DNA of 63,558 nucleotides, counting the filler, from Dicyema japonicum (lineage: Eukaryota > Animalia > Dicyemida), in NCBI GenBank assembly GCA_011109175.1. It is 7 parts of 7 records of this genome, joined end to end, with 100 filler letters (N's around TTAATTAATTAA, not from the genome) between each part and the next. Parts side by side here need not be neighbours in the genome. Positions count along the whole stretch, not along the records: positions 58,156 to 61,307 come from RDEW01000344.1; 6 more parts are not named here. One strand, written 5' to 3'. Made by a program: the position numbers and the translations under genes. Numbering within the stretch: the stretch's first letter is position 1; each line of letters starts with the position of its first letter. Below the pieces are notes generated by a model. It searched no databases. It saw only the letters and a list, made by a program, of their open reading frames with translations, and had not been told where the DNA came from. Shown one piece after another: positions 1 to 63,558 of this stretch.

Positions 1-227
1 AAAGTCTCAATAAATGCAGTCAAATTGACATCATTTGTCGGACTAAGGACTAACTCTGATTTCCGTTCTTACTAATGGTCGATGATAAATAGTGACCATA
101 AAATTGTTATTTACAGTTCTGTCTGAAGAAAAACTATATTGAACCGAATCTAAGCAAAACACCACAACCCATTCATATATGACAGAGAAGATCAGGTCTT
201 CAGTCGCTGCTGGGGATAACAAACAAT

Positions 228-536
228 CTTTTCACAAGAGCCATAATATTTATAGCTCTGCATAGGCAAAACACACTTTATTTAAGTAAAGAAAAAGATA
301 ATTTTAACTAATCGTAGAACCAAGGAATAATCTTCATTTCTTTTTTTCTTTTTCTTGTGTGTGGGTCCTTTTTAGACAATCCAGTTCCGCAGTGAGTTTC
401 CATTGGTGACGGCGTCACTCATCAAGCCATTTTTTGCATCGTAGATGCGTGGAACCTTCGACCAGGTGAACAGCAGCGAGAATCGAACCCGTGAGCTAAG
501 CCACTTGTGCCCGACACCTAACCACTATGCCACCCT
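228..536 (-). mobile_element. tRNA-derived SINE, copy A
   Basis: On the - strand it has a Pol III A box (TGGCATAGTGG) and B box (GGTTCGATTC). Body and tail align by eye with the copies at 4297, 29604 and 36067. Confidence 0.8.
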
Positions 537-1436
537 CTGCTGGAGATAAATAACCGAAAACATATTGACAGCCACCTAAATTCGAAACCGACTAACAAGA
601 CCAATGAGGCCAGACTAGAAGCATTATTTGCTTAATTATAAGCATAATTCCTAAAAAAAATAAACGTGAATCAGAATTAATTGCGAAATAATCCAGACCT
701 CACAACAGGATTTATAATAACATAATCCCCCATAACTATGTTGTTGTTCTGGTCTTTAATAAACATATTATTATGTCAGGTTCGAGATCACCTCGAGGGC
801 TCTTAGTCTCGGTCAATTCTGGAGTTGGCGGAGTAGTTTTTCTTGATAAGAGTAATGATTAGTAGTAGCAAACATTGATGATTTTTTTCCACATTTTTGA
901 AGATCTCTTTTTCCCGGTTTCAAAATCTTCTTTCTGACTGTTTTCCAAACACGTATTCCCTATAACAATTCCATTTAGTAAATTAATGAAACAAGTTATT
1001 TCCTAAACCTCTTTGATAATANTTTCCCGGTTTCTAAATCTTCTTTCTGGCTGTTTTCCAAACACGTATTCCCTATAACAATTCCATTTAGTAAATTAAT
1101 AAAAAAAGTTATTTCCTTAACCTTTTTGATAATATCTTGACTGGTTTTATTAACCCCAGGCTTACAATCATTGGCAATCACAACATAAATAGTCATAACT
1201 AATCAAAGAAAGAAATTTGGATGAGAATTTCTTCTTATGGCAATCCATCCTCAAATAGGGGTGGAATTTCGTTGACTAGAATTGACCTTGGTTGTAAAGT
1301 TCATCTTTGGTAATCAATCTTGACGCATTGCTGTTGATAGATATAATTGTACAAATTACTATAGAGGTTACCAAAGTCCTAAAATTCCTAATGAACAAGT
1401 AAATAAAACACAATAAGAATAAACAAAACCAAGTAA

Positions 1437-2141
1437 TTAAGTCCTAATATCATGTTGGAAAGGCATTATAGGTAATGCTATATTCCTCCAATGTTCGGGT
1501 GTTCTATACTTCATAGTAGCCTCCAATGCATTGATGATAGCCTTAGCAAAATTAGCCAAAGTTGCAGTAGCACCACGTGTACATGTATAACAATCATCAA
1601 GTCCACACATTCTTAATAACTTTTGAGGTACAATAGCAGCCACTAATCCAGTACCACGTGGAGCAGGTATTAGTCTAACAAGAACAGAACCACACTTTCC
1701 AGTAACCTTGTATGGTACAGTATGCATTGGTCCTATTTTATTACCCCAATATCCTTTACGAACTGGCACAATGTTTAGTTTGGCCAGAGAGACTGCCTCA
1801 CGCATTGAGTTTACTGCTTCCTTTGAACATTTTATACCCAATCCAACATGACCTTTACCATCACCAACTGCCACTATTGCCTTTTGTCTTGTTCTCTGTC
1901 CTGCTCTTGTCTGCTTCTGTACTGACTGCACTTTCAGTACTTCGTCAGTCAAATCTGGTAGTAAATGGTCTACTATTTCCACTTCCATTATTGGTAGAGA
2001 GGCTAAGAATATCTCCTCAATTGATGTTATTAGTCCTTCATTTACCATTCTACCCAGTCTTGTTATTGGTACCCATTCTTTCTTCGGTGGTGGAGCATTC
2101 TTCTGTCCTCTTCGTCCAAATCCACGAGGTCGTTGAGACAT
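1437..2141 (-). CDS. RPS2: 40S ribosomal protein S2 (uS5), intronless
   Basis: 234-aa ORF with [22 protein letters not shown] and [18 protein letters not shown] motifs. Confidence 0.97.
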
Positions 2142-2229
2142 GTAACGTGCTTTTTAAATTTATTAATTATTATTAAAACATTTTTAATTTTTATATTTTT
2201 AATAAAACACATAATCTTTTTATATTTTT

Positions 2230-4000
2230 CTCAATCAGATTCCTCTGCAAGGATGAGAGTAGATTCTTTTTCTCGGTAGTTTGAACAATGGGAGACCACA
2301 GACGTTGGGTGACTTGTTTGATTGCGGGAACTGGTACTACCTAATGTTTTTTTTGTCTTTCTTTCTCGGTGATCCAGGGGTTCTGAAATAAATGCACGTG
2401 TCAGCTGTCTCTGACTATCTTCTAATCCTATTTGTATATGTGACTCTGAGAATCGGAAAAGAGCTCTTTTTAGGTGCCTGCACTTGGCCACTGAAAATTC
2501 TTGATTTTCTTTTCATCATCAGTCCCAAGTGAATAATCCGCACGTGGATTTTGTTTTTGGCTGTCAACCAGTCTTACACACTGTCCAGCTTCTGTTGATC
2601 CTTGAAGGTTAGAGTTGGCGCGGAACGGTTTCTGGTTGTGACGATAAGGTCATCTTCATAGGATAATAGCAGGGAATCTTGGAGTCATTTGTTGGCTTTT
2701 AGAAACAGATTGAATAGGGTTGGAGAAACTTGGGAGCCCTGGGACGCTAAGTTTGATGTTGAACGTGATCTTGATATGAGGCGGTTGAGCAAACCTTCTT
2801 AAATCGTACTGAGAGAAAACTGTTACAACTTCAATTTCGGATGAAAGAGTTTAATGAGACGGTTCCGTATGATGCTGGACTTCCTTTCGGTTTTCCAGGG
2901 TTCAGTATTGGAGATATGTTTTTCTATATGAGTTAAGATTTTGAATGATGGTTTAAATATTTCAAGTGAATTGAAGAAATATTGTTTAGACAGCATTCAC
3001 GCGAGCTCTTCGACGATATCTAGTTCAGGTTTCTCGAAAGGTCTTGATCGCCACGTAGTCCTTTATGAGTAGGTTAGGGTGTATCTTACATATGTACCTT
3101 ATAGGGACCCAGCCTGTCCCATCTGCATCCCCTAGATCTAATTTGATTTGTTTTCCAGAAAACAGGAACTTTTCTTATTGAGACGACTAACCAGATGCTT
3201 ATGTCTCCGATTATAATGTTCAATGGTAAGATGCTGTGGTTTCCATGTAATAAGTCACGCTAATGAGGCAGAGCATGTATATAAATTTGGAGATGTGGAG
3301 ACATCTTGTTCTTAATGTAGTCCTTGTGTGGACTTTGGTGTCTTTCAAGAAACAGGATCATCGATAGTTGTCAGAAGACTGTGATGTTAACCAAAGTGAG
3401 TGTCTTGTGTTGATGCCCATACATGATTAATTTTTTCAATATATGGAGGCATGATAGATACGGTGGTAAGACATGATCTTTTCGGAGGATTTTATACATT
3501 AACCAGAGTTATCCAAAAGAAGGGGAAGAACTCTAGTTTTATCGTTAGAGAACAAGATCCGACTCCAAAAGTTCAGTGGTCCATGTGCTTATGTCCATAG
3601 AGGATAGTCTGTTTTTTAATACCCCCACGGCTTTTCTTGAATTTAAAGAGCATCTGAAATTAATGATATCCCCAAGAATACAACTGATTAGGCAAATAAT
3701 TAAGAGACTAAACATTAACAACCGACACTTTTCCGGTCTCAAATCCACGGATTTCATTCCAGGGTATAATGAAATCCAGAATTTCCATGAGTCTACTAAC
3801 TAGATGATGCTGTCTCCGGTTATAAAGTTCTTTTATAATGTTTCTGTTAATTTCACGAGTGATTGCATACGTTATCGGCATAGATTAAAATTTCAGTTCT
3901 CAAATTGGATAATCAAAGACAAATGGATGATGTTGAATAAAGTGGATTTAATATGTCGTACATAATAAGCTATCCTGTCATTCAAATCAATCATCATGGC
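2230..4000 (-). mobile_element. Decayed APE-RT LINE (Jockey/I/L2-like)
   Basis: Broken RT motifs near 2650-2750 (GSQVSPTLFN, LLSYEDD) plus endonuclease-like remnants; many stops. Confidence 0.55.
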
Positions 4001-4296
4001 CTAGAAAAATTGAGTTGTCAGCTCTAACAGATAGTTAAATGCGGATATGGATTCAAGTTTTAATTTTATTCTCAATTTTACCGATACAGTTGGAAGTTAG
4101 ATTCTTTCATGATTATGATTCATTCCATTCATTTACCACCTTAAATTATTTCCTGAACATAAACTGTTGGAGTAAAAACATACAAATCCTTCAACTCTCC
4201 AAGGTAAAACTATATTAGTCTTATAATGAAATTATAAACAGGTGAATAATCATACTGAAGAACTAAGTTGTCTTTGGTTGATACTGCACTTTACGA

Positions 4297-4515
4297 ATAT
4301 TATAGCTCATACCAGACAGGACATACTTTATTTTAATTAAAAAACAGCTAATATAACTAATCGATGAGGGAGAACCAAGAAATGCTCTTAACTTCTTTTT
4401 TTCTTTTTGTTGGGTATGAGTCCTTTTGTAAACGATTCGGTTCCGCAGTGAGATGTTCAATAATGAAGGAGTCACTTGTCAAATAAAAGCATCGTAGATG
4501 CGTGGAACCTTCGAA
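4297..4515 (-). mobile_element. SINE copy B, 5'-truncated (no tRNA head)
   Basis: Shares GCATCGTAGATGCGTGGAACCTTCGA, GTTCCGCAGTGAG and the tail with copy A. Confidence 0.7.
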
Positions 4516-5649
4516 CTAAAGGCTATCAAGCCTTTTATCACCTGTCCAGTCTTTAGTTAAGATATTATAGACTCTTCCACATTGATACCCAACTAAATAT
4601 TATCCGGAATAGTCTGAAGTCTTTTCTTCTTAATTTGGTAGAAGTGTCCGATTTGTTCATTGATTCCGAAAAGATTAAAAGATTTCAATTTAAACCACTT
4701 TCTAAGAGACTGATTGAGCCTTAATTAGTTACTTAGTTAAGTAATCCCGGCCTCACTATCTTGTAGTAGGCCAGCAGCTATAAAATAGGACGAAGCAAAT
4801 GCCGATTGCTCCCATAGATCGAAATCAATCTCTGCATTTTAGACGAACGTTTTGATAATTCATGATATTCAAATAAATGATTTGTTGTCAACTCGTAGAG
4901 GTTGTAAAAGGGACAGAGGACATCGTGCGTCGGTAGAGAAGGGTAGTGCCCACATCATAGACGAGCTATGTTTATTTGGACGTCGCCCAGAAAAAAAGAT
5001 TCTGATTGGTCTATTGAAGGAGGGGGCTGGAGTAGCATTTTATTATCACAGAGTCTTTGGATGCTTTTCGTAGAAACAAAATCGTGTATCTGCTTCAGAC
5101 GGGCTGGGAGAGATGAATGATAGCATTCGAGACAGGTCACTGGTTGTCATAATAATTTTTGTTTTATTTTGAGGTTTGCATAAAAAGTGGCTGGAGGCTT
5201 AAAAGAGGAATTGCAGTGCTCTCATTTTCAAATGGTCTCCAATTGGAAAGATCTTTGATTCTTAGTCAAGATGATCAATAGGGGTTGATCTGAGTAATTG
5301 TTCTGAGAGCTATGTTTTGGATTTTTTGTAGTTTGTCGATATAAGTAAGGGAGGATGAGGTTGATCAACAAAGACTTGCATAGTTAATTGTGGTTCGAAT
5401 GAATTGTTTATGATGGTTATGGCCTCTGCTTTGGCCGAAGAAATGGCTTGATAAAACTTTCATTATTTTGATTTTGCGAGAGACCTCTGTACATTGTTCC
5501 TCCACATGTTTAGAGAAAGTTTGTAGTTGGTCGAAAATGAATCCAAGTATTTTTGGGATGTTTCGTAACAAAGAGTGTTTGTTCATGAAATGTTAAAAAA
5601 ATATTTTTAATTATAAAAATTTATTAACAATAGAATATTATTTATTATG

Positions 5650-6600
5650 GGGGAGAGCGGCTGCTGACATCACGGAGTAAGCGTTTCCGCGGACAACTGC
5701 GATATCAATTCTTTTCCTCAGCCAGACCCCTTCCCGCACGTCTTTCTTGCGGTGGGCCAATTTCCCCCCGATTTCCTTTAGGAAAGAGGCTGTAATACTT
5801 CCGGCCGCACCAGACGTCTCGATTGCTACCGGTACAAACCGATAGCGGTCTCCAATTTCGCTAATATTTTTTAATCTTGATTTTTTCGGCCAGATTGGCT
5901 GCCGATCTAGCAGACTGCGCCGAGTTGAGTATCATCGAACTCGAGAAAGAATCCACAACAGTGCAGTCCCATACGAGCGATTTTCCCTCAGTGAACGGAA
6001 AGATAGTTAACCCATCCGGTTTTTTCCTATCTCCGCGGTCCAATCCCACAAGCTCCAGTACTGCCGGGAAGCCTGCCGCTTCAAGAGCTCGCATGACAAT
6101 GTTGTTCATAGCAGCATGGCGGGGTGCTCTACCCGCACTCCATTTGCACGAGAGCGGGTCCAGCCCTTTGGCATCGACGACCCCTCCACAGCGACATTGG
6201 TGTTCGACGCAAACATCAACTCCCAGGCGTTGTGCGATCCCAATCCAAATGCAGTCATCGTTTAAAAGGGTCCCCAGGGAGGAACACGGGAGTGCATCCA
6301 GCCACGCCCCGCTCTCATGGTTGGCGACGGACACGAGACATGCAAGACGATGCTTGTTGGCCTCAGACTTTAGCACGTCGAAGATATTCTTGGAGTAGAT
6401 ATCATCCCAGTCACGTTGCCTCGAAGGATCGTTCGGCATATCCTAGCCAGTTTCACACCATTCGCGACGAGCTGGTGTAGTACCGAGTTGAAAGAGTCGA
6501 CCACGTTGATGAAATCACTCCGATTTCTTTATGTTTATCTCAAGTCCGAGGTTTCGTAGTGCCGGCACGGCATGTGACAGAACGTCGTGTACTTTTCTCC
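5650..6600 (-). mobile_element. CRE-clade non-LTR retrotransposon, 3' part (Zn knuckle + restriction-like endonuclease)
   Basis: ORF 5861-6439 has SGAWLDALP, CRCG..PLSC..RHAAMN and KPDGLTI..SLVWDCTVVD. Confidence 0.85.
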
Positions 6601-6684
6601 ACGGCCCTCCAATTGTGGCGTCATCTAGATACCAGAGGTTAGTTGTGTGTCTATAGAGCGGGCAATTTCATCGATGGCCGATTG

Positions 6685-7290
6685 TTAAAATTGATTGAAA
6701 ATTTTGTTGGCGACGGTTGTAAGTGAATAAAGTGACAGTGGATTTCGATGGAGATAAGTGATTTGCTCCAAACCACTCTTAAGGGTGTTCAAGTGGTTCT
6801 GAACATCCTTCGTTGCTTCGTTAACGTCTTTGTCTTTAGAGGGGATAATCAGGTCATCCGCATATAATAGAAGTATCTTGAAATTGGTTAGAATATCGCT
6901 TAGATGCAAGTTGAATAAGGTAGTGTACAAAACGAAGCCTTAAGGAACTCTATTTGGAAGGAACTGAATATGTATTGGAGTGTCCGGCTTGGAAGCTGTC
7001 CGAGTTTGTGATTTTTTGTCATTGAGGATAACTAGTTGTTCTCGTTGAGAGAGGATCTGAAACCTCCTCTCATTACTTTTTTGGCGACTAGCCAAAGCGG
7101 ATCTTTTGCATTAAGTCTCCGCAGATTAATACGTCTTAGGGAGTAATGTTTCATACAGAGACCTGGTGGTGGGATGTAAATATTTACAAATGTGTACGGT
7201 GTGTGGTTTATTTTGACCAAGACGGAAGTATATTCGATGTGATTGTTACCTTCAAACAGAGCTTGTGTCTGAGAGAAGGTATCAGAGAAT
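6685..7290 (-). mobile_element. Decayed LINE fragments (RT and APE)
   Basis: TLFNLHLSD..LLYADD (RT) and TFVNIYIPPP (APE). Confidence 0.7.
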
Positions 7291-7414
7291 GGAATAGATT
7301 TGAAATCGTACACGGCATTTTTCTTTATACTGATAATAATTTTTTTCTAAAAATTAAATCTTTGTAAAAACTATTTATTTTTAATATAAATTAAAAACAA
7401 TAACGTGTTAATAA

Positions 7415-8263
7415 ATGTGCGATGTTGTTTCTGTTGGTGTGGAGTTTTCTCAACTGTACTATGATGCTCTTAGTTCGTCATTAGAGAATCTATCTAAGTA
7501 TTACTGAATAATAAATAATAGGATGTATGACAATGATGGAAAGCACTATTGTAATGGTGAATATGTGGAAGGGAATAAAGTATATCCAATGTAATGACTA
7601 GAATATAATATCTAATTTGATGAAATATAAGGGAAATAAGTATATTATAAAAGATATATCTTCATTCCTAATAAACGATATTATATCGATACACGTCATG
7701 GGCGAGACACGCAATAGACAATTTTACCACTCTTTTATATTACAGAACATTAGCAGCATATATACAATCAGAGCCTCTTCATTTTTTAATGAGGAGGATG
7801 GAGTGGTAAATACCACGTGGGCATCTGCTGTTGGTAATGTGGGTGTTCGTAATCAATATGTGAAGGGAATTGTTAAGGAAAAGTATATTATGGTAGTGTT
7901 TGTAGAAGTGAGGTAAAGGAAGTAAAGGGTGAAGTGAAGGATGATGCTAAGGAAACAAAGAATGATGGGAGTAGTACAGTATTTGTAGGTAATATTCCTA
8001 ATGAGGTAAATGATGAAGAATTTCAGTCATATTTTGAGGGTATTAATATTATTAATGTAAGAATTTGGTGAAGTAAAATCAATAAAAATAGTGAGAGGAT
8101 CATTTAACGATGTAATAAGGGTTATTTGTTTATATTATTGTAGCAATATGCTTTTGTAGACTTTTATGATCAGTCTGCTGTCCATAATGCTCTCTCTGTT
8201 AAGAAACATGTCTTTGGGGGGAAACTCATTAAAGTTGAGTCTAGGAGGATTAAAACTAATTAA
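7415..8263 (+). CDS. G3BP/Rasputin-like NTF2 + RRM protein, 244 aa, 6 exons
   Basis: Removing GT-AG introns 7498-7521, 7580-7601, 7883-7905, 8040-8061 and 8121-8143 gives a continuous 735-nt frame. NTF2-like N-terminus VGVEFSQLYYDAL...RQFYHSFIL; RRM with RNP2 VFVGNI and RNP1 QYAFVDF. Confidence 0.8.
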
Positions 8264-9699
8264 TATTTCATTAATTTTCTATTCATACATTTATGGATTT
8301 ATTCTATTTGTCTATATTAATTAAGCTATATTATATTCACCACTCTTCCCATTTAATAGTGGCTACACTAAGGAGAGGGTTTATTCATAGGGAAGGTATT
8401 AAGAATACAATGGACAATGATGGGACTCCATTTGAGAGGTCTTGTCACTTTCCCATTGTTGTTTGTTTTGTAATGGTAAGGGTGACCTATTTGTAATATT
8501 TTTATTACCGGTAGTTGATTGCCAAGGTTTTTAATTTGTTTCTAAGAGCATTTGTAAATGCTAAGGGTGGAATATATCTATACGAACTCTGAATATTATT
8601 CCATTAAGATGCCTGATAGCAACGATTAATCAGATGATGTTAAACAAATAATGCCAAGGAGGGCCAGACTGATTGTGAAAAGTTGATGTGATCCTTGAGA
8701 TATAAATTAACTATTAGTAAAATTCTTAAGATGATTTGGTTATAATCGGTGCTTAATACGTATATTGTAGTCGTAAGGGAACGAGAGGCAAAGGAGATTT
8801 TTGTATTATGGATGGTTACCATCACCTGTCATTAATGAAATTTATTATAAATCAATGATAATTAACAATCACTTTTTTCCTCAATAAATTGATTTATTTT
8901 ATTAACAGCCAATCTTAGGAAATAGATTCCAACTGCAATGGGATAGACATCACTCTTTTTGAATGCCAGTAGGTGGGCAGATAAGGTCCCTTGATGTAAT
9001 ATCCTCATTGACTATACGGTAGGTAGGATTAGTAATCGACTCAAGAAGATTATGTCCAGCCTCATCTGTAGGACCAGACGTCAGATCCTTGATATGGCCC
9101 GGACGCAGTCTATCCGATGCAATCCCGAGTCACATCTCTCGCGTTGATATTATTATTGCATTCCCGAGAAAACATGAAATTAGTTAAGTTTCCCTTGTGC
9201 CGTATTTCGAATCATCATCTCCGTCAGCTTCGACCATGATCTTCTTTTGCGCACTAGTTCTCTTAGGTAGTCCAGGTCGTCCTCCATTTCCATTATAATG
9301 TCAGATGCTGTCCACACTCTTGTTACACAGTGAATCAGAGACCATAATGTCGGCAGGCCGATGGGAGGATAAAAAGGTGGAATTTGTCAAACAGTTCTGT
9401 ACATTATACGGTCGTTTTTGTCTCTTGTAGACAGCAGACAGAGACGTCATATTTTGTTAGATCGCATGTGTTTCTTGTAAGGTTGTTTCCTCTGCAATTG
9501 TTTCCTCTGCAATTGAAAGATCCCATAGTAAACGGATAAGTCGGTAAGAATATATTGGTTGAGGTGGTGACGACGCCTCTATTGCACTATGTCTTATTCG
9601 TATTCTTTTATTCTCGCGTTGATAGGTATCTTTAAAGTGGTTTCAAGAGTAGTAGGTATGTAAAGGTCGTCCGGAAAGTTTGGATGTTTCCTCCTTGGA

Positions 9700-12620
9700 C
9701 AGTCGGGAATAGGAAAAGTACTGTATCGTTCAAAGTAACTAATCGTAAAGATGCTCGGATATCGCCTTCGAGAAGTTTTCGATTCACCCTCTTTTTGAGT
9801 TTAGCAGAATTGGAGTTTTTTCTGTGGGATCGTTAGAGAGGAAAAAGATATCATTGAAACCTCAATTCTGATTAATATGAGGAGGCCTACATCTTTTTCA
9901 TATTTTGTCTGAAGAAAGTAAAAGTTGGTTGGCGAAGGTTGAGTTCTATCTCTTGGAAATATCCACAGAATGATAAAGTGTAGTGACTATTTCTGTTAAT
10001 ATATCGTCTTTTTAGTCATTTTATTTATATTACCTTTAATACATAAAGGTAACTGAATTAGGTGATCCCGGCTCCCCTTATCTTCATTGCCATTTTCACC
10101 TAGTGCCATTGAGAGAGTCCACCGCTTTCCAGAAATATCTGGCCTTGTGACTCTTGGGGGAAGGATATCTGAGGGAGGACCGCCCATTTTCCGATCTTGA
10201 CACGGACAAACGTGGTGAATTTCTTGTTCTTTACCGAACCTGAGGAATCCGAAGCCATTCCTTCATATCGATGACTCTGATAGAAGATGTTTAGGATAGA
10301 GTCCGCACAATACCATAGAGTCTTCTCGCGTAACGATTTGATTTTTGTCAAACTTCGACGCAAAGAGTGGGAACCTCCAGCATATTTTATAGTAGACACA
10401 ATGGTTTATCGGTATAATTTATGTATCCAGTCTTCTATTGGGTATGGACTTGAAGTAATAAATTCCTTGAGGATATTCAATTTCTAGAGTTTTTTCCAGT
10501 GCTATTAAGATTATTAGTGTGTCCTATGTCATGCCAAGGATTTTAGGATTTTAGATGCGCCTATAGGCACATATCCTTGGAAGACTCTGGAGATAACATT
10601 GTAACGACGATCCTATGTGAACAGAGTAAAGGTAGATTTTAACATTAATACAAACTATTGTTACATAAAACCAGTTGATAATACTATCTATGTATTCCTA
10701 AACTACCACAGTCGTTAAGGGGGATCTGTTACTAGAGATGATAACATCATATGCACAAGACAGGAGTAGTGTGTTTGGATCTTCAATCTGAGGGACGTCA
10801 TGAAGAAATCAATTAAACAATATTGAATAAAATGGAGAGCCACGTAGGACTCCATTTGACAACAATATGAATCTCGCCTTACTATTTCTCAAGAATACCG
10901 TCAGAATCTTTATCGTTGGATGTGTTATCGAAACAGTCAATCGCCTTTTTAACATCGAATAAAATCATTGTTGTGCACATATGAGCTCTTGAAGCATTAA
11001 AGTCAATAATAATTTTGGATAGAGTTGACATGTGGGTTGTTATGGATTTTATAATTCGGAAACCACGTTGATAAGGTGGTGCCGGTAAGTCATGAATAAT
11101 TGTAGTAAGAAATAACATTTCTAATACTTTTGAGAGAATACACGTCAGTGAGATCGGGAAATATAAAGAGGAATCATTCTTTAATTTTCTGACTTTTAGG
11201 GGTAAAAATGAATTCTTCCTGATGTTAGGGAGGGTCTGCCACATTCACTGAATAGTAGCAAATGTCCATGAATATCAGTCTTGTCTGAGGCCCTCAGTGT
11301 TTCAGGTAACTTAAAGACACTCCATCGGGGCCACGATTAGTCTGAATGGACGATAGTGAAAAATATCGTGTTAGGGATTGATTTTAGTCAGAATGGGCGA
11401 GTGTTGACCCTGAAGGGTGTTTTATAACATACATTAAATTTGATGAGTTTGTTAGTGAGTTTTTGTTTATTCTTAGTTGGAGGGAAATCAAGTTAATTTG
11501 TCTTATAGTCAAATGTATCCTCATCATGCTTTGGTTATATACGAACACAGTCTGATTTTATACAAGAAATAGTGTATCCCAATGGAGAATGACACTACTA
11601 AGCATATTGACTGCTTTATCAATCCTAATATTTATTACTCTCAACCCATAAAACTGGGAATCCACATAATTAGTGGTGGAAGCGCTGTGACCTTATAACT
11701 GTAGAATAATGGGGTTATGGTCACTTGAGAAATCATACCGAACGTTCAAAGTTGATAACCCCATTAATGAGGGAGAACATAACGTAATATCCGGGAATAT
11801 GTGCATTAGTAATTCGATAGGGGTCAGTGTGTGAGAATAGGAATTATTGAGGGTGATCAGATCACCGAAACAGTTGAGGATATATTCTACTGTGAGTGTA
11901 CTGCATTTGAGAAAGAGTACTCGATAAAGATTTTCTTCAATGTTCAGCGACCCTCATACAGTCCGGAGAGACTAAGAAAAGCATATGTGAATGAAAATTC
12001 CATTCTAATAATCTTAAAAAGCCCCCAACCACACCCAGCGAAGCACTGTGTGAATAAATCGGTGAGTTTTGCTTCTTGAATTAGTGATATGTCCACTTTA
12101 CGACTCGTCAATAGAATACGAAGTTCAAGTACTTTTCTTCTGATTCCATTCACATTTAATTGCGAGATCCCCAAAGAGGANTTCAAAGTTGATAACCCCA
12201 TTAATGAGGGAGAACATAACGTAATATCCGGAAATGTGTGCATTAGTAATTCGATAGGGGTCAGTATGTGAGAGTAGGAATTATTGAGGGTGATCAGATC
12301 ACCGAAACAGTTGAGGATATATTCTACTGTGAGTGTATTGCATTTGAGAAAGAGTACTCGATGAAGATTTTCTTCAATGTTCAGCGACCCTCATACAGTC
12401 CGGAGAGACTAAGAAAAGCATATGTGAATGAAAATTCCATTCTAATAATCTTAAAAGGCCCCCAACCACACCCAGCGAAGCGCTGTGTGAATAAATCGGT
12501 GAGTTTTGCTTCTTGAATTAGTGATATGTCCACTTTACGACTCGTCAATAGAATACGAAGTTCAAATACTTTTCTTCTGATTCCATTCACATTTAATTGC
12601 GAGATCTCCAAAGAGGAATA
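9700..12620 (-). mobile_element. Cluster of decayed Jockey/I-like LINE fragments, including a ~437-bp tandem duplicate
   Basis: APE start ISQLNVNGIRRK..LIQEAKL occurs twice (11944-12243, 12381-12611). RT piece YFPISLTCILSKVLE..QRGFR..DVKKAID at 10882-11244. Confidence 0.7.
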
Positions 12621-13314
12621 AACTTTGTAGTTCTGCTCTAATTGCCGCAGAGAACAGTCAAGGATCAGGGAAGTAAGGAGGCCACCCCATTATGAGAACC
12701 AATGATGGTACACTATTATTATGACTGTCGTAGGAACAAAATGTAAAAAAGTATTAAGTTTCCACATGTGCCTCACATGGGACTATTCCATTAAATTTTT
12801 AGCATTTTCGTTTGCAGGCCATATACCATATCTAGTGGCGCCAGATTTAATGCTAAATTATACTCAAAAAGAACCATTAGTCAACAACCACCCTGATGAG
12901 TTCCCTTTAGACGGTACTTATTTCAAGTCCGAGAATGTGTAGACTGCTGAGGTAGGCTGGGATCACCTGATTTTTTTGTCATTCTAGCTATCACGGTGTT
13001 TTTCTGGTTCAATAAAATAAAAAAAAACAGAGAAGGCCGAGCGGATTAAATGTGTACAGTACGCGGTCCTAATCAAAGGTTTTTTGATTGTTATACTCGC
13101 CGTAGAGACGTCTGATTTCCTTGGAATTCTTGATTCGTCTAGGGCATCGGATTTATACATGATCAGGATATCCTCGTGAACACTGCTAGTTATTTGAGCA
13201 AATCTCACTTGTTTATCTGAAAGAGAGTACCCACACAATCAGGGCATCTACTGTAGGACCATTTTCTCACTTTATTTTTTTAAATGACAATTATTTAACA
13301 AAAACAAATGTTAG

Positions 13315-13665
13315 TTAAGGAAACCGTCTGCGTGGATCGAGTTCCCTAGGAGTATTGCCATTCCAATCTTTTGTCTCAGCCTTCTCGTTGATCCCTTTTC
13401 TTTCTGGCAAGCATTCCTCCGAGTTCGCGCAAGCCGTCATTGGACCAACGGTTCCCAATGACTCGGCCGCAACTAGAGTAAATCGGTAGCGGTCCCCGAG
13501 GCAGTAATATTTCTTGATTTTTAAGTTTTCCGAAGTCGAAGCAGCTGCTCCAGGTGTCTGAATTGATTTGTAAAGATTCGTGCTTGAGAATGTGTCAACA
13601 CAAGTTGCGTCCCAGACCAAAGATCTTCCGGATGTGAAAGGGAAAAGGGTCATCTTGTCAGGTCT
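13315..13665 (-). mobile_element. CRE-clade retrotransposon 3' fragment
   Basis: RPDKMTLFPFTSGRSLVWDATCVDT..KIKKY, homologous to the 5861 ORF. Confidence 0.8.
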
Positions 13666-14451
13666 TTTTATTTTGTAATTCAAAAAAACTAACAAAATAT
13701 TTTCATAATTCCTTATATGTGAAGTGCTATCGTGGTTTCATGCGACTCACCCATTAAGCGTCACTCAATTTAAAAACGATAAAAAAGAACCAACAAATTG
13801 TCCTCATCCGATTATCACATGGGACGGTTCTCTCGACCTTCTAACAGGGGCGTGCCAAAGTTTTCTGCCGCCCGGGTCAGTTTATGAAAACTTAAAAAAT
13901 CGTGACTAAATAGATTTCGTAATACACGAGAATGAATAAATAAAAGATTAAGATGAAGTTTATCATTATTTCGTTTGCCACGTGTTTCTTCTTCACCCCA
14001 CATATCTTAACAGCCTCTGCTTCTCTGAGTTTTTCTTCGGGTAATTTTTAACCCTACTTGGTTGTATTAGCTTCATTTGTTAAATCAAATTAGAGGAAAT
14101 CAGCACACACAAGAAATCAAAACAGAAGACTGCANNNNNNNNNNNNNNNNNNNNNNNNNNNNNNNNNNNNNNNNNNNNNNNNNNNNNNNNNNNNNNNNNN
14201 NNNNNNNNNNNNNNNNNNNNNNNNNNNNNNNNNNNNNNNNNNNNNNNNNNNNNNNNNNNNNNNNNNNNNNNNNNNNNNNNNNNNNNNNNNNNNNNNNNNN
14301 NNNNNNNNNNNNNNNNNNNNNNNNNNNNNNNNNNNNNNNNNNNNNNNNNNNNNNNNNNNNNNNNNNNNNNNNNNNNNNNNNNNNNNNNNNNNNNNNNNNN
14401 NNNNNNNNNNNNNNNNNNNNNNNNNNNNNNNNNNNNNNNNNNNNNNNNNNN

Positions 14452-14548
14452 ATGATATTCCCTTTTCATTTTTAATATTCAAAAGTGCCTTCTTTCTTAT
14501 TAAACGATCATCACTCTTTAAACAATTTATACTCCTAACAATGTCCAT
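14452..14548 (-). CDS. Probable N-terminus of a HEAT-repeat dynein axonemal assembly factor 5 (HEATR2)-like protein, cut by the N gap
   Basis: MDIVRSINCLKSDDRLIRKKALLNI resembles the R-x-INCL-x-D..R-R-AL start of invertebrate DNAAF5 (from memory). Only ~30 aa are visible. Confidence 0.5.
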
Positions 14549-15932
14549 TTGTTACTTGGTTTTTATTATTATTATTTATTTATAAATTTTATTTTTTATT
14601 TAACCAACCAGAAATAAGTTACGTATAAGTTAGTCTTGTAAACAAAATCCTACTCAAAATATGAGATAGTGCAATGTCCAATGAAAAGAATAATACAGGA
14701 TGTGGCATTGTCCTTTCCCCTAAACCGATCCTAGGGATGTGATTGTGTCTTACAAGAATACGATAAAAAGAACCATCTACCATTCATATCGGACCCCCCA
14801 AAAGAGATTCTGATCGAATCATTCAACGGGAGGGAAACTATCGCTGCAAAGAGATCCTCCTCACAAGATATTGAACTTAACAAATCAGAATTAATGAAAT
14901 CATTGGTTGACTACCTATCATAACACAGTATTGATATCTCCTTGTTATAGGAATTCAGACTTGCAGTCTATTTTCCAATACAGAAATTTAAAAACTACTT
15001 CAAAAGAGTAAGTGGTTCTTATGAGAGTGATCTGATTGCCCTCTTCTATTGGTGATCACCTCGAAATGCGGAGCTTACAATATCTCAAATAATTAATTTA
15101 CCATAACCGCTCAGAAAATTGACATCCCTTAACCACAAGCACTTTTTGTAAGATCCTTACTGACTTCCAAAGAACACTCTGGAAAATCTCCCTTCAGTAA
15201 AAATGAACTTTGACCGAAAGAATTCACAACGTGGTACTTACTTTTAGCATAAAAGTCTTTAAAGACTACAAAAATCTATCAGACTGAGATTCGCCTGCGT
15301 TCGGTGTTGACATAATCCGTTTCTTGGTGGAAGAAAAGCCATGGACTTTGACATGCATTATCAGGACTTTTGGGAATAATCTGACTCCCGGGCTGCTTGC
15401 ACGAGCCACCGGTGCAGATGTGTAATATGATTGACTGTGTAATAAATTATGCAATCTCATGCTGACGGAGCGCTGGAAGAAGTTGAGGAGCAGATCGATT
15501 AATAAAATAATTGCAGGAAGGCTTTAAACCGCTGGATATCATTACAGCTTGAGCTCCTGGACTAGAAACCACAAACAAAAGACTCAACAATTTCCCGTAG
15601 AAGATGGGTAATATCTGGCTTGGGAGACCACTTGTGTTGATAACTTTTCCGTTTTAAGATCAAACCAACTTTACAATAAATAACAATTAAATTTGCACTA
15701 AACCAAAGGTTAAGAATATCTTTGTTAAAAAATAATCATTAACTGCAAGTTTTCGAGATTAGGTATCAGAGCTAATGAAAAGTCTGATTAAGCAAAATGA
15801 CTAATTTTATAACGAATAGTTGCGTTAGAGACTTGTATATAAAACTTCAGAATCTATATAAAAATGGNCTTTTTATTAACTCCATTTTAAATAAATAAAG
15901 AAATTCAAAACTACTTTTTATGAAATATTAGT

Positions 15933-16004
15933 GGCTCCATGGCTCAGTGGTAGAGCGTCTGTCTAGTAAACAGAAGGTCGCGAGTTCGATCCTCGCTGGA
16001 GCCT
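15933..16004 (+). tRNA. tRNA-Thr(AGT)
   Basis: Full cloverleaf: GGCTCCA/TGGAGCC acceptor stem, GCTC/GAGC D stem, TCTGT-CTAGTAA-ACAGA anticodon arm, GCGAG-TTCGATC-CTCGC T arm; followed by a T-run terminator. Confidence 0.95.
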
Positions 16005-16224
16005 TTTTTGTTTAAATTAAACTATTGACAAATAATTATTTTCTAAATACAGATTATATAAATTAACATGTCGGGTTTATTATCTCCACCATACAAGACC
16101 AAGAGATCCTCGCTGGAGCCTTTTTTGTTTAAATTAAACTATTGACAAATAATTATTTTCTAAATACAGATTATATAAATTAACATGTCGGGTTTATTAT
16201 CTCCACCATACAAGACCAAGAGAT
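15988..16224 (+). repeat. ~117-bp tandem duplication that includes the tRNA 3' end
   Basis: GATCCTCGCTGGAGCCTTTTTTG...CAAGACCAAGAGAT occurs twice head-to-tail. Confidence 0.85.
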
Positions 16225-16559
16225 TTTCTTCCCAACTGTGTTTTAATCTAGTCCAGACGTAAAATTCTATTTCTTAATCTTACCTTATATTCATTACTGG
16301 TGATTGGAATGCCAGATCTGGAAAAGCAAGCATAGAACGACAGGAATCAGTGAAATTTTCCTTGCGAAGCATTTGTTCAATTCTCTTAGTCTTTTGACTT
16401 ATCACAAATACAGCATTTAAACATTCGGCTAGAATACCTGGGTGGGATCTAGAACTGGAAATATGATCATTGATGGACATGAAAAAATCGTATTACGAAG
16501 ATTCTTTCAACAGAAAGGACAAAGGTGCATTGAACCAAGAACAGAAAAGTCTTCTCTGC

Positions 16560-17620
16560 CCCAACCCTTAATGTTAAGAGAAACTCGAAGCAATTAAGTA
16601 GTTAAATTCCGTAGATCCGCTGAACCAGACAACATCTCCGCAGAACTACTGAAGCTGAAACAATCCCACACATAATCAATCGTTTATTTAAGGAAGACAA
16701 CTCATTTGATATTGGTAAAGGATGGTTGATTCCATTACATAAACCTGGTAACCCCAGAGGGCCTTTATGAAAACAGACATAATTTTACTAACGATTCTTC
16801 AAAAAACTTTATCCATAATTGCACAGAATAAAAGACAAAGATTTCTTTCTCCTGGTCAAAATGGATTCAGGGAAGGAAGGTCGATGGTCCAGTGCATTAT
16901 GCCAGATATACAAAAGATCAATACAAGTCCTTGGAATTGACATGTCCCGAGTCTTTGCTTCAGTCCTCGAGAAATGCTTTTAAATGTTTTAAAACGTTTC
17001 CTTCATCAGGAGGACATAAGAACATCTTGTAAAAATACACAATTATCAGTAAGAATTGGAAAATCACAGGAAGATTCTTTAATTTTAGATTGTTTATCTC
17101 CTTGTGGTTTATCTTGAAGTTACACAGAGAATTTAGATTAATAGTCAAAGATAATTACTACGAAATAACTTACACCAATGATTTAGACTTTGCTGACCCA
17201 TTCGTATTAACAATACTGATGTACAACTGTGCAACCTGGGGACTCTCAAAGTAGGAAACCAGAACCTGACAGCTTTTATAACTCTCTGTTGCGTAAAGAT
17301 ACAATATCCGGTAAAGATCTCAAACTCGAATCTATAAAAGCGTAGCAAATTTCACAAACTATGGATATCTTAAAATCAAGATGGAGGCTTTTCATACAAA
17401 TGGAAATAGATACTCCTACAAATATTGTATTGGAAACGACTTTACTCTATGCGGAGGAGCATTTGGTGGAAGGCCAAGAGCTACCATCTATTTTGAACCT
17501 GGAAATGAAAATTATTGGAAACTTGATAACTCACAAGAACTTGAATACTTAGAAAAAACAAGAAACAGGACTTGGAAGATGATAATTATCGAAACTGTTA
17601 TAAACGTGACACAAGGAAAG
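16560..17620 (+). mobile_element. Decayed RTE-like LINE
   Basis: Remnants of PDNISAELLK, GQNGFREGRS, LGIDMSR and SRWRLF, homologous to the 49473 element. Confidence 0.7.
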
Positions 17621-17649
17621 CTTAATTAACTTTATGAAGACCAAGTACA

Positions 17650-18600
17650 TTGTCCCTCTGTAAAATGACACTACAGGTTCAAATAGCTGTTCTACATATT
17701 AGTTTGCTGTTTCCTCTAAATAATAATAAAAGAAAATCAATTGTAATAAACACTATGCAAGCTGAATTCTCCTCTTTGGGGATTGGCCCTTTGTATCACC
17801 CTCACTTGTCCCTTTGTGAAATGGCACTACAGGTTCAAATAGCTGTTCTACATGTTAGTTTGCTGTTTCCTCTAAATAATAATTAAAGAAAATCAATTGT
17901 AATAAACACTATGCAAGCTGAATTCTCCTCTTTGGGGATTGGCCCTTTGTATCACCCTCACTGTTCCCCTCGTATACCACTTGAGAAAGCAAATCACTAG
18001 ACAAGACAGCTATTTCTCTTGGTTCCTCTTCGACGTTACCTCCGAGTTCAGAGTCTCTTGAGATAAAATAATTAGTAACTCTTGTAAACTCATCGTCATT
18101 GATTGGATGTACGCCCCTGTAGAGANCACTACAGGTTCAAATAGCTGTTCTACATATTAGTTTGCTGTTTCCTCTAAATAATAATAAAAGAAAATCAATT
18201 GTAATTAACACTATGCAAACTGAATTCTCCTCTTTGGGGATTGGCTCTTTGTATCACCCTCACTGTTCCCCTCATATACCACTTGAGAAAGCAAATCACT
18301 AGACAAGACAGCTATTTCTCTTGGTTCCTCTTTGACGTTACCTCCGAGTTCAGAGTCTCTTGAGATAAGATGATTAGTAACTCTTGTAAACTCATCGTCA
18401 TAGTTATCAACTTTCAGCCCATGTCTATGCTCGATTATCATGCTCTCTAAAGTTTTTTAATCGTCATTGATTGGATGTACGCCCCTGTAGAGACATCCAC
18501 GTTGAGTCTTTTCATATAGGACTTGTAGTACTTTGTTACTAGTCCATCCCATGTCAAACAATCTGAATTATTGTCACTTTGGCGTTGTGAATTTGTGCTA
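17650..18600 (-). mobile_element. R4/Dong-like retrotransposon 3' end, internally duplicated about three times
   Basis: ESMIIEHRHGLKVDN matches the 55109 element. The segment ACTACAGGTTCAAATAGC...TTGTATCACCCTCAC recurs at ~17670, ~17827 and ~18128. Confidence 0.7.
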
Positions 18601-19084
18601 CTTCCAAACAAGTTATTACTGTGATAATATATAATCTGTGGTTTGTGTCCTCAATATAATGTGAATACCGATATCACACGTAACTCCATCCAAAACCATA
18701 AAAGGGGGAGGAAGAATCAAATCTTTACAGATGTGGGCGAAATTAGTCCTTTATCTATTAAACTACCATTTAACCTATATTATGATGCTGGGGTATTCTA
18801 AGATCTGCATAACACATTGGGAGTTTAATAAAATCTAACCAAAGTGTGTTACTACTCAATCAGAAAGCTGAAAAAGGTGATCATAAATATCATAGTAAGA
18901 TTATTACCTCCAAATTTAGTAACTGATGTCAATCCCCCACAATGGTGGAAGCCTACAAGAAAAGTGCAATACTCAGAGTAGCCGAAAGAAGAACAACTTG
19001 ATTCAGCATGTAAAAGCCAAACTTACTGAACTGAAAAAACTACTCCAACAAATAACAGCTTATTTATAAAAATAAAAATCGGTT

Positions 19085-19735
19085 AATGCAATCGTGTTCC
19101 CGGTTTTTCTATACGGCGCAGAATCATGGATACTGAAAAATTTATTCTTTTGTGGTGCTGGAGGAAGTTACTAAGAATCCCTTGGACTTCCAAAATAACA
19201 AACATCGATGTACTCAAACGGGTAGAGACGGACATTTCGCTAGAAGGAAGAATCGAAAAACACAGATTGGCGTTTTTTGGGCATGTTGTCCACTCTGACT
19301 CCCAGGAAAGACCCATTATGCTGAGCAATATAACTGGGAAGAGAAGACCTGGCCGACCGAGGACTCGGTGGCTATCCACGGTAGAAGACGTCACGGGAAT
19401 GCATATATCAAGGCTACTCCAAATTGCAACGGATCGGGGAGAGTGGAGGNCGATGTACTCAAACGGGTGGAGACGGACATTTCGCTAGAAGGAAGAATCG
19501 TAAAACACAGATTGGCGTTCTTTGGGCATTTTGTCCGCTCTGCATCACTGGAAAAACATTATGCTAAGCAATATTACTAGGAAGAGAAGTCCTGGTCGAC
19601 CAAGGACTCGGTGGCCATCCACAGTAGAAGACGTCACGGGAATGCCTATATCAAGGCTACTCCAAATTTCGATAGATCGGGGAGAGTGAAAAAAATTGGC
19701 TCATGAGATCTCCAAGGGTCGGACACAACTGAATT
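19085..19735 (+). mobile_element. RTE-BovB-like LINE 3' end, tandemly duplicated around a single N
   Basis: WCWRKLLRIPW..FFGHVV..GKRRPGRPRTRW; 3' end GGGTCGGACACAACTGA. Confidence 0.8.
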
Positions 19736-20559
19736 TGCAAGACATAACATAATTTGATATGCTTTTTAGATGATCAATGTGATTCAATAAAAAATTGTTT
19801 TTTTGCAGTTACAAATGTCCCACATAAATCCCAAAAAAGATTTCCCTGTGAGTTGATTGAAAACTCATCAGGATATTTTCTAACAGACTTAATATTTTCA
19901 ATGTCCTTCTTTGTGAACGTGGCATCACAGTGAATGATCACACGTTAGTATTTTTTAAAAAACTAGAAAAAATGAAAAATAAAAATCGATAAAACTTTTG
20001 ACTTTATTGACCTAAAAAATTGAATTTTGACTTTTCTGACTTGATAACTCTGATTAATATAATATTTTTGATTAAAAACTACATTTTTATAAGTTTTAAA
20101 CAATTTTAAAGAAAACATCAATTTTTGACTTTATTGACAAAAATCGCCCTAGTAATGCCTTTTTAGGTTGTATTCTTTCGGTATAGCGATAAACTGGTTA
20201 CATATCAAACAATGTACTTTTTCCATCAACCGTTGTGCAAAAATAAAAAGTTCTTATTTATCTTGAATCATTCTCCGTTCATCGTTCAAACACCGTTTCT
20301 TAGTTCCAGAAGAAGCACGTGATATTGACAAACAAGATTTGCAATTTTATTAATAAATAAATAATAATAAATTAAAAAATTCAATTAAATGTAAAAAAAT
20401 AATAAAATTACTTTTTTGTGTTTTATAGCCATTAAATCGGGTCGCACTCAGTTTCTCTTATATTTAGCTAACATAATTTATTGAGAAGGGATTTATGTTA
20501 ATCTCTTTGAAATTCAAATTGAATGATTTTGGTAATCTNATTAATGACATAAAGATTGT

Positions 20560-21480
20560 GGAGAAAAAACTTTGTTAACGAAAGCGATTTATTTTGGTAG
20601 AATATTTGGAATAAGCATTTTGGATGGACAAGAGACTAACTTAGACAGAATTTATTAAAAAAGCATTCTCGAAGTAATTTAACACATTCAGAATTATAGA
20701 ACTAGTAGGTATGATAAAGTGTACAACTTCTTTCTAAACTCATATTGATTAATGACCACCCCTGTGAAGTTGTCAAGATAATACACGGAAAGTATAGTCC
20801 AACTGAGTGGTTCTACACTAGAATTGCCTATCTTATCCCTAAGAAAGACGTTGCTATACTACAAATACTATTTACATGTCTAATTTATGTATTAGTTGGC
20901 TACTAAGTCAACATAAAATTTTCATATAAACCATGACCAAGAATCTCTTCTGCTTATATTATTTCGATAGAAGACACAAAGATGATGATGAAGGAGATTA
21001 CTATTTTCTCTGAAGCCGCTATAGAAGCTTGCTACTAGTGTGTTTGGCGTGGGATCTGAAACTAGTTCGCTTGACAGAATGAATGGATGTCGATAGATTG
21101 GAATACTAGAGGATATAATAGCAACATCGTGAAAAATGAAGTGTTTAAGTTAATATTTAAAGGGGAAAATAAATCTTTAATCGAACAAATATGGAGGAAG
21201 CAATCGAATTGAACTCTTTTCGACTGTTTTGATAATATCAAAGTCGGCGAATCATCTGGTAGTTATCGCATGGAAATAGTCTCCTGAGTCAGGATTGCTA
21301 TATCTTATACAAGAACGCAATTTATTCTTCAACTATGGTGGAGAAAATTGAAGCCACTGTAATTTTGCCAAGTGTCTACTAATTGGGAGCAATGTGTGGT
21401 CACATGTTAACATGAGGTATTTAAATGCATAATCTATCGTCAATGTGGGATTAAGATGACTAAGTGACTAAGAGATACTC
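20560..21480 (+). mobile_element. Highly decayed R4/Dong-like element
   Basis: Remnants resembling YLIPK, LGILED and QERNLFF, in the same order as in the 55109 element. Confidence 0.45.
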
Positions 21481-21599
21481 CATGTATTGATATTCTATTG
21501 ATCTGTTTGTAATGACTAATATCAATGATTATAGTAAAGAAACCAAAATATCCATAATTAACTAATATTATCTTTTAGATCTTAATATTATGGACATAC

Positions 21600-21867
21600 A
21601 TACTTTTTAAGTCTGCTGATTTCATTTTGGAGATCTTGTACTTGTTCCTCAAGTTCTTCTTTAATAAAATTAATTTTCTTTAATTTATTTTTACTAGAAT
21701 CAGCGTCATCTTCAGCTTCTTCATATTGTTTTTTAATAGACCTGTATCGTGACATGAGTGTGTCATACTAATAATATATTATCAAATAACATCAGATTTG
21801 TATTTGTCAATATCCCCCTGTAATATTTCTGTGAGTGAGACTGCCTCCTTCATTTTCTTGTTTGCTA
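21600..21867 (-). CDS. Coiled-coil protein C-terminal exon(s), myosin-tail-like, truncated by a gap
   Basis: The - strand reads RYRSIKKQYEEAEDDADSSKNKLKKINFIKEELEEQVQDLQNEISRLK, a heptad pattern resembling the LKRQLEEAEEE segment of myosin II/XVIII tails. Confidence 0.4.
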
Positions 21868-21967
21868 NNNNNNNNNNNNNNNNNNNNNNNNNNNNNNNNN
21901 NNNNNNNNNNNTTAATTAATTAANNNNNNNNNNNNNNNNNNNNNNNNNNNNNNNNNNNNNNNNNNNN
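21868..21967. other. Artificial contig-joining spacer (N44-TTAATTAATTAA-N44); also at 34008, 52477, 56850, 58056 and 61308
   Basis: The same 100-nt pattern with a six-frame stop linker appears at all six sites. Confidence 0.95.
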
Positions 21968-22810
21968 CCCCGGAGGAGCTAGCTAAAATGATCAACAATG
22001 TTTTCAATCGGTCTCTCTAGGAAGACAATGTGCTGGAACTGGGAAAGGGTGGCTAATACCTCTAAAAAACCCGGGAAAGTTAAAGGTCTCATTTGCAACC
22101 TTAAACCAATAATTCTACTAACTTTCACACGCAAAACACTGTCTCATAGCATTACACCAGATAAAAAACAAACTGAACAAATTCCTATCCCCCGGCCAAA
22201 GTGGATTTAGGACAGGCAGGTCTACAGCCAATTTAGTGTGGCGGCACAGAAGATATTGTGCTCTATTACAAAAGTATAAAAAATATTGAAATACTTGGCA
22301 TTGATATGTCCGTGCATTCAATTCGGTACACGGGGAACAATTATTGAAGTTCTGAAGAGTTTTCTCCACTTTGACGACGTTAAAAATACGCCTGCTCATG
22401 CAGAACCCTACTCTTTCTGTCGAAAATGGCAAACGTGCATCCAACTTTTTTACGACTTTACGTGGAGTTCCACAGGGAAATTCGTTATCCTCGGTTCTCT
22501 TTGTTGTTTACTTTGAAGCTGTCTAAGAGAGTTCAGGGCCCTGATTGGAAACAACTATGACGAGGTAATTTATGCGGACGATCTGGATTTTATCTCTGAA
22601 GACAATCAAACACTTCAACACATGCTTAGCGTACTCCCACACATATTTTCGAAATAGTTCTTATCCGTAAATCCCGACAAAACGGAGTTTAATAATCTTA
22701 GATCGGACGAGTCACGGAGAAGGCAAAAGAAGGTTAGCTCGCTTCTAGGAGACTCTGAAGATGTTACTCGTAGGAAGATCCTTGCTATGATTGCACTGAA
22801 AACTATCGTA
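21968..22810 (+). mobile_element. Decayed RTE-like LINE RT region
   Basis: QSGFRTGRSTA, IYADDLDF and LLGDSEDV remnants. Confidence 0.75.
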
Positions 22811-22829
22811 AATGAGGAGCCACAAGAAG

Positions 22830-25260
22830 AGGATAGGACTATAAAACTTCTTTAAATACAAGACTACTCACGATCAATGAAGAAAATCTTTGTGAACTAG
22901 CATGCATTCAACTACAAATAATCATGGGATGGATAACTATCGGAGGAATATATTCTAAAAAACTACGAGAGTATACATGGATTGTTGACAAATTTATGGA
23001 AAACAATGAATATCCAATCCTTGTTGGGGACATGAACGCTAAACATACTGAATATGGTTGTGTAACAACCAATCAGATGGAAAATGCCTTGTAAAATGGA
23101 TGAAGTCTGGAGAGTTAAAGATTTTAACTTCGATCAAAATTAATCACTTTGCACCGAGTAGTGGGGACAAGCTCGGAGTTTTTGTGATGCCTCAGAATCT
23201 GAGCAAAATTTGTGAGCACCCATATGTGGAGCAAGATATTGGAAGCGACCATCTTCCACAAACTTTGGAAATAAGGACGGGGCTATATCTGCTGAAAGAA
23301 CTTGTTGGCTACAATTAATAATGTAAACTGGGTTGATTTCGATTATTTTATACGGGTGAAAGTGGAAAATGTCTGTGATCTATTGATCTTGGACTCCTCA
23401 GATATTGATTACTTGGATGACAAAATTAGGACTTTGATATTGTGTTATTTGGACGAATATGGATGTGAAAAATTCCGTATGGCGTATGGATGCTTATCAA
23501 TGAGCTAAAAAGAAGATTCCCTCCATCAAGAGAAAAAATCACTTGAAAGTAAACTGAAAAGATGTTGGATCATTCCCGACTCGGAAAAGCTAAAGGTTCA
23601 GATCAGCTTAGTGAAAAATGAAATAATGGAAATATTTAAAAGAAAACAGGAAAATAAATGGAGAAGAGAATGCTCAAAGATCAATAACAAAAATGCAGAC
23701 TTTTGGAAAGTATTCGCGAGATTGAAATCTTCTGATGATAAATGTGATGAAATACACCTAAAATCATCAAATTGTTGTTGTATTTCAAAGGAAGAAATCC
23801 CAGAAATTCTACAGCAACAGTTAGCAAAAATTCATGTAGATCCTGCTTCCATTATTCTATGTGAATTTCGAGGCAATAATCGTCACTATTATAGAATGAT
23901 GTCAATGAAGGGTCCTATGTGTACACCTATTTCCCCTGAAGAAGTTAAAATTGCAATTTGTGGCTGCAAGAACAAAACCCCTGGATGGGATTTTATCCCA
24001 ATGAAAATATTCAAGAATGCAAATGTATGTTAATTGATGCATTAACCATGCTTTATAATGCCTCGTGGAAACCTGCTCACGTTCCATCGACCTGGAAAAA
24101 GTCGATTGTTCGGATGATTGGAAAGAAAGGAAAATCAAGATCTAATCCAGAAAATTATAGACCAATTAGTCTTATTTGTTCAACTTCAAAAATTATGGAG
24201 AAAATTGTCTTTAATAGATTATCAAAAGTGGTTGAGGAAAACAATTTTCTTGCAAACAATCAGTGGGGGTTCCGTAAAAATAGAGAAACTGAAGACTGCA
24301 TCCGGAACTTAGGAAGTCAATTCAAGAATCTATAAGTAAGAAAGAATACCTTACTGCAACGTGTTTGGACATATCCAAGGCTTTTGACAGTGTCTGGCAT
24401 GAGAGACTTCTCGAGACATTGTCAAAGTCGAACATTGGAAAGTCGGCGCTCTTGTGGATTAGAGACTTCCTTATGGGAAGAGACTCTTATATTTGTGTGA
24501 GAAATATGCTCTCTAAAAAGATAAAATTAAGTAGAGGTGTTCCACAAGGTTCAATTTTGAGTCCCCTTCTTTTCAACTGTATAATGAGCGAGGTGCCAAA
24601 ACCGAAACACATCGATAATTTATGCAGACGACATCCTAATTTTGGACACTAGTATGAATAAATCAATATCATGGAAAAGAACAGTAGCTCATATGTCGAA
24701 AATCGAAGATTGGTGTCGGAATAATGGATCGACATTATCAAGAGAAAAAAGTTCTGTAACCTGGATAGCGAGAAATAGGATGAATCAATATGTTGATACA
24801 GGGAATGTTAAATCCTCGGAAAACCTGATATACCTTGGAGTATGCATTAACAAAAAAGGATCGTTTAAAGACCACATCAAAATACGAAGAGTGAAAGCTA
24901 CGGGAATGCTCAAGTCCCTACTCCGCTTTCATTTGTCTCCGGATACTTTTATGTTTGTCTACAAAACGTGTATTGAACCTTTCCTAATATATGGATATCA
25001 AGGTTGGTTTAAAACAGATGAGGAATCAGTCCTACTAAATAAATTAGAAAAGACAAGAAAATATGTAATTAAACACTTACATGTATTGGATTTAACATCT
25101 GAAATTGATGACGAATACGAAAGAAAAACGATAAGAATCGATGATTTATAACATTGCTTGTGGAAACTCGCATTGTAATTGGGGCTTTTTATGGAGAAGA
25201 GACATACGGTGTCTCGTGAGAGTGCTCCGATATAGACGACTCCAAATCTTGGCTTTCCTC
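22830..25260 (+). mobile_element. Decayed APE-RT LINE (L2/Jockey-like)
   Basis: GDMNAKH, GSDHLP, NYRPISL, QWGFRK, DISKAFDSVWH, GVPQGSILSP and YADD, split by frameshifts. Confidence 0.85.
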
Positions 25261-25889
25261 TTTAGTTAATGGCTCTTAGTTAGTTGGGGTTTTGCGAATA
25301 AATTATGTTATCTGTTATCTGTTATAGTATAATGAAATGTATTCATATAAAACGTGATATTGTATTTTGATTCATCGTTTTGAACATGTAGTTTTGTAGT
25401 TCAAAAATATTAAAACAATGAAGTCATTATTTTTAATTTATTCTCGCCAAAATGACTGTTCCTATTATTTCTTGGAAGATCGTCTGTATTATATCCCCTA
25501 AAGTATTATAAAAACTTACTTATTATTATTTATTACAAATTCATAATGTGACATAATTCACTACATGGATCAACGAGATGGGTTATGGCTAAGACAAAAG
25601 ATTGGTATAGCCATACTCCGAGGCAACTCGTTCGCAATCCACGCAGCAGGCTTCCTCAACTGACATTTGTTCTAAACAAATAAAAAAATAGGTTTATATT
25701 AATTACGTGCTAATGAATAGTCTGTAATTTGGATATTTTCAATTTTTTCAAAATTATAATTAAAAATTTGATTCTGTTTTTAGTTTTATCAATGAAAATT
25801 ATTTTTTTAATTCTATAATACTAACTAATAAAAACGTCGAATATTATTTCGTATAAAGTTATTCGGATAAATGTATTTATACGTATAGT

Positions 25890-26900
25890 TATCTCATCGT
25901 CAACCAACTTCTCCAAGATATCCAAAAGTCTCCCTCTGTGTATAGAGTCAAAGGCTTTGGAGATGTCCATGCCAAGGATGCCAATAGCCCCCTTGTACTT
26001 TTGATGTGTTGCACAAAGCCATCGATGTCCCCAGACCACATCAGCTGTAGATCTCCCTGACCTGAATCCGTTTTGACCATGAAAGAGAAAGTTCTCAGAT
26101 CCAATCCTGTTCAGCACTATAAGTGATAGTGTCTTGCGTAGAGTCGTCAATAGTACGATGGTCTTAAATTCGTTAAGGGGCCTTTAGCTTTGCCCGGTTT
26201 TTGTAGTGCAATTAGTGTGACATTACCCACATCCAGTGGTGAGTTGTATTTGAATGTTTTGTTGTATATCTCAATTAATAGTTCAGAGATCTCGGTCGGT
26301 GGATATTTGAGAAGTTCTGCATTTATGTTGTCAGAGCCAGCAGCTCTATTGTTGTTCAGTATGTCCAATGCTTTGTTTTGTTCCAGAATCGTTATCGGAA
26401 TATTTAGTTCTCGTTCTTCACCATCAAATTGTTTGATTTTTACCCGTGGTTTTGATTGAAGGCCTGCTGATAATGGCTGGATATGGCCGATAGAATTTCA
26501 TTTTTGTTTAACATAGTCTTTCCAAACTGGTCATGTATTGTGATTTTTGATTACTGCGTGTCTCTATGTAGTAGGTGAACAGCCTTGAACATCTGCACTC
26601 AGTTTTTGAGTCTTTCTACTTCTTTAGCCATACCAGCAAGTTTATTTTCTTTTATTTCCTCGTTATTTTCTTTATTTTATACAGGGTTTGGTTCCGCATG
26701 ACTCTTAGAGTGTGTTCCTTTGCCTGGTCCGGGCAGGTTTCGACCTGTAAACGTAGGTTCCTCTGCAATTTGGATAGTTCTTCAAGCTCGTGGTCATAGT
26801 GCCCGTTGAAATACTTCGGTTTTACTACGACTGTTGAATGGGCCGCGCACTTTATTGCATCGATGGTGTTTTGTCACAGTTCCCCAGGAATTTTTTCTTT
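25890..26900 (-). mobile_element. Decayed RTE-like LINE
   Basis: AAGSDNINAELLK, QNGFRSGRSTAD, GMDISKAFD. Confidence 0.8.
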
Positions 26901-28548
26901 ATTCCACTCTCTGATCTTTTCTCTTAATTTTTTGATAACTTTCCCGAGTTAAATTATACAAGCTTCCATAACCAACTATTTAAATAAAAAACTATAAATA
27001 ATTTAATTTAATATAAATTATCAATTATTAGTTTATATTTTTAAATTAAACATATTTGAACAATTATGCTTCCTTAAAAAAGTTATCACTTCTCCGCGAT
27101 TTTTTTGGTTGAGGTTTGTGGATCCATTGGAATACATATTAATAATAAAACGCCTATTATCATCAGACAAATTTCGAGACATTAACAATTACGAAGATTA
27201 AAATTTATTTAATGTCAATTTAAGTAATTCTCACTTTGATGTGAATGATTCTCACATTGATGTGAATAAGTTTTCACTTTGAATAAAAACCCTGTAATTT
27301 TTTTTAAAATATCATTATTTTTTTGAGGCACCCAGGATCCAAAATGAGGCACCCTAGGATGCCTCCAGGCACACTTTGGAAACCACTGATTTATACATTG
27401 TATCCATATCGGCCTTTTGTTGATTAGCAAGAAGTTTCAAAGCAGTTATTTCTTCAGTGGGTGTATTAGTTACGTAGTCCTCTTTTATATATCCGCAGCA
27501 ATCATGATCTTCTGTTGACCAAGGTCCACGCAATTTGGAATGCAAATCTACTTACATTTCTTCCAATCCAGATATTTTCTGAATTCCTCTCCTTGGATGG
27601 TATTGTTCTTTAGATGGGCCTATAACATATCCCTTCCCCCGCAGTTCCGTGTGTCCATTGCACTTTCTTTTCATCCCTTGCAGGACCCATAAGTTTATTT
27701 AAGCGCGTTTTGGCAATCACCATCTTGTGATCACTGTCAATTATAGACCCTCCACAATCACGGGCATCAGTGACAATATTGCGGTCTTTTTTATTAACGG
27801 TATATGCGCTGAACTAGGTCCTTTCTTACAGAGAATCCTAGTCCTAATGTTTTGATCTCGCACGAGAGAAAGATTAACTTAAACTTGCGTGTTGTTCTTT
27901 CAAACTCCTTCGATATTTTGTCTCTGGAGAACATCCGATGATATCATATTTTGAAANTTCTGGAAGTGGTCAGCAATTCTCGAGGCTTTATCCCCATCAT
28001 TCAGTATTAAGTGTTCCAATTCGTCTCATATCCATATTTTGGAGTTTTGAGAACCCGGTTAAGCATCCGAACAGCCATGTACATTTGACTTCCAGGCGAG
28101 AGCTTTTCAATTTCGGTGGCTTTCTCTTCTAAGTATTTCGTCCATAATAGGCGTGTCCGGACTTTTATTTCATGAAGGATTCTGTTTCTTTGATTTCCTA
28201 GCTCTCTTTTATCTTCCGGACAACAATTTTCGATTTCTCAGGCGGATGTTTCTTTGGTGATCTGACATTTCACTTATTTTTGAGTCATAATATGCGTAGT
28301 TGTTGTTCGAACGGTTGTTTCTATAGCCGATAGTATCCGCCGCGGCCTGTTAGACGGCCTCGACCAACTTTTCCAGAAGAACGTCTGGCTTCTCTTCTGT
28401 ATTTAGTTGTGATATGTGCTGCTCGATATTTATCTTGATATTTTTTTCTTTTCACGTATTGTTTATCAGTTTCCCCGTAGCTAGTCTTCGCCGATGGTGT
28501 TGACTGGATTGTACTGGGCAATGTTGCCAAATAGTTTATGGATGCGTA

Positions 28549-29340
28549 TCTGGGTGACGTGCCTCTCTTGTTATGTCTCGAACATGTTCTCGTTCTATTC
28601 GATCAAGGCCCTTTACTATCGCCTCATTTAATGTTAGAGGACTATCAGCTAGTTCGAAACGGAACACCCTGTGCGAGAATCTAGTGGGCTGTCTTCAAGA
28701 ACAAAAGTCGCGGGAAGACATGATGACGTTTACGGAAAATAGCACCTAATGTTACTACCGTCGAAGTGCCGACACTACGGATTGGGATTCGCTGTTCAGG
28801 CTTCGTTGAGAAAGCAGGAGTTTAAAATGTGGAGTGTCAATGATTGTATTGCGATTCTCCAAATAAAACTAAAACCAACAGGAGTAAATTGTTAACTATT
28901 ATCAACATATACGCACCTCAGAAGGACAGAATACTGGCCACCTCCGATGAGTTCGACGAATTTTATGCGAGCCTTTCCAAAATGTACCCCGAGTTGAACA
29001 AAAATAAAACAACAATCGTGTTTCTGGCGGGGAGACTGGAATGCAGGAGCAGGCATTAGGAAAAACCAAAAAGTATGTATCGGAAGGCACGGAAGAGGCT
29101 ATCGAAATTCATTCGGTTAGTCCCTAATTGGCTTTTGTCTGGCATTCGGTCTCTACCTCTGCAATACGACTTTCAACACCCGGCATAAGACGACTTGGAC
29201 TGGCTACAGGAAACAGCCGGAAGATCACAATATACAATCAAATAGATTATATAGTATGTCAGAATAAATATAAAAATTCGTTCATGGACTCACGTTCATT
29301 GAGAGGAGCCTTAATAAACCGCAATCACAGATAACAGTGG
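28549..29340 (+). mobile_element. RTE-like LINE 5' part (APE domain)
   Basis: Family 5' motif GGTGACGTGCCTCTC, then FNVRG, IINIYAP and YNQIDYIV. Confidence 0.75.
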
Positions 29341-29603
29341 CTCAGATACGCATCCAGAAACTATATTGGATGTTGAATTGGAAAAATTGGTGTTTGGAAA
29401 AAATTGATTTCTTTATAGATAAATTCTGCTGTTGTCAAGGAACAAGAATATCGTCCTTTTGAATGTCGGAGATGAATACATATGGCAGTGTTATTCTATC
29501 AGAGAGGTCTCTGTTGCGAAAGAAACCACAAATTCATCAGCGTACGAAACAAGAATATGAAACCTGGGTGTCGGAAATAAATAAGTCGAATAAGACAGGG
29601 ATA

Positions 29604-29891
29604 GGGTGGCTGATTGGTTGAGAGCCCGTTGTTCCCCAGTGGTCCAGGGTTCGATTCCCAGAGGCTGCCTGTGCGGAAGCTCCGTTCGGTTTGACGAGTG
29701 ACGCCGTCATGGACATCTCATCAAACACGGACTCCGCACCGAACGGATCTCCGGATGGGATGTCGAGCTTCCTACTGTCTAGAAAGGACTCACACGCAAG
29801 AAAAATAAAGATTAAGTGAAGAACATTGGCCTTTCCTACGATTAATCAGAATTTACTGTTCTTTACTTAAAAATAAAGTGTGTGTCTTGCC
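29604..29891 (+). mobile_element. SINE copy C with a different tRNA-like head
   Basis: A box TGGCTGATTGG and B box GGTTCGATTCC. Core TGACGAGTGACGCCGTCA and tail (TGTCTAGAAAGGAC..CTACGATTA..CTTTACTTAAA..GTGTGTGTC) are shared with copies A and D. Confidence 0.7.
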
Positions 29892-32400
29892 CAGGGTTTC
29901 TCAAGTTTTTAACGTCGGGGCCAAATCGATAATTAACCACTGTCTTCGGGGCCGCAAAATAAATTAATTGAAAACTTTCATTAATTTTTAACTAATTGTT
30001 AACTAATTTGTCATACAGTGCGACCCGAATTGGGGAAATTTTTCCCCAATTTTGAGGTTTTCCCCAAAAAAGAGGGTTTTCCTTAAATTTAGGTCTCTCC
30101 TGCTTGATTTCCAACCTTTAAGAATATAACCAAGACGGATAACTACAATTTTTATTTTTAATAAAAAAATCAGTTAATTTTAATCGATTTTTTTTCGCAT
30201 CGAACTCATAATATTGGCTTTGAATCTGAATAGATTAAGTATATTTTCCGGAGACTCTTGCTTAATAGCATTTAGCAGCATTGTGAATGCGCATTCGCAT
30301 TATTTAATGTTCAGAAATTTTTCGCTGCAGTCCTCTTCATCACTATCACTACTCTTATCATCCAGAAACTCTCCAAAATCGCATTTCCACAATATCCGAA
30401 TCAATCAGACTTTCTCCGATGTCCTCTTTTCCCGACAGTCATATTCCAAAGCTTTTCAAAGCAATGTTGTATTGAAATGTCTGTAATCTAGCCCATGCCA
30501 ATTTCGAACATGAAATAGAATCCAATATTGTGATTCCCTTTATTGCTTCATCTATTTGTGCTGCAGGATTTTTATTATAGCTAATCGTTTTCACCATCCA
30601 GTTATTGAAATGATTCTTAAATGCCTTTATTATCCTTGGTCACATGACTGAATTAAGGAACTTGTTTTTTTGGAAAAAATATTACGTCGACATTTGAATA
30701 TTGGCAAAAACAGCATGACAAGTTGCATTGTCAATTAAAAATGCTATTTTTTTCTTTTCTCCCTCATTTCCTCGTTAAATCGAAAGAACCAATTTTTAAA
30801 AATATTTTTTGTCATCCAGGCTTTGCGTAAAGCATAATATTCAATGCTGATTTTTTTCAGAATCACACTTTTTAATACTCTTGGCGACTTTGCACGCTCA
30901 ATTATAAGCTGTCTATATTTTTCTCCTATGTAACTGCGACACAACATAAGTGTCATACGTTCTTTTCTTATTTTATATCCGCTGACTCATTTATTTCAAC
31001 AAAACTTTTTTTGGAAACAGCTTTGTAAAATAATGCAGTTTCATCACAGTTGAAAATGTTTTCTTCATAGTTTTTATGCAAATCATTGAAAGTCGATCGG
31101 AAAGTTTTCCTTACCTCCCTTATCTGCTGATCGTGATTCGCCATTTAATATTCTGAATTTTATTTCGAATTGTTTCTTGAATCTGTAAAGCCATCCATTA
31201 GAAGCAGTGAAATCATGATTTGAATTTTATATGCAATTTTACGTGCAATTAGCTTTAAGGTTTTCCCATTGATTGGGAATCCTTTGACCAGAATTACGAA
31301 AAATCTCGTAAACTTTGACTTTCAATTCGGATCAATTCTCCCTACCGATGTTGAGAAGTCTTGGGAATATATTCCTTCCCTTTTCTTTTAGTCGGTATAT
31401 CATTCCTTTCGAGATATTAAATCTTTCACATATCAATTTATCCTTAGACCTAACTGTATATCCTTGCAAATTCTGATCTTTTCACTTTGATTTAGTTTTC
31501 TAGGCATTCGCTTTCTTTATAAAATAACTTTAAAAAATGATAATTTAAATTTTTTAGTAGGTAAATTAGTTAACTAACTAAGTTACCAGGTTAAATAAAT
31601 TTTAAAATTATTGATTATAAATTTGGAAAAACAGGTTACAATAAATAAATAATAATAAATCAAAAATTATAAAATATTATATTAATGAATCGTTTATGAT
31701 AATATAAAATTTTCCCCAGTAGGGGGTTTATTTTATTAAAAATCATCGTATTTTATAGGGATGGCGAAAATATTTCCCCAAAAGCAAGGTTTTCCCCAAA
31801 AAAGAGGGTTTCCCCGCTACTTGGGTTTTCCCCAATTCGAGGTCGCACTGTAATACGGAATATAGGAGGCACATGTAGATCGCAACAGCTGACATAAGTG
31901 ATTATCAGTCAATTTATTTCGATATTTATTTTTTTATGTGAATCATTTTACTGAAAATTGACTCACATAAATAAGTGGATCCAAACATTGAAGCATATTT
32001 ATAAGCATTTATAAGTATATTCGGATATTTTTCTTTGGGAAGTGAACTAAAAATTCCATTAAATTTTCAATCTTTAGCACTGAGGTAAATTCCACATCTG
32101 ATTGAAGGTCTATCAATTCTAATTGGAGTGATGGGGAGCATTCTTAGGATCTATATTGAATGGCGGTGCAAAAATTTTCATTGATGGCAAAATTTCATCA
32201 AAATTCTTAAAATGAACTTAATTTTAATAAACGTTTTTCAAATTCAACAATAAGGTGACTGATAATGGTAGTATATTTTTCAAATGAACCGTTAGCTATA
32301 TTTCGCTCAAAAAAGTAAAATTCGTATCTTTGAGCATTATTTGATCTCTCCAAAGTTTAATTTTATATATAAACCAATTCCTCATACTAAAATAATAAAA
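29892..32400 (-). mobile_element. hAT (Charlie/SPIN-like) DNA transposon remnant interrupted by a pogo element
   Basis: Terminal CAGGGTTTCTCAA at 29892. The - strand reads MFGSTYLCESIFSKM (hAT dimerisation motif) near 31945-31990. Confidence 0.7.
30016..31850 (-). mobile_element. pogo/Tigger-like DNA transposon with complete ends and decayed transposase
   Basis: TIRs CAGTGCGACC(T)CGAATTGGGGAAA at both ends; TA target duplication at 30014-15 and 31851-52. The - strand reads ASNGWLYRFK (CENP-B HTH), IFNCDETALFY and KAWMTKNIF (DDE_1). Confidence 0.9.
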
Positions 32401-33556
32401 ATCGATATGGCTGATTCTTATGTTCGTTAAATATTTTTCTAAACAACCTTATAACCTACTAAACTGTAAAATTTACAGTTTGAACCACTGCTGTAAATCA
32501 CGGAATATATCTAGTCAAGTTATTTTTTTGAAATAAGGGAGCAAACATACTTTTTCAGAAATTTCCAAACGAGGCTGGAGAAACTGAGGCTAGTTAATAT
32601 TCTGATTATTTGATTACTCAAACTTTATTACTCAATCTCATAGTTGAGTTGTATTAAATACTATTATTCGAAATGGATATTAGGTAATAATAAATTTAAT
32701 ATAAATAGTAAGAAAAAAATGTATGAAAATACTTATTTGTAATATTCGGCTTTGTATCCAGGAAATAAAATTCCTACATTAAAAGCCAACATTAATTAAA
32801 TGAATATATGAATATAATAAATAATTCATTCAACATATTCAAAATAATTTCTCATCTACACAAAAATGTCAGTATCCATCATTAGCGAGGAGGTAAACGC
32901 TATGGATGTTCCAGAGGATCTCAGTGGCGATTTTAAGAGAGAACTGCTTAGCTATTTTCTTATGAGATCTCCAAGGGTCGGACACGACTTAATTAGATAA
33001 CCAACCTATACCAGGCTTGACTATCTGTTTTGAGTATTACTAGCAATACAGCACAATAGGTCAGTATAGATTTCTCCATTTTGTTCTATTTCGAGCCACG
33101 TCGCTGAAAATGTCGAGATCGTGTACATCTTTGAGGCGTTTCCCAATACTTTTAAGCATTTGTTTTGACTAAATATTATAAATTGTAACCAAATTATTTA
33201 TTTTTTTGTAAAATATATTTAAAGAAAGTCTTTTTTCGATATTATTGAAGTAAATCTTGATTAAAATCAATTTTGAAGCCTCGATCTTTAGAACGACAAA
33301 ACCGGAAACCGTTGTCGCAGCTTGAAGGTTGTGTGCGAGAAATATCGAAATACAGGAAAGACATTTCTGGTCCAACCAGAGAAGGCAGCTCGCCAAACCA
33401 ATAAAAATTCACAACACTGTATAATTTCGAAATATAATGTATTAAATTGGGTACCAAATTGTTATTAAAATCTTTTTTTAAATATTATTTTATTTTAGTT
33501 CTTTAAAATTAATAATTCAATTTGTTTTCAGTTGAACCGCATTTGACACAACTGAC

Positions 33557-34007
33557 ATGAATAACGAAATACTACGAGAGTTAAGGAGGTTAATGAAGAA
33601 AGGAATATCTCAGCATATTATTTCATCACCTTTCATTAAGTAGAAATTGTTTTTAAAAACTCAAAGTTTCATAGATACAGTTCACTTGGCAAAATTAGCT
33701 GCCTAGCCTGTAACATGCCAATAAAGAACGAAATTCTCTGGGGAATACATTGCAAAGACCCCCAACACATTCATGTAAGTAAAGTTTTAAAAATAATAAT
33801 CAGAATGCTGAAAGATATCAACGTGGTGATCCCAAAAACGGAATTGGTATAATTCACAGTCTTAAAAGACCTGGAAATGACAAAATCGACGAAATTGATC
33901 CAAAAAAACCAAAAATACAGGAAAAAATGTTCAAATTGATCTTAAATTAATAAAAAAGGGAAATCGACGACAAAGAAGGTCAAATTGATTCCAAAAGTCG
34001 TGAAATC
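33557..34007 (+). CDS. ZNF830: Zinc finger protein 830 (CCDC16)-like, 5' part, truncated by a gap
   Basis: ELRRLMKK..ISSPFIK|YSSLGKISCLACNMPIKNEILWGIHCKDPQH after removing an intron beginning at 33640 (~35 nt, ending TTTCATAG). Matches the ZNF830 N-terminal zinc finger. Confidence 0.8.
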
Positions 34008-34359
34008 NNNNNNNNNNNNNNNNNNNNNNNNNNNNNNNNNNNNNNNNNNNNTTAATTAATTAANNNNNNNNNNNNNNNNNNNNNNNNNNNNNNNNNNNNN
34101 NNNNNNNGTGCTTATCCAGTACTCCATAAAGTCATTGGGGTATAAACTTGACTCTCAATGAGCAATCAAATTGAGATCCCCCTTCTTGAACCTTATTATC
34201 GATTTCCACAATACACAATTTTTTAGCTTTTTTAACTTCCCAGCATTCTTTGTTGTATTTTGTGATATTCTGCATAATTTTTTTATTTGCTTAGGATATT
34301 CGGAACCTATTTAGATAGTGATTGCCACTTTCCTAACAAAATCAATATATGATCCTTTC

Positions 34360-35160
34360 ATGCTCTACGAGATCTCCGGAAATATTACAGCGACGATATT
34401 ATGGAAATTGTTTACGCCGATGATGCTGATTTTTTGTCAAGTAACAAAGATACACTTAAACGTCTCCTGGAGGTAGCATCAGACCCCCTGGCTAAATGAT
34501 TTCTATTAATAAACACTTCGAAAACGGATCTTGTCGAGATCAAGCGGATGGAACCACGAAATATCGAAAACTGGAGGAAGATCATAAAACTTGGCTCTCT
34601 TCTAGGGGACTCCGAAGACATTGCCAGGAGAAAATTGTTATTTACGGTGACCACGCAAGGATGGATCCAAAGGCCTATCACTCCGACTCAGATAGTATGA
34701 GGCATTAGTGAAACCGATCCTTATAACTCTAGAACATGGGAATCTCGAAAACCGACGGAAAATGGTTCGACTGCTTTCAAAGGAATCAACTTCGGTCTCT
34801 ATTGCGATTAAAGTGGCAAATGCATGTAAGGAGTGAAGCATTGTTCAAAAGATGCTCCTCTGGACCTCTGAGCACCTTGATCATGAAGATACGCTGGAAA
34901 CAGTTCGGTCACATTTTAAGAATAAAGCGAGATATACCAGCAAACATCATCATGAAAGATTTCTTGAAACATCAGGCAAAAAGGCCGTCGCGTATAACGC
35001 TTCCTGAAGTCTTTAATGAAGGTTTGAAACCAGTAAACAGAACACTTAAGGACGGTGAAGACCTCAGCAGTTTGCGGAGAGGTGGGAGAGACTAGTATCT
35101 CGATCATACATAGGTAGCACGAATATAATTATAGATGATATGCTTTTATGTTGTTGCTTA
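34360..35160 (+). mobile_element. RTE-like LINE 3' half, close relative of the 49473 element
   Basis: Nucleotide similarity to 51620-52470 that includes the 3' UTR. Confidence 0.85.
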
Positions 35161-35259
35161 TTTAACAACCCAACAGACATAGTTAAAGTTATTCTTGGAT
35201 GCTATAATTTATTTATTTAACCCCAAGACCACCAGGAAAGATAGGTCAAAACTAAATAA

Positions 35260-36062
35260 TTAGGTGATCCCAGCCTCCCACAACATCCGAACTCTCTTCA
35301 ACAGGAACAAATACGTGGGTACAGCAAAATCAGAGCTTCAGTCACATATTGACGACCTGGGAGCCTGGTTAAAGTTGAATCGTCTCTCCATATCCAGGGA
35401 TAAATCAACGTATACAATCTTCACCACGGACAAAAAAGAAAAACAAACTGGATTTATGGAGACTCCTCACCATTACAGATTCGTCCAACTATCCTGGGAG
35501 TGACATTTGACCCTTTGATGACATTTTCTCAACATGTGAAGAACTTTATGACAAAGGGTCTCAGGAAACTAAATATAATCAAACCGCTCGTGAAGTCCAG
35601 GCCGTCACGCTCTCGTCGTGTTCAATCAACTCCTAAAACCGACGATTGAGTATGCTTGTGCCTCATGGGCCTATGGAGCTTAGATATCAAATTCACTCAA
35701 GATCAATTCCCTAATTGGCAAACTAGCACGTCTAACAAATCTATCCCCGATCTTTCCCCCAATGCTTGACCACGCCGTAATCAAAAATAATGGCTCCGGC
35801 TTCATCTGCCTGTGTGGCCAAAAAACAAGTCGTTTCTTCCACTCAAGGCTAGTGGCCTCAAATACACGAAATTTGGGGAAAAAACCCACCCCTCTTCAAA
35901 CTCTAATGAAAGATGATCGTCGTCTATTCAGGAAAGCCGTGGGTACTCTGGAGGAACACAGGAAAAACCTCTCGATCCTGTTAAGGCGTACCGGAATCAC
36001 TTAATTAGTTGGTTTACTCCTTCTTTCTTGGTGTTCCCTTTTCGGGGTTATTAAATAATAAT
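35260..36062 (+). mobile_element. Jockey/I-like LINE 3' fragment
   Basis: LGAWLKLNRLSIS, LGVTFD and EYACASW; ends GGGGTTATTAAATAATA. Confidence 0.65.
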
Positions 36063-36066
36063 AAAT

Positions 36067-36345
36067 GGGTGGCATAGTGGTTAGGTGTCGGGCTAAAGTG
36101 ACTTAGGTTACGAATTCGATTCTCGCTGCTGTTCATGCTAAAAGGGTTTGACGAGTGATGCCGTCATCAGTGGATACTCACTGCGGAACTGGATTGTCTA
36201 GAAAAGACCCACACACAAGAAAAATAAAAAAAGAAGTGAAGATCATTCCTTGGTTCCACGATTAGTTAAAATTAACTGTTCTTTACTTAAAGTGTGTGTC
36301 CTGCCTATGCGGAGCTATAAATATTGAGGCTCTCGTGAAAAGGCT
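36067..36345 (+). mobile_element. tRNA-derived SINE, copy D
   Basis: Aligns with copy A over head and tail, with an internal deletion. Confidence 0.8.
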
Positions 36346-36417
36346 TTTTAAAAATTAAAAAAATAAAACATGTTTGAGACATAGCTAGAGAGGCACGTCA
36401 CCACCTCAAACAAAACT

Positions 36418-37130
36418 AATTTACGCGGATGATGTCGATTTCGTCACGGAAGATCGGAAATTTATAGAAACTAAGACAATTTTGAGTAAATGGTCCTTCA
36501 AAGTCAATGAAACAAACTGAAATATCCACTATTGAAAGAACGCCAATCTGCGTTGAAGAGAAGTGGAGGAACACCCGAAAACTCGGATCGGGCGAGTCAG
36601 AAGATATCACAGGACGAAAGATAGCCACAATAGCACTTAAAAAATTATAATCCATTTTGATGAGAAAGAATCAAATTCCTACTAAGATGCGGTTATAATG
36701 GATTTGTCCGACCAGTCATCATGTCAAACGCAGGTACTTGGGGAACATCAAAGAAAGACATGGAACAAATCGACTAGTTTCACAGAGGCCAACTAAGAAA
36801 ACTCGTTGGATACTTTTGGTCAAAGAAAATCTCAAAAAATAAATTATACAGACTGACTGATTGTGGACATATAAGTCTGAACGTATTTGAATGCCATGGA
36901 AGATTTTTTCGGCCATACTGTATCTTCTAAATTCAAAGGACGTCCATTTTCCATTTGTTGTTTCAAGTGAGACTGCAGTTGTCTTCCCAAACATTGCGGA
37001 GGATTATGCTATGATCGGGGGCCAATTAATGGATGCAGACAATCTGGACGAAATCAGGAGGTCAGCATGACAACGAAAGGGATGTAAAAGGCTAACGGAA
37101 AGGATAATCGAAACCATAAACAGTGTTTAC
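36418..37130 (+). mobile_element. Decayed RTE-like LINE 3' fragment
   Basis: IYADDVDF, KVNETKTE and GTWG remnants. Confidence 0.65.
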
Positions 37131-37591
37131 TAGTATCGCGGATGTGCTTTAACTAACATATTGATTTTGTTGCACGAAAGTTGGGGTTCATTATCTAAAC
37201 AAGAACCCAATATTGTTTAACTGACCTCCATTGAGTGTCGATTTTATTTAGTTTATTTCTTGTTTGGGCTCCCATCAAAATGAATCTTTTGTGAGCTCAG
37301 AGTATGATCAGCGGAAATCCTCAGAGACCATCAATGTGTTGTTCAAGTCCGTGAGGCGAACTGCCCGTGAGTTGACAATAGTTCTTGGATCAATTTAAGT
37401 AATAATTAGAAAAATTTTGATAAATCTTTGATTCCATGCTATCCACGTGGAATGATTGTTATGCCATTAATTCGTTGAGTTCTTCTAAAACATTGGTTTT
37501 CCAATCATTATGGGGTATGATCATCAATATAATAAAATTAATTATTACCAAATAATTATTAAATAATTAATAATTTAAAATATTTAATATC

Positions 37592-38117
37592 ATGTCGTAT
37601 GACCCTGATCGAGATTTTAAGCCCGTTGTGTTGAGAAAGAAAGCTCCAAATGTGTCCCAACTAAAGAAATCCCAGGTAATCGACAACTAACGCATCAGAA
37701 TGTCAAAAATGCTAAGAATCAGGGTATCCAAGTGGAGACTGTGTTCAAAAGTTTGCTATATCATAACCTTAGAGGGGTACAGCACGAATAAACAAAAGAA
37801 AAACGACATGGAAGCGTACAAAATTGATCAGGAAGAAAACCTAAAAGTGGAGACAATTTCTGATGACATTGGTCGTCGAGTAAAGGAAGCCAGAACAGCG
37901 AGGAATTGGACTCAGAAGGAGTTGGCAATGGTAGATTGTGAAATTATATAGAAAATAAATGAGAAAGTGAATGTGATTATGGAAGTGGAGACAGCCAAGG
38001 CAATAAAGAATCAGCAGTTAATTTCCAAGTTAGAACGTTGTTTTGGTAGTTTTATTATATATTATAGGTATTCACCTTCATGGAGTTAAAGCTGGTCAGT
38101 CATTTAAGTCTAAGTGA
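37592..38117 (+). CDS. MBF1: Multiprotein bridging factor 1 / EDF1, 145 aa, 5 exons
   Basis: Removing introns 37676-37698, 37751-37772, 37931-37951 and 38046-38067 gives PVVLRKK..STNKQ..ARTARNWTQKELAMKINEK..ISKLERCFGIHL (HTH domain). Confidence 0.93.
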
Positions 38118-38384
38118 TTATTTTACTCTTATTTTGATTGAAATACCTTACATTTAAATAATAAACTTATTTCCATTAAGTAATTATTATTATGGTCAAT
38201 AATCGTTAATCTTTGTTATTTGCAGTGTCCAATATCCACAGATAGTAACAGAGGCAGATGTTATATTATTTATAATTATTAAATAACTTTACTTGTAAAA
38301 AACTTATTTATTTTGTGACTGATCATAACAGTGAGGTTGAAGGAAAAATAAAGAGAATTTATATTAGTCATAGTTAATATTTAA

Positions 38385-40960
38385 TAATCAACAACCGTCC
38401 TCGACTGCCTGTTCGCCAACTCCTCAGGCAGGCTAGATTCTGGTTGCTGAAACAACTCCGAGAGCGTCTTGTCTAATTGAACCCTCTCCCTATATGGCAT
38501 CTCCGAGCTTTGCCTCCTATACTCCAGTGTCAGACTCTCAGGGTCCGCTTTAATATAGTGGACTGTAAATAGGCCTGGAGCTTCCTGTCTAAACTCAACG
38601 GCTTCAAATAACTCTTGTGGTACTTTGTTGCAATTCCTTCCAAAGTCATTACTATTGGAATAACGAGGACCTTGCAACCAAAAATCTGTTCCATCTCGTT
38701 CGCAAGCAAGTCATACTTCCTTTTTTTCTCCACTTCCACAGTCTGCCAACAATCTTGAGACGTAATGCCAGCCTCTATGAAGAAGACTTGGCCAGACTCC
38801 ATATCGTGTACCACAATGTCCGGTTTATTGTGCTTGACTAGCACCGAGGTACGAACAACACTGTCTACCTTAATCTGACCCTAGTGTTCTCTACTACAGA
38901 TTGCACCTTATGAGTCCGCAACTTTCTGGTGTGCGAATACCATACTTATTGCATAGTGGAAGATAAAGACACCTTACTACCTCGTTATGCCTCCACACAT
39001 AATCGTGGCAGAGCATGGATCCGCACCGAGTGGCTAAATGATCGACTGACATGCTCCTTGGTTTACAATGGGGACATGTATTTGTTGATCGACCCCAAAA
39101 AATATTACGGTCTTGCATATACGTGTACAGCGCCTCCGATCGAGGTGAGTTGTCACCGTATTTTAGCCATATTGTCGACGACTTAAGGTCGACATGTGAG
39201 TTGTCAAATGCTCTGAAGAGGACCTTATGAAGGCTTTGTAAGTTGATCTTTTCCATCAAATTATTATATTGTATTTAGATCAACGCCTTCACATTTACTA
39301 GCCCACCATCATCAACACCATACTTAGCAGACAAAAAAGGTCTGATAGTTCCTAGGTGGGTTGCCCGTGTTTTCTCGGTCGTTATTATAGCGTGCTTCCT
39401 AGCAGACATACTCGACCCAGCTATCAGAGTGTCGTGCATTTGCAATAGGATACGCTCACTTAGTTGGACTACTCCACACAGTCCACGGCCGAATTTATCA
39501 CGGAGTAAATATAGTCTCTCCTTATTGGCTGCCAGCACATGGAATTTCTCTCTACTTACTCCACGGATCATAACATCATCTCATCATACTCTTTGGGCTC
39601 AAACTCCACAACACCTATGTAGTAGTTTAGCAGCGAGACAGCATACTCACTTAATGCTAGGAACAAATTCCTTGCATTTAGAGACGTCTTACACAATAAC
39701 GCTGCTCTTTTACGGATGCCTTCAGTAATTTGTCGCTTTGTCTCAGGCATTATAAGGACTTTGGAGTTTCGGTAACACTCAGATACTTATATCCTTCGTG
39801 TTCCTCTAGGACTCTTACTAACTTGCTACATACTTGCGTGTTAGTCGCAGACTTGAATAATTCAAATCTAGTCCTATACTCTCAAAGAATTCCCTGGGAC
39901 GGACCCCCATGGAGTAGAGCTCCTCGGCTGTTCGAGCATACATCTTCAGGTCATCGATAAAGGTGATTTGTACTGAAACAAACCCCTCACAATGAACTGG
40001 TATTTGCTCAAACCGGTCATTGAGGCAGCGACTTAATGGCTCCAAACGGAGAACAAAGACACAAACTGTGTAAGCACTCGACAAGGTAAGAATGATCAAC
40101 TGAATCGTAAGCCTTCTTCACATCCACCCACATAGACAAAAGTGAGTTTCCGTGAGACACAGAAAGGCACTTGTTGATCAAAGCCTGATCTTTTGCCCCC
40201 TGACAATTTCGCACAGTACCTAACTGATTCTCAGAGAGAATCCCATTTGCTTCTACAAAGCTCCTGACCTCATTAGCCACCAATTTGGTCATCAGTTTAT
40301 ACAAGGTTATCAATCGATGATCTGCAGCAGACTGGGGGTTGTCCAGCTTTGGGATCAAATAAGTTGTCCTATTGCAGGCCCAATCAGGAATCGTTTCCGG
40401 GTTAGTGATGCTTTTCTGTAATACACGACAGATAAACTCGTGCAATGAAGTGCATCTTTTGATAAAGAAATTATAAACTTTATCGACCCCGGTCGTTTTC
40501 CAATCAAAGAGATGTCTACCGCCTCAAATTTCTTGCGGAAATCGAAAATTCTGCAAGATTCCGACAAGAAAGGAGCGGCGCAGTACGGGACATTCTACGC
40601 ATTTCCCCTGCGTGGTTTAGCCTCCCACATACTACCCCATGTGGAAAGCATTTCCGTGTCCTGCTGGGAACATGCACTATGGCCATTTTCGTGTAGGCGA
40701 CGGTAAAACAATCTGCTATTAAACTCAAACAGATTATTTTCTCTCCTTCTCTTACACCGACTTTCTTGTGTATAGAGTTTCCTCTTATACACCATTATTG
40801 CCCCCTCTAACTCCACCTTTGTCCTCCTCAACTCTTTGAGGTCCCAATTGGGAACACGGAGTTTACTAATTGGCCCCTTTACTATGGGCGGTGCTTTTCC
40901 TCTAACCCCTCTCGCCACTCTACTTATGTGCCCCTCCAGTGCTTCCAGCTCAGTCTAGTA
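38385..40960 (-). mobile_element. R4/Dong-like non-LTR retrotransposon (RT + CCHC + restriction-like endonuclease), frameshifted
   Basis: WVDVKKAYDSV, FIDDLK, CPHC..HLATRC..RHNEVV, KPDIV..IEAG..EKKRKYD. Confidence 0.88.
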
Positions 40961-41411
40961 ACCTTGGAAATTAATTTGTAACTAAAGGAACTGTTTGACT
41001 TAAAAAATAACATCCTTCAACCCACATAATCTCAGTTATGAATATATGGAATACATTAGAAAGTGTTTAACATTTCGACAGTGAAAAGAGTATGCCAATG
41101 AAATTCTGTTCCAGGGTAACAGAGAGAAGACACTGTTTGTAATACGTCATAATTCCGAATCTTTCACCTGATTCATTCATCCCGTCCTTACGTAGAACAG
41201 AAAATTTTGGGAAACAAGGAGTGGGGATTGATTTAGAAAGCTTTGATTCCTATGGCAATGACCACTTTGAGGTTTATAATCAAAACGCACATTTCCATAA
41301 TTTCCCTACAAACCCCGTTGACATTCAGTTGTAGAATTAGGACAGGGGTTATGTTATGTATCACCAACAACAATAATGAAGCACCCCATCGAGATAATGG
41401 GTGAAGTAGAG

Positions 41412-41545
41412 GGTTATTATTATTATTACCCCCAGGATCACTGGGTCAAAGAGAAAGAAATAAAAGTTCTCATCTAACTAAGTGATCCCAGACCGACAAA
41501 GGTGAGGACGAGTCCGGCGGGGTCGAGAATCCTGAACAGCTCTTC
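41412..41545 (-). mobile_element. LINE 3' terminus with (TAA)n tail
   Basis: Near-identical reverse complement of 43065-43205. Confidence 0.8.
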
Positions 41546-41649
41546 TCATTGGACATGGCATTAGAGGGTTATTTGGGACATTAGAAGACAGAAGGTTCGG
41601 AAAATTAATTGAAGTTGAGATAATTTATTTGTTTTTAATAATCTTATAA

Positions 41650-42370
41650 TAATATTAACACCAGAGACCACGATTACACAAACTAATCAATCACGTGATC
41701 CAGCACGCTCTAGCAGGGACCTCATCTTGGTTCGATGCTCCTCCCTCGTCCCCACACAAGCACGTATCGGTCGAGTGACTGGACTTTCGCAATCACGACG
41801 GCGCTTTCCGTGGTTCATTCTTATCAAGGCTTCAAGAAACATTGGTGGCTGGAGTTCTCCAGGTATCCAACGTTTCGTGATTTTTGAGGTTCTTCTCCGA
41901 CTAGCCTCTATCTTCAAGACATTTGTCTAAAAGATGAGTGGGCCCCATATACCACATGCATAAGAGATTCATTGTTCAGTGAATTGTTTATATAAAGTGC
42001 TAAAAACAGAATGCTTTTCGATCTTCCATAAGTCTGTGAAGCATTTCAACACATTAGTTTTCTTTTCGCATTTCGTAATTACGTTTTCAACATGGGGACA
42101 GAATGACATATGCATGTCAAAATTCACTCCAAGGATCCTTCGGGATTTTCTGAAAGGAATAGCTTGATTGTTCAGTTCGACTGTGTGTTTTCCCAGTCTC
42201 TTGTTTGAAGTAAATAGGGTTGTGACGGACATTCCACTGCTAGTAGTTAGGCTATTCTTCGATACCCATTTGTCAAGACGGTCCAGATTTTCTTGCAATT
42301 TCGAAGTGGAAATCTGGATGTCCTGATCGCGTGACGCAATTACGATGTCGTCCGCATATGTTAGAATATC
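41650..42370 (-). mobile_element. Jockey/I-like LINE 3' half
   Basis: TYADDIVI..LGVNFD..YKQF. Confidence 0.8.
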
Positions 42371-43205
42371 ACCCCAACTCTTCAATCTCTACATAAACGA
42401 CATGCTACAAACCTGTAATGAAAACTGTCTAATCCTCTCCTATGCCGACGATATCATTCTTGCCTCCAAGAACAGAAGCATTCAATCAGCGACTCAGTTG
42501 GCTCAACAAATGCTCGACAACCTGGAACTATGGCTCTCGAAGCGGAGACTCGACATATTAGCAGCAAAGTTTTGTCACACTGTTTACCACCTACAAAAGA
42601 CAACTCTGTATCGAAACAAAAGTCTTTATGAAGAACGAAGCTATCTCTATTAACAAAACACTGAAGATTCTGGGAGTAACCTTTGATCAGGGACTCACCT
42701 TTATCCGGCATGTTGAAAACAAAGTAACTTTTGCTCTGAAAAAATGAGAATTTTAAAAGTGCTCTCAAAAACACTTAGAGACCAAACTGGTGTCCTTGCC
42801 ACGATTTACAAACAATTTATCCGACCAACGATGACGTATGCATGTCCTTCATGGGCAATGCAAATGTCACGATCTTCCTCATTGAAATTATCCGCAATCG
42901 AGGAGACTGCAATAAAGTTAATTGGACCAGAACACAATATCCAACCCATTGAAAACTTTTTAATCGAACTACAACGGAAACTATTAAAGGAGGCTATTCT
43001 ACCGAGCTGCTCTCTATTCCAAATACTATCGAATTATCTACAATCATACAGAAATTTTGAGCCTATGCCATGTCCAATAAGAAGAGCTGTTCAGGATTCT
43101 CGACCCCGCCGGACTCTTCCTCACCTTTGTCGGTCTGGGATCACTTAGATGAGAACTTTTATTTCTTTCTCTTTGACCCAGTGATCCTGGGAATAATAAT
43201 AATAT
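42365..43205 (+). mobile_element. Jockey/I-like LINE 3' half with (TAA)n tail
   Basis: SPQLFNLYIND..SYADD..LGVTFD..YKQFIRPTMTYACPSW. Confidence 0.85.
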
Positions 43206-43209
43206 CATT

Positions 43210-44870
43210 TTCGGATTCTGGAGTGGGGAGGTCCTCCATGAATAGGTTGAATAAAACTGGAGACAAATGGGATCCTTGGGAACCCCATTAGGGAGGAGCC
43301 GTGAAATAGACCTTGACTGCCAATGCAGACGTGTCCCCTCCGACCACTAAGGAAGTTAGCTAGCTAGAGTTTGAGCCTTCCAGGGATCTTTGTTTGGTAA
43401 ATTTTCCAAGTAAGAATCCGCCTTGACACAGAGTCAAAAGCCTTGTGGACGTCTATGGAGCAAAGTACAGTCTTCATGTGTCCCGGTCTGTGCGAGAAAC
43501 CACATCGTATAAAGTTAGTCAATGCAGATAAGTGGGTCGAAGTAGACCTCTCTTTTCTAAAACCATGTTGGAATGACAAGTCCGAGAGGAAATTTTTGAT
43601 TTTCGCAAGATCCAGTCTTTCCAGAATTTTCAACACCGAACACAATAACGCGACCGGTCTGTATGAAGCAGGATCTTTCTTCACTTTACCGGCTTTCAAA
43701 ATTGGACGTAGGTGGGCAAGCTTCCATAAGGCTGGAATACAATTTTTGTTAATGGAGTGGTTGAATATCCTCGTTAATGCAGCGATTCCATAGTCTCCCA
43801 GATTCTTTAGGAGGATCATTGGGATCTTATCCGGTCCGTTAGAATAGGTTGTTTTAACGGCTTTTAATGTCACGTCGTTTTCAGTGAAGTGAATCGTTTC
43901 CGGTTCATTTTTCGGTTTACTGAGATATTTCGGGGGTACATCCGACTTCTTATGGTCTTTATGGGATATTTTCACATATAATTTTATTAGGTTGTTTAAG
44001 TCCTTTTGGCTGTGGTCTACCTCGGACGACCTTTCATCCCCTCTCGAGGCGTCTTGGATGGTCTTCCAAATTTCAGTAGTGGGTCCATTTCTATTCAACG
44101 AGGAAAACACTTCCATCTTGATATTTGTGATTTTACCTCCCTGTTTTTTAGTTCATTGTTCAAAGCCTTGAGTCTAAATTTATCCTCAGTAGTTAATCGG
44201 CCAGACTTTTTGAGTTTGTTTCTTTCCTTGGTTAATGTCGACCTGCCATATCCCCTGGTGTAGTTAAGGTGGTGTTTAGGTAAAGATCTCGCATCCAAGA
44301 TAGTACGGTTTACATAAGCGACTAATTTGTCCATGGAAGTAATACCATCCAGGTGCTGCAGTAGATTGTCAGTAAGTGTAAGGTAAAGTCTCCAATCTGC
44401 GCGTTTGTAGTTGAATTGTTCTGGGGATCTTTTTCTAGTTGACGTTTCTCTCTTGATCTCCAAAAGGATGGAATTATGGTCGCTTCTTGAGTTGTAAGTG
44501 ACTGACCGAGTCGATATCGCCGCCAGGGCGAAAGAACAAAGCGTGATGTCTAGAGAAGTTAGTTGGTCTGACTCCCTGAAGGGGGTTCTCGTATGTTTTG
44601 AAAGTAATACTTTACGAAAGTAGTACTTTTCCTCTTGAGTCCAACCACAGAGGGTGTTTTGCGTTGACATCCCCGCCAATGATCACGTCGTTCAAAGAAG
44701 CCATATTAGATAAATTGGGCATATTGTAGTGCTTCGGGCAAGAACCAGGTGGGGGCACATAGACGTTCACAAATGTAATTTTTCCATTTGTTGTTTCAAG
44801 TGAGACTGCATTGACTTCAGTAACATAGTCATCTCCCAAGATATTCTTCACCACTAAAGTGATGTCCACT
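43210..44870 (-). mobile_element. Jockey/I-like LINE, APE + RT N-terminal part
   Basis: VNVYVPPP, GGDVNAKH, SDHNSI, SYRPVALL, QHGFRK, DVHKAFD. Confidence 0.85.
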
Positions 44871-45082
44871 AAGTCGGAAGTAATAAGGTAAATGAGGCAA
44901 ATTCCACCATTTTCTTTACCAGCGCAGTTAAATATGAATAAAATAAAAGTTTACGACCGGCACATTACAAAGTAAAACTTAAGGCAAAAGAATTTGTAAT
45001 ATTTTCCCACTGTTTAAAAGTTTGAGCACAATTGTATTATTTGGAGTTCATCGACTTAAAGCAGAATGATATTATTATATGG

Positions 45083-46420
45083 CAGGGGTGTCAAACACAT
45101 GGCCCGATTTAATGGCTATAAAACAACATCATTTTGTTATTTTTTAAATTTAATTTTTTTCAATAGTATTTGGAAATCTTATTTGTCAAAATTTGGATGT
45201 TATCCATGTGGTGCCATGTGGTGCTGCGTGGTTAATTGATTGAAGTTTTCCGCTTGCTTGTCTGTTCCTCCTCTCTCTCTTCCTAATAGAGTGGCGTCAT
45301 GTGATCCACCTGTCTAAGTGGCGCCCAGTGCCAGGCCGGCACGAAAAAGGATCATTTGCTTTCCCCACTCCATTGGAGGGGTTTCCACAACTGCAAGTAT
45401 ACGTCTTTTACCCTTTATGTTGATTCCGGATGGACTCTGTAGAAGTGGTTGTTTACTTTAACTTCTTTCTCGGTGTATCTGGGGTTAATAAATTAATTTG
45501 TCAATGTCACGTGCCTCTTATGGAACTAAGAAACGGTGTTTGAACAGAGCATGATTCAAGATAAATGGGAACTTGTCCATTTTTGGACAACGGTTGATGG
45601 AAAATACATTGACATGTATCCAGTTTATCGCTATACCGAAATAATAAAATCTAAAAAGGCATTACCAATCTAATCATACGATTATTTCAAAAGTATTAAG
45701 TTGGTTATTAACCAATGCGTGTTTTAATACTAAATGAATTGCAAAAAAATTAAATGCTTTACACACTCATTTCACAAAAATCATAATCGAAGTACCGCAA
45801 GCTATGAAATCAGCAGAATGCTTGCAATGAATGGAAAATCATGGTGATTTATCAAGCAAAAATTATTTGTTCAGACAACGCCAACTTGTTTAAATATATT
45901 TCATAAACTAGGAACACTGGCACATTAATAAAATGTCTTTGAATTTGAAACACCAACTAAATATGTGGATATTACCTCACATATGAACACCCTCAATACT
46001 GTTGGTGGACATACTGTAATGAATTTTTCCCAGTATAAAAGACAACTAGCATCGTTATTGAAGGAATTTCAAGAAAGATTTAATGATTTCTCGTCTTTAG
46101 AACAATAATTATCATCATTCACACACCATTCTCTTTTAATGTTTCCAATGCATATGAAAGGTTACAAATGTATTGGAAATCCAATCAGATTATATACTTA
46201 AAATTAAATATTTGGAAGTTCGAATACCTGCTTTCTTTTCATATCTTCCTGGAAAGTTTAAAAACTTTAAAAAGTTTGCGACAAAAATTTTGGTTCGACA
46301 TATGTCTGTGAACAGCTTTTTTCATTTATGAAATTGCCAAAAACTGCTCAAAGAACAAGACGGACTGATGAAAATTTATTTGCTTTAATAAAAGTCGAAC
46401 TACACGAATAGCTGAGTCTT
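45083..46420 (+). mobile_element. hAT (SPIN/GTF2IRD2-like) transposon remnant
   Basis: Terminus CAGGGGTGTCAAAC at 45083; DITSHMNTLN, KEFQERFNDF and FGSTYVCEQLFSFMK. Confidence 0.75.
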
Positions 46421-47383
46421 GAAGTGATTGACATCCCTGTTCTATGGAGAAATTAAACTTTAAAAAATTCATTTCAAATAAGATTTTTGTAAAATAATAT
46501 ATTTCCCAAAATACTTCAAATGACAGGGATTTTGGAAATATTTAACCTCTTTTTAGAAAATGGGAAATTAATCATCCTGATATTGTGATTTATTTTCCAC
46601 TGTTTAAGTCAAAAGACCAAGGTATCCAAGCAATTGGGTTATCTCCATCACCAAATCCACTGGTGAAGATTATCCATTATAAAAACTCTTCGCCTGTAAT
46701 GACAATTGGAGGATAGATTTGGTCGACACAAGCAGATGTTATCCCTTGGGACTAATTAGGTGGGCTTACCAAAGATTGTGGTTAATATATAAAACAGTTG
46801 GTTTACGACCAATTTGAATTAAGATAATTTTATATTGTCAATTGTGATCCACTTAAATATAAATCAAGTTAATCATTTGGAAGAGTATTCTCCTCACAGC
46901 TTTTAAAGGGAATAATTCTTTCATTGATTTGCTTGTTCTTTGTGGTTAAATATGTAATCACTGTACAATGGAAATTTATTAAGAGTGAAAATAACAGTCA
47001 GAAAACTCAGGAAATACAGAGGTGATATATCATGCGAAAGGTTGGATTTGTAATTTCACATTTGTGGATTGAACATCACTGAAAGAACGTATTAATAGCT
47101 GGTAATCAAGAACACTTTGGAGAGTGAGTCCATGTTTCATTATGGAATATAAAACTTAAGGACAATTACTCTTTGTTGAACAAGAATAGAGCAAATGGTA
47201 TATTGGTTAAAACACGAGAGTATTGATGATAATTTTAATAAAATTGTTGATTTTTACCACTTATCATTTGTTCACAAAGTTACGAACTAAAGAATTATAG
47301 TTTTCAGTTTCTAATTTATTTCAAATAATAATTAATGTGATTTTGTTACAAATATTACAATATTATTCTGTAACAATAATTTA

Positions 47384-47803
47384 TTAATTAACATAATTTC
47401 CAGGAAAAAACCCGTACATATGTAATGTATTTGAAAAACCAAAGCACCATCCATCATTATATACTCTATGTATTGAAATATTGTCTCCCAAAAATAAATA
47501 TAGTTCATCAGGATGTTGAGGAGTGTATTCCTGAATTACTGTGCGGTTTCCTGATTTATATATATAGTTATCCTTAATTTTGCTTTCAGTGATATTCCTG
47601 TCTTTCACCTCATCATTAGGGTCCCTCTTCACACGCCCGTTCATTTTACTCCAAAAGTATGAGTACCATTCATGATCTATCATTGGAGGTTGAGTTCTCT
47701 TCACATCAACTGTTTGATATAATAATTTACCATTTTTTATGCATCTCATTTGAGCATTAATATCCAATAAATATTTGGTATACCAATTCCTATCAACTGG
47801 CAT
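47384..47803 (-). CDS. Small SH3-domain protein
   Basis: C-terminal VIQEYTPQHPDELYLFLGDNISIHRVYNDGWCFG..GFFPGNYV is an SH3 consensus. Confidence 0.8.
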   Translation of the reverse strand: MPVDRNWYTKYLLDINAQMRCIKNGKLLYQTVDVKRTQPPMIDHEWYSYFWSKMNGRVKRDPNDEVKDRNITESKIKDNYIYKSGNRTVIQEYTPQHPDELYLFLGDNISIHRVYNDGWCFGFSNTLHMYGFFPGNYVN

Positions 47804-48105
47804 TATGGTAAATTATTGCGGTTATGACAAATTTATATTAAATTTTATTATTCGTTAAATAATACAAAAGTTTAGAGATAAATTTATCTTCCAGACAATT
47901 GAGAGTTCTCAAAAACCTCCAATTTATGTATTTTGATGATCTCAGTAAAGCTATAGTTTTCCCATAATGAATGGCATATTATGGGTAACATAAATGCCTA
48001 AAAGTCATGCCTAATTAAATTTAATTAATTATATTATAAATAAATATAGAAATTAAATTTATTGAATTTCCGAAATTCACTTAATAATATCAGAATGAAT
48101 GAAAA

Positions 48106-49240
48106 ATGTCACAGGGGAAAGTTGAGAACCTAAGACCAGTGATCTTAACCAACACATTACGGAAGATACTAGCCAATATTATGCTTCAAAGAATGAAGGG
48201 ACGCCTAGACTCGTACCTGTCGGCTTATCAAAGTGGCTTTCGCAAAGGGAGATCAACGTCAGATGTTATATGGAGCCACAAATGGAGAAGTGCGATTATT
48301 CAAAAATTTAAAATAACGACAACCATTCTGGGGATTGATATGTCAAAGGCCTTTGATTCCGTCAATAGGAACAAGCTGCTGCAAATACTGGAGACTTCTT
48401 GGAGGGCTCAACGATTAGGATGGTAAAGACACTCTTGACGGACACGAGTTTGATGGTCAGGACTGGGAAACCTTTATCGAGGACATTTGAAACGACAATT
48501 GGTACCCCTCAAGGAGATCCATTATCCCCGATTTTGTTCATTATTTATCTGGAGGCAGCTCTACGAGGCTTGAAGCCTCATATCAGAGAAGGAACGAGCA
48601 TAATAGCATATGCGGACGACGTGGACTTTATTTCAAATAACAAAGAAGAGTTAATTGCACTTTTAGAAAAAATGCCTGGTAAAATGGCTGAATGGTCATT
48701 AAAAGTAAATACAAACGAAACCGAAATCACGGAGCTAGAAAGAAGTGAGGAAAAGACCGAGGAGCACTAGTTGAGCAAAAAAACTAAGATCCCTTCTCGG
48801 TGACACAGAAGATATAACACGAAGGAAGACACTAACTAATGTCGCTTTCAACAAAATGAAAAAGACCTGGCTTCTGCACGAAGGGCTTGACCCTAAAACT
48901 CGAATGAGAGTATACAATGCCCTAGTGAGGCCAATCCTATTATATAATGCCGGTACATAGGCATGTACAGGGCAGGAACTCGAAAAGTTGAATTCTTTTC
49001 ACAGAAATCATCTCCGAGCACTCCTTTCTTCTCGAAGCTTTTTCAAATGCCGTCCGAAATCTTATACAAGAGAACAGGAACAAAGCCAATATCATGTGAT
49101 TTTATTGATTCAAGATGGAGGCTCTTTGGACACATACTCTGCCACGATATGGGGACCCCTGCCAACATAGCAATGGAGGAGTATTTTGTCTTAGAAGCTT
49201 CTCGTTTCTGCGGCCGGCCGAGGACAAAAGATTATTACAT
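48106..49240 (+). mobile_element. Decayed RTE-like LINE RT region
   Basis: NLRPVIL, QSGFRKGRS, DMSKAFD, GTPQGD, YADD, RWRLFGH. Confidence 0.85.
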
Positions 49241-49439
49241 GTCTGTGTTCGATTATCACACTCTCAAAGGGATCCTTGGGGAACACCACTGGGAAGATAA
49301 ATAGATTTTGAGTGTCCGACGCCAACACGTTCCCTCCTAGCGCTATGAAGTTATATAACCAGAGTTTAAGCTTTCCATGGGTTCTAGTTTGGAAAAATTA
49401 CCAAGAATAATTTTTCTCATCATTAACTCGATTTTTTTT

Positions 49440-52400
49440 TTGGTTGAGGTGGTGACGTCCCTCTATGCACACATGTCTAATACGCATTTGAATAATCCTT
49501 GGTTTTCTACCCTTACCTTCAATGCCAGGGGCCTTAATGACTGGTCGAAGAGGCACCAACTGTGTCTGGACCTTGCAAAATATGGATGCTCTGTTTGCTG
49601 TCTCCAAGAGACGAAGCTCAGAAAAGGACTCGATGAAAACCTTGGAGACTACAGACTAATCCTCCTTCCATCGTACTGTAAACACTATGGACAGGGTTTC
49701 GCTGTTCACAAGAATTTGCTCCCCAGATTACATCGATATTGGAAAATTGATGACAGGATATGTGTTATTCAATTTCTTATTGGACCCAAAGGGAAGTCCA
49801 GGCAACTAATTTCCATTGTGAACGTGTACGCCCCACATAGTGGCCGTGTTTCCAAAAACCCAGAGGAATTGGACGTTTTCTACGAAGAACTTGTCGAGGT
49901 CGTATCTTCTCTGAAGTTTTCATCGTTCCTCTTTATCGCTGGTGATTGGAATGCTAAAGCTGGGGTACATCAAGGACACGAACGTTTTATTGGACCACAT
50001 GGAAGGGGGATCAGGAACTATTCTGGTACTGCTCTGGCATATTTCTGCGAATCCTTTGATTTATTCCTGTGCAATACTCAATTCCAACATTCCGCACGCC
50101 ACAAGACAACGTGGATGGGCACTAGACTATCGACCACCGGAAATCTGATAAGGATTTATAATCAGATCGATTATATTCTGTGTCGAGTAAAAGACAAATC
50201 TCTCTTACGGGACTCGAGATCTTATGGAGGACTAACTGTTAACAGTGATCACAAAATTGTGTCAGCAAGATTCAGCTTAAGACTTGGTCCAACTGCGGAG
50301 GAGTTCCTCTACGGGATAACTAATAGAAGATGCTTCTTCCAAACACATCGTGGTGGAGATTCCACGCGATCAAGAAGGTATATGACTGAACTCTTGGGCT
50401 CTTCACCAAAAGTACAAGCAGACTATAAAGAATGTGTATCGGATTCAATTAATAATACGGCATCGGATCTTTCACCAGGAAAGGCATGGCTCGAAACTAG
50501 AGGGATCATTTCCGCTGCTGACAAACATCTGGGGGAACTTAAACCCCATAGCAGTCAGCGTCACCCGGAAGTGTCAGCCCTATTGAATTTGCAGAAGAAC
50601 TTAAGGCTTAGATCCGAAAATACTGTCGATCCTCAGACTGTTTGCAAACTGAAACAAGAACGAAGGCAAATTGAGAGAAAAATCAAACTCCTAAACAGAC
50701 TACATCACACTAGTCAGTTGGAAAGCAAGATCAGAGAGGTAGAAAACCTTAAAGACAATGCTGCGACATTCATGGCTATACGACTAATACGGAGGAAGAG
50801 CCAATCAGTGAAACTTATTTTGCATGACAGAAATGGAAAAACAATAGGAAATGTTGCAGAACAGACAGAGTTCATAGCATCGCATATTGAACAACTGTTC
50901 TTTGTAAAAGGAGAAAAATCAGATTTCACGCCTAAGAACACAACACTTGAACGGATCATTTCACCGGAGGAGGTTTGCATGGCGATAAGGAAACTTAAAT
51001 CTGGGCGCTCTCCAGGACCAGATAATATACCATCTGAATTGCTAAAATTTGGCCCTCCAGAACTTGCAGATAAACTCTCAAAATTGCTGAATGACATGAT
51101 AGAAAACAAGGACTTTTCAGAAATTGGAAAGGGGATACTAGTACCAGTTCAAAAAGGTAATAAACCCCCTGGGCCAGTTGAAAACCTGCGCCCTGTCATC
51201 CTTCTAAACACCTTAAGGAAGATCCTTGCCCTAATTACTCTTAATCGGATCCAAGAGCCGGTGGACGGGTACTTGGCCCAGAGCCAGAGTGGTTTTAGGA
51301 CAGGGAGATCAACGGCTGATGTAGTATGGTGCCATAGATGGCAATGTGCTATTCAACAAAGATTCCGGAGCTCAAAGACTATCCTTGGAATTGATCTGAC
51401 CAGAGCTTTCGACACTGTCCGTCGGGGAAAACTCATTGAAGTGCTTGAAAGTTTCCTGGATAAGGACTCGGTTATTCTGATACGGATACTCTTATCAAAC
51501 ACGAGGTTACGAGTGCGTATTGGAAAATGTTTGTCACGGGAAATTATTTCAACAGTGGGCACACCCCAAGGAGATTCCCTTTCCCCAGTATTGTTTGCTA
51601 TATACCTTGAATCGGCTCTGCAAGACCTCCGGAAGTATTACAACAATGATATTATGGAGATCGTGTATGCCGATGATGTTGACTTTATCTCGACTGACAA
51701 AGAAGCACTCTTACGTCTCTTGGAGGTTGCATCAGGCTGTTTGGCCAAATGGTGTCTATCACTGAATGTTCAGAAAACGGATATTGTTGAAATTAAGCGG
51801 ATGGAACTACGCAATAGTGAATGTTGGAGGAAGACCGTAAAGCTTGGCTCTCTTCTCGGAGACTCCGAAGACATTGCAAGAAGAAAATTGTTATCTACGG
51901 TTACTATGCAAAAACTTATGAAATGTTGGATAAGAAAATGCTCGGTCGGGCCATCACTCCGACTCAGGTTGTATGAGGCGTTCGTGAGGCCCATACTAAC
52001 ATACAACTCTGGGACGTGGGGAATTTCGAAAACGGACGAACAAAACCTTGACTCCTTTCACAGAAGGCAACTTCGGTCTCTCTTGGGACTAAAGTGGCCA
52101 ATGCGTGTAGGGAGTGAAAATTTATATAGAAGATGCGGTTCCGGACCTCTGAGCACCATGATCATGAAGGCTCGCTGGAGATTGTTTGGCCATATTCTCA
52201 GATTGGAACAAGACACGCCAGCAAACGTCGTCATGGAAGAATACTTCGATACGTCAGGGGAGAAGTTCAGAGGTCGTCCAAGAATAACTCTCCCGGAAGT
52301 CCTTAATGGTGACCTGAGATCAGTAACCAGACACTAAAGGACGGTGAAGACCTTAGTAGTCTGCGTAACTTGGCATCGGACAGGAAGGGATGGGAAAGGC

Positions 52401-52476
52401 TAATTAAGAGGATTGTTCGGACGCGGCACGAATAGAATTATATAGTTTATATGATTCTATGTAGTTGCTTATAATA
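49440..52476 (+). mobile_element. Near-intact RTE-like LINE (single APE-RT ORF)
   Basis: 986-aa ORF with FNARG, QETK, GDWNA, IDYIL, SDH (APE) and QSGFR, DLTRAFD, GTPQGD, YADD (RT). Likely true start is ATG 49473. An apparent 1-nt deletion near 52331 removes ~34 C-terminal residues (restored stop at 52433-52435). Confidence 0.92.
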
Positions 52477-52789
52477 NNNNNNNNNNNNNNNNNNNNNNNN
52501 NNNNNNNNNNNNNNNNNNNNTTAATTAATTAANNNNNNNNNNNNNNNNNNNNNNNNNNNNNNNNNNNNNNNNNNNNCATTTTCATGGTGGGGGATATTGC
52601 TAAAAAGTTTGTTAAAAGGGACGACAAAAATAAAAAGTTTGGGAAACACTGATATATACGGACTTCGGATAGGACAGATTTCTGATGAGATGTCACGAGC
52701 TTTCTAGCGTCTAAAACGGCCACAGTATAATATTAAGAAAATTCAAGTCAAGAGATATTAATGGGCCTCCAATTTGGAATTAATTAAAA

Positions 52790-53210
52790 ATAATTAACTT
52801 TCTTGTTTTCTCTTGATCTAGATAAAAATAACTCTGTGGCTGGTATATGCGAAGCTTAGGCACCCACACCTGTCCGGGACAATGCCTATTTCTACGTGGT
52901 AGTGCTATTATACCTAGAGCAGGATGAGAAATCGCATCTGAGAAGCAGACGCCCGGTGGACAAAATATCGTTCTTGCCATCGCAGAAGGGACAGAGTGCA
53001 CGACCCGGGAGAACTGGGTTAAATCCGCTCTTTCCCAAATGTTGGGAAGAGCTCCCAGGAATGGGTGGCCTACCTTTCTTCGGTGCTTCAATCGACGCTC
53101 TAGCGCGAACTTGTTTCTGAATGCACCGAAGAAGCTGGCTAAGACCTTTCCTCCTGGCTCGCGGGGGAGGATTGGCGCTGCGGTACGCCGTCAGGGTGCC
53201 GTCCATGTTC
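52790..53210 (-). mobile_element. GC-richer fragment, probably a CRE-like retrotransposon N-terminal region
   Basis: Composition shift and an LLRCIQKQVRARAS-type segment; family call is tentative. Confidence 0.4.
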
Positions 53211-55108
53211 TGAACAACACGAGCATCAGAGTAGTGAATTATCGTTACTCTTGCAGGTTACGGAGATATTTAATTTTTTATTATTTATCTATATAGACAG
53301 GCGACAATTTCATGCCTTACATATGATTTCGAATCTGCTCTGCTTATTTATTATATAACAAAATTTCTATAGTTATCGATAGATTACCAATAATGACACG
53401 AATAATTTCATTTCCTGAAATTAAAAAAACAATCATAAATTAAATTTTTTTAACCTTTTCTGAAATTCTAAACATTTATTTAAAAGTGTTTGGTTGTCGA
53501 TTTCTAATTGACACATTTTCTTAAGAGAGTCGACCATATTCTGAACAGCTTCCTTTATATAGTTTATATTAAATTAAGATATACTTTATTGAATGAATTG
53601 TAATTAGAAGTTATAAAGTTTTTAAAATTATAAAAGTCAATCTTTTTATGAAGCTCGGAATTTTCAATTCGCGCCAACATGAGATCAATCTCAAGTTTTG
53701 AACAATTTTGACAGGATTCCAAATCCTTTAGAAATATTAAATTGTTTAATTAACATTATCAGAACTTTCTAGAAATCTTGGAAAATAGTTCCGGATGCGG
53801 AATGGAATAGAATTGATAACTAGATAACGATACATTATCAACCTGAATTTGATTCATTGGATTCAAGGTAAGATTTTATTTCTTTTTTATTCTCAATTAA
53901 AAGTTCGTAATCCTATAAAAACCTATGTCAAGTTTCAACCAAGACCTGGACAATGAATTTATTTTTAGTTATTTTAAAACAAGTAGAATTTTCCGTCGAT
54001 TCATTTGGTGGCAAAATGTTCTGGGGATAAATTAAAAAAGGTGAACATACAGTATTATCTGATTGATCGACCATTTGGCTAGAAATCAATGAGTTAACCA
54101 CGTGGTAAAAATAACTGTTTGTCAAATGTGATATCTGCGGGTGAATTAACCATATTTAAAGATTCTGTAATTTATTTAGCGTTTATTCTTGTGGTGGCAC
54201 GACGCGTTGAAATTGGTTTTGATTTTTTCTTAGTTCTAAGAAAAAATAAAAAATTGTTAAATAATTCATTTTCTTTGGAAAGGCTTGAGAACATACCGAT
54301 GAGTCATTTATTTCTGATTCATTTAAAGCTGATGATTGTGGTTTGAGGTTTTCAACAAATAAAATCTAATTTCATATTTTTTCACATTTCGTAAATCCGT
54401 CTTGAATAAATATTTTATCAGGCACATATCGTGTGCTATCGGAAACACATTCTTGTAGAATCTTGTCCTAATTGCAAAATTTTGAAAGGGACCGTCTAAT
54501 AAATAAATAAAATACAGCGATAAAGCATATCAGCTCGTCGTTCGCCATATCTATTTGTGTTTGTCCCTAATTAAAGTACAAAATCGTTTTTATATATAGA
54601 TAGATTGTAGTACAAATATATCAAAACAGCATGGCCTATTCTTATTCCAGCAACAGTCTGTTGTATGCTTTATAATCAAAAGAAAGATTGTAATTCGGAC
54701 ACAAAAAGATGACTTCACTGATTGTGTGTTACACTATGAAACATTGGTAAACTCTAAGTTGGTTGATTAAGTAAAAATCCTCCAATTAGCCCACTTCTGT
54801 TGCCTGAGCTAATAAATTCTGATTATAAAACCACAAAAAATGTACTTTTGCTCTCTAAAGTTGTGGTTATTGATACTACTGAAACGGGGTCGGCAAAAGC
54901 TGGCTCGCGAGCCTTTGGTGGCTCTTTAAATTTTAAGTAGGCTTTTACAATTTTGTTATTTTTATGCCTTTTTATTTGTTTTTATATATGATTTTTGTAA
55001 TTTGTAAAATTATTTAAAAATTTACATATTTAGTCGTAAATTTTTCTTATTTTTATTTTAAAAAAAAATGTATTTACTAATATGTCAATTCTATTTTAAA
55101 TTATCTAA

Positions 55109-56849
55109 TTAAGAATCCAGATCGTCAGTAATTTCTCTTCTTCGCTTGGAAGAAGAGTTTGCCATAAACTTGCTATCATTTTCTTTTTCAGCGTCAAAAA
55201 TTTTATTCAACTGAGTGTCCTCGCGACATGCCAGCTCCGCAAGTTGATTGGCGGCAGAGGCGTACTCCTCATTGTCTACCTTCATTCCGTGTCTGTGTTC
55301 AATGAGCATACTCTCTAGCGTCCTCTTCAGCACAACTGACTGGATGTATGTCCTCGTTCCTTCTTCAACGGATAACTTGTCCATATGACTTTAAAGAACT
55401 TTGAGACAACTCCATCCCATGTCAAGACAATTGGAATAATCTTTACTTTGGCTTCATAGAGGACCGACAGTTCGTTTGCAAGCAAGTCGTATTTGTGAAA
55501 TTTCTCCACTTCAACTTGCTTTAAACGGTCTTGCGAGGTAATGCCCACTTCGATTAAAGTAATTTCTTTTTTCCTCTTGTCATAAACGAAAATGTCAGGT
55601 TTATTGAATTGGACTTTCGTTTCAGTCATAATTGACGTGTCAACTCTGATTTCGACATTTTGGGTCGACATTATTGACACAACCGAATGTCCTTTCAATT
55701 TCCTGCTTCTTTTGATTCCATACATTCGACACAAGTGAAGATGGATACACTTTACCACTTCATTATGTCTTCGGAGATAATCACTGTTTAGCATCCTACC
55801 ACACCGCGTGGCTAGATGGTCAACAGTCTGCCTGCTTTTTTTGCAATGGACGCATAGTGATCCCGTGTATGCAAAAAACAAATTCCTATCTTGCAAAAGA
55901 CAGTACAATGCTTTTCGCTCCGTGGACCATTGTTCCCTTTCGATAACCATTGCGAAGAAGTAGATATGTCGACATCTGATTCCTCCATACATTTAAACAT
56001 AACCGAGTGTAGTGATTTACAGTTGATTCGGTTAAGCAAGAGTTTCCTCTGAGTGTCCTTGAGTGACTTAATGTCCAGATTTTCTCCGCCAACAACTGCA
56101 TATTTGGAGGCAAGAAATCCTGCGATTGTGGCTAAGTGCCATTTTTTTGTTTTTATTATTCGCAGAATATCCGACCTTCGCAGACAGATAGTCGACTGGT
56201 TTTCCAAACTTTTAACAAACTGGAAGAGTATTAATTCGCTTTTGAACGAAATTGAGGCAAGTCTTCTTCCAAACGTCTTACGGTCCAAATACAACCTCTC
56301 CTTATTTGCAGGCTGGAGGTGTAACTTGAGAGTCGTAAGCAATCGGCGTATTTGTTGGTCAATTTCGTCAAATTCGAAAGGTTCGATATTGATTAGCCCG
56401 ATATAATAATTATATAGGGATAATGCATATTCATTGATGCCACGAAACAAATTCACAGCATTCAGCTTTGTTTTTGACAACATTGTTATCCTCTTTTTGA
56501 CATTCTCCAGTATGGAGTCCATAACTTTACTCTTGAGAACATTACTTCCGCCGTCTTCAAGTACACCCAAGTACCGATATCCGTTGATTCCATCCACAGT
56601 CTCACAGCATGATAAAGATTCCAAATTAGATGCTGATTTTTCAGAATTCATCTCTAAGCCAACACTTTCAAAGAATCTATTAACAGCCTCCATCATTTTG
56701 ACTAGCACATCTTCTTTGAGAGCAACTATTTTCAGGTCGTCAATAAAGAAGAAATGATTCGTGGAGTATGTCAACATATTGGGATCTTCCCGGCTAATTT
56801 GGAGTTTTGGAAACATGGAGTTAAGCATCCTGCTTAAGGGATCCATTGC
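55109..56849 (-). mobile_element. R4/Dong-like retrotransposon 3' half with few frameshifts
   Basis: HFFFIDDLK, YRYLG, CVHC..HLATRC..RHNEVV, KPDIF..IEVG..EKFHKYD. Confidence 0.9.
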
Positions 56850-56949
56850 NNNNNNNNNNNNNNNNNNNNNNNNNNNNNNNNNNNNNNNNNNNNTTAATTA
56901 ATTAANNNNNNNNNNNNNNNNNNNNNNNNNNNNNNNNNNNNNNNNNNNN

Positions 56950-57700
56950 AGGATTCTCATCTATTCGCATGGACCGTCATAATGGAACGAACGGAGGAGG
57001 GGTTATCACATTCGTGAAATTATCTCCTTCAATAATAAAACCGAATCAACACGCTCCAGATTTCTATCAGATCCCCATTTGGAGGTTATCTCGATGCTGA
57101 TGACAATCAACAAGGTGGCGTACACAATCACCAACCTATATATTCCCTTTCCTCCAAGTTGTTCAAAAGGATAAAAACCTGACCTTTTTGGATCTCGTCC
57201 TTGAAGAATATAATCGTGTGCGGGGACTTTAATACCAGGAATCCTCTATGGTCTGCCGGTGAGAAACCGGATCGACAAGCGGAATATGTCTCGTCGGAGA
57301 TTGAAAGCCTCGTCGTCATAAATGACCCTCTGTAACAACTCCCCTGATATCTCTAGTTGTCCTGCTCAGACTTTCCATCTGATCACAGCTCGACATTGTT
57401 GAAGGTCAAAACATTCAATCAAAGTCGATTCGCTAAAAAAATCAACTAGAAATGTTCAAAATTGAACAGTGCTTTTCGGACTTTACAGTCAAAAATTTCC
57501 GCTCGGTTGATTCTGCAATTAAAGTCTTCAACAAATGCATACTCACAGCAGACAGAAAATACGTTCTCAGGGTATTCACCTCAGGGGTAAAACAACTCAT
57601 TGATTCTAGGAGAAAATTTCCCCGGGATCTCAGGTGAACATCAGAGACTTGTGGAAGCGTCCAGCACTATAAATTCGTTAAGCATCTTAGGTATTGAGAA
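56950..57700 (+). mobile_element. Decayed LINE APE fragment
   Basis: DRHNGTNGGGVITFV, ITNLYIP, CGDFN, SDH. Confidence 0.65.
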
Positions 57701-58155
57701 ACATTGTTTTCTCATGGACTATTCAAGGTGCTCAGGAGTAGGTTCGGCCTAAAGCATTAAAGCAAAAATTAATGAACTTAAATATAAAATAGTTATTAAA
57801 GTCATATCAATTTGTATGTATGATAGCTGCCTGTGTTCGAAGCGAACAATGTGCTCATTGCGTATCAGTTTTTACTTTAAAAAATAGTTTTCTAATGAGA
57901 AAAATATTCGGAATAAGAGCTCAGAATCTAAACATGAAAATTTGTCAACTTCCTCAATGCAGACGTACTTTATTAGACAATTGCAGACTATAAAAGTTAT
58001 CTTAGTAGTTATATTAATTTATGTTTGGCAACTGGTTGGGAGAGAAGGGAATTTCNNNNNNNNNNNNNNNNNNNNNNNNNNNNNNNNNNNNNNNNNNNNT
58101 TAATTAATTAANNNNNNNNNNNNNNNNNNNNNNNNNNNNNNNNNNNNNNNNNNNN

Positions 58156-61100
58156 GAACGACTACTCAGGGGTTCTGAAGGAGGATCTAATCCTAGACAG
58201 AGCTACGACTAGTAACAATTCCCTATAGAAAAGGAAACTGTACTATTTCTAATCTTAATGTTAAGTAGTATTGAGATTATTTCCTTTTCTTCTTATAAAG
58301 TATTTTAACTTTACCAGAGAGTGCACCTATCTTAGGAGGTGAGACTTATCTTAGTCTTTATCAAGATAGTTCTCATATAATTTATTAGTATCTATAAAGT
58401 TATTTAGAGTGGAACTATCTTGTGATATCATGCTCTATGATCACATCATGGTATAGTCTCTAGTGAGTATGGTCTAGGATTAGACTATTTAAGATAAGGC
58501 GACCACTCCACACGAGACTCTCTCCTGTAATGATTAGGCTGCGTCTAGTCGAAGTGGGATATAAAAGGGAGTGTGAGGTACACTCTTCCCTCCTGGCCCG
58601 AACACGATCTATAGAGGTCACATAGATTCTTTATACTACTTCAGATGTAACAATATTCTTATTGAAGAATCTATGACTAATAAAGAGTAAGTAACNATAG
58701 ACAAAGACGACCACCCCACACGAGACGTTCCTAGTGTGTAGGCTGCGTCAAGTCGAGTGTTGTGTATAAAGGGGAGTGTGAGGAACACTCTTCCCTCTCC
58801 TGGCCCGAACACGATAGGGAGAGAGCATAGATTCTTTATACTACTTTTAATGTAACAATATTCTTGTGGAAGAATCTATGGATATAAAGAGATAAGACCG
58901 CTCTCAATAGTTGATTCGTTCTCAAGATTTAAAAACCTAGACTCGGTCAAGGAATCAACTTATACTGTTAGTAAAGAGAAAGTAAAGCCAAAGAAACTTT
59001 CTAATCCACCATCAAACAAGTCCAGTTGACAATCGGCTACTCAGGGCTTCTAGGAGGTGGAGACTACTACGATAGAGTGACGACCAACTAAAGAAAAGTA
59101 ACAATCACAGCAATCTTTATCTGTAAGTGTCTATAAAAGGTGTTTCTTTTCTTCTTATGAAAGGTTTCTTCTACCTAAGGAGTATCTCAAAATTAAAGTT
59201 GAGGGTTTGTCTTGTTCTTAGTCAAGATAGTTCCTATATAAATTATTAACAACTATAAAGTTATTTAAGACCGAACTATCTTGTACACATCGTGTTCTAT
59301 ACACACATATACACGTCTATAGTGTGTATGATCTAGTGTAGGGATATATAGACAAAGACGATCAATCCCACACGAGACACTCTGCACGTGAGTAGGCTGC
59401 GTCAAGCGAGTGTGGTATATAGGGGGGAGTGTTCTTCACACTCTTCTCTCCTGGCCTTAGAACACGATCTATAGAGAGGGAAGCATAGATTCTTTATACT
59501 ACTTTAAGTATGACAAGATTCTTAAGGAAGAATCTATGTATATAAAGAAGAAGTTCTTTCTTATATAAGTTGATTCGTTCTCAAAACTTAAGAATGTTAG
59601 ATTAGATCTAGGAATCAACTACACACTCTTTTAGTAAAGAAAAGTAAAAATAAAAGATACTTTTCTGTTAATACAACAAACAACTCCCGACGACGATCGT
59701 CTACTCAGGAATAAGCTAAAGATTCCACAGAACCAACCATGTTGACCAAGTGTTCTACAATTTAGTCTAGATTCCTAGAGAAGTATGTCACTAGAAACTA
59801 AGGATCGTAAAGAATCTTCTCTAATCAGAATCAGAATGGTTGCTTTCTGCCAGTCCTATAGAGAGGTTTAAGGGGTCACTAGGAGTGAGGATAACTACGG
59901 CTAAGTTAAGTCTTATCTTGCTTAGTACAAGATAGTTCTAGTCTCTAATAATTTACTGACATATATAAAGTTATAATAAGCGAACTATCTTGACATAGTA
60001 TCGTGCTCTATACTCATGCGTACACATGTCTCTATGCTGAGTATGTATAATCTAGACAAGATAAGACGATCAATCCCACACGAGACACTCTGCACGTGAG
60101 TAGGCTGCGTCAAGCGAGTGTGGTATATAGGGGGGAGTGTTCTTCACACTCTTCTCTCCTGGCCTTAGAACACGATCTATAGAGAGGGAAGCATAGATTC
60201 TTTATACTACTTTAAGTATGACAAGATTCTTAAGGAAGAATCTATGTATATAAAGAAGAAGTTCTTTCTTATATAAGTTGATTCGTTCTCAAAACTTAAG
60301 AATGTTAGATTAGATCTAGGAATCAACTACACACTCTTTTAGTAAAGAAAAGTAAAAATAAAAGATACTTTTCTGTTAATACAACAAACAACTCCCGACG
60401 ACGATCGTCTACTCAGGAATAAGCTAAAGATTCCACAGAACCAACCATGTTGACCAAGTGTTCTACAATTTAGTCTAGATTCCTAGAGAAGTACGTCACT
60501 AGAAACTAAGGATCGTAAAGAATCTTCTCTAATCAGAATCAGAATGGTTGCTTTCTGCCAGTCCTATAGAGAGGTTTAAGGGGTCACTAGGAGTGAGGAT
60601 AACTACGGCTAAGTTAAGTCTTATCTTGCTTAGGACAAGATAGTTCTAGTCTCTAATAATTTATTGATATACATAAAGTTATAGTAAAGCGAACTATCTT
60701 GACATAGTATCGTGCTCTATACTCATGCGTACACATGTCTCTATGAGTATGATCTAACTTAAGATAATACGATCAGTCCACACGAGACTATCTGCACGTG
60801 AGTAGGCTGCGTCAAGTCGAGTGTGGTATATAGAGAGAGGAGTGTGAGGCACACTCTTCCTCTCCTGGCCCGAACACGATATAGGGTGAGAGGTAATCAT
60901 AGATTCTCTATATCATTTAGAATGTGACAATAATCTTAGGTGAGAATCTATGTGTATAAAGGAGATAGCCTTATAAGTTGATTCGTTCTCAAGGTGCAAG
61001 AATGCTAAATAAGATCTAGGAATCAACTACCCTCTTTTAATAAAGAAAAGTATAAGTAAAAGAATACTTTCCCCCCACCACATCAAACAATCATATCTTG

Positions 61101-61307
61101 ATGATCAGCTACTCAGGAACGAATGAGGAACTACACATAGGCTAACAGACTAGCTATATTCTATAATTTAGTCAAGATTCCTCAGAGAAGTGCGTCACTA
61201 AGAAACTGAGAAGTGTGTGAGACTTCTCTAATCAGAGTCAAGATGTCTGCCCTATAAAGGTTTAGAGGGGCTAGGGATAAGTATGACTACTACTAGGTTA
61301 GTATTAT
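58156..61307 (+). ncRNA. Tandem array of ~660-710 bp units encoding a putative large structured RNA of unknown family
   Basis: Anchor CTACTCAGG at 58162, 59037, 59701, 60409, 61109; anchor CCACACGAGAC at 58508, 58716, 59368, 60076, 60778. At least eight conserved stems with compensatory changes; no ORF of 60 aa or more. The repeat is certain; RNA function is inferred. Confidence 0.6.
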
Positions 61308-61407
61308 NNNNNNNNNNNNNNNNNNNNNNNNNNNNNNNNNNNNNNNNNNNNTTAATTAATTAANNNNNNNNNNNNNNNNNNNNNNNNNNNNNNNNNNNNN
61401 NNNNNNN

Positions 61408-62340
61408 TAATGGAAATTTACAAGCGATGTGAAAATATGATCTGGAAAAAAGAATGCTCCAAACTTTACCGACATAACCCTAATTTTTGGAAGTTATTCG
61501 CGAAAATGAAATCGGCTGCTAATCCTGATGTTGAAATTTTTCTTAAGTCAGAAGATAGTTCTACTGTTTTGAGAGTAGAAATTTAAAATATTCTACGTGA
61601 ACAATTGGCTAAGATCAAAGTAATTGATCCTACTTCGTTCATCCCACTGGAAACAGAGAGTGCTAGGAATATTTCTAAAAAAATGTCGAAGAGGAGTAGC
61701 GCACTGTGCCGACCTATCTCACTAAAAAAAAGAGAAGCTTCCATTAGGGGCTATAAAAATTAAGCACTTTGATGGGATCACATCCCAATGAGTATTCTTA
61801 AAAACGGAGACCCAATCTTAATATGCAGTGTGCTTGGACATAACCAAAGCCTTCGACAGTGTTTGGCACTTTGATCTACTGGACACTTTGTCAAAGGCGA
61901 ACATAGGAAAATCTGCTCTGCTATGGATAGAAAGCTTTCTTTCAAAAAGACAGTCCTTTATACGTGTTGGAAATTTAATGTCTGAGAAAATAGAATTAAA
62001 AAGGGGAGTTCCTCAAGGCTCCAATTTAAGCCCACTTCTTTTCAATGTTGTAATGAATGAGCTATCAAAAATAAAGAGTCAAAACGCCAAAATGATTATT
62101 TATACTGACGACATTATGATACTTGACTAGGTATGAATAAGCAAATATCGTGGAAGAGAGTAGAATCTCATATTGCAAAATAAAGAATGGTATCAAAATA
62201 ATGGCCTAAGTCTATCAAGGAAAACAACCACAATCAGCTGATTTCAAAAGGCAGAAAAAAGAAAAATCAGTCCGTAGATGCGGGCGACATAAAAGTTTCA
62301 GAGAAATTGAAGTATTTTAAAGCATCTATGGACCGAAGGA
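61408..62340 (+). mobile_element. Decayed LINE, same family as 22830-25260
   Basis: CLDITKAFDSVWH, GVPQGS, YTDD. Confidence 0.8.
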
Positions 62341-63303
62341 AACGTTTTGTCAAGGTTTAAATTCAGATCCAGACCATATCAATTTAGACTAGAGAAACAG
62401 ATACAGTCAAACCTCTAAATCTCGCCATTTTTTTGGGCAAAATCATTTTTTCTTCATAGGTAAGTTTCTGATCATGTTGTTAATTGATTCAAGTGAATCT
62501 ATATATCAAAATGAAAATTTTGATAAATAAAATTTCTTTAATTTATTCAGAATTTTCAATGCCTCTTCTGGATTAATTAATAACTGATTTCTTGGTTATC
62601 CTCTGGATAACTTAAAATAGGTTGATTTGACTTATCCATGAAAAATTCTCAACTTCATCCATCACAGTGCAACTATAATCAATAAATTCCGTTTGTTCTA
62701 TCGGATCCTGAATTTGAAGCTTCGTGATCATTTCATCGTAATTCTCAATCCTTAAATCCGTTTCTTGCGTTTGATTTTCACAAGTGATCCATTTGTCATG
62801 CTTAAAACAATTCTCAATTGTTTGTTGAGTAACATTTTTCCATCCAAAATACGTAAACAGAATGCCGTCTTTTAAATTCAGATTCTTATGTTATTTTCAG
62901 AAATTCTTAATTAATGATCCCTTTTTAGTCTAACGTACGCACAACGGCGAATAAAGATATTGTTTCACGTATTGGGCTGCTTTTTGGGACTAAGCATTCC
63001 TTGTGCTGCTTCATATTGATGTACAGGCACCATTTTTTGTCGCCAGTAACTATTTATTAAAAATTGTTCATTGTATCCATGAGTTAAGCCGTACGAGCAA
63101 GCAAACCAATGGAAATTGTGGTTTGCTGCGAAGGAGATCAGAATCGTTTTTTCATTATTTATTATTATTTAATTTTCTTAGAATAGAATTGTTTTTATTG
63201 CCTGAAAAACCAAAGCCCAATAAACATGGAAAAAATCATTAACGGGGAGATAAAAACAAGGCACCGGAAGTGTCTCTTTCCATGCTAACCCCAATTACAG
63301 TGA

Positions 63304-63558
63304 TCAAAAATAGCCTTCAGATTCCACTTTCACTGCTTCCTTCAGCTTTGTCTCATTAAAAACCAAAATTTGAGACTTCGCAGTGGCCAGGAAGAGCCTC
63401 AGCTCCGGTGCCCGTCTCGCAAGCGAGCGGGCATTCATGATCGCTAGTACGATCAATCCTTCCGCCTTCGGCGACTGACCTCCCGCAGCGCCGCCACCTT
63501 GGCTAGAGGGAACGCCAGCAATTATAGGCTTTCCAGCCATTTCGAGAGCTTGTTTCTC
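63304..63558 (-). mobile_element. LINE APE endonuclease start
   Basis: IMNARSL..ELRLFL..FNETKL. Confidence 0.6.

Follow-up and report, generated by a model that had tools for sequence, protein, structure and literature searches.

The window, i.e., the whole stretch of 63,558 nucleotides from Dicyema japonicum analysed here, is composed of contigs with N-TTAATTAATTAA-N linkers between them. It is gene-poor and rich in pieces of non-LTR retroelements. An intact ORF of 986 aa, with endonuclease and reverse transcriptase (RT) domains, was found at 49377-52337 on the plus strand. This protein might serve non-autonomous elements as a helper, and the window has other RT pieces as well. On the minus strand, a non-LTR element ORF at 55327-56846 is split over two overlapping frames; its RT match is weak, and its C-terminus looks CCHC/PD-(D/E)xK-like by eye. 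Also present are an intronless RPS2/uS5 gene (1437-2141, minus strand; ~65% identity to its nearest listed relatives, of which animal proteins are closest), an SH3-domain exon (47384-47812, minus strand) and a tRNA-Thr(AGT) gene (15933-16004, plus strand).

One contig differs from these surroundings in its content.
58156..61307, no strand assigned: repeat contig of 3,152 nt, between assembly linkers, consisting solely of repeat

No ORF above 90 codons, read from stop to stop with genetic code tables 1, 4, 5 and 9, was found in the repeat contig, and it has no significant match elsewhere within the window. Its GC content is 36-38%. It sits between linkers, and nothing ties it to the adjoining nuclear genome parts. 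Five cores and four 5' domains were recognized. Cores 2 and 3 are identical across 300 nt, which leaves only four independent cores in the window. Between core 1a and core 1b stands a single N (58696), the sign of an assembly join and not of a true duplication of 205 nt.

The sequence-only reading had taken the contig as a tandem array. Contigs of the sequencing run (run contigs) indicate separate self-joined monomers instead, stitched together by the assembler, so that the path of the 3.15-kb contig is probably chimeric. The monomers were delimited as follows.
58697..59347, no strand assigned: 651-nt monomer, i.e., core 1b, spacer and 5' domain of unit 2; a run contig ~96% alike returns from 59347 to 58697
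59355..60062, no strand assigned: 708-nt monomer, i.e., core 2/3, spacer and 5' domain of unit 3; two occurrences in the assembly
60625..61307, no strand assigned: 683-nt monomer, i.e., unit 4; a 555-nt run contig leads from its core into 60625-60716
58171..58695, no strand assigned: fourth monomer type, i.e., spacer, 5' domain and core 1a; its 3' part is absent from the assembly

The 555-nt run contig covers 60844-60900 and 60625-60716, with no differences in the latter part. If the core piece starts it, ~406 letters lie between the two pieces, and the distance from 60901 to the contig end is 407 bases. Unit 4 is thus followed by its own start, which gives 683 nt. The monomers are likely small circles or uniform arrays, and self-joined contigs are expected from either. 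A 59-nt piece common to units 3 and 4 has a depth of 389, close to 147 + 232, and could be a place where the assembler crossed over. Of the 91 run contigs aligned to 58157-59890, 65 are less than 95% alike, which makes the family a large one; the same holds for 15 of the 22 aligned to 60625-60900. Single-contig depths are ~115-330 on 58157-59890, and the per-contig range overall is ~115-390. Across members only 72-80% alike, conservation is concentrated in helices and motifs.

By RNAalifold on the plus strand, a nested frame was predicted, in which P1, P2 and P3 are followed by the irregular P5/P6 hairpin, then by P7, P9 and P11, and by a last hairpin.
59206..59356, plus strand: P1-closed 5' domain of unit 2 (P1 TTTGTCT/AGACAAA; P2 59223-59283; P3 59298-59330); P1 covaries across units
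59368..59415, plus strand: irregular P5/P6 hairpin, which contains CCACACGAGAC and TAGGCTGCGTC; unpaired and conserved in it are CTGC and the AAG(T)CGA side
59425..59445, plus strand: P7 hairpin, GAGTGT/ACACTC with G.T flanks
59484..59664, no strand assigned: 3' hairpins, i.e., P9 (59484-59538), P11 (59568-59620) and AAAAGTA/TACTTTT

In phased units, one position of P1 is found as C-G, T-A and A-T, and another as A-T or G-C. With three Watson-Crick pair types, the stem crossed by the pseudoknots is well supported. The folding of unit 4 was compared with 100 shuffles and gave z of -3.7 on the plus and -4.4 on the minus strand. Against 25 shuffles each, units 2-4 gave z of -3.2 to -7.8 and units 1a and 1b z of -1.4 to -1.8, and three of the four spacers folded no better than shuffled (z ~0).

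Other pairings were seen around this frame. A purine/pyrimidine helix of 8-11 bp is carried by each of the four spacers (58227-58290, 59091-59153, 59776-59823 and 61184-61229), yet these fall into two sequence types. The helices are a lead only, because shuffled sequences fold as well as the spacers overall. In cores 1b and 4 (58716-58762 and 60778-60826), P5 extends via tandem G.A pairs into GAC/GTC, a possible third use of GAGAC. TATCTTG/CAAGATA is common to P1 and P2 strands (60620-60646 and 60691-60768), which allows two alternative pairings and is a potential switch.

Pairings that cross the nested frame involve the following strands.
59289..59297, no strand assigned: 5' strand of PK-A, ATCGTGYTC; also at 58427, 60000 and 60709
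59460..59468, no strand assigned: 3' strand of PK-A, GAACACGAT; also at 58600, 58807, 60168 and 60872
59314..59319, no strand assigned: loop strand of PK-B, N-GTCT(C/A), in the P3 loop; also at 58455, 60027 and 60736
59449..59454, no strand assigned: strand of PK-C, TCCTGG; partner ambiguous, i.e., TCAGGR or AGGAG/TAGGR sites in the spacer
59329-33 / 59360-64, no strand assigned: PK-D, TGRTC/GAYCA, an extra crossing helix

A pseudoknot had been proposed between ATCGTGYTC (59289, 60000 and 60709), inside the P1 domain, and its complement GAACACGAT, present in all five cores outside that domain. The positions and the crossing topology are right, and a further copy, ATCATGCTC, was found at 58427. 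The chance test used 163 ungapped columns outside the nested hairpins and 150 column permutations, with GTCTC/GAGAC (5-6 bp) left out. The score of PK-A was 8.0 of 9 Watson-Crick pairs. The null maximum was 5.7 +/- 0.5, and none of the 150 permutations came up to the PK-A score. When wobble was allowed, it was reached by 1/150 (minus-strand wobble) or 6/150 (plus-strand wobble). On the minus strand, PK-A ranks first among the partners of GAACACGAT in all four monomers; on the plus strand it ranks first in two, second in one and outside the top three in unit 1a. Both of its variable positions turn G.U on the minus strand and A.C on the plus strand. The proposal therefore stands as to a pairing beyond chance across a covarying stem, but gains no double-sided change among the aligned monomers. 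From sequence comparison, PK-A is predicted to be a crossing helix, well beyond chance, across P1.

The hairpin-loop sequence GTCT(C) had been matched to an invariant GAGAC outside local stems. AGTCTC/GAGACT was found at 58455/58514 and TGTCTC/GAGACA at 60027/60082, the supposed unit 4 being the fourth core. PK-B has four never-varying pairs, and one pair broken in one monomer. Its flanking pair is A-T, C-G and T-A across monomers, with one T.T, and three matches of four have a rough chance of 0.05 by hand estimate. RNAalifold prefers a local GAC/GTC pair over the loop pairing. The match thus gains one covarying flank pair and faces a local rival, and GAGAC does not lie outside local stems, since GTC can pair with its GAC. 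PK-D, which the sequence-only reading lacked, shows one double-sided change (unit 1a) and one A.C in two other monomers. Each with one covarying pair, PK-B and PK-D are plausible crossing helices.

The third pairing proposed, TCCTGG with TCAGGR about 250 nt downstream, fared worse. The sites are present, with 243-256 nt from TCCTGG to TCAGG. TCCTGG/TCAGGA was reached by 16/150 permutations with G.U and 104/150 without, and is outside the four best plus-strand partners in all four monomers, where spacer sites score better. As a unique pair it was rejected, i.e., within chance and with stronger rival partners. GACG/CGTC was also rejected as a helix, because GAC is the variable end of P1. Covariation over the whole structure was not significant in a 4-row minus-strand alignment (score reached by 125/500 shuffles), which contains register errors in P1, P6 and PK-B, the window alone being underpowered.

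The pairings also respond to the order of the parts. With read-based phasing, P1 of unit 4 has 10/10 pairs (61301-61307 then 60625-60627, against 60761-60770), versus 9/10 in assembly order, and the PK-B flank of unit 2 turns from C.A to C-G. The cost is one A.C gained by PK-D in the monomer with the unit 2 5' domain. Run-contig phasing, which was not chosen for pairing, mends pairs that are broken in the assembly.

The strand that folds was approached by wobble pairs. Helix positions with G.T on the plus strand number 11, versus 5 with A.C, i.e., G.U on the minus strand (p=0.21). The count is 7 versus 5 when only positions that are Watson-Crick in another copy are taken. Local hairpins lean to the plus strand, the deviations in PK-A and PK-D are G.U on the minus strand only, and most helices are pure Watson-Crick. 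Wobbles on both strands would also fit folding of both strands, or of single-stranded DNA.

The motifs GAACACGAT, CCACACGAGAC, TAGGCTGCGTC and TCCTGG are present in all five cores, as had been noticed. CAAACAA has four occurrences and CTACTCAGG five.
59677..59709, no strand assigned: CAAACAA and CTACTCAGG, conserved; no consistent partner found

These motifs had been described as invariant and unexplained by local stems. However, TAGG of TAGGCTGCGTC pairs with YCTR in 5/5 cores, with changes that give G.U on the plus strand. Strict invariance is also lost in run contigs. Among the differences listed (for 58157-59890, 40 of 206 rows), changes fall in the CCA of CCACACGAGAC, CGCGAGAC stands in one contig, and the last A of CAAACAA is missing from one. 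Still unexplained by pairing are CTGC, the GA-rich internal loop of P5, CAAACA and CTAC. Conservation of GAACACGAT, CTGC and CTACTCAGG goes beyond the needs of pairing. A TATA-like run followed by purines was seen at 58560, 58765, 59416, 60124 and 60827, i.e., 31-36 nt before TCCTGG in 5/5 cores, and is missing from one run contig.

Known RNAs were searched by Rfam, and no family matched the element at or near the gathering score. On the window, the sole match at gathering score is a distant tRNA, and 8 and 4 weak matches are far below threshold. Core motifs of ribozymes, introns and CRESS-DNA satellites were scanned on both strands as consensus patterns. The hammerhead core CUGANGA with GAAA and NUH gave no match on the plus strand and one on the minus strand, in one spacer only and not conserved. 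For an HDV-like nested double pseudoknot (+1 G, P1.1 GG, J4/2 cytosine), no P3/P1.1/P4 fits on either strand by eye, and Rfam gave no match to E=10. Of the hairpin ribozyme, with loop A AGAA/NGUC and loop B AGAAACA/GUAYAUUAC, the loop B patterns are absent on both strands in unpermuted form. Hairpin ribozymes also occur in permuted forms, as stated in the available part of PMC8216279. Of the group I intron elements (P, Q, R, S and an invariant G-C pair in P7), the S pattern is absent and R-like matches are not at a conserved homologous place. The pattern for group II intron domain V with its AGC/CGC triad is absent, RNase P/MRP RNA (CR-I and CR-V forming P4) gave one unconserved CR-I-like match, and a CRESS-DNA satellite stem-loop with the NANTATTAC nonanucleotide is absent on both strands. 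By visual inspection, no sequence like the motif of the Varkud satellite (VS) ribozyme was found. Likenesses to Alu/7SL, SRP helix 8, group I Q and R, and telomerase RNA were dropped for misfits of order or conservation. ARAGORN in mitochondrial mode gave one match, in one core only, and the 55 overlapping matches of a relaxed mitochondrial tRNA search were treated as noise. Sigma-70-like sites are at chance level (12 versus 9.2 +/- 2.9 expected).

Relatives were searched in other sequence collections. Scanning viral contigs for the motifs yielded 0, 3, at least 120, at least 120, 0 and 3 loci. The two largest covered 46/64 and 37/64 parts, and flanks were examined for 80 loci in each. Metagenomes gave 14 loci and GTDB 6, and in these 20 the remaining motifs are not in register. 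Searched with a profile of the units, the 266 motif-match loci (viral, metagenome and GTDB) gave a best E of 0.11. No relative was found by blastn against phage and plasmid records, and no description of the element in open-licence PMC and bioRxiv texts (figures and bioRxiv supplements lie outside this scope). Within that literature, the repeat is a real, undescribed structured element.

Monomer sizes, self-joining, the many diverged members, the lack of an ORF and the compensatory changes in P1 are the basis of our interpretation. We tentatively favor, at just short of an even chance, that these gene-less monomers of 650-710 nt are a non-autonomous satellite that would spread via a single-stranded, probably RNA, pseudoknotted copy. 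By analogy, it would most likely be a non-autonomous replicon like the Varkud satellite or a retrozyme. A polymerase would run along the circle or the array and transcribe it. The pseudoknotted core, i.e., the P1 domain, PK-A and P5/P6 with its unpaired conserved bases, would mark or make a unit-length cut. The unit RNA would be closed and then copied to DNA by a borrowed RT, for which the many retroelements of the window are a possible source. If the satellite model holds, catalysis by the core itself, argued from analogy, is somewhat doubtful; a core that is not catalytic would be a protein-recognition scaffold. The earlier suggestion of a tertiary-folded, ribozyme-like core thus stands as to a conserved fold with crossing helices, and its term ribozyme-like is an analogy. 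It is quite unlikely that the core would represent a new, large, multiply pseudoknotted ribozyme class, which would process transcripts of free 650-710-nt DNA circles in a VS-like retro-replicon, with CGAGAC, CTGCGTC, CAAACA and CTACTCAGG as its putative active site. To our knowledge, large new structured RNAs are rare in eukaryotic data and the VS ribozyme is almost alone as a DNA-stage satellite ribozyme.

The depths of ~115-390 are a narrow range, which speaks against the satellite model and also fits an organellar chromosome set. The monomers might then be non-coding DNA minicircles, mitochondrial or extrachromosomal, with the fold acting as a replication origin or control region in single-stranded DNA and not in RNA. 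We regard this as unlikely, though a serious contender. The mostly pure Watson-Crick helices, the wobbles on both strands and the roughly 3-fold range of member depths agree with it, as do the dicyemid circles (PMC6543705) and myxozoan mitochondrial plasmids (PMC11034133), precedents in the available parts of both sources. The RPS2 of the window, closest to animals at only ~65%, was also counted in its favor. However, ~500 nt of helices with crossing pairs would exceed what an origin needs; no mitochondrial ORF was found in the repeat, and ARAGORN in mitochondrial mode matched a single core. The three sizes, 651, 683 and 708 nt, correspond to 62.4, 65.4 and 67.8 helical turns without clear periodicity, and the dicyemid circles, by the available part of their description, are mostly unlike each other (15% with a similar contig).

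A multicopy family of host non-coding RNA genes in chromosomal arrays, whose fold would scaffold proteins and whose upstream motifs may be promoter elements, is clearly improbable. The TATA-like run before TCCTGG in every core, and conservation of GAACACGAT, CTGC and CTACTCAGG beyond pairing, would suit such genes, but one run contig is without that run and the covarying P1 domain would lie upstream of the would-be start. Arrays of functional RNA genes are usually homogeneous, whereas the members here differ by 5-30%, and Rfam gave no match. An ordinary satellite DNA rich in inverted repeats, with crossing pairs by chance, is very improbable. TCCTGG/TCAGGR is within chance, the independent monomers in the window are only four, and a self-joined contig is expected from any uniform array. 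Against this stand the three pair types of P1, a PK-A reached by 0/150 permutations, run-contig phasing that mends pairs without being selected for it, and conservation focused in helices and motifs among diverged members. For the satellite with a folded copy that we favor, as for any reading of the fold, the many natural variants in one sequencing run make the family ready for covariation analysis and a cleavage assay. If the element acts at the DNA level, it would give a handle on the upkeep of the gene-less 600-800-bp dicyemid circles, reported without a mechanism.

Among known systems, the VS plasmid of Neurospora is a non-coding circular DNA of 881 nt; according to the available part of PMC6765202, its own ribozyme cuts and closes the multimeric transcript, and a helper RT copies it. 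The element resembles it, as far as that part describes it, in being a non-coding DNA monomer below 1 kb (here 651-708 nt). It differs in that no helper retroplasmid is known here, its members are many and diverged, its host is apparently an animal-like eukaryote, and its cleavage is putative. Animal non-LTR retrozymes are tandem monomers of 150-450 bp with a type I hammerhead, by the available parts of PMC7229834 and bioRxiv 10.64898/2026.07.22.740005. On that account, non-coding monomers that may run head to tail, low GC and a folded transcript (predicted here) are shared, whereas the element has 651-708 nt, no conserved CUGANGA core and several crossing helices. The element is like both in its size class, its gene-less nature and its self-joined units, yet it shows neither of the ribozyme motifs that define them and is filed in neither family. 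Myxozoans, fast-evolving animal parasites, have non-coding mitochondrial plasmids as high-coverage minicircles in the available part of PMC11034133. The plasmid described there is a single 1.69-kb mitochondrial chromosome piece, not a family of diverged structured monomers. Dicyemids themselves have 3,220 long circular contigs with a median of 702 bp and shared motifs; the long circles are 600-800 bp, of high coverage and mostly gene-less, and only 15% have a similar contig (available part of PMC6543705). These circles are mostly dissimilar to each other, that part of the source reports no conserved fold for them, and none of six motifs taken from the element occurs in one supplement file of PMC6543705. 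The size of the element fits the long circles (500-800 bp), and its contigs are those expected from a circle or an array.

Follow-up and report, generated by a model that had tools for sequence, protein, structure and literature searches.

Tandem arrays of noncoding RNA genes include those of 5S, U1/U2 and SL RNA, along with the viral EBER and HSUR clusters, and most finds of large structured RNAs beyond the known housekeeping families come from bacteria and phages. The 530-bp Bag530 spacer units of Bacillus carry a polymerase I (Pol I) start motif and a palindrome (PMC2590618), and in the Cucurbita promoter duplicates Pg and Ps this motif is accompanied by a complementary tract downstream (PMC6589552). 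Animal non-LTR retrozymes span 51-972 bp (10.64898/2026.07.22.740005), and the GC content of animal retrozymes is low (PMC7229834). Helitron termini comprise a 5'-TC and a short hairpin near the CTRR 3' end (PMC13085455).

We have found a selected, unannotated structured repeat of Dicyema japonicum that is filed under no known family. The window analysed is a stretch of 63,558 nucleotides, filler included, made by joining parts of seven records of one assembly (GCA_011109175.1), and repeat units fill its entire 3152-base piece at 58156-61307, where parts of six units lie on the + strand. Like rDNA spacer-promoter repeats, the array is built of tandem 0.5-0.7-kb units with one TATA-plus-purine, Pol I start-like motif per unit, its conservation peaks at that motif and at palindromes, and its copy number changes by unequal exchange; unlike them, its units are 22-35% diverged, far more than those of Bag530, and keep about ten helices. 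With retrozymes and with ribozyme satellites such as pDo500 (going by its title, PMC2837043) it shares a head-to-tail, ORF-free, strongly folding unit of a few hundred bases and low GC (about 37% in the piece, consistent with animal retrozymes), whereas the Dicyema units contain no known ribozyme, have neighbours of different types and carry a promoter-like core in every unit. Tandem arrays of non-autonomous Helitrons are also head-to-tail with a short hairpin ending 11-13 nt before a CTRR end, but here no 5'-TC follows the CTRR, type switches fall elsewhere, and many more internal helices are conserved. As in tandem noncoding RNA gene arrays, upstream motifs and a TATA-like box precede a structured tract; in contrast to those, there is no Rfam match, and structure extends over most of the unit rather than over a short gene in free spacer.

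The array is laid out as follows, X1 being a 2019 SRA run:

58156-61307, + strand: the whole piece, a tandem array with parts of six units that extends past both ends
58162-58695, + strand: unit U1/U1A, interrupted by the gap after hairpin m
58696, no strand given: assembly gap, a single N, separating U1A (left) from U1B (right)
58697-59354, + strand: unit type A', the 3' half of U1B plus the 5' half of U2, about 651-658 nt
59355-60062, + strand: unit type B, 708 nt, with exact contigs in run X1
60621-61307, + strand: unit type C, the 3' half of U4 plus the 5' half of U5, about 683 nt

Units are arranged head-to-tail, measure 651-708 nt and are 65-78% identical to one another, except for one recent 99% duplication (59355-59975 against 60063-60683, offset +708, 5 substitutions). 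Since the 3' part of U2, U3 and the 5' part of U4 are largely this one duplication, each half of the unit is represented by only three to four independent copies. A covariance model built from the conserved core identified five copies in the piece, all on the + strand. The initial annotation, made from the sequence alone, had described a tandem array of about 700-nt units with no ORFs, and this description holds: the 9-nt anchor CTACTCAGG occurs at five sites (58162, 59037, 59701, 60409 and 61109) with spacings of 875, 664, 708 and 700, the last three as annotated, and no ORF in the piece exceeds 58 aa. A tRNA scan of the piece was also negative. Its count of about 4.5 units requires revision. 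The 875 spacing crosses the N at 58696, and X1 contigs continue on both sides of it, three of them extending the left side into a normal three-way junction and one connecting a U2-like half to 58697, with a loose end at 58910. The N therefore marks a gap in the assembly, and what had been counted as 4.5 units with an internal duplication is parts of six. An internal tandem repeat of about 205-208 nt (205 nt by TRF) is an artefact of the join at the N, where two units abut.

Related sequence carries on past both ends of the piece, as seen in the X1 joints from 59682 to 58156 and from 61303 to 60621. The change from one unit type to another takes place within a unit (near 59350, and again between 60634 and 60745), a pattern that would point to unequal exchange or conversion and not to whole-element insertion. 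The X1 contigs allow each unit type to be read as self-closing (59355-60062, 58697-59347 and 60621-61303), and exact type B contigs occur with no branch where the piece changes type; there may be sub-arrays of a single type or free circles. The dinucleotide bias of the piece is strand-symmetric and unusual (AG 1.42, CT 1.53, TC 1.36, TA 1.14, GC 0.56, CG 0.60). CG is low, but TG and CA are not raised, so there is no sign of CpG methylation decay. Palindromic words (CTAG, TCTA) are over-represented.

Run X1 may derive from the assembly's own sample and so lends no independent support. It contains 66% of the sampled words of the piece, and zero words of the piece were found in two smaller runs of the same sample. 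In the SRA word search, no RNA run contained the repeat; neither X1 nor its two sibling runs, which are of unspecified kind, are on record as RNA. A total of 102 X1 contigs map on the piece, 9 at 99% identity or more, 23 at 95-99%, 30 at 90-95% and 40 below 90%, and depth is 118-351 in the 21 best-supported single contigs. From the depth summed at stem o we estimate roughly 15 or more distinct units. Such depths could come from a single-copy cluster, had the run been deep, as well as from a high-copy higher-order repeat, had it been shallow. Some contigs exit the unit at 58608 and 59339 into unrelated A-rich sequence; these exits could mark edges of the array or belong to truncated copies that are dispersed.

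The following features were recognised within the unit, with coordinates of a representative copy and the starts or spans of others:

59710-59909, no strand given: variable domain u, with individual folds of two sub-types; also 58171-58344, 59046-59205 and 61118-61307
59910-60067, no strand given: domain I, an outer helix closing stems b, c and e; also at 58345, 59206 and 60618
60076-60176, + strand: conserved core, putatively promoter-like; also at 58508, 58716, 59368 and 60778
60076-60123, + strand: hairpin g, which is weak, contains a tandem GA/GA apposition and is disrupted in U1A and U1B
60124-60135, + strand: TATA plus purine run, matching a Pol I start consensus exactly here and at 59416, and with one mismatch at 58560, 58765 and 60827
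60135-60151, no strand given: hairpin or palindrome j, invariant 6-bp arms around a free 5-nt centre of fixed length; also at 58569, 58774, 59427 and 60840
60192-60246, no strand given: hairpin m, an 11-bp stem with a 33-nt spacer in five of five copies and one double change; also at 58621, 58826, 59484 and 60898
60276-60328, no strand given: three-way junction o, an invariant 9-bp stem plus two short arms; also at 58909, 59568 and 60976
60346-60374, no strand given: hairpin q, with compensatory A/T run length, following a conserved A[AG]TAAA; also at 58977 and 61047
60397-60417, + strand: small, covarying hairpin s with the invariant anchor CTACTCAGG, five anchors in all
60000-60010 with 60166-60176, no strand given: candidate long-range helix d/l, whose mismatch an X1 variant at 58809 would turn into C-G
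58186-98 with 58472-84 in U1, no strand given: candidate long-range helix u/d', perfect over 13 bp; in type B 59765-73 with 60049-57, 9 bp

Selection on paired segments is supported by several measures, and the stems are conserved beyond chance. Four units contain 7, 4, 10 and 5 perfect Watson-Crick helices of at least 9 bp, where dinucleotide shuffles yield 1.0-1.7, and whole units fold with z-scores of -1.9 to -4.3 on either strand. Consensus-fold z-scores, which compare an alignment with column-shuffled alignments and are given here for the + and - strands, reach -7.8/-8.9 for domain I, -5.4/-5.9 for hairpin m and -3.8/-2.3 for the region from n to t. Substitutions are rarer at paired sites (0.14 per site) than at unpaired ones (0.24), and spacers within the invariant arms are near-fixed in length (33 nt in m, 34-35 in o, 5 in j, 39-44 in b). 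Within domain I, the outer helix has two double changes between U1 and U2, stem b (59928-59992) is invariant over 11 bp, inner stem c has a bulged G, and stem e has one double change. All ten stem coordinates cited in the initial annotation are exact, and its statement that copies diverge in loops while keeping their stems stands for the stems themselves. It does not extend to the whole unit: domain u, about 190 nt directly after the anchor, has 47% identity and no common fold (four-copy consensus-fold z 0.4/-0.8), and the core is conserved at 81% with no excess structure. X1 variants omit or replace 80-88 nt of domain I (58373-58462), so parts of this domain are more variable in the family than the piece shows.

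Covariation, on which the initial annotation had relied, is present only in part. Inspection by hand identified about 8 double-sided changes (two in the outer helix, one each in e, m, an arm of o and s, and two to three in u/d', where homology is uncertain), along with one compensatory run-length change, an indel, in hairpin q. In stems b, m and o, 30 of 31 pairs never vary and are therefore uninformative on pairing. In an unbiased test, in which pairs predicted from one copy alone were scored in the other copies, there was no excess: the pair was kept in 40 of 149 single and 12 of 28 double changes, with 43 and 11.7 expected. With low power and dilution by copy-specific helices, this test speaks neither for nor against covariation. 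The long-range pairings that involve the anchor (h/t, k/t and f/s) are complementary, do not covary and are broken in U1A and U1B.

The strand argument of the initial annotation, that wobbles read as G-U on the + strand, does not hold, since G-U and A-C on the + strand stand at 33:26 (p 0.43) in strand-neutral alignments of local helices. One of its examples, ATAATTT/AAAGTTAT, is equally a bulged G on either strand. The tally leans to the + strand from domain I to m (27:9, p 0.012) and to the - strand from n to q (6:17, p 0.06). Among those of the 40 best-supported X1 variants that fall in stems (of helices that we chose), 9 give G-U on the + strand or repair an A-C, against 3-4 opposite (p 0.15-0.27). 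These variants and the tandem GA/GA in hairpin g, which we take to be a known RNA motif only when read on the + strand, slightly favour that strand. Folding with DNA parameters is as strong as with RNA, with z-scores of -2.4 to -5.1 on both strands. Judged by folding energies, the predicted fold could equally be RNA, single-stranded DNA or a cruciform. The claim that selection acts on a single-stranded RNA fold, likely of the + strand, consequently keeps its first element, selection on paired segments, and is reduced to a slight lean in strand.

Two X1 variants (joints from 59339 to 58719) have different letters ahead of the CACGAGAC motif, which means that hairpin g does not always begin with CCA; one of these variants would improve pairing with the partner strand of U1B.

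The best-conserved block of the unit is the core (81% identity), in which CACGAGAC, TAGGCTGCGTC, TATA plus purines, hairpin j, CCTGG and GAACACGAT follow one another. It begins with an invariant 8-nt motif 45-49 nt ahead of the TATA, followed by an invariant 11-nt motif 23-26 nt ahead of it; the TATA and purines directly precede hairpin j, after which come the two further conserved motifs. The consensus-fold z-score of the core is -1.3/-1.1, and conservation with no excess structure implies that its sequence matters. The start of the core in unit B (59353-59375) resembles what we take to be a Pol III B box and a plant snRNA upstream element; this resemblance is lost in the other copies, and its spacing to the TATA is 40-43 nt. 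No Pol III terminator or A/B box is conserved in the units. A pyrimidine tract begins 23-27 nt past the TATA, so that a Pol II reading is also possible.

The Pol I start consensus used here, TATA>TANGRRRR, is that of arthropods as quoted in PMC2590618, and is weak and AT-rich. It is expected by chance at 0.01 per unit for an exact match and 0.19 with one mismatch, and because the five cores are homologous their matches count as one observation. The consensus also matches the AT-rich hairpin n in unit B. The conserved block spans about -49 to +35 of the Pol I-like site, and motif spacings within it vary by 3-4 nt. The TATA motif would serve equally well at a gene promoter and where Pol I starts. 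This unstructured, promoter-like core was missed in the initial annotation, which had listed an rDNA spacer among the identities that would speak against it; the core keeps the rDNA-spacer reading alive.

The initial annotation recognised no family, and the searches agree. Rfam, queried at E up to 10 with the piece, one unit and one core, returned only sub-threshold snoRNA and miRNA matches. Motif scans for hammerhead, HDV, twister, group I R/S, group II D5, Sm, C/D and A/B boxes and telomere repeats identified nothing conserved; the hammerhead core was absent from the + strand and had one unconserved CUGANGA match on the - strand, at 61185. Neither a family model nor a core match was obtained in the units for pistol, hatchet, hairpin, group I, group II or RNase P/MRP, and mapping known ribozymes onto the helices by hand failed on topology or core bases. 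Arrays of tRNA, 5S, snRNA, SL, SRP, snoRNA or miRNA genes were rejected for want of a family match, a conserved Sm site, A/B boxes and a T-run terminator. A TRIM/Cassandra or LTR element was likewise rejected, as there is no Met or Lys primer site and no 5S match, and the purine tracts are arms of hairpin j. The reading as a polyA signal with an LTR was discarded because the hexamer is at chance level (1.3 expected per unit). Resemblances to 5S, RNase P, U6atac, 7SK, SRP, VS, the hairpin ribozyme and an IRES were considered and set aside, as none of them was present in all copies or scored in Rfam.

Six patterns gave 0 matches in IMG/VR, and JGI metagenomes gave 3 chance matches only. Phage and plasmid collections had none by blastn. 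A loose 18-base pattern hit at least 120 loci in GTDB; among the 120 loci listed none was related by blastn and, in the first 47, none by covariance model. Full-text literature searched with pairs among six unit motifs gave no match, and the Bag530 supplements contained none of four tested motifs.

The array, its growth by unequal exchange, three conserved 9-11-bp stems with near-fixed spacers and an unstructured TATA block are observed. On these we base what we consider the best reading, held tentatively and still far from assured: a tandem array in which each unit would drive its own transcription and yield a structured RNA outside all known families. It is hypothesized that the core block binds a polymerase or factor, that a transcript starts at or shortly after the TATA, most likely on the + strand, and that it folds into hairpins j, m, o, q and s, domain u and domain I. 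A protein would recognise the invariant stems sequence-specifically, and the role of the RNA would then be to bind protein, as a scaffold or decoy, and not to cleave itself as a ribozyme, with the variable u domain differing among copies. The three conserved folds, the lower rate at paired sites, the excess helices, the roughly 8 double changes and one indel and the fixed spacers all argue for such an array, as do the X1 variants (9 against 3-4, not significant), the GA/GA apposition, the 65-78% identity of neighbours and about 100 related X1 contigs, which indicate many distinct units at similar dosage. Against it are a covariation signal not above the null, a strand tally that is not significant and runs opposite in the two halves, DNA that folds as well, the SRA search in which no RNA run held the repeat, the missing Pol III terminator and A/B box, a polyA-like hexamer at the frequency expected by chance, and a TATA motif that suits Pol I equally. 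The foremost alternative, itself unlikely, is that the units are subrepeats of an rDNA intergenic spacer, in which a duplicated Pol I spacer promoter with an ETS-like hairpin tract would act as a Pol I enhancer or entry site and vary in number by unequal crossing-over. The Pol I motif, within one mismatch at the homologous site in five of five cores and exact in U2 and U3, the conserved unstructured block around it, the period, the fresh duplication and the depth in the hundreds would all fit; however, neighbours diverged by 22-35% and 40 of 102 contigs less than 90% alike do not show the homogenisation of a spacer, invariant stems across the unit are unexpected, the motif spacing and the second consensus match in hairpin n weaken the promoter, and Rfam detected no rRNA sequence in the piece.

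Ranked after the spacer, and likewise unlikely, is an element acting at the DNA level, whose hairpins in single-stranded DNA, cruciforms or dimeric protein sites would belong to an origin or rolling-circle repeat (Helitron-like, an organellar control region or minicircle, or a viral origin). Its long stems are perfect and strand-symmetric, folding with DNA parameters is strong on both strands with no overall strand bias, the unit types in X1 can be read as self-closing, and palindrome j, whose arms are invariant around a free centre of constant length, terminates 11-13 nt ahead of the last letter of CTGG, which is the Helitron 3' geometry. Given the many hairpins, that geometry is likely due to chance; CC and not TC follows CTGG in all five cores, and the switches in unit type lie some 100 nt before that junction. 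Neither the CRESS nonanucleotide loop NANTATTAC nor the kinetoplast CSB-3 12-mer was found in the piece, IMG/VR and the phage and plasmid collections gave no match, and multibranch and long-range helices would suit RNA better. The initial annotation had proposed a ribozyme or retrozyme, and we consider a retrozyme or viroid-like element improbable, in which multimers would be cut near the anchor by an unrecognised ribozyme, circularised and copied to tandem DNA by a borrowed reverse transcriptase. Unit size and GC lie within the animal range, invariant motifs that look unpaired come together with possible pseudoknots at the anchor, a single anchor-to-anchor monomer can accommodate every candidate long-range helix, and both strands fold. 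Yet no known ribozyme core was identified (Rfam at E up to 10 included, with only the unconserved hammerhead match on the - strand), the anchor pairings do not covary and are broken in U1A and U1B, no RNA run in the SRA search contained the repeat, and adjacent units that differ in type, with switches inside the unit, are not copies of one circle. An ordinary old satellite of no function, with stems made by template-switch repair of inverted repeats, is very improbable: over-represented CTAG and TCTA and covariation not above the null are compatible with it, but arm-to-arm repair predicts many compensated changes where 31 bp of b, m and o show one, and spacer lengths are fixed although the surroundings diverge by about 25%.

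Under the preferred structured-RNA reading, a eukaryotic array of at least 15 diverged units selected on the same helices would constitute an unusual new class, and its many copies supply the alignment depth needed to solve the fold. A more specific proposal, eukaryotic self-promoted multi-domain RNAs of about 0.65-0.7 kb with pseudoknots meeting at an invariant core, which would be catalytic or RNP-nucleating, and possibly processed to unit-length circles, is unlikely. If the array is an rDNA spacer instead, it is an unusually diverged and structured one that would reveal which spacer-promoter features selection retains. On the minus strand, hairpin b (59931-60008 and 60639-60717) weakly matches the section of the core model that represents hairpin m (E about 0.01), and b, m and o may have descended from one module.
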